This document shows, in pieces, positions 1 through 25,846 of a DNA stretch of 25,846 nt. The DNA comes from a virus (taxonomy: Duplodnaviria > Caudoviricetes). Position numbers and translations under genes: made by a program. The notes under the pieces are model-generated. The model had not been told where the DNA came from and did no database searches. It saw nothing but the letters and a program-made list of their open reading frames with translations. The stretch spans positions 1-25,846 of the IMG/VR virus record IMGVR_UViG_3300047407_000073. One strand, given 5' to 3'. The first letter of the stretch is position 1. Each line of letters starts with the position of its first letter.

Positions 1-1343
1 AAATATAGTTTCTTTAATTCATCAACATTTAACATTTTTAAGCCTTCCATAATCATAAACCAATTAACATGTTTAAACATAAGATATGGTTCTTGAAAAA
101 AATGAATAGATGGCAATTTTTTACACATTAAATCAAGCGTTTCTTTATTAAAATCTGTTATTTCAAACGGTTTATCTTTCCAAAATGCAGTATCATTTCT
201 TTCATTGAGATAATGCAATTGAATATAATCAATAATATTAGAAAACATTTTCAACATTTGTTTATTATGAATATTTTCTAATAATGTATTTCCTTTTTCA
301 TAAAGCTGAAAGGATGTTGATAATGCAAAACACTGTTGAATTGTTGATCCAATACTAGAAGCTTCTAATGGTTCAACAAACACTGCAGCTAAACCAACAG
401 CTGCACAATTTTTAATCATAGGTCTATCAACATGACCTGCACCAAATTTTATATCTCGGCCAATTTCAATAGGTCTACCAAATATTTGTTCAACTTCAGC
501 ATGTGCCTGTTCTTTCGAAATATAATCATCACAAAATACATAACCATTACCAAATCGTTCTTGTGTTGGAATTCTCCATGTCCAACCTGCAGACCTAGCA
601 TGTGAAGTAGTGAATGAATCGATGTCTTCTTGGTATTCTGTTGGAAAAGCAATAGCGTGATTCATTGGAAGATATTTTTTACAATCAATCCATTTTGCGC
701 CCAATTTACTCATGATTATTCGATGAAAACCACTAGCATCTATGAAAAAATCACCTTCATATTCTTTACCATTTTTATCAGTTAAACTTTTTACATAACC
801 ATGTTCATCTAAATTAACTTGTGTTACAATAGCATCAGTAAATTTAATACCACGTTGTTCAGCGACTTTGTGTAAAAATTTATTAAGCTTAAATGTATCA
901 AAATGAAATTGATTAGCTCCTTGTCCATCATTACTTGCAAACATGCTGTTAGGAATTCTTGGAGAAGTCATCTCAATAGATGTTTTCTCCTTAATCGTAG
1001 AATCTAGCCAATATGAAAATACTCCATTAACAAATACTGAATCATATGGTCCAATCACTGAATGGAAAAATACATCATTATCTCCGTTTCCATTCCAATT
1101 TACAAACTTGATTCCAGTTTTTAATGTAGCTGCACACTCTCTAATAAGATCTGATAGTGGTATATTACATTGCCTAATAAACATATCCCAATGTTCAGTA
1201 CTTCCTTCACCAACTCCAATAATTCCGAGCTCTGAAGATTCTAAAACTTCTATCTGATAAACAGGGTTAGTTCTATTGTGTATGATAGCTGCAAGTAAAC
1301 CTGCAGTACCACCACCTACTATAATCATTTTTTTATTGTTCAT
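1..1343 (-). CDS. Flavin-dependent halogenase (tryptophan halogenase/PrnA family), truncated by left window edge
   Basis: Not in ORF track. Manual translation gives MNNKKMIIVGGGTAGLLAA (GxGxxG FAD motif), GVGEGSTEHW, ATLKTGIKFVNW (catalytic Lys region), FIDASGF, GWTWRIP (WxWxIP) and FVEPLEASSI. ATG overlaps gp43 stop (ATGA). Confidence 0.88.
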   Translation of the reverse strand, partial: MNNKKMIIVGGGTAGLLAAIIHNRTNPVYQIEVLESSELGIIGVGEGSTEHWDMFIRQCNIPLSDLIRECAATLKTGIKFVNWNGNGDNDVFFHSVIGPYDSVFVNGVFSYWLDSTIKEKTSIEMTSPRIPNSMFASNDGQGANQFHFDTFKLNKFLHKVAEQRGIKFTDAIVTQVNLDEHGYVKSLTDKNGKEYEGDFFIDASGFHRIIMSKLGAKWIDCKKYLPMNHAIAFPTEYQEDIDSFTTSHARSAGWTWRIPTQERFGNGYVFCDDYISKEQAHAEVEQIFGRPIEIGRDIKFGAGHVDRPMIKNCAAVGLAAVFVEPLEASSIGSTIQQCFALSTSFQLYEKGNTLLENIHNKQMLKMFSNIIDYIQLHYLNERNDTAFWKDKPFEITDFNKETLDLMCKKLPSIHFFQEPYLMFKHVNWFMIMEGLKMLNVDELKKLY

Positions 1344-3856
1344 CCAAAAAAATCCTCTAAGGTTGCAACTGGTTCTGCTTTCCAACCAATAGCATCTAAT
1401 ATTAATTTTGCTGGTTCAAGGAAAGCCTTTTCAAATTGTGTATCATTATCGATAAATTTATGTAATTTAAATTCGGCTGGAAGGACATCTACAAATCCAA
1501 TCACGTCTTCTTTCATTGGATTATTAGGATACAGATAGATGTACTTAATCTTGTCACCGCCGCGAATTGGTGTGTATGTCTTTAAACCATTTTTATCTAG
1601 CATGTGATTGTATAAGATGGCAGCACGTGAATTTATCGGTGTGCCTTTCTTATAGATCGTGTCGCGCGATTGATACTCTTTAACCGACGTAACTCCACGG
1701 GGGAATGCTTTATCTTCTGGTGGTAACGCATCAAATTTAGCTCGATAATCTGCAATAAATTTCTGAGTCTCAACTTCCGTACCATGTATGAGCACTTGGA
1801 ACAATTCTTCAAAAGCCTCGCGACACGTGCCCGGTGTAGACGACTTGATCGCTTCAATCCCCATGATCTTGAGTTTAGGCGTTGCATATCGAACTCCTTC
1901 ATTATCTAATACGTTCAATATATATCGTTTCTTTGCAGTCCAGATTGCACGATCTGCAATAGCTTCACGTTTCATAGTTAAACGCTTCTTAAAGCAATTC
2001 ATATTATTTGTGATTTCAACGAATGCTTTATCGAGGACTGTCTCTAATGCGTCACTACACAATTTATCAAGGAAGTTTGTAATCTTTTCCTTGTCAGTTA
2101 GCTTCACATTCTTAACGATCTCTCCAAGATTTACATACACCGAATCAGTGTCAATAGCAATAACATAGTCTTTATACTTATCATTTTTCAATGCTTGATT
2201 AAGATAATCATTAACTGCTTTTTCAGCCCAACGAATGATCGCTTGACCAGACAGTGTAATGCCTTCAGCAATTTCCATTGTAAAGTAACGGAAGTACTTA
2301 TTACCTAGAGCACCATAAAGTGAATTAAGAAGAAGCTTAATCGCAGTCTGTTCATTTTCGTAACGAACAATATCACGTTCAATACGATATACTTCTTGCT
2401 TATTACTATGATCAGCAGCTTCAAGTTCTTTCTTAGATGCGATCATCATCTTCTTAATCTTTACACGTTCATCATATAGTTCTTCAATGATTTTAGGCAT
2501 AAAACCTTGTTTCTCATTGGAGAACATCTGACCTGAACCACAGATGCCATACTCAGATTTTTCTGGCACATATCCTTCAAGGATAGAATCAGGTGTTACA
2601 CGATGATCATGACGGCCTTTAATGATAGTCTCAGGTGACATGTTCCATTGAACAATGATATTTGGATATAGAGAGTTTACGTCAAATGATGCAACCCAAT
2701 CATGTACACCACACTGAGGTTCTTTAACATAACCACCATCATACGGTTCTTTAAATGATTCTTTATTAGGTGGTACTACAATCTTCTGTGGAGTTAGATT
2801 ACGATAGATGAGTGTATCCCAAATAGAAGTCGTACCGAATGTATCGTTATAGTTGACACCAGCTTTATAAGCCATAGTCAAACATAGAACAATCAATCCA
2901 ACTTTTTCTTCCATACGGACAACAAGATCAACGTCTCGAATATTATAATCGATAAATTTCTGATGATCAGTCATATACAATGTATGCAAAGTACCATCGT
3001 AATCTAGTTTGTGTTCACCTAGAACGACATTAGCAATTGTATCTAATCGATAGTTTTCTTGTGGACCATATGTATGGCCGAATTTCTTAAATAGATCCAT
3101 CCAATCAAGTTGTGCAATACCAATAATATCATACATTTGAACTTGTTTCTTTTGCATAGTAACAAGCTTTTCTTCGACTCTACCCCATGGAGATAGTTTA
3201 CGAATAGTATCTGGATCTATTAGACGAGCACAACGATTGACAATATATGGAATATCAAAGTTACGAATATTCCAACCTGTAATCACATCAGGAATATGTG
3301 TAGCAGAACCCCAATGATTGATGAAACGAACTAGCAATTCATTTTCATCTTTACATTGAACATACACAACTCTATTGTCACGCATGATGGATTTACTTAC
3401 ATCATAAGGTCCTAGACCCCACACATAATAAGTATTATCGATATTATTTTTGATTGCAATTGAGATGATTGGATATTTTGCTTCTTCAGGTTCTGGAAAA
3501 CCTTCATTAGAAGCTACCTCAATATCGATGGTGGTAATATTAATGACCGTAGGATCAAACTTAATTACACCTGGGAATTTCTCAGTTACAAACTGAGCAA
3601 TATAGTTTGTGTTACCATAAATTTCAAAGTTAGATACGTCTTTATAACGTTCAATAAATTCTTTGGCATCACGCATAGTCTCACATTTGTATGGTTCGAC
3701 ATGCTTTCCATCGACAGCTATCCATCCAGTAGGTTTTTCTACTGGAACGAAAAGTGTTGGAGAAAATGGGATTTTTGTTTGTATACGACGACCATCTTTG
3801 TAACCCCTATAGAGAAGTTGATTGCCGTAACGAGATATGTTTGTATAGAATTCCAT
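1340..3856 (-). CDS. 43: T4-like DNA polymerase gp43 (family B)
   Basis: Exonuclease motifs DIEV, WNIRNFDIPY, YNIRD; polymerase motifs DVNSLYP, KLLLNSLYG, DTDS, KKRY; C-terminal clamp-binding LEDFF. Start moved to ATG 3856 (MEFYT) because the upstream TTG extension is promoter sequence. Confidence 0.97.
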   Translation of the reverse strand: MEFYTNISRYGNQLLYRGYKDGRRIQTKIPFSPTLFVPVEKPTGWIAVDGKHVEPYKCETMRDAKEFIERYKDVSNFEIYGNTNYIAQFVTEKFPGVIKFDPTVINITTIDIEVASNEGFPEPEEAKYPIISIAIKNNIDNTYYVWGLGPYDVSKSIMRDNRVVYVQCKDENELLVRFINHWGSATHIPDVITGWNIRNFDIPYIVNRCARLIDPDTIRKLSPWGRVEEKLVTMQKKQVQMYDIIGIAQLDWMDLFKKFGHTYGPQENYRLDTIANVVLGEHKLDYDGTLHTLYMTDHQKFIDYNIRDVDLVVRMEEKVGLIVLCLTMAYKAGVNYNDTFGTTSIWDTLIYRNLTPQKIVVPPNKESFKEPYDGGYVKEPQCGVHDWVASFDVNSLYPNIIVQWNMSPETIIKGRHDHRVTPDSILEGYVPEKSEYGICGSGQMFSNEKQGFMPKIIEELYDERVKIKKMMIASKKELEAADHSNKQEVYRIERDIVRYENEQTAIKLLLNSLYGALGNKYFRYFTMEIAEGITLSGQAIIRWAEKAVNDYLNQALKNDKYKDYVIAIDTDSVYVNLGEIVKNVKLTDKEKITNFLDKLCSDALETVLDKAFVEITNNMNCFKKRLTMKREAIADRAIWTAKKRYILNVLDNEGVRYATPKLKIMGIEAIKSSTPGTCREAFEELFQVLIHGTEVETQKFIADYRAKFDALPPEDKAFPRGVTSVKEYQSRDTIYKKGTPINSRAAILYNHMLDKNGLKTYTPIRGGDKIKYIYLYPNNPMKEDVIGFVDVLPAEFKLHKFIDNDTQFEKAFLEPAKLILDAIGWKAEPVATLEDFFG

Positions 3857-3862
3857 TACTAT

Positions 3863-3891
3863 ATTATACCACAACGAGTTATAAAAGTAAA
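3863..3891 (-). promoter_or_regulatory. Early-type sigma70-like phage promoter for gp43
   Basis: (G)TTTACT-17 bp-TATAAT with GTGG extension; same consensus as six other sites in the window. Confidence 0.85.
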
Positions 3892-3894
3892 CCC

Positions 3895-4182
3895 TTATCG
3901 TGGCATAACATTAGCGATTTCAATTCCGCTCCCAAACATTTTGCTATAATTATTGCGCATCTCTACAGTTGGATCTGCAACAATAACTACCTTATCTTTG
4001 TTGATTTCAACTTTACCATCAACATATGGCATAAATGGAACCAAGCCAATTCCAAATGTAGTACCATTATTCTGTGGTACCATGTGAACCGTTGCGGGTT
4101 CTTTGACAACATAATATGTGTCTTTAATTTCTACTTCACCAATAATTTCTTGGGCTGTCACCAATTGCAATACCTTAATCAT
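3895..4182 (-). CDS. Conserved T4-like hypothetical protein (probable Sm-like beta fold)
   Basis: 95 aa, MIKVLQLVTAQEIIGEV...GLVPFMPY...NYSKMFGSGI; type of small gene commonly found upstream of gp43. Confidence 0.75.
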   Translation of the reverse strand: MIKVLQLVTAQEIIGEVEIKDTYYVVKEPATVHMVPQNNGTTFGIGLVPFMPYVDGKVEINKDKVVIVADPTVEMRNNYSKMFGSGIEIANVMPR

Positions 4183-4375
4183 TATATCCGCCTTTTTCTA
4201 TAATATATTCAACAAACATATTAACTTCTTTGGTGTCTTTTAAGAAGTGCATAGCTGTAGCACCATTATATTCATTGAACATAATCACCATAATCATATC
4301 ATTATACTGACTGGCTTTTATTAGCCATTCACCCACAATGACACAATCCATTCCGTTAATTTTTTTATTACTCAT
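4175..4375 (-). CDS. Hypothetical protein
   Basis: ORF in the operon direction, overlapping the next gene. ATG at 4375 (MSNKK) preferred over TTG at 4390. Confidence 0.65.
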   Translation of the reverse strand: MSNKKINGMDCVIVGEWLIKASQYNDMIMVIMFNEYNGATAMHFLKDTKEVNMFVEYIIEKGGYND

Positions 4376-4393
4376 AAGTTTATTTATCAAAAC

Positions 4394-5101
4394 TTATGAT
4401 CGCACCACCCTAGCTAATTTTAATTTAACCAATAGTTGTAACCACAACCAGCCAATGTCTATTTCAAACCACTTTTTACGGAGATTGGGATTCGCTGGAT
4501 CCAAGTGGTGGTTGTTATGCAATTCTTCACCACCAATAATAATACCCCAAGGTACAATATTAGTAGAAGAGTCGCCGCTATCTCCGTTTTTGTAACCATA
4601 ATAATGTCCTATTCCATTAATAACACCTGCTGCCCAAAATGGTATCCAAAACATTTGAATTGCCCATATAGTTAATCCTATCCAACCAAATAACAATATG
4701 TCGATGATTGCCATTAAGACTAAACCAAGCCATGTATATTTGCTATATAGGTTTGTTTCAATCCAATCGTCTTGAATATCTGGTGCATATTGCTTTACCA
4801 ATCCTCGGTGTGTTAATGCACCAATGTATAGAAGAGCACCGCCAAATAAAACCGTCAACAATGGAACATGTTTTGGAGAATGTGGATCATCTGGTTGATC
4901 GGTAAAGCGATGATGCTTGCGATGAACAGCAACCCATTCTTTAGTAACCATTCCGGTTGTTAACCATAACCAGAATCGCATGAAGTGTTCTGTCTTTGGA
5001 GAAAACTCTATACCTCTGTGAGTCTTTCCTCTATGCAGATATAATGTTACACAAATAATTGTAATATGTGTAACTATAAGAGTATAAAGTATTTCTAACA
5101 T
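4394..5101 (-). CDS. Membrane acyl-CoA/delta-9-type fatty acid desaturase
   Basis: Three His boxes (HRGKTH, HRKHH, HNNHH), DPHSP, GEELHNNHH and several hydrophobic segments. Confidence 0.92.
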   Translation of the reverse strand: MLEILYTLIVTHITIICVTLYLHRGKTHRGIEFSPKTEHFMRFWLWLTTGMVTKEWVAVHRKHHRFTDQPDDPHSPKHVPLLTVLFGGALLYIGALTHRGLVKQYAPDIQDDWIETNLYSKYTWLGLVLMAIIDILLFGWIGLTIWAIQMFWIPFWAAGVINGIGHYYGYKNGDSGDSSTNIVPWGIIIGGEELHNNHHLDPANPNLRKKWFEIDIGWLWLQLLVKLKLARVVRS

Positions 5102-5111
5102 ATGTTTACCT

Positions 5112-5138
5112 AAACTAAACGGGGATCCGAAGATCCCC
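5112..5138 (-). terminator. cUUCGg hairpin, probable intrinsic terminator of the hsp20 cluster
   Basis: GGGGATC-TTCG-GATCCCC followed by GTTTAGTTT on the minus strand. Confidence 0.7.
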
Positions 5139-5143
5139 TAATG

Positions 5144-5239
5144 TTATGACTTTTCTGGTGGTTTAGGATTAGGTGGTACTTTACCATTTACCCAATCCCA
5201 ATCATCGTCAGTCATTGGAATCCAATTAAGCGGGTTCAT
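5144..5239 (-). CDS. Small protein, 31 aa (MNPLNWIPMTDDDWDWVNGKVPPNPKPPEKS)
   Basis: Manual translation; ATGA coupling to upstream small ORF; purine-rich RBS; ends just before the terminator. Confidence 0.6.
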   Translation of the reverse strand: MNPLNWIPMTDDDWDWVNGKVPPNPKPPEKS

Positions 5240-5343
5240 CTTCCGATCCCCCTTTTAATTGCATCGGCACGAGCCTTTCTTGCTTCAACGATTGCTTCAC
5301 CAATTGTCATAACAAATCTTTTTACAGATTTAAGAAATGACAT
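5236..5343 (-). CDS. Small basic protein, 35 aa (MSFLKSVKRFVMTIGEAIVEARKARADAIKRGIGR)
   Basis: Manual translation; strong RBS AAGGAG inside the hsp20 3' end; ATG 1 nt after hsp20 stop. Confidence 0.65.
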   Translation of the reverse strand: MSFLKSVKRFVMTIGEAIVEARKARADAIKRGIGR

Positions 5344-5344
5344 A

Positions 5345-5854
5345 TTATTCTCCTTCAGTCAATAACTGTTTCTTTGACTTTTTAGAAGAAGAATCTTTCA
5401 CTTCGATTTTCTTGATAGTAGAAACTTCTACTAATTTATCAAGAGCGATCTTTAACATACCATTTACAATCTCTGCAGATTCAACTTCAATCTTATCTGC
5501 TAATGCAAATGTACGTGTGAAAGCACGATTAGCAATTCCTTTGAATAAGAATTCTCCACCTTCTGAATCATCTGTTGTTTTACCAGCAACAGTAAGCTTA
5601 TTACCGTCGATAGTAATTTCAATATCAGACTGAGAAAAACCCGCAACGGCCATCTCAATAGAATATTTATTATCAGATTCTTTCTTAATATTGAAAGGTG
5701 GATACGCTGGAATATTTTTAGTTAGTTCAGTAGATAGCTTTGCTAAACGATCGAAGTGATCGTCGAAACCCACAAAGAACTTATCAAAGTCTTTTGAAGA
5801 CACATTTAAAACCTCAAATGGTTTTTGAAAAAAGTCTTTAACTAATGCGTTCAT
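5345..5854 (-). CDS. hsp20: Small heat shock protein (Hsp20/IbpA family)
   Basis: YPPFNI, IEMAVAGF, FLFKGIANRAFTRTF, NGMLKIAL; RBS TAAGGAG upstream of ATG 5854. Confidence 0.95.
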   Translation of the reverse strand: MNALVKDFFQKPFEVLNVSSKDFDKFFVGFDDHFDRLAKLSTELTKNIPAYPPFNIKKESDNKYSIEMAVAGFSQSDIEITIDGNKLTVAGKTTDDSEGGEFLFKGIANRAFTRTFALADKIEVESAEIVNGMLKIALDKLVEVSTIKKIEVKDSSSKKSKKQLLTEGE

Positions 5855-5864
5855 GTATTTCTCC

Positions 5865-6089
5865 TTACTTAGTTGCGAAAGCTTTTTTAACATCGAAAGA
5901 TGCAGCGGCTGTACCTACTGTAGTATAAAAATCTACAGCAGCTTTAGCAGCGTTCTTTGCGAATGCGTTTTGTGCTTCTACGTAAGTGTGGAGAGGTTTT
6001 GCGACTGCGTCGTTAGTAACAAATGTTTTAACGAATTGAGTCTTTGCGCCAGAAATGGCATCGATAGATGTGTTGATATAAGACAACAT
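5865..6089 (-). CDS. Small Ala-rich helical protein, possibly phasin-like
   Basis: 74 aa, strong RBS AGGAG, amphipathic Ala-rich sequence; functional call is tentative. Confidence 0.6.
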   Translation of the reverse strand: MLSYINTSIDAISGAKTQFVKTFVTNDAVAKPLHTYVEAQNAFAKNAAKAAVDFYTTVGTAAASFDVKKAFATK

Positions 6090-6091
6090 AG

Positions 6092-6202
6092 TTAGCTCCT
6101 ATTAAGCGAGTTAAGTTAATAAAATCCTTACCCATATGGCATAAGGAACGATGTTTCTTTTACTGGTACATCGCTACAAACCAGTTCCCATCCCGAAGGG
6201 AT
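6092..6202 (-). ncRNA. Structured cis-regulatory leader (UUCG hairpin + H-type pseudoknot + hairpin + RBS hairpin)
   Basis: ATCCC-TTCG-GGAT hairpin; ACTGGT/ACCAGT and GCGATGT/ACATCGT interleaved stems; TCCTTA/TAAGGA stem; CTC...GAG around the SD. Confidence 0.6.
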
Positions 6203-6628
6203 TTAGAATTCTTTACGAGTATTTCCGATATTATATTTCGGACATAATTCCCATTCACCGCGTTCCTTAAACGACAATACTTTGATCTGTCTTAAAGGAG
6301 CACGATCTTTAGACTGCTCAGTATTATTTATACTTAACAATCCCCAATCTGAAAGCAATACTGCGATAGTATTACGTCTCTGAATATCATTCTCTGTAAT
6401 GGTTGAAGGCTTTCCATCCAATACAAATAGTTCTTTAAAGTGAACGATGAAATATCTGCCTTGTTTATGCAGAATATGGCAAGATTGATATAACTTTCTA
6501 TCTTTTCTAGATGCTACACCAACACGTGTTAATGTTTCTCTTACCTTTAAAAAATCGTCCGGCTCGTTTAGTGTTACTTCCAGCATTGAAGCAGGAGTCC
6601 ACTCGATGCTCTTTTCGTTATTTTCCAC
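6203..6628 (-). CDS. regA: Translational repressor RegA
   Basis: DDFLKVRETLTRVGVAS, LYQSCHILHKQGRYFIVHFKELF, W-L-PKYNIG; follows gp62. Confidence 0.97.
   Translation of the reverse strand: MENNEKSIEWTPASMLEVTLNEPDDFLKVRETLTRVGVASRKDRKLYQSCHILHKQGRYFIVHFKELFVLDGKPSTITENDIQRRNTIAVLLSDWGLLSINNTEQSKDRAPLRQIKVLSFKERGEWELCPKYNIGNTRKEF
6325..6332 (-). promoter_or_regulatory. T4 late promoter inside regA, upstream of the hsp20 cluster
   Basis: Exact TATAAATA on the minus strand. Confidence 0.55.
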
Positions 6629-6995
6629 CTTTGAAAATCCTTTGTCTCAATTGTCCCATTTGGTCATCATTGAGTAAAGGAAGCACTTTACGTGCCTTTT
6701 CATTGCTATATCCATAATACTCCTTGACGACTTCCAAATCATCAGAAGAAACAGGTTTAATCCATTTGGCAAACCTTTTTTTCTTCCTAATTGTATTTAT
6801 AAGAAAGTCGTTTTGAAGCTTATTATCCAGGAAGTGTCTCCTGTTCATCTCATTGGCTAATAAAATAGTATCATAGTGATATGACAAAGATCTATTGACC
6901 ATATAAGCATTATAAGCCTTTTCACTTATGTCATCTGTAATAAGATTTTGTTTTGTATCACATATGGCATTCACATAATCAAATGGATTAGGCAT
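6618..6995 (-). CDS. 62: Clamp loader small subunit gp62
   Basis: YNAYMVNRSLS, ANEMN, KKKRFAKW, VKEYYGYSNEKA; lies between gp44 and regA. Confidence 0.93.
   Translation of the reverse strand: MPNPFDYVNAICDTKQNLITDDISEKAYNAYMVNRSLSYHYDTILLANEMNRRHFLDNKLQNDFLINTIRKKKRFAKWIKPVSSDDLEVVKEYYGYSNEKARKVLPLLNDDQMGQLRQRIFKGGK
6794..6801 (-). promoter_or_regulatory. T4 late promoter inside gp62, upstream of regA
   Basis: Exact TATAAATA on the minus strand. Confidence 0.55.
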
Positions 6996-7164
6996 TGTAA
7001 TCTTTCATAATGTATTCGAATCGAGGAACAGTAACAAAGCTCTCTTGTTTTATGATGTTATTATATTCGTCTCGATAAGTTTTACGTACTTGAAGTTCAA
7101 CTTTCCAAATCTTTTTTGTATCAGGATCTTTGAACTCTGCTACTTGAAAATCATATTGTATCAT
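6988..7164 (-). CDS. Hypothetical protein, 58 aa (MIQYDFQVAEFKDP...KDYNA)
   Basis: Manual translation; fills the gap exactly and overlaps the gp62 start. Confidence 0.65.
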   Translation of the reverse strand: MIQYDFQVAEFKDPDTKKIWKVELQVRKTYRDEYNNIIKQESFVTVPRFEYIMKDYNA

Positions 7165-7165
7165 A

Positions 7166-7315
7166 TCACCAATGCCTCAAAACCCCAGCAACAATAAAAC
7201 AATTAGTAGCAATATAAGTGAAAACGATAATTGTTCTGATGATAGCGATCTTATCCGCCTCACTATTAGATGTACCAGATTTTTCACCAAGTGCCTTTGC
7301 CCACAAGCGCCACAT
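7166..7315 (-). CDS. Small membrane protein, 49 aa (MWRLWAKALGEKSGTSNSEADKIAIIRTIIVFTYIATNCFIVAGVLRHW)
   Basis: Manual translation; RBS GAAGGA; one hydrophobic helix. Resembles a small protein type I recall from T4-like aquatic phages. Confidence 0.7.
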   Translation of the reverse strand: MWRLWAKALGEKSGTSNSEADKIAIIRTIIVFTYIATNCFIVAGVLRHW

Positions 7316-7466
7316 GTTCTGTCCTTCCTTCACACCATTCTAATGCAGCTTGTCGCGCATCTTCTAAGTGAACGAACATACCAACTGCAGGTAATCGTTC
7401 ATAGTTATCATCGATATAATCTACATACCAATGATTATTTTCAAAATATATTTTTGCTGTTGTCAT
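7284..7466 (-). CDS. Hypothetical protein
   Basis: 60 aa ORF coupled to the gp44 stop (ATGA); GGAG RBS. Confidence 0.6.
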   Translation of the reverse strand: MTTAKIYFENNHWYVDYIDDNYERLPAVGMFVHLEDARQAALEWCEGRTEHVALVGKGTW

Positions 7467-8401
7467 TTAAACTCCGCATTTGCCATAACTTCAGTCATGC
7501 ATGCAACTACGTTAAGTTCATGATCTGCAACAAATGCATTTTTATATTGATAGTCTGCTAATATAATGATGATTTGTGGAATTGATTGTGATTGTAAATT
7601 TTCACTCAATGCGTCATAAACTTTTCTAAAGATAGCATGTGGTTCAGTGTCGATGTTATTTACTACCCATTCACGCATACCTTTAAAGTTTTTGGATTTA
7701 AGAGCACCCATCAAATCATTAATGGATTTATCGCTTAATGATACAAGGATGCCTTCGTCGATAGAGCCAGTGATACTGTATCGTTGTGCTTCGTTTAGAA
7801 CACGTCTCCAATCTGGAGCATGCTTCATGATCAACTCTGCAAGTACAGGTTCTGCGAATGAAATATTTTCTTCAGTCAGAATAAACTTCAAACGATTCAT
7901 AAACTGACCGCATAGACCAGCAAGCTGTTGCTTGTTAAACTTAAAGTCAATCACACCACAGCGAGAGTGGAGTGGTTCGATGATACGATTTTTAAAGTTA
8001 CAAGTAAGAATGAATCGACAGTTATTAGCAAACTCTTCAATGAAACCACGAAGAGCTGGTTGAGTAGACTGAGGATTTAGATAATCAGCTTCATCAAGGA
8101 TTACACACTTATAACCACCTTGAAGGGAAACTGTAGATGCAAACTGACGAATCTTTGTTCGAAGAGTGTCGATGTTACCTTCTTCAGATCCGTTGATAAT
8201 GATATAGTCAATATCAAGTTGCTCGCATAAAGCTCTAGCAACTGTAGTCTTACCAAGACCAGCTGTACCAGTGAACATTAAATTAGGCAACTCGCCGCTA
8301 TCAACGATCTGTTGGAATGTTTCTTTTAATTGCTTGGGAAGAATACACTCTTCGATCTTCTTTGGCCTATACTTCTCTACCCATAAAAATTGGTCTTGCA
8401 T
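7463..8401 (-). CDS. 44: Clamp loader large subunit gp44 (AAA+)
   Basis: LWVEKYRP, Walker A GTAGLGKTT, Walker B ILDEAD, SRC motif. Confidence 0.97.
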   Translation of the reverse strand: MQDQFLWVEKYRPKKIEECILPKQLKETFQQIVDSGELPNLMFTGTAGLGKTTVARALCEQLDIDYIIINGSEEGNIDTLRTKIRQFASTVSLQGGYKCVILDEADYLNPQSTQPALRGFIEEFANNCRFILTCNFKNRIIEPLHSRCGVIDFKFNKQQLAGLCGQFMNRLKFILTEENISFAEPVLAELIMKHAPDWRRVLNEAQRYSITGSIDEGILVSLSDKSINDLMGALKSKNFKGMREWVVNNIDTEPHAIFRKVYDALSENLQSQSIPQIIIILADYQYKNAFVADHELNVVACMTEVMANAEFK

Positions 8402-8416
8402 TCAAAAACTCCATAA

Positions 8417-8761
8417 TTAAGATTCAATGGCAACTCTATGCCACTTTTCACCGATCTTCATCCACAACCTATCATCATGACCAACTGAAAGAGTAACTTT
8501 GTTTAGTTCATCTAGCTGTGGAGATTCTGCAAAATAAATTGGTTGACCTTCAAGAGTAATTCCAGCCGGTTTTACTTTCTTAGGTTTATTCTGAGCAGTC
8601 AACATTAAATTAGTATTACTCGATGGTGCTAGATGAGAGATATCTTCAGATTCTTTTTTCTTCTCAATGACTTCAACGGTAAGTTTAGTAGCACCGATTC
8701 CTGCTACTAAACCACCGATTAACCCTGCGCCGTTAAGAAACCTTCGTCGTAAGGGATTCAT
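8417..8761 (-). CDS. Hypothetical protein with twin-arginine (Tat)-like signal
   Basis: ATG 8761 with GAGG RBS gives MNPLRRRFLNGAGLIGGLVAGIGA. Confidence 0.65.
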   Translation of the reverse strand: MNPLRRRFLNGAGLIGGLVAGIGATKLTVEVIEKKKESEDISHLAPSSNTNLMLTAQNKPKKVKPAGITLEGQPIYFAESPQLDELNKVTLSVGHDDRLWMKIGEKWHRVAIES

Positions 8762-9005
8762 ATAAGTCCTCAACTTCTGATGATTCTGCCTTCACTTCAT
8801 TGAAGTTTTGTTTATGATAAATTTTAGCAAGCGTACGCGTATACTTTGGAGGAAGTTCATACTTATCTTTTACTTCTTTTAGTGTCTCGCGAATAAGATC
8901 TCGTTCTGCTTCCATCCTCGTCATTGAATTTGAGATTTCAACAACTGCATCATATACACCTTTACGATCTGCAGGATTACTTAGCTTCTGCGTCAATAGA
9001 CTCAT
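8733..9005 (-). CDS. dsbA: T4 DsbA-like double-stranded DNA-binding protein
   Basis: C-terminal LAKIYHKQNF...EVEDLYE resembles T4 DsbA; about 90 aa from ATG 9005 with AAGGAG RBS. Confidence 0.8.
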   Translation of the reverse strand: MSLLTQKLSNPADRKGVYDAVVEISNSMTRMEAERDLIRETLKEVKDKYELPPKYTRTLAKIYHKQNFNEVKAESSEVEDLYESLTTKVS

Positions 9006-9177
9006 TTGATGCTCCTTCAGCTTGTGAACCTTCAACTTGTTGTGAATTAGTTTTCACGAAGTCAATAATTCGTTCGCGTACTTCTCCAACAGTCTTAAGA
9101 TCTGCACCTTTAAAAATGCCCTTTTCAGCAGCAAGATCAATAATTTGTACAACTACTTGTAAATCAGATAGTTTCAT
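8977..9177 (-). CDS. Hypothetical protein
   Basis: 66 aa ORF directly after gp45, GAGG RBS. Confidence 0.7.
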   Translation of the reverse strand: MKLSDLQVVVQIIDLAAEKGIFKGADLKTVGEVRERIIDFVKTNSQQVEGSQAEGASNESIDAEAK

Positions 9178-9179
9178 TT

Positions 9180-9854
9180 TTATACCTCATAGGTTGATGA
9201 TTTTTCAAGAGCAATCCAATATTCAATTGGAAGTGTCTTGTGTTTAAAATGTGAGATTAGTTTACCAGAAATTGATACGTCATAATCTCCTGGAATAATC
9301 TTTAAATTTGACACATCAAAGTGAAATTTAAAGTTATGACCGTTATTGTTACCTTCGACTTCAGTACCATAAGAGTTTGATGTACTATTCTTGGCATCTT
9401 TAACTCTAATAACGATTCCACTACCTTGACTTTCAACAGCAATTGTTGAAACAGAAAGAAGTGATGTTGCACGAAGAAGATTCTTTAATACTTCAGATGT
9501 TAATACAAATGTTGCATCTGTTGCTGGCATCGTGATATCTTTTTGTGGATATGTTAATGATGCTTCATCTGAGAAGAAATATTTTAATGTAGATTTGCCT
9601 TCACTTAAATTAACACTTTTGCCATCTGAAGAGAAGTCAAAGGTGGGGTCTGTGAATAAACTAAGTGAAGACAAAAAATCGTTGACATCATAAATGCCGA
9701 AATCTTGTGGGATTGATTCTGTGATTGTAGCTTTAGCTACGATGTTCTTAGCTTCTGCAATCGTCTTTACTTCTGTACCACTTCTAAACATTAAATTTGG
9801 TTGAATATTTGCAAAGTTCTTAAGAACTGCAAGTGTATCGGTTGAAAGTTTCAT
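9180..9854 (-). CDS. 45: Sliding clamp gp45
   Basis: MKLSTDTLAVLKNFANI, FGIYDVNDFL, NLKIIPGDYDV, YWIALE. Confidence 0.96.
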   Translation of the reverse strand: MKLSTDTLAVLKNFANIQPNLMFRSGTEVKTIAEAKNIVAKATITESIPQDFGIYDVNDFLSSLSLFTDPTFDFSSDGKSVNLSEGKSTLKYFFSDEASLTYPQKDITMPATDATFVLTSEVLKNLLRATSLLSVSTIAVESQGSGIVIRVKDAKNSTSNSYGTEVEGNNNGHNFKFHFDVSNLKIIPGDYDVSISGKLISHFKHKTLPIEYWIALEKSSTYEV

Positions 9855-9880
9855 AATAAATCCTCAAGTTGTATTGTATA

Positions 9881-9909
9881 ATTATACCACATTATTTTAT
9901 TTTTGTACA
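9881..9909 (-). promoter_or_regulatory. Early-type promoter for the gp45 operon
   Basis: TGTACA-17 bp-TATAAT with GTGG extension. Confidence 0.85.
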
Positions 9910-10241
9910 CTATATTTGATATCATGTTCGTACAAAAACATCAAACAACAGAGTGCGTGTGCTAGGTGATGCATACCAGATTCGGGATCCATTTGTTCTC
10001 CCATTTTCCAAGCCCAAACATGTCGTTCAAGCGCATCGAAGTAACGTGTCTTAGATTCTGGTACATGTTTCCAATTATCTGGTTCATATTTCTCTGCACC
10101 AAATGTAAGTACTTCGGCAGTAGCTTTCATGGCTAAAGGCGGAAGTAAACCATACCGCGGCTTACCACCATCAAACTTGCGGCCGCCACTAGTGGCAGTC
10201 TGTGATGCTTTTACAATATCTTTTTTAGTAGCGGTTGTCAT
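9897..10241 (-). CDS. dATP/dGTP diphosphohydrolase-domain protein (DUF5664-like)
   Basis: GRKFDGGKPRYGLLP, VLTFGAEKY..DNW, RH, DPESGMHHLAHA. Confidence 0.82.
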   Translation of the reverse strand: MTTATKKDIVKASQTATSGGRKFDGGKPRYGLLPPLAMKATAEVLTFGAEKYEPDNWKHVPESKTRYFDALERHVWAWKMGEQMDPESGMHHLAHALCCLMFLYEHDIKYSVQK

Positions 10242-10401
10242 GATTCATCATCCTTGAACATGTGCATGGATTTCTTCCTTGACGACAGTCTCCATTACAA
10301 TCACTATTAAAAAAGTTTTTAATTTTTTGCCAAATAGTTAATTTTTTGGTAGAAGAATATGATTGTAGATCCTCTACAACTTTATCCCAAACTTTACTCA
10401 T
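10225..10401 (-). CDS. Small protein, 58 aa, with Cys cluster CNGDCRQGRNPCTC
   Basis: Manual translation from ATG 10401 with GGAG RBS; overlaps the start of the next gene. Confidence 0.6.
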   Translation of the reverse strand: MSKVWDKVVEDLQSYSSTKKLTIWQKIKNFFNSDCNGDCRQGRNPCTCSRMMNHDNRY

Positions 10402-10413
10402 AATATAGACTCC

Positions 10414-10465
10414 AAAATAAAAATGAAGAGAGAGGAGCAGGTGTCCAATCTCTCCTCTCTCTTCA
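10414..10465 (-). terminator. Intrinsic terminator with 14-bp perfect stem and 14-nt loop
   Basis: TGAAGAGAGAGGAG (10424-10437) and CTCCTCTCTCTTCA (10452-10465), followed by TTTTATTTT on the minus strand. Confidence 0.85.
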
Positions 10466-10473
10466 CACTGCTA

Positions 10474-10728
10474 TTAAGCAGTTAACTCAACGAACTCGCC
10501 GTTGCGTAGCGCACGAATACCTGCTGCTACGATTGCACGTGTTGGATGACCCATACGATATGTAGTCAATCCACCAGTTTTATTTGCATAAATGCAATAA
10601 CCCTGTGTGCGAAGAGCGCTAACAGTTGCTGTTGCGTTCTTAATACCAAATCGTGAACCGATTTGACCGGCCGTAAAATTCTGGCCATTTTGGAATGCCT
10701 TTAAAAGGCGTGCTTGTTTGCTTTTCAT
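10474..10728 (-). CDS. Small basic winged helix-turn-helix protein
   Basis: 84 aa: LLKAFQNG..FTAGQIGSRFGIKNATATVSALRTQGYCI followed by a beta-wing (TTYRMG); GGAG RBS. Confidence 0.75.
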   Translation of the reverse strand: MKSKQARLLKAFQNGQNFTAGQIGSRFGIKNATATVSALRTQGYCIYANKTGGLTTYRMGHPTRAIVAAGIRALRNGEFVELTA

Positions 10729-10739
10729 TATAAAGCTCC

Positions 10740-10807
10740 ATTACGTAATCACACTCAATACCACACCAAAATGCCCGAAGGGAGTGTGCGAATCCTTCGG
10801 GCGGTGT
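10740..10807 (-). ncRNA. Structured leader (predicted pseudoknot) upstream of the wHTH gene
   Basis: Stem GCCCGAAGG/CCTTCGGGC with basal ACACC/GGTGT; loop CACACTC is complementary to downstream GAGTGTG. Confidence 0.6.
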
Positions 10808-10810
10808 TCT

Positions 10811-11968
10811 TTAGAACGGAGTTACATCATTATCCATTTGTTGGATCGTAACTTCCGGTTCATCATTAACTTTAGGTTGTACAGCTTTACTATCAACTTT
10901 AGTGTATAGATCAAGGAACGCTACTCGTGTATCCTCATCAAAGCGAGAGATACACAACTCAATTGCTTTTGCTCTATCAGCAAAGATACCATATGTACGA
11001 GCAATGTGTACTAGACGACGAGTAGAGATTAGATCATCTACGCCGCCATCCTTGTAGGTCTGTCTAATGATATCTGACCATGTAACCAGATTATCAGCAA
11101 ACTCACCATCTAGTTTGCCATAAGCTTCCATTGCGTTAAGGATAATCTTCTTCTCAACTGCAGAAGATGGATATGGTTGATCCATAGTAGCAACGAAACG
11201 TTCAAGGAATGCTTCATCAAGGATTCGTGCACCTGTAAAACGACCGTCTTCAGATCCACGTCCTTTGGTATTTGCTGTAGCAAGGATATTAAAACCAGTC
11301 TCGGGATGAACCAATGCACCAGTCTTCTTAATATACAATGGCTTGCCTTCTAATACAGCTTGCAAACACATAAGCTTATTAGAACCACGATCAATCTCAT
11401 CAATCAAGCAGATTGCACCTTGCTTCATAGCTTGTGGAATAGGACCATCACACCAAACAGTTTCACCATTAACTAAACGGAAACCACCAATAAGGTCGTC
11501 TTCATCTGTTTCTTCTGTGATATTAACACGTACATACTTGCGCTTAAGCGTTGCACATGCTTGTTCTACCATCATAGTCTTGCCATTACCTGAAAGGCCT
11601 GCGATAAAAACAGGATAGAATGCCATAGATTCAATGATCTGTTTTATATCGCGGAAAAATCCCCATGAAACATAAGATTTGTCTTTTTCTGGAACTTCAA
11701 TTTTCACTTGATCAAATACCGTTTGTGAAACCTTCGTACTTTCAACTTCTGATTGTGAAGTACGAGGTTTAAGTTGTACAACTGGAGCAAGCATCGAGAT
11801 TTGATATTTACCTCGACCTACTCGATTCTCTGCTTTTGTAATGAAGTTAGGATAACCTAAACCCATATCATTAGCGTGGTCTACAAGTTCTTTTACATCG
11901 AACACTGAACGACCAGGATATTTATCACCAAGAGTTTTGATGAATGCTGACTTAATTTCTTGTTTCAT
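10811..11968 (-). CDS. MoxR/CobS/CbbQ-like AAA+ ATPase
   Basis: Walker A GLSGNGKT, DEDDLIGG, Walker B LIDEID, ATANTKG, LDEAFLERF, ISTRRL. Confidence 0.92.
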   Translation of the reverse strand: MKQEIKSAFIKTLGDKYPGRSVFDVKELVDHANDMGLGYPNFITKAENRVGRGKYQISMLAPVVQLKPRTSQSEVESTKVSQTVFDQVKIEVPEKDKSYVSWGFFRDIKQIIESMAFYPVFIAGLSGNGKTMMVEQACATLKRKYVRVNITEETDEDDLIGGFRLVNGETVWCDGPIPQAMKQGAICLIDEIDRGSNKLMCLQAVLEGKPLYIKKTGALVHPETGFNILATANTKGRGSEDGRFTGARILDEAFLERFVATMDQPYPSSAVEKKIILNAMEAYGKLDGEFADNLVTWSDIIRQTYKDGGVDDLISTRRLVHIARTYGIFADRAKAIELCISRFDEDTRVAFLDLYTKVDSKAVQPKVNDEPEVTIQQMDNDVTPF

Positions 11969-12020
11969 GGTTGGACACCTTTCAAAAGTTACATAACAAA
12001 AATTGCATCGTTATATGTAT

Positions 12021-12049
12021 ATTATACCACATTTTTTACATGTTGTACA
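12021..12049 (-). promoter_or_regulatory. Early-type promoter for the AAA ATPase
   Basis: TGTACA-17 bp-TATAAT with GTGG extension; shares CTATGTACAACATGT with the 14376 promoter. Confidence 0.88.
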
Positions 12050-12072
12050 TAGCCTATTTTATCAGACCAGGC

Positions 12073-14349
12073 TTATGCGATGGCATCAACAAACGCGTTC
12101 AGCAAGATACGGTTAACACGTTTTGCCTTAGTCATCTTTGCAAAGGCTGTTTTAATCTTGCCTTTGCTTGCACCATCCTCTACCATCTCGCCAAATTCAT
12201 CCTCTACGATGTCCATATACTTTGTACATAGACCAAAGTAGCGATCATATCCAAAGATGTTATCTTCAACCAAGCAACGATTCTTGTTTAGTTGAGTAGT
12301 GTACTTCTCGCGATATGAGTACATATGACCTGAAGGAGCTTCACTAACAGCCTTCGCTACTGCTTGATTACGATATTCGCTAATAAAGAAACCAAGTACA
12401 CTTGAACCAGTAGATTGTTTCAATGAACGCAGTAGCTGCTTTGTCATGTCTGAACCAGATACAGAGTCAACATTAAAGCTCTTGCCTTCCATGCGAATGA
12501 TTGCTTTCTTGCCTCTCCAACTATAGTATGATTCAGCAGTTAAACGATTATCATTACCAAGATCTGTCATGCGAATTTGGAATGAATCTGAATCACCATC
12601 TGTCAAGAACATTGCAGTCATTTTCTCAACGTTGTGTTTTAGTTTATATTTCTCAATCAGCTCATGAGCATACACAATACATGTATTCAATGGCGTACTA
12701 TGCAAATGGTTCCATTCTGTGATATACGTATTATTGAACTTATTGTCCCAACATTGGGAAAGGTTCCACTGCATACGAAATGCTTCATTATATTCTCTAC
12801 GAGACATACGCGAAGATATTAAAGTCAACAGATTAAACTTTTGAGCAATTACTTCACAATCACTGTATGACATAAAGTTTTGATCAGTGTCATCGTTACT
12901 CTCGCGTACTCTAGTAGTGAACGCATAGACTTCAAATGGTACATTAATCACTCTACAAAATTCAGCCAAATTTAACATTTGACGAATAGTTGCACCCATA
13001 TTTTCTGACATCGATCCAGAGAAGTCAATGAATAGCATCATGCCATGATTTTTATAGTTAGCTAACTTCGTTGACTTTAAGAAGATGTCTTCACTATACT
13101 TGTATGCATGCAACTTATTTGTATTGATAACACCAGTCTTTTGAATAGAAGAACGAGAGTATTGATATGCAGCTTTACGAAGCTCAAATTCCTTAGCCAT
13201 ATATGCAGCTGCAGTCTCTGTGTCATGCTTAAACTTTTTAAATTCTGGCTCTAGCTTTGTATTGCTTTCTGCAATCAGTTCTTTATGCCAATCAGTTGCA
13301 TCACTCAGCTTTGTTTTCCAATAGTTGTAATATTCTTTGTAGTCAATCACAACATCAGGTTGACGAACTTTATTGATTGTATAGATTGCAGTGTTCTTGA
13401 GACCAGTTTCAACTAATTCTTTTTCCTTATCACGGAAAATCTTGTCAGTCATGGCTTCTTCAAGAGCAGAGTCAGATATATCACTAGACTTTTTTTCATC
13501 TGGTGTATCTTTCACATCATCTTTTGCAAGTTCTTTCTTAACTGTATCGTCTCTGCCACCAATTCCAGTTTTACCATCATCTTGTTTAGGCTCAGAAGCT
13601 TCTTCAGGTTTCTCTGAAGCTTCTTGTTGAGGTTGTTGTTTTTCTTCCTGCTCTGATTCTTCTTGAGGATCAGGCTTTTCATAATCATTGCTATCGTCTT
13701 CCATAGACTCTAGCGGCAATGATGGCAAAGTTATCTGAGGAAACTTTGGTTTTTGATCGTCTAATAGTTTTTGATATGCATAGATTGCTTTAGCAAGTGC
13801 AATCACATCATCAAACGTTTCAGTCAAGAATGCTTTATCAAAAAATTCTTGTTCGATATTATCAAACTCAACTTCTATGTGTTGACCAAGCTTTGACTTA
13901 ATATTAATCTTATCAATTACTTTTGCGGTGTTGATATCAACTTGTGATGAAACTAGACCAAAGAAGTCTTCATCACTAAGTTGTTTGTATGCTTTTTGGA
14001 ATTGAAAACGTAGGCCAGGATAACGATCTTGAATTTTACGTTCAATACGTACATCTTCAAGGATGTTAAGATATGCTTTAGGTGCACCGCCAATATCATC
14101 TACAGCTTCATGCCAACCTTTAGCAGGAGTGTAAAGAGCATGACCAACTTCATGGCCTGTAAGCATATCATATACTGCTTTACCTTTATTTTTCCAAATA
14201 GGTAAAGCTAGTACACGTTTTTCTGGATCAAACCAAGCGGTTTTATATGCGCCGTGAATTACGGCAATATTTTCTCGTGCTAGTAGACGAGCTAGTGTGG
14301 ATTGTTGATCAAAGTTGATCGAAATTGCATCAAGTTGGACACCTTGCAT
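12073..14349 (-). CDS. CobT-like protein: N-terminal HExxH metallopeptidase-like domain, acidic linker, C-terminal vWA domain
   Basis: HEVGHALYT, NILEDVRIER, E/Q/P-rich linker, MIDAS motif DFSGSM..TPL..LTDGDS; adjacent to the MoxR-like ATPase. Confidence 0.88.
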   Translation of the reverse strand: MQGVQLDAISINFDQQSTLARLLARENIAVIHGAYKTAWFDPEKRVLALPIWKNKGKAVYDMLTGHEVGHALYTPAKGWHEAVDDIGGAPKAYLNILEDVRIERKIQDRYPGLRFQFQKAYKQLSDEDFFGLVSSQVDINTAKVIDKINIKSKLGQHIEVEFDNIEQEFFDKAFLTETFDDVIALAKAIYAYQKLLDDQKPKFPQITLPSLPLESMEDDSNDYEKPDPQEESEQEEKQQPQQEASEKPEEASEPKQDDGKTGIGGRDDTVKKELAKDDVKDTPDEKKSSDISDSALEEAMTDKIFRDKEKELVETGLKNTAIYTINKVRQPDVVIDYKEYYNYWKTKLSDATDWHKELIAESNTKLEPEFKKFKHDTETAAAYMAKEFELRKAAYQYSRSSIQKTGVINTNKLHAYKYSEDIFLKSTKLANYKNHGMMLFIDFSGSMSENMGATIRQMLNLAEFCRVINVPFEVYAFTTRVRESNDDTDQNFMSYSDCEVIAQKFNLLTLISSRMSRREYNEAFRMQWNLSQCWDNKFNNTYITEWNHLHSTPLNTCIVYAHELIEKYKLKHNVEKMTAMFLTDGDSDSFQIRMTDLGNDNRLTAESYYSWRGKKAIIRMEGKSFNVDSVSGSDMTKQLLRSLKQSTGSSVLGFFISEYRNQAVAKAVSEAPSGHMYSYREKYTTQLNKNRCLVEDNIFGYDRYFGLCTKYMDIVEDEFGEMVEDGASKGKIKTAFAKMTKAKRVNRILLNAFVDAIA

Positions 14350-14375
14350 GTTATTTCCTTTGCTAATATGTATAT

Positions 14376-14404
14376 ATTATACCACAAAAATAACATGTTG
14401 TACA
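14376..14404 (-). promoter_or_regulatory. Early-type promoter for the vWA gene
   Basis: TGTACA-17 bp-TATAAT with GTGG extension. Confidence 0.88.
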
Positions 14405-14419
14405 TAGGCCCTTGCAAGT

Positions 14420-14914
14420 CTATGATTTGTAACGCTTTTTACTCTTTGCTTTCTTAAGAGCTAGTGCTTTTTTCAATGGGGATGCCATGTTTAAGAAGTT
14501 TGTACCTTCCATATGATCATATTCATGCTGAATGATACGAGCAGTGATGCCACCATATTCTGCTGTGATGCGTTCACCTGTTCTGGTAGTGTATTCGATC
14601 TTAATCTTTTGTGGGCGCTTGAGAGAAATAAAAACGCCTGGTTGTGATAGACAACCTTCTTCAAATAAGATTGTTTCTGGAGAATATTCAATAATCTTTG
14701 GGTCAAAGAATGTCTCTGCAAAATCACCATATACAATTGAGAAGATACGATTATCGATTCCAACCTGATTTGCAGATAGACCGATGCCGTTTAAAAATCT
14801 AGTTGCGCTTTCTAAATTCTTTGCAAATTCTTCTTTGTTATCTAAATCTTTATATTCCATTGGCTTAGTCAACAATGGATCATCATATGGAATAAGTTTA
14901 TATTGTAGTTGCAT
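14420..14914 (-). CDS. def: Peptide deformylase
   Basis: Motifs GIGLSANQ, EGCLS, QHEYDH. Confidence 0.95.
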   Translation of the reverse strand: MQLQYKLIPYDDPLLTKPMEYKDLDNKEEFAKNLESATRFLNGIGLSANQVGIDNRIFSIVYGDFAETFFDPKIIEYSPETILFEEGCLSQPGVFISLKRPQKIKIEYTTRTGERITAEYGGITARIIQHEYDHMEGTNFLNMASPLKKALALKKAKSKKRYKS

Positions 14915-16628
14915 TTTTAATCCTTGAGAAGTTTCTCTCTTTTACAAATTCAATCTTGTTTCTAAATTTAGAATCAAGCACGTCACCCTTATGAGAGATA
15001 ACAAATACATTTGTATCTTGTACAGATCCTAAGATCTTCATAAGGTTATCAATTCCATCATTATCTAGCGATGAGTCAAACGTCTCATCAAGGATAAGAA
15101 GGTTTGTATTAGCTGAATTCTTCATCTTAGCAATCTGACGCCATGTGAACAATAAGCTAAGGTCGATGCGTTGTTTCTCGCCTTCAGAGAAACTAGCATA
15201 AGTGAACTCATCTCTGTAACGAGACTTAATTGTTTCGTTAAAGGATTCATCTAAATTAAATAAGACGAAGAAGTCTAATATTTGCAGATATTGATTAACA
15301 AGTTTGTTAATCACAGGTAAGTATTGTTTGACAATCTTCGTCTTAATACCAGTATCTTTTAACATCTCGTTAGCAATGTTGTTATAATTCTGTTGATCTA
15401 TATAGTTCAACTTTAAATCTGCTAATGATTCTTTATTATTTTGTAAATCTGTTAACTCATTTATTGCAACACTAACGTCTCCATCAGTACCTTCAATCTT
15501 GAGAATTTCAGATTCTAAACTATCTATACTATTTTGAAGCGCAGTGATAGATGCATTATTTGCAACGATATCTAATTGTGCTTGTTGAAACTTTTCTATT
15601 TCCTCAAGTAACGAATTTTCTTTTTCTAAAACGACACTTAATTCTTCCTTGAGCTTCTCAACACCCTGATTAATTTCCCCGATCTTACTATCGCATCGAT
15701 GCACATGCTCTTGCCTTGTTTCGGCAGATATTTCTTGAGAACAGGTTGGGCAACTAGTAGATTCCACAAAGAAAGCTCTGTTGTCTTGTAGCGTCTTAAG
15801 GGAAGATTCAAATTTAATTCCAAATCCGGCCAATTTCTGTTTCTTATTCGCAACGACTTTGAGATCCTTTTGTCGTTGAATAAGCAACTCCAACTGTGTT
15901 GAAAGCTGAGCATTTTTGGCCTGAAGATTTTGTATGCTAGTCTGTGAGTTTGAGATGGTCGTCTGCTTATCACGAATCTGGTCTTTTGCCAATGATTCGA
16001 CGTCGGAAATATATTTGTTTTGTAATCTGATTTTTTCACTAATGATTTCAAGTTGTGTGTTGGCATCTGCAATTTGTTCCTTCAATCTTGCCATCTTCTC
16101 TTTAAGAAGTTGGTTCATTCGCGAGAACACTTGAATATCAAGCAATTCCTCAATGATCGTCCTACGTTGGCCAGTTGGAAGCTGCATGAAAGGAGTAAAA
16201 GAAGCAGATCCAATTACAACGACTTGATGAAACGATTTGTGGTTAAGCTTCAACACATTCTGTTCGAGGAATGCTTGATAGTCTCGCGTATTCGCTTGTT
16301 GATTTAACAGAGTTCCATTCTGATAAATCTCAAAAGTATTTGGTTTAATACCTCTAACAATTTTAAACTCTGTAGCACCAACTGAAAATTCTACCTCTAC
16401 TACTGCTGCTTTATTATTGATTGAATTCAATAATTGTGGTTTAAGAATATTTCTAAATGGTTTACCAAAAAGACCGAACGACAATGCATCCAATAACGTA
16501 GATTTTCCTGCACCATTTTGTCCAATGATTAGTGTGGAATCATTCTTGTTAAGTTCAATCTCTGTAAATTGATCACCTGTACTTAAGAAGTTTTTCCAAC
16601 GTACAGTCTTAAAAATAATAGCTGCCAT
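14898..16628 (-). CDS. 46: Recombination endonuclease subunit gp46 (Rad50/SbcC-like)
   Basis: GQNGAGKST, coiled coil with CPTC zinc hook, FSEGEK, LILDE. Confidence 0.96.
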   Translation of the reverse strand: MAAIIFKTVRWKNFLSTGDQFTEIELNKNDSTLIIGQNGAGKSTLLDALSFGLFGKPFRNILKPQLLNSINNKAAVVEVEFSVGATEFKIVRGIKPNTFEIYQNGTLLNQQANTRDYQAFLEQNVLKLNHKSFHQVVVIGSASFTPFMQLPTGQRRTIIEELLDIQVFSRMNQLLKEKMARLKEQIADANTQLEIISEKIRLQNKYISDVESLAKDQIRDKQTTISNSQTSIQNLQAKNAQLSTQLELLIQRQKDLKVVANKKQKLAGFGIKFESSLKTLQDNRAFFVESTSCPTCSQEISAETRQEHVHRCDSKIGEINQGVEKLKEELSVVLEKENSLLEEIEKFQQAQLDIVANNASITALQNSIDSLESEILKIEGTDGDVSVAINELTDLQNNKESLADLKLNYIDQQNYNNIANEMLKDTGIKTKIVKQYLPVINKLVNQYLQILDFFVLFNLDESFNETIKSRYRDEFTYASFSEGEKQRIDLSLLFTWRQIAKMKNSANTNLLILDETFDSSLDNDGIDNLMKILGSVQDTNVFVISHKGDVLDSKFRNKIEFVKERNFSRIKNATTI

Positions 16629-17689
16629 TATACCGTTTCTAAATTCTGTGCCTCTACATATAAGCCACGAAGTAATGTCTTTAATTTTTCTTTATCTGCT
16701 TCAGTCTCAACTGCATCTACATATGAGTCTAACAGGACTTGTGTGTCATCTAGTTGAATCTCTTCGTCTTCGACATTATCACCTAAAAATTCTGCAAATG
16801 ATTCTGCAATTTTAAGTTCATAAATTGGTTGTTGTTGAATTCTATCGATGAAGCGATCAAATGAAAAATAGTCTGTCTTCTTCTCTACCACAACTTTTAC
16901 AAACTGACGATCTAAATGAGTTACATCATACCCATTATAATCTGTTTTTTCATCGTTGTACACTACTTTTGTGTGAAGAGTATATGGATTACGAATAGGT
17001 GTAATCTCTCGAGTTTCTGTATCTAATACATGGAAAAATTTTGGATCATCGCAATCTCCCCACGTAAATTCCATTTGAGATCCAAGATAGTGAATATTAT
17101 CTTTGCTAGACTTCGTATGAAAGTGACCAGATAAAACTGTTTCAAATCTACTAAAGTCTCGTGTGTCCATTCCATGAGGATTTGGAATTCCCTTATACAT
17201 CTCAAAGCCAGAAAATTCAAAGTGTCCTGCAACAACATCTGCACTACATGTATTAATGAAGTCCATTGTCGATGAATAATTTTCTGGATTGATCCACGGT
17301 ACTAATGCAATATCTAGTTCGCCATACGTTACTACTGATGGTTCCATATAGATTTTTACACAATCCATATAATGTCCCATTAATTCTTTTAATGAGCACA
17401 GTTCATTTGTGTTTTTATAATATACATCATGATTACCTGGAATAATATGCATGCGAATACCATATTCACGCAACTTATCAAGAAAAATACGACGATTGTG
17501 TTCTAATGCTTTGAAGTTAACATACTTACGATGTTCATAATAATCACCTAGGTGAATAATGTAATTAATGTTATTTTCTAGTAAGTATGGAAAAAAGATG
17601 TCGTTATAAAATTTCTCTTGATACTCCATAAAAATGTCTGAGGAGTTACGAGCTCCACAGTGAGTATCATTGAGGATCGCACATTTCAT
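16628..17689 (-). CDS. 47: Recombination endonuclease subunit gp47 (Mre11/SbcD-like)
   Basis: DTH, HLGD, GNHD, SGHFH phosphoesterase motifs. Confidence 0.96.
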   Translation of the reverse strand: MKCAILNDTHCGARNSSDIFMEYQEKFYNDIFFPYLLENNINYIIHLGDYYEHRKYVNFKALEHNRRIFLDKLREYGIRMHIIPGNHDVYYKNTNELCSLKELMGHYMDCVKIYMEPSVVTYGELDIALVPWINPENYSSTMDFINTCSADVVAGHFEFSGFEMYKGIPNPHGMDTRDFSRFETVLSGHFHTKSSKDNIHYLGSQMEFTWGDCDDPKFFHVLDTETREITPIRNPYTLHTKVVYNDEKTDYNGYDVTHLDRQFVKVVVEKKTDYFSFDRFIDRIQQQPIYELKIAESFAEFLGDNVEDEEIQLDDTQVLLDSYVDAVETEADKEKLKTLLRGLYVEAQNLETV

Positions 17690-18281
17690 TGATGATTTCC
17701 TGGATTACACTGTCTGTCATAAAAAATTCTAAAGATTTGTTTTTCTTTTCTTTTTTAGCAAATTCTTTAATCTTAGTATCTTTCTCTTTTACTCTAGCAA
17801 TACGCTCTCTTAGAGAATCAATGAATGCTTGTTCTTGATGTGTATCATCACCTTGAATAGAGGCGATAAACTCTTCAATGCCACTTTGTTCGATGAATTT
17901 AAATTTAATGTCTTGTTGTTTCTTTTCTTTTTCAATTCTACGAAGAAATGCAAAGAAACATATTTGAGTAAAGTAAGAGAATGCATTTTGAGTACCTGTT
18001 CTAGTCTCTGCATTTGGATTATAGTTAGTGATTGCGCGTAGACAATTTTCTACTGCATCCATAACCATCTCTTCACGATAGGTGTATCTGATAAAGTTTA
18101 CCTTATGAGATAAACCTTCCGCAATCTTGAGGAAGCAATCAGCAATATAGTTTGGTACGATTGGGATTGTTGTTTTTTCGGTTTTAGCTTTATTGACTAA
18201 TACTGCGTATTCTTCTAATGCTTTACCGAACTTCTTATTGTCCACGTAATGCGGACGAGCTTTAGGTTCAGTCATGTTCAT
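17667..18281 (-). CDS. 55: Late transcription sigma factor gp55
   Basis: HYVDNK, KIAEGLS..NF..Y, DAVENCL, NAFSYFTQICFFAFLRRIEKEK. Confidence 0.96.
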   Translation of the reverse strand: MNMTEPKARPHYVDNKKFGKALEEYAVLVNKAKTEKTTIPIVPNYIADCFLKIAEGLSHKVNFIRYTYREEMVMDAVENCLRAITNYNPNAETRTGTQNAFSYFTQICFFAFLRRIEKEKKQQDIKFKFIEQSGIEEFIASIQGDDTHQEQAFIDSLRERIARVKEKDTKIKEFAKKEKKNKSLEFFMTDSVIQEIINEMCDPQ

Positions 18282-18310
18282 TCACTCCATTTAAATTTAG
18301 GACACATTAT

Positions 18311-18339
18311 ATTATACCACATTTTATAGTAAAAGTAAA
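18311..18339 (-). promoter_or_regulatory. Early-type promoter for gp55-47-46
   Basis: TTTACT-17 bp-TATAAT with GTGG extension. Confidence 0.85.
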
Positions 18340-18358
18340 ATTATTTTACGGGGGCCTA

Positions 18359-18387
18359 TGTACAACAGGATATTTTTATGATAAAAT
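18359..18387 (+). promoter_or_regulatory. Divergent plus-strand phage promoter with no downstream ORF
   Basis: TGTACA-17 bp-TAAAAT with TGn extension; GGGCCTATGTACAACA is identical to the vWA promoter -35 region. Confidence 0.7.
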
Positions 18388-18420
18388 ATATCTACCCCCC
18401 GGGGCCAGGATAATAATAAT

Positions 18421-19053
18421 CTAAGATTTAAAATACATATTACCAGCTATACTTATTCTTCTATCATCAGATGTATAGAATGGGTAAACTCCATGATGTA
18501 ACACTGCTGGGAAAAAACAAATTAAACCTTCAAATGATTTATCTACTGGAATAGATTCAAATTGCTGTAAACCCAGCGTATCTACATACCCAAATTCAAA
18601 CATCGATGCTTTAGAATGTTTAGTCTTAAACATCTTAATCTCGTCATCTATATTATATGGAATAGTATGCCATATAACAAATGAATAAACTCCTCCATGT
18701 TTATGGAGTGGATTAAATTCATATTTTTTCTGCAGATTTAACCATAATCCTTGCAAATATAAACGTTGATCATCTTCTCGAGTTTGGAACCTACGCATAT
18801 AGTCAAAATGTAAATTATAACGTTCTGCTAGATCATAAACAAATGGAGTAATAGCATTAACACAATCTTGTCTGTCAATTAAATTGATTTGATCATCTAA
18901 ATGGCCAGCTAATTTATATGCTACGTCTTCTCCTGTGCCTGTACCTTGAATTTCTTTAATTGCATTATTGAATGGTATCATTATATCTGCTGGTACTCGT
19001 GCAGTTATATAACCAGGAGATTTAAATTCATGTGTAGAATAATCAAATTTCAT
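18421..19053 (-). CDS. Putative 2OG-Fe(II) oxygenase
   Basis: WLN.QKKYEFNPLHKH, SFVIW, FPAVLHHGVYPF, RISIAGN (HxH...H...R pattern). Confidence 0.85.
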   Translation of the reverse strand: MKFDYSTHEFKSPGYITARVPADIMIPFNNAIKEIQGTGTGEDVAYKLAGHLDDQINLIDRQDCVNAITPFVYDLAERYNLHFDYMRRFQTREDDQRLYLQGLWLNLQKKYEFNPLHKHGGVYSFVIWHTIPYNIDDEIKMFKTKHSKASMFEFGYVDTLGLQQFESIPVDKSFEGLICFFPAVLHHGVYPFYTSDDRRISIAGNMYFKS

Positions 19054-19061
19054 ATTATCAC

Positions 19062-19457
19062 TTAGTGGTAAGTTGGTTCATCATCATCATTTGTAATAAA
19101 GTTTGGTGCTTTAACCAAATCTGGATCTTTAGCTTGAGAAGAGTCTTGAATAGGGGTTACTCTATCTTCTTCAATGTTGTGTGTCATCTTATGATAGTAT
19201 AAAGCTACTGCATCATTTACTATCGATTCAATTAAAATCATTTTTCTACTTAGCATATGTTCATCAATATCAGCAAATCCCATCCAGCGTGTAAACATAT
19301 TAGCTTCGCGAGCAATATCACCTAACTGATGACGTTCGCGATGTACTTTTAATGGGTTACGGATCAAGATCTCTTCTCTATCTTCTCCGACTACTTCTGT
19401 TAGGATCTCTTCGCCATTGATTAATTTAATCTGACGAATATCTCTTGAGAGGTTCAT
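19062..19457 (-). CDS. Conserved T4-like hypothetical protein downstream of uvsW
   Basis: IKLINGEEILTEV...NPL, acidic C-terminus; coupled to the uvsW stop. Confidence 0.75.
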   Translation of the reverse strand: MNLSRDIRQIKLINGEEILTEVVGEDREEILIRNPLKVHRERHQLGDIAREANMFTRWMGFADIDEHMLSRKMILIESIVNDAVALYYHKMTHNIEEDRVTPIQDSSQAKDPDLVKAPNFITNDDDEPTYH

Positions 19458-20932
19458 GTTAGAGGTACCTCGTGTATTTTATAATTGAACTGTTCTTTAC
19501 TATATATCTGAATCCTGATACCGGCATGTACAAGAGTAAAGTTCTTCTTTGCTTTCCAATGCAGATCATCTGAGATATCATATAATACGGTATCTCTACC
19601 ATCATCTGATTTACGAAGACCACGACCAATAGACTGTAGCACTTTAATCTGAGATTTAGACGGAGAAGCAAAGATAATATTATGTAAGTTCTTAATGTTG
19701 ATACCAGTAGAGAACGTACCTAAAGAAGCAACAATAATTGCATTCTTTTCTTTTTCTGTAATGGAACGAATTGTCTCTCTATCTGTTACGTCTGTTTCAC
19801 CTGATACATAAAAAACTTTACGATCATCAGATACTTTGTCACGTATCATTTTAAATAACGGTTTACCGTGTTTTTCTACTCTATTAAAAAGAACCAATGT
19901 ATTTCCAGTCTGATCTACTGCAAGATTCTTAATAAAATTATTTCGTTTCTGATGTGCAATAATAAAATCAATCTCTTCAGCATATGATTTATCTTTCATC
20001 GCTTTGCATTCTTCATCAGAATATTTCATCACTAAACAAGCGATATCTAATTTTGCAAGTTTGTCAGAATCCATTAATGCTTTAGTAGTTGTAACTTGAT
20101 AGACTGTACCAAATACGCCTTCTAAAACTAATCTATGTGTTAATGTACCATCTAAAGTACCAGTTAAACCAAATCTATATGGACAATTTGATAATTTTTC
20201 CATAATTGTAGTTAATGATTTAGCTTGGAATGTGTGTGCTTCATCTCCAACTACCATCTTAAAATCTTTAAACCATTCTTTAGGTAGTTTATAGATTGAT
20301 TGCCATGTACTAATTACAATAGGAGCATGAGTATCTTTTTCTTTTCCACTATAAATCTTGTGAATCATCTGCTCATTAAATGAATCATCATTCTGAGAAT
20401 AGTTTAAAAAGTCAGATGCCATCTGTTCAACTAATGATGTAGTTGGTACAATAAGCAAGAGTCTTCCATCCTTCACTATATTCATGTAGTGACGAATTAA
20501 GAGATAAATTATTAGAGATTTACCAGAAGCGGTAGGAGAAAGCAATATGCAACGCTTATTACGTAGTGCGTGTGTTACTGCTTGATATTGATATGAGTGC
20601 GGTGTAAATGGTAGACGAAGATGTTTTTCAACATACGTCTTTACATCTTCCTCATTTATTTTTGTAACTGGATCAGAGAAATTAATTTCAAGTTTGTATC
20701 CGCGCTCATCGGCAAAGCGTTTAATATAATCTAAAAGACCAACATATAAAGTATGTGTACGAAGATCATATAATCTAATCTTGCCATCCCACATTTTATT
20801 TTTAAATGCAGGCATAAACTTGTATCCAGGTACATAGAATGTAAAATAGTCTGCTAGTTCTTGTCTAACACCACCTTCGCAATCTACTCTTAAGAATACA
20901 TCATTTACTTTATTGACAACAATTTTATCCAT
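19454..20932 (-). CDS. uvsW: UvsW SF2 helicase
   Basis: WDGKIRL, SPTASGKS, GDEAH, GLTGT, QSIGRGLR; ATG at 20932 (MDKIVV) preferred. Confidence 0.96.
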   Translation of the reverse strand: MDKIVVNKVNDVFLRVDCEGGVRQELADYFTFYVPGYKFMPAFKNKMWDGKIRLYDLRTHTLYVGLLDYIKRFADERGYKLEINFSDPVTKINEEDVKTYVEKHLRLPFTPHSYQYQAVTHALRNKRCILLSPTASGKSLIIYLLIRHYMNIVKDGRLLLIVPTTSLVEQMASDFLNYSQNDDSFNEQMIHKIYSGKEKDTHAPIVISTWQSIYKLPKEWFKDFKMVVGDEAHTFQAKSLTTIMEKLSNCPYRFGLTGTLDGTLTHRLVLEGVFGTVYQVTTTKALMDSDKLAKLDIACLVMKYSDEECKAMKDKSYAEEIDFIIAHQKRNNFIKNLAVDQTGNTLVLFNRVEKHGKPLFKMIRDKVSDDRKVFYVSGETDVTDRETIRSITEKEKNAIIVASLGTFSTGINIKNLHNIIFASPSKSQIKVLQSIGRGLRKSDDGRDTVLYDISDDLHWKAKKNFTLVHAGIRIQIYSKEQFNYKIHEVPLT

Positions 20933-21557
20933 TATCAAATTTACCAAAGAAAACTAGTGATAATCTAGAATCATCCTTTGTTTTTCCAAAATAATTGTTT
21001 GCTCTATGCCATGCATGTGCATCATATATTATGCATCTATTATATACATTCTCAATAGTGGTTACTTCTTTGAATTGTGAATGTCTATTATTTTTTAATT
21101 CTTCATAATCTTTTCTATATTCTGGATGAGCTAAAAATTTCTTTTTTAATTCTCGTTCAGTATCACCAAAATATTCTAATGTTTCTGTTACGTGATGATA
21201 CAAAGATGTGCCACTATTCTCAGCAGGATCTTTATTCAAGTAAATTAAACCTGCAAAATGTAAATCTGCTCCATCATCATGAATCCAACCATCATTATAA
21301 TTCTCGTTTACTATTTGAAACATAGCATCAAATTTTGTAAATGCAGAATATCGCATTATAATATTACGTGGTAAACAATTATAGATTGATGCAACCAATT
21401 CACTATGTTTTTCTAATGCGAATGTGTGTAAACAATTTGTTCTAATTCCTGGCCAGCGCAATTCATCATCATAATGCCACTCAGTAATGGATAATGCATA
21501 TTCTCTTACTATATCTGGGTTAGGAAAAAAATCATCAATTATTATTGTAGGTAACAT
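20925..21557 (-). CDS. 2OG-Fe(II) oxygenase-like protein (DUF6445-like)
   Basis: IIDDFF.NPD.VR, WPGIRT, GWIHDD, AGLIYL, SGTSLY, YNRCIIYD...WH, RLSLVFF; ATG at 21557. Confidence 0.8.
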   Translation of the reverse strand: MLPTIIIDDFFPNPDIVREYALSITEWHYDDELRWPGIRTNCLHTFALEKHSELVASIYNCLPRNIIMRYSAFTKFDAMFQIVNENYNDGWIHDDGADLHFAGLIYLNKDPAENSGTSLYHHVTETLEYFGDTERELKKKFLAHPEYRKDYEELKNNRHSQFKEVTTIENVYNRCIIYDAHAWHRANNYFGKTKDDSRLSLVFFGKFDNG

Positions 21558-21559
21558 AA

Positions 21560-22009
21560 TTAAACACCAGAAGTAAATTGACGCCACTTAATCATATTAC
21601 CAATTGTTTGATGGCGCCACGTTATATTAGAAACAATTTCTGATAGTGTGTCTATCACTGTTTTCCAATATTCAATCTGTGATTGAACTGCTTGAATATG
21701 TGGATCGCTTTCATAATAATAATCCATATCACTCTTAAGCGGTTGTTTTAATCCATCAAATGGGTCATATTCCCAACCCTTTTCATCCATTGTAGTTTTA
21801 TCCATCTTACCGTTATACCACATAAACTTATCTTTCAAGAGCTTTTTAAATTCCATCTCTTTACGATGTTTTTGTAATTTAGCAGTTGAAAGCAATTCTA
21901 CATATTTTGCATGTAATTTAGGTGTTTCACGCGAAGACTTGTCGAGCTCCATGTCATCGATCTCACAGTCTTTTTTCCAATGTTCAAGTATTTGTTCAAG
22001 TGTTAGCAT
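21560..22009 (-). CDS. uvsY: Recombination mediator UvsY
   Basis: W.KD..ID, PKLHAKY, WYNGK, I.NMIKWRQF; lies between gp3 and uvsW. Confidence 0.92.
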   Translation of the reverse strand: MLTLEQILEHWKKDCEIDDMELDKSSRETPKLHAKYVELLSTAKLQKHRKEMEFKKLLKDKFMWYNGKMDKTTMDEKGWEYDPFDGLKQPLKSDMDYYYESDPHIQAVQSQIEYWKTVIDTLSEIVSNITWRHQTIGNMIKWRQFTSGV

Positions 22010-22035
22010 GTTATAATCTCACAGTTTTTACTACT

Positions 22036-22064
22036 ATTATACCATATTATGTCTCAATTGTAAA
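22036..22064 (-). promoter_or_regulatory. Early/middle-type promoter for uvsY
   Basis: TTTACA-17 bp-TATAAT with TGG extension. Confidence 0.8.
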
Positions 22065-22526
22065 ATAATCATATCTAAATGAAATATCTACTGTGCCATA
22101 ATTTGTATCTGCATCTTGAGCATTAAAATTTACAGAGCCAATAGACATTGGAAATGCATTTTTAAATGTTACTTTAATATGTGGATTACTTTTACTGTTT
22201 ATGAGAAAAACAGTCATATCATCTGTATTGTCACCAGCAACAACCCAATTAAAAATTTCAATATAGTTTTCCATATTCTCTGCTAATAACATGGTAATGT
22301 TTAATGCATCATATTCTGTTTTTGGACCTGGAACAAACGCATCAACTGTTGGTCGAGAAATGCGAGTTTCTCCATTTACCACTGTAGGTAGTGTAAAATT
22401 TTGTGCAAAGTATGCAGTATTTGGCGCGCGAGAAAAAACGAATCTAAACGCATCCGTTGTAATTAATGGATTTTTGTTTGTTGTTACTACTGGTGGAACT
22501 GCACCAACTGAATAATCTTTATTCAT
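22047..22526 (-). CDS. 3: Tail tube terminator / sheath stabiliser gp3
   Basis: N.L....F.F, PG..EYD.L, ENMENY.EIFNW, F.NAFP.S, F.YDYF; follows gp23 and has a late promoter. Confidence 0.85.
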   Translation of the reverse strand: MNKDYSVGAVPPVVTTNKNPLITTDAFRFVFSRAPNTAYFAQNFTLPTVVNGETRISRPTVDAFVPGPKTEYDALNITMLLAENMENYIEIFNWVVAGDNTDDMTVFLINSKSNPHIKVTFKNAFPMSIGSVNFNAQDADTNYGTVDISFRYDYFTIET

Positions 22527-22551
22527 ATAAAATCTCCAAAGGATATAAGAC

Positions 22552-22559
22552 TATTTATA
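22552..22559 (-). promoter_or_regulatory. T4 late promoter for gp3
   Basis: Intergenic TATAAATA 25 nt upstream of the ATG, with GGAG RBS. Confidence 0.85.
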
Positions 22560-22571
22560 ATCTCACCCAAT

Positions 22572-22597
22572 AAAAAAGAGGGACCGAAGTCCCTCTT
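22572..22597 (-). terminator. gp23 intrinsic terminator with cUUCGg loop
   Basis: AAGAGGGAC-TTCG-GTCCCTCTT running into a U tract. Confidence 0.92.
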
Positions 22598-22631
22598 GAA
22601 GTCTTACTTATAATTGTTATTATGTGTAAGA

Positions 22632-24017
22632 TTAAGCGTTGTCTAGAAGGCCAGTAACCTTGAAGATACGGAAGTAAACGTTTGTACGGTTTAAACCAAC
22701 ATCGCTAACTGGTGCAGAACCTGGGTTAGAGAATGGGTTAGCAATCATACCATAACGTGTTTTGAAACCGATCTTAGGTTGGAATGTACCTTGATCAACA
22801 GCACGAACCATTGTTAGTGGAACATATGGAGCATAGAATAAACCAGCGTCATATGGGTTTGTACCACGATAGCCAACAGTGATATAATCAACAGTTGCAT
22901 ATGGATCGATGTAAACTTTAATCTTGCCGTTTAGAACACCAGCGAATGTGTTACCTGTGTCGTCAACTTGTAAGTCTGTAGACATAGCTGGGTTATAAAC
23001 TAAAAGACCAGAAGCTGCTAATGCAGAAGCAACGTCTGATGAACAAAGAATAAAGTTACCTTTACCTCTACGAGTGTCTTTAGCAATCTGGTTAGCTTCA
23101 CGTTCTAATTGAACGATCAAGCCTTTGAAACGCTCAACTGACCAACGACCGTCAGCGTCTGTGTACAAGTTGAATGTACCAGCTGATGTGCAGTTAGCTG
23201 TTTGAGCACCTAACTTAGCTTTAACGTTGATTGTACGGATAACTTCACGGTTAATTTCAGCTAAGATTTCAGCAGAAAGGATGTTAGACAATTCTGTCTC
23301 AGCATCAAGACCATGAACTGCTTTCAAGTCTTGTGCCAATTCCATTGTGTATTCAGCTTTCAAAGCACGTGTCTTTGCAGTCACTGTTGCTTTTTCGATG
23401 CTGAATGCCATTTGTGCGAAGCTGTTTGTAGATGAATCACCTAATGCTTCACCTTCAGCTGTAGTCATACCACCACCAACACCGAATGGGTCAGCAACAG
23501 TATCAGCACCTGAAGTACCAGCTGTACCAGCACCACCAGCGTTAACTGTTGTGTCTGTACCTGGTAGAGAATCAGATGAACCACCATGTGAACCGTTCTT
23601 AGCTGTACCAGTAGAACCGTTGAATGAAGAAGAAGAGAATGATGTATCAGCTTCTTGATAAAGAGCTTCTGTACCATTCATTGCCTTGTAGCGTGACTTC
23701 ATTGCGAAGATCAAGCCAGTTGGACCAGACATTGGCTGAACACCAGCGATGTCATAAGCGATTAGGTTAGGCATAGAACGACGAACCAAGCTGATAAGGA
23801 TTGGATCGAAGTTAGAAACACCACCAGCAGAAACGCTGTTTGTTGCAGCAGTTTCAGTGATGTAACCAGATTGAGCACGCTCTTCAGCTAGTGCTTTTTC
23901 TTGGTTCTCAAGGATAACGGCTGTAACAGCACGCTTGTATGGATCCTTAATCGCAGGAAGATCTGCGTGATCTAGGACTTCTGCCCATTTAGATTGGGCT
24001 TGTTCTGATAAAAACAT
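22632..24017 (-). CDS. 23: Major capsid protein gp23
   Basis: ILENQ, DPILISLVRR, GVQPMSGPTGLIFAM, LKAEYTMELAQDLKAVHGLDAE, FQPKIGFKTRYG. Confidence 0.98.
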   Translation of the reverse strand: MFLSEQAQSKWAEVLDHADLPAIKDPYKRAVTAVILENQEKALAEERAQSGYITETAATNSVSAGGVSNFDPILISLVRRSMPNLIAYDIAGVQPMSGPTGLIFAMKSRYKAMNGTEALYQEADTSFSSSSFNGSTGTAKNGSHGGSSDSLPGTDTTVNAGGAGTAGTSGADTVADPFGVGGGMTTAEGEALGDSSTNSFAQMAFSIEKATVTAKTRALKAEYTMELAQDLKAVHGLDAETELSNILSAEILAEINREVIRTINVKAKLGAQTANCTSAGTFNLYTDADGRWSVERFKGLIVQLEREANQIAKDTRRGKGNFILCSSDVASALAASGLLVYNPAMSTDLQVDDTGNTFAGVLNGKIKVYIDPYATVDYITVGYRGTNPYDAGLFYAPYVPLTMVRAVDQGTFQPKIGFKTRYGMIANPFSNPGSAPVSDVGLNRTNVYFRIFKVTGLLDNA

Positions 24018-24033
24018 TTTATGTTTTCCTTTT

Positions 24034-25122
24034 TTATTTTTTAGTAGTACGGGAGATGGCTGCCATATAAGCTGCCATACGTGGAGAAGTTGTCTGTTGT
24101 TCAGTTTGTTGACCGTCGTCAGCTTCTTCAGTTACTGTTGATGATGTTGATGATACAGTTGTTTTAGTGAAGTGTGCTTCTTTAATGATAGAAACTTTCT
24201 TAGCGAAACCTTCTTGATCATCAAAATCAATACCTTCAACTAATGACTTTAGCTTCTCAGCTTCAGTTGCAATCATACCTTCAGTTGCTTCTGCAACAAT
24301 TTTTGCACGAGTTAGTTGTTCAACTGACTCAGCAAGCTTAACTGATTTCTCAGTAGCTACTTGCAATTGCTCTTCAAGTTCTTCAACTTGTGCAGATAAA
24401 CCATCAACTAAATCTGCTTTGCCTTCTGGAACTTCAACATAGTGCTCAGTGAACACTTGTTTTAGTGAATCAATGAAAGATTCAGCGATCTCAGCACGTA
24501 GGCCAGATTCAACTGCAACTTCATTTTCTTCCATCCATTGTTCAACAACATAGTTTAAATAGCCGTCGATCTTTTCAACTAGATCTGTACGGATACCTTC
24601 AACTTGCTCATCAAGTTTAGATTGATACTGTTCTTCAAGTTTTTCCTTCTCTACTGCAACGCGAGAAGTTAGAGCTGCTTCAAATAGAATCGCAGATTTC
24701 TCTTTAAATTCTTCTGAAAGGTTTGCATCAGCAGCAACTAAAGCAGCTAAGTCTTCAGTTACATCGATAGCAACAGCTGGATCTTTCTCTTCTTCAACTT
24801 TTTCTTCATTGAAAAGGTTGTCGTAGATTGCTTGAAGATCTTCTTTTTTCAAGCTAGATAATTTTTCAACTGTAGATGCGATGATACCCGCTTTAGTCTT
24901 TGGTGCTTCAGCTGTCTTTGTTGCTCCTAAATCGGCAAGAGTTTTCTTCTTGTCGTCTTGGAAGTCAGCGCCTTGACCGAAGTCTGCAGATTTAGCATCA
25001 CCCTTAGGTGCAATGCTAGCAGCTGCGTCGCCTTCAGCCAAAGTTTCCTCAGAAACTTCAACGGATGTTACATCACTAAGCTGTTCGTCTAGTTGATCTT
25101 TTTTAAGATCTTTTTGTGACAT
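24034..25122 (-). CDS. 22: Prohead core scaffolding protein gp22
   Basis: Acidic coiled coil, LSEEFKEK..FEAA, YLNYVVEQW.EEN; lies between gp21 and gp23. Confidence 0.93.
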   Translation of the reverse strand: MSQKDLKKDQLDEQLSDVTSVEVSEETLAEGDAAASIAPKGDAKSADFGQGADFQDDKKKTLADLGATKTAEAPKTKAGIIASTVEKLSSLKKEDLQAIYDNLFNEEKVEEEKDPAVAIDVTEDLAALVAADANLSEEFKEKSAILFEAALTSRVAVEKEKLEEQYQSKLDEQVEGIRTDLVEKIDGYLNYVVEQWMEENEVAVESGLRAEIAESFIDSLKQVFTEHYVEVPEGKADLVDGLSAQVEELEEQLQVATEKSVKLAESVEQLTRAKIVAEATEGMIATEAEKLKSLVEGIDFDDQEGFAKKVSIIKEAHFTKTTVSSTSSTVTEEADDGQQTEQQTTSPRMAAYMAAISRTTKK

Positions 25123-25140
25123 TCAAATCACTCCTTAGTG

Positions 25141-25788
25141 TTAAAGTTTAGAGAGGAAATGTTGGAAAACACGTGATTGTGCTTCAGCAAGCTGAGCTTT
25201 TGGTGTTCTCTTAATTTCAGTCTCAATCTTTTCAATTTCTTGCGGCTTGAAAATACCATTCTCACAAATCCATTCTACACCTTCCATGATTCCGTTAACG
25301 AAAGCAGCAGGTGCTGAAGGATCTTGAACGATATCTACGGTTGCTAAATGGAAGTCATCCTTCACATAGTTAACACCGTTTTTCTCCACAAGACTACCCA
25401 TACCACGAGATGATACTCCTAATTTTACACCGCCTTCAAGTAAACCTTTTACGATTTGACCCATAGGTGTGTTTAGGATTTTTGCCTTACCAACCACATT
25501 AGCACCTTCAAAACGAAGGTCTGTGATTAAGTGAGAAACTTTGTCCAAGTTAATCGTTGGACCGTCTGGATGATTTAATTCACCAACAGCTCGACCAGTT
25601 TTAACTTGACTTTCAATATATTTTTCAACAGCAGGTTGAAGAACTCTAGATTCATATACACGCTTATTACGATTAGGCATATCAGCCATCATAAAGACAC
25701 CTTCAATAAAGTAGTCTTTAGAGCCATTCTGTTTGGCTTCAGTAATAACTTGAATATCAGAATCAAGTGTTTCTGTAATCAGTTTCAT
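25141..25788 (-). CDS. 21: Prohead protease gp21
   Basis: MKLITE, NRNKRVY, GELNHP, GVSSRGMGS, DIVQDPSAP. Confidence 0.96.
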   Translation of the reverse strand: MKLITETLDSDIQVITEAKQNGSKDYFIEGVFMMADMPNRNKRVYESRVLQPAVEKYIESQVKTGRAVGELNHPDGPTINLDKVSHLITDLRFEGANVVGKAKILNTPMGQIVKGLLEGGVKLGVSSRGMGSLVEKNGVNYVKDDFHLATVDIVQDPSAPAAFVNGIMEGVEWICENGIFKPQEIEKIETEIKRTPKAQLAEAQSRVFQHFLSKL

Positions 25789-25846
25789 TTATTTGTTCCT
25801 ATATCTTTTGCTGTCTCTGCAGCAATCTTCAATGCAGCTGCTCTTG
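25785..25846 (-). CDS. 3' end of upstream gene (head-module position)
   Basis: Frame ...RAAALKIAAETAKDIGTNK* with TGA overlapping the gp21 ATG; too short to identify. Confidence 0.4.
   Translation of the reverse strand, partial: RAAALKIAAETAKDIGTNK

Follow-up and report, generated by a model that had tools for sequence, protein, structure and literature searches.

The locus lies on the minus strand of the window, which is the whole 25,846-nt stretch of DNA that we analyzed, from an uncultured T4-like phage, and all features described here are on this strand. It opens with a predicted sigma-70-type promoter (14376..14404; TGTACA, 17 nt, TG-TATAAT), a motif that also precedes vWA in relatives, followed by the gene (12073..14349) of a 758-aa vWA-type protein with a putative N-terminal metallopeptidase. 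This protein matched PHROG 459 ("peptidase", E 2e-198) and contains the motifs HEVGH and DFSGS; a Pfam search gave no match, including none to a vWA domain. Its metallopeptidase and vWA names come in part from these motifs, which we take to mark such domains. In part they follow an account of a MoxR AAA+/metallopeptidase-vWA pair in T4-like and jumbo phages, the accessible text of which proposes a role in virion assembly and does not mention RNA control (PMC7824862). The two genes studied here are probably this pair. A second predicted sigma-70-type promoter (12021..12049), near-identical to the first, precedes the gene (10811..11968) of a 385-aa MoxR/CobS-like AAA+ ATPase (Pfam AAA_5, E 2e-21; PHROG 249; ~50% identity to cyanophage CobS), which has the features of a MoxR-type AAA+ ATPase; cobS is described as a cyanophage core gene in the accessible part of PMC3037559. 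The third gene (10474..10728) encodes an 84-aa protein predicted to be a winged-helix (wHTH) protein. It matched HTH_39 below the cut-off, and its structure model (pLDDT 90.6) shows the wHTH helix-strand pattern. The best matches in a fold search with this model were ArsR-type wHTH proteins, none at E <= 0.001, and a sequence search against solved structures gave nothing below E 0.001.

The 12-mer AAGGTGTCCAAC has exactly two minus-strand copies in the window, at 11970-11981 and 14334-14345, and these are the very positions that the preliminary description had reported in the AAA and vWA initiation regions. The invariant core of the 12-mer is GGTGTCCA. At AAA (target box 2, 11972..11979), it covers the Shine-Dalgarno, with the ATG 3 nt on; at vWA (target box 1, 14336..14343), it falls on codons 3-5 in the window, whereas in other relatives it lies over the vWA Shine-Dalgarno. 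The main hairpin (10424..10465), a predicted intrinsic terminator, has a long, G+C-rich stem of 14 perfect pairs (predicted -24 kcal/mol in the window), a 14-nt loop (10451-10438), and then a T run. Ten nucleotides of the AAGGTGTCCAAC box are complementary without mismatch to bases 10448-10439 of the loop, in which the invariant loop core TGGACACC occupies 10447-10440, and the earlier claim of a perfect stem with a 10-nt reverse complement in its loop was thus reproduced at 10465-10424. The further claim that pairing at vWA extends on both sides with bulges held in part: an extension of 12 pairs with one bulge can be drawn within the loop, but the other side requires the opening of the stem top, and the bulged extension is not conserved, invariance being limited to the 8-nt core. 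The predicted stem and T run stand directly after a stop codon, as in 3'UTR-derived sRNAs that share an intrinsic terminator with an mRNA. A small hairpin (10468..10481), whose loop contains the stop codon of the wHTH gene, is predicted immediately ahead of the main stem on the 5' side. It is predicted at the same place in most folded close-clade and D-type loci, on stem sequences that differ.

Could these matches have arisen by chance? The window contains 185 repeated 12-mers, and a repeated 12-mer by itself is not rare. For a match of the loop 10-mer at the two starts together, base composition gives a chance of ~5e-9, an estimate that ignores the post hoc choice and the near-identical promoters before both leaders. 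The placing of the matches exceeds chance, and their conservation in relatives is stronger evidence than this estimate. Among distinct close-clade loci, window included, GGTGTCCA was kept at the AAA start in 29 of 29 and at the vWA start in 23 of 23, and its complement was kept in the hairpin loop in 25 of 25; the absence of conservation in relatives, which the preliminary description had named as grounds for abandoning the idea, was therefore not what we found. In 18/18 measured loci, the AAA box overlies the Shine-Dalgarno region and stops at the start codon or shortly ahead of it; it lies 2-5 nt before the ATG, at a distance of 21-53 nt from its promoter. The vWA box covers the Shine-Dalgarno region in 10/15 loci and early codons in the other five, the window among them. 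The main stem has changed in a compensating manner around the constant loop core: 13 of its 14 pairs were altered on both sides, with 80% of cells paired versus 63% when shuffled. The 8-nt core showed no covariation within the close clade. Flanking bases co-varied weakly with the vWA box (29 versus 22 expected, p 0.002, uncorrected for relatedness), and covariation of the flank was marginal at AAA (p 0.03-0.05).

The two genes also rank high when called start regions are scored for pairing with the loop. In the relative G011 (99% complete), AAA comes first and vWA second among 264 start regions, and no other site of the entire contig matches both targets as well as the G011 loop does. Elsewhere, cognate loops placed the two genes at 1,2/105, 1,2/42, 1,4/61 and 4,2/219 of the called start regions. 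Foreign loops mostly rank vWA and AAA far lower, and loop-by-target energies form blocks according to seed type; for the cross-group ranking, G011 and G001 were probed with the window's loop, and their own loops were run separately. Since a top target with z ~ -2 to -5 turns up for whatever loop is tried, we dropped best-target z-scores as a statistic and counted only the ranks of genes named beforehand. All 44 promoter-plus-box matches in IMG/VR lie at vWA or AAA starts; a looser promoter-box pattern hit ~8100 stretches and was set aside as too unspecific. The 8-mer is not enriched in the G011 genome (4 seen versus 3.4 expected). Its four copies are those of vWA, AAA and the loop plus one antisense inside a gene; on this G011 count, a wider close-clade regulon was rejected, and vWA and AAA are the only exact targets in that genome. 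In G001 and G002, an extra loop-strand copy proved to be Trp-Thr-Pro coding in a regA-like gene and was rejected as an element. As a candidate third target, gp55 has TGTGTCC after its promoter in the window, G001, G002, G003 and G011 and not in G005 (in one set, two of the five loci were read at the leader). Opening of the vWA site is predicted to cost 5.1 kcal/mol out of the 15.6 gained. Kissing-loop targets were rejected, as the box is outside any conserved structure (unpaired probability mostly 0.4-0.7).

Between the AAA stop and the wHTH Shine-Dalgarno, we found a predicted RNA pseudoknot (10750..10807) supported by covariation. Helix P1 is formed by 10807-10802/10768-10763 and P2 by 10802-10794/10781-10773, and the loop 10788-10782 pairs with 10756-10750. 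Outside the close clade, no pseudoknot was detected in 79 sources (1.16 Mb) with a search model that carries no pseudoknot pairs. A metatranscriptome contig is identical to 10438-10752, from the pseudoknot through the loop; it is a weak, single contig of depth 5 from one run, without strand or true ends. In run X1, no contig of at least 95% identity covered vWA or AAA, and contig gaps of this kind are no proof of absence and cannot rank genes. The covarying pseudoknot before wHTH and the contig spanning pseudoknot to loop are new in this analysis. The separate vWA and AAA promoters, the pseudoknot and the second, small 3' hairpin had all been missing from the preliminary description.

Beyond the close clade, the distribution of the element is patchy. 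In 29 of 83 distant loci, a hairpin downstream of AAA carries an unrelated loop that matches its own start regions, and the covariation of loop and boxes that was earlier proposed as a check is thus seen between groups, the basis being four seed types spread over three groups of the tree. The 83 loci were labeled by hand, since the automatic hairpin call missed known cases, and two of the 29 (L042, L273) are doubtful. The match of the C- and D-type loops is less specific, because their CU-rich sequence pairs with further purine-rich leaders as well. No such hairpin was present within 1.3-1.5 kb in the other 54 loci. Similarly, none of the six cultured phages Syn9, S-SM2, S-CREM1, S-CAM8, DSL-LC02 and HTVC008M has such a hairpin near cobS in the 9-14 kb searched in each (two AAA starts are approximate). 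In G007 (99% complete), the antisense hairpin is nowhere in the genome, though the vWA and AAA leaders have a common box.

Could the terminator loop regulate the two genes whose starts it matches? We consider it likely, judging from the sequences, that the hairpin loop exerts feedback repression on vWA and AAA translation, either in trans, as a stable 3' fragment, or in cis. In 18 loci, we saw no conserved internal promoter, early or late, that could drive a 3' fragment, and we therefore infer that transcripts begin at the two predicted promoters and run through to the hairpin. The loop would pair over 8-13 bp with the box at the vWA and AAA starts and block ribosome loading. A duplex that covers the Shine-Dalgarno or falls in the first seven codons would be expected to repress initiation, and the outcome would be negative feedback on both chaperone partners. 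In the trans form, a long-lived ~390-nt 3' fragment, capped at its 5' end by the pseudoknot and at its 3' end by the two hairpins, would accumulate and shut off vWA and AAA later in infection. In the cis form, each finished transcript would bend back on itself so that its 3' loop pairs with the first start site it carries, which would limit the rounds of translation. We lean slightly toward the trans form. Repression, timing and a role in stoichiometry are suggestions drawn from comparisons among relatives. A bolder reading, possible but doubtful, is that of a dual-function RNA, in which the pseudoknot cap blocks nucleases, the body codes for the winged-helix protein and the loop holds a private address; it would act as a trans timer shutting off the MoxR-vWA pair, and the rewriting of the address together with its targets in several lineages would have produced natural orthogonal RNA switches.

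Since complementarity alone does not tell which partner acts on which, the pairing might instead target the hairpin: a vWA or AAA leader free of ribosomes would bind the nascent loop, alter termination or 3'-end stability, and thereby tune read-through into the nucleotide-metabolism and sliding-clamp genes downstream. We think this unlikely. The stems are long and G+C rich, and a seed placed in the loop can pair while the stem stays closed; a separate promoter is predicted for the sliding-clamp gene; and the boxes remain on ribosome-binding regions. Somewhat more improbable, in our view, is that joining of the mRNA ends stabilizes the transcript or aids ribosome reloading, so that output is raised rather than lowered. 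Every predicted transcript does start with a box and end with a loop, and in the window the vWA box sits downstream of the start codon, where it does not cover the Shine-Dalgarno. On the other hand, the Shine-Dalgarno region is covered at every AAA locus and at most vWA loci, as counted above, and in the accessible text on the known bacterial 3'-5' case, icaR, the pairing represses (PMC3868564).

The preliminary description had also offered the 8-mer as an orientation-independent DNA site for the winged-helix protein, whose wHTH fold is predicted, whose gene lies within the same unit and whose homologues occur in G006, G007 and G009 too. This reading now appears very unlikely. The box tracks the start codon and not the promoter, its spacing to the -10 box ranging over 13-53 nt where a wHTH operator would be expected to hold a fixed position, while its spacing to the ATG is narrow. 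Furthermore, the box is not palindromic, the inverse copy is always within a hairpin loop, and distant groups use unrelated sequences. Three distant hairpins with self-matching loops, those that were checked, follow a DUF3310 gene and not a wHTH gene, which favors RNA pairing over a wHTH operator. Equally hard to credit is a by-product of a duplicated promoter-leader cassette, the loop match then being a coincidence passed down by descent or a nonspecific anti-Shine-Dalgarno: the vWA and AAA promoters are near-identical, G007 has shared leaders without the hairpin and the box includes the SD-like AGGTG, but close-clade conservation and the cross-group loop ranks already strain this idea, TCCA does not belong to an SD, the 8-mer stayed unchanged even where it moved into coding sequence while the other leader sequence and stems diverged, the other 19 of the 21 promoters of this class listed in G011 lack the exact box, and different groups match through different seeds.

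Feedback repression by the loop has partial parallels among known RNAs. S. aureus RNAIII and 3'UTR-derived sRNAs encode a small protein, pair through a 3' loop with ribosome-binding sites and target unlinked genes; the phage RNA would share the first two traits and differs in that its only exact targets in G011 are vWA and AAA, which lie upstream of it in one unit. The leader of T4 gene 32 has a pseudoknot shortly before the ribosome-binding site, as is predicted here in a T4-type phage, where an extra enclosing helix P1, another topology and another gene set the predicted RNA apart. Another comparison is the icaR mRNA of Staphylococcus aureus, in which, according to the accessible text, the Shine-Dalgarno region is bound by a motif close to the 3' end of that same molecule, 3'UTR-5'UTR pairing represses, and cis versus trans action is left open (PMC3868564); here, the likeness holds for predicted transcripts. 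The icaR pairing uses a generic UCCCCUG motif within a 40-nt region cut by RNase III (PMC3868564, accessible text), whereas the phage element has a private 8-13 nt seed in a terminator-like loop whose two targets belong to a single operon and lie as far as 3.9 kb away, and close-clade loop/target pairings are predicted at 11-14 pairs, short of a long RNase III-substrate duplex. Similarly, the accessible part of a review describes how loops of the c4 antisense RNA of P1 and P7 pair around a phage mRNA ribosome-binding site, with specificity that varies among related phages, and control an antirepressor in temperate phages (PMC12197685). Here, too, a loop-exposed sequence is complementary to a phage ribosome-binding region; unlike c4, it closes a MoxR-vWA operon of a T4-like phage on the 3' side and matches vWA and AAA. 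An Rfam scan of the window gave three weak matches, none of them C4 and none to a credible family. Cuckoo RNAs of Alphaproteobacteria, as described in the accessible text, share the conserved loop motif on variable stems, but comprise 2-4 hairpins each with CCUCCUCCC (PMC4615179); the element has one loop with a different seed, CU-rich only in the distant C and D types.

Our literature search, which covered few subscription papers and no supplements, found no description of this element. In T4-type phages, the regulation of translation is generally ascribed to proteins, RegA among them. The RNA regulators of phages that the accessible part of the review covers are mostly those of temperate phages and act mostly on lysogeny genes or host mRNAs (PMC12197685). 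The natural seed swaps are ready-made compensatory tests, and the element offers a clean system for the cis versus trans question in bacterial 3'-5' pairing that was left open for icaR. If the proposed circuit is true, the poorly understood cobS/vWA pair would be under tight dosage control, and the terminator loop would add RNA pairing to the timing of genes in the abundant T4-type phages.

Along its minus strand, the window, a section of a T4-like phage genome, encodes gp55, gp47, gp46, a peptide deformylase, a peptidase-vWA protein (758 aa; 12073..14349), a MoxR/CobS-like AAA ATPase (385 aa; 10811..11968), an 84-aa protein (10474..10728), a dATP/dGTP diphosphohydrolase and gp45, the gp names being those that we presume from recognition of the translations. 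The preliminary description had reported one 12-mer (the box) at the translation starts of both vWA and AAA and its complement in the loop of a terminator-like hairpin. A search of the window found the 12-mer exactly at both sites (14334-14345 and 11970-11981) and nowhere else on the minus strand, and the hairpin (10465-10424) indeed has 14 perfect pairs, a T run and a 14-nt loop, 10 bases of which match the complement of the box exactly. Because the window holds 185 repeated 12-mers, the shared 12-mer is unremarkable by itself. vWA and AAA also have one predicted promoter each, the two near-identical, which that description lacked. A second 10-mer, GATGCAATTT, is common to the AAA leader (11999-12008) and early vWA (codons 7-10) on the minus strand; in the relatives compared, it was not common to these two places.

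Is the arrangement conserved? Searching for loci with the AAA protein and the small protein as queries yielded 88 viral and 80 metagenome loci, and the close set comprised 29 distinct loci (AAA identity >70%, the window included), several of them near-identical strains. The core GGTGTCCA was present upstream of the AAA start in 29/29 close loci and at the vWA start in all 23 that extend that far, and TGGACACC lay within the hairpin in all 25 reaching it. In 17 chosen sequences, eight loop bases are invariant while both sides of the stem change at 13 of the 14 pairs, and 80% of stem cells are paired (63% when shuffled, 51–63% in slid controls). As to covariation between loop and boxes, which the preliminary description had proposed to look for among relatives, the bases flanking the vWA core co-vary weakly with the loop (29 Watson–Crick pairs vs. 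22 expected, p 0.002, uncorrected for relatedness) and those flanking the AAA core marginally (p 0.03–0.05). Of 15 loci, 10 have the vWA box in the Shine–Dalgarno (SD) region and five have it at codons 2-7. With both genes pooled, the box lies 13 to 53 nt from the −10 box.

The promoter-plus-box pattern occurs in 44 stretches of IMG/VR, all 44 being vWA or AAA starts. A genome-wide count, likewise proposed earlier and run here for the 8-mer in G011 (a relative of 167.6 kb, 99% complete), gave four copies compared with 3.4 expected, situated at vWA, at AAA, in the loop and, antisense, within a gene. When start regions called with a simple purpose-made gene caller were ranked by loop pairing, AAA and vWA came first and second of 264 in G011, and they were the top two of 35 in the window and of 105 and 80 in the relatives G001 and G002. 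Only pre-named ranks were counted, because the best target of any loop scores z ~ −2 to −5. In a sliding scan over the whole of G011, no site paired better with the two leaders together than the loop.

In the leader of gp55, the late sigma factor, TGTGTCC directly follows the promoter (18300-18315, minus strand), maybe as a weak third loop target; it is present in the window, G001, G002, G003 and G011 and absent in G005. A plus-strand copy of the promoter motif (18352-18367) points away from gp55, is found at the same place in G002 and G011, followed by a conserved C/G-rich stretch, and possibly serves a small non-coding RNA gene. G011 also has a 308-aa gene of the same promoter class (C1 ~10692, plus strand), metallophosphoesterase-like by eye, whose leader has one mismatch to the box, a predicted pairing of −13 kcal/mol and rank 12 of 264, and a cluster of 24 tRNA genes plus a permuted tmRNA (L373:62-5300 and 16353-16742), with one CTA anticodon and one Ile with TAT.

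Among 83 distinct distant loci (AAA identity ~50–58%, ≥450 nt of downstream sequence), a hairpin with a long stem and large loop stands 3′ of AAA in 29, labels being assigned by hand and two of the 29 doubtful. Their loops are unrelated to that of the window, yet they match their own leaders: in locus L021, the loop pairs over 14 nt with vWA and 10 with AAA, the C and D seed types have GAGGAG-like and GAGAGUGAGAG-like boxes, and loop-by-target energies form blocks according to seed type. With the cognate loop, vWA and AAA rank 1 and 2 of 42 (G009), 1 and 4 of 61 (G010) and 4 and 2 of 219 (G006); in G008, AAA ranks first of 116, and the vWA start is absent from the called set. With foreign loops, both mostly drop to much lower ranks, and the small G009 set shows some cross-talk. 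A FastTree phylogeny of 100 AAA rows places the hairpin in three groups apart from one another, so that its distribution reflects either repeated gain or frequent loss or relocation. It was not found in G007, nor in the regions retrieved from six cultured phages. Several G007 genes, including vWA and AAA, share a promoter-leader cassette ending AAAGTGAGGAC (L302-L310), much like the promoter cassettes that T4-type phages are reported to have, and no antisense hairpin was found with them. Pelagibacter phage HTVC008M keeps vWA, cobS and a wHTH homologue in this order with a ribosomal protein S21 gene interposed (L089:6685-7225), a locus where the loop element was not found.

A pseudoknot (10750-10807, minus strand) is predicted in the 82 nt that separate the AAA stop from the small gene, ending 6–11 nt upstream of the latter's SD. 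In an alignment made without fitting it to the structure, 90% of its cells are paired, compared with 77% when shuffled; 13 of its 19 pairs vary at both positions, and the helix forming the pseudoknot proper is 97% paired. Its covariance model matched in the close clade only, and Rfam gave no match; its role might be to block nucleases, to serve the wHTH protein as a translational operator or to bind a ligand. Most loci of the close clade and of the D type also have a second, small hairpin predicted directly 5′ of the main stem, and no conserved promoter was found between AAA and the main hairpin. The small protein, a predicted winged helix, has 259 cluster-level relatives, and in G006 and G007 it occurs outside the vWA-AAA operon. 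One aquatic metatranscriptome contains the window's virus as a small share of its words. Among its contigs of at least 99% identity, one of 315 nt is identical to 10438-10752, from the pseudoknot 3′ strand to the loop end, and others are pieces of regA and of head genes. The 315-nt contig fits a stable 3′ fragment, but it is a single contig of one run that carries neither strand nor true ends, and the library may contain DNA.

The RNA element, judged by these comparisons, is real and conserved and probably functional, and the evidence points to RNA–RNA pairing at translation starts. The 10-mer hybrid is predicted at −15.6 kcal/mol, whereas opening would cost 1.8 for the loop and 2.9 or 5.1 for the targets. 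Control of termination by this pairing is improbable, and slightly more so is an end-joining that stabilizes or activates a transcript with box and loop at its two ends. That the box is a wHTH operator, an alternative raised in the preliminary description, is very unlikely. Just as implausible is a by-product of leader duplication.

As base pairing across the SD or the first codons generally keeps the 30S subunit from loading, we consider it quite likely that both partners, vWA and AAA, are repressed by feedback. A pseudoknot-capped 3′ fragment would pair in trans with both start regions, which is slightly more likely than action in cis. Cis action is supported because a transcript from either promoter would start with the box and finish with the loop, and because the hairpin keeps its position 3′ of AAA regardless of the intervening gene (DUF3310 in three distant loci checked). 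The icaR 3′-5′ pairing (PMC3868564) and c4 RNA (PMC12197685) resemble the proposed working, the element here belonging to neither family, and identity with the cuckoo RNA (PMC4615179) was rejected. A literature search for this element found nothing relevant. PMC7824862 describes the vWA-AAA target pair and proposes a role for it in virion assembly. The CU-rich C and D loops fit other leaders too and may for this reason control further genes, whereas the window's loop type looks dedicated to its two targets.
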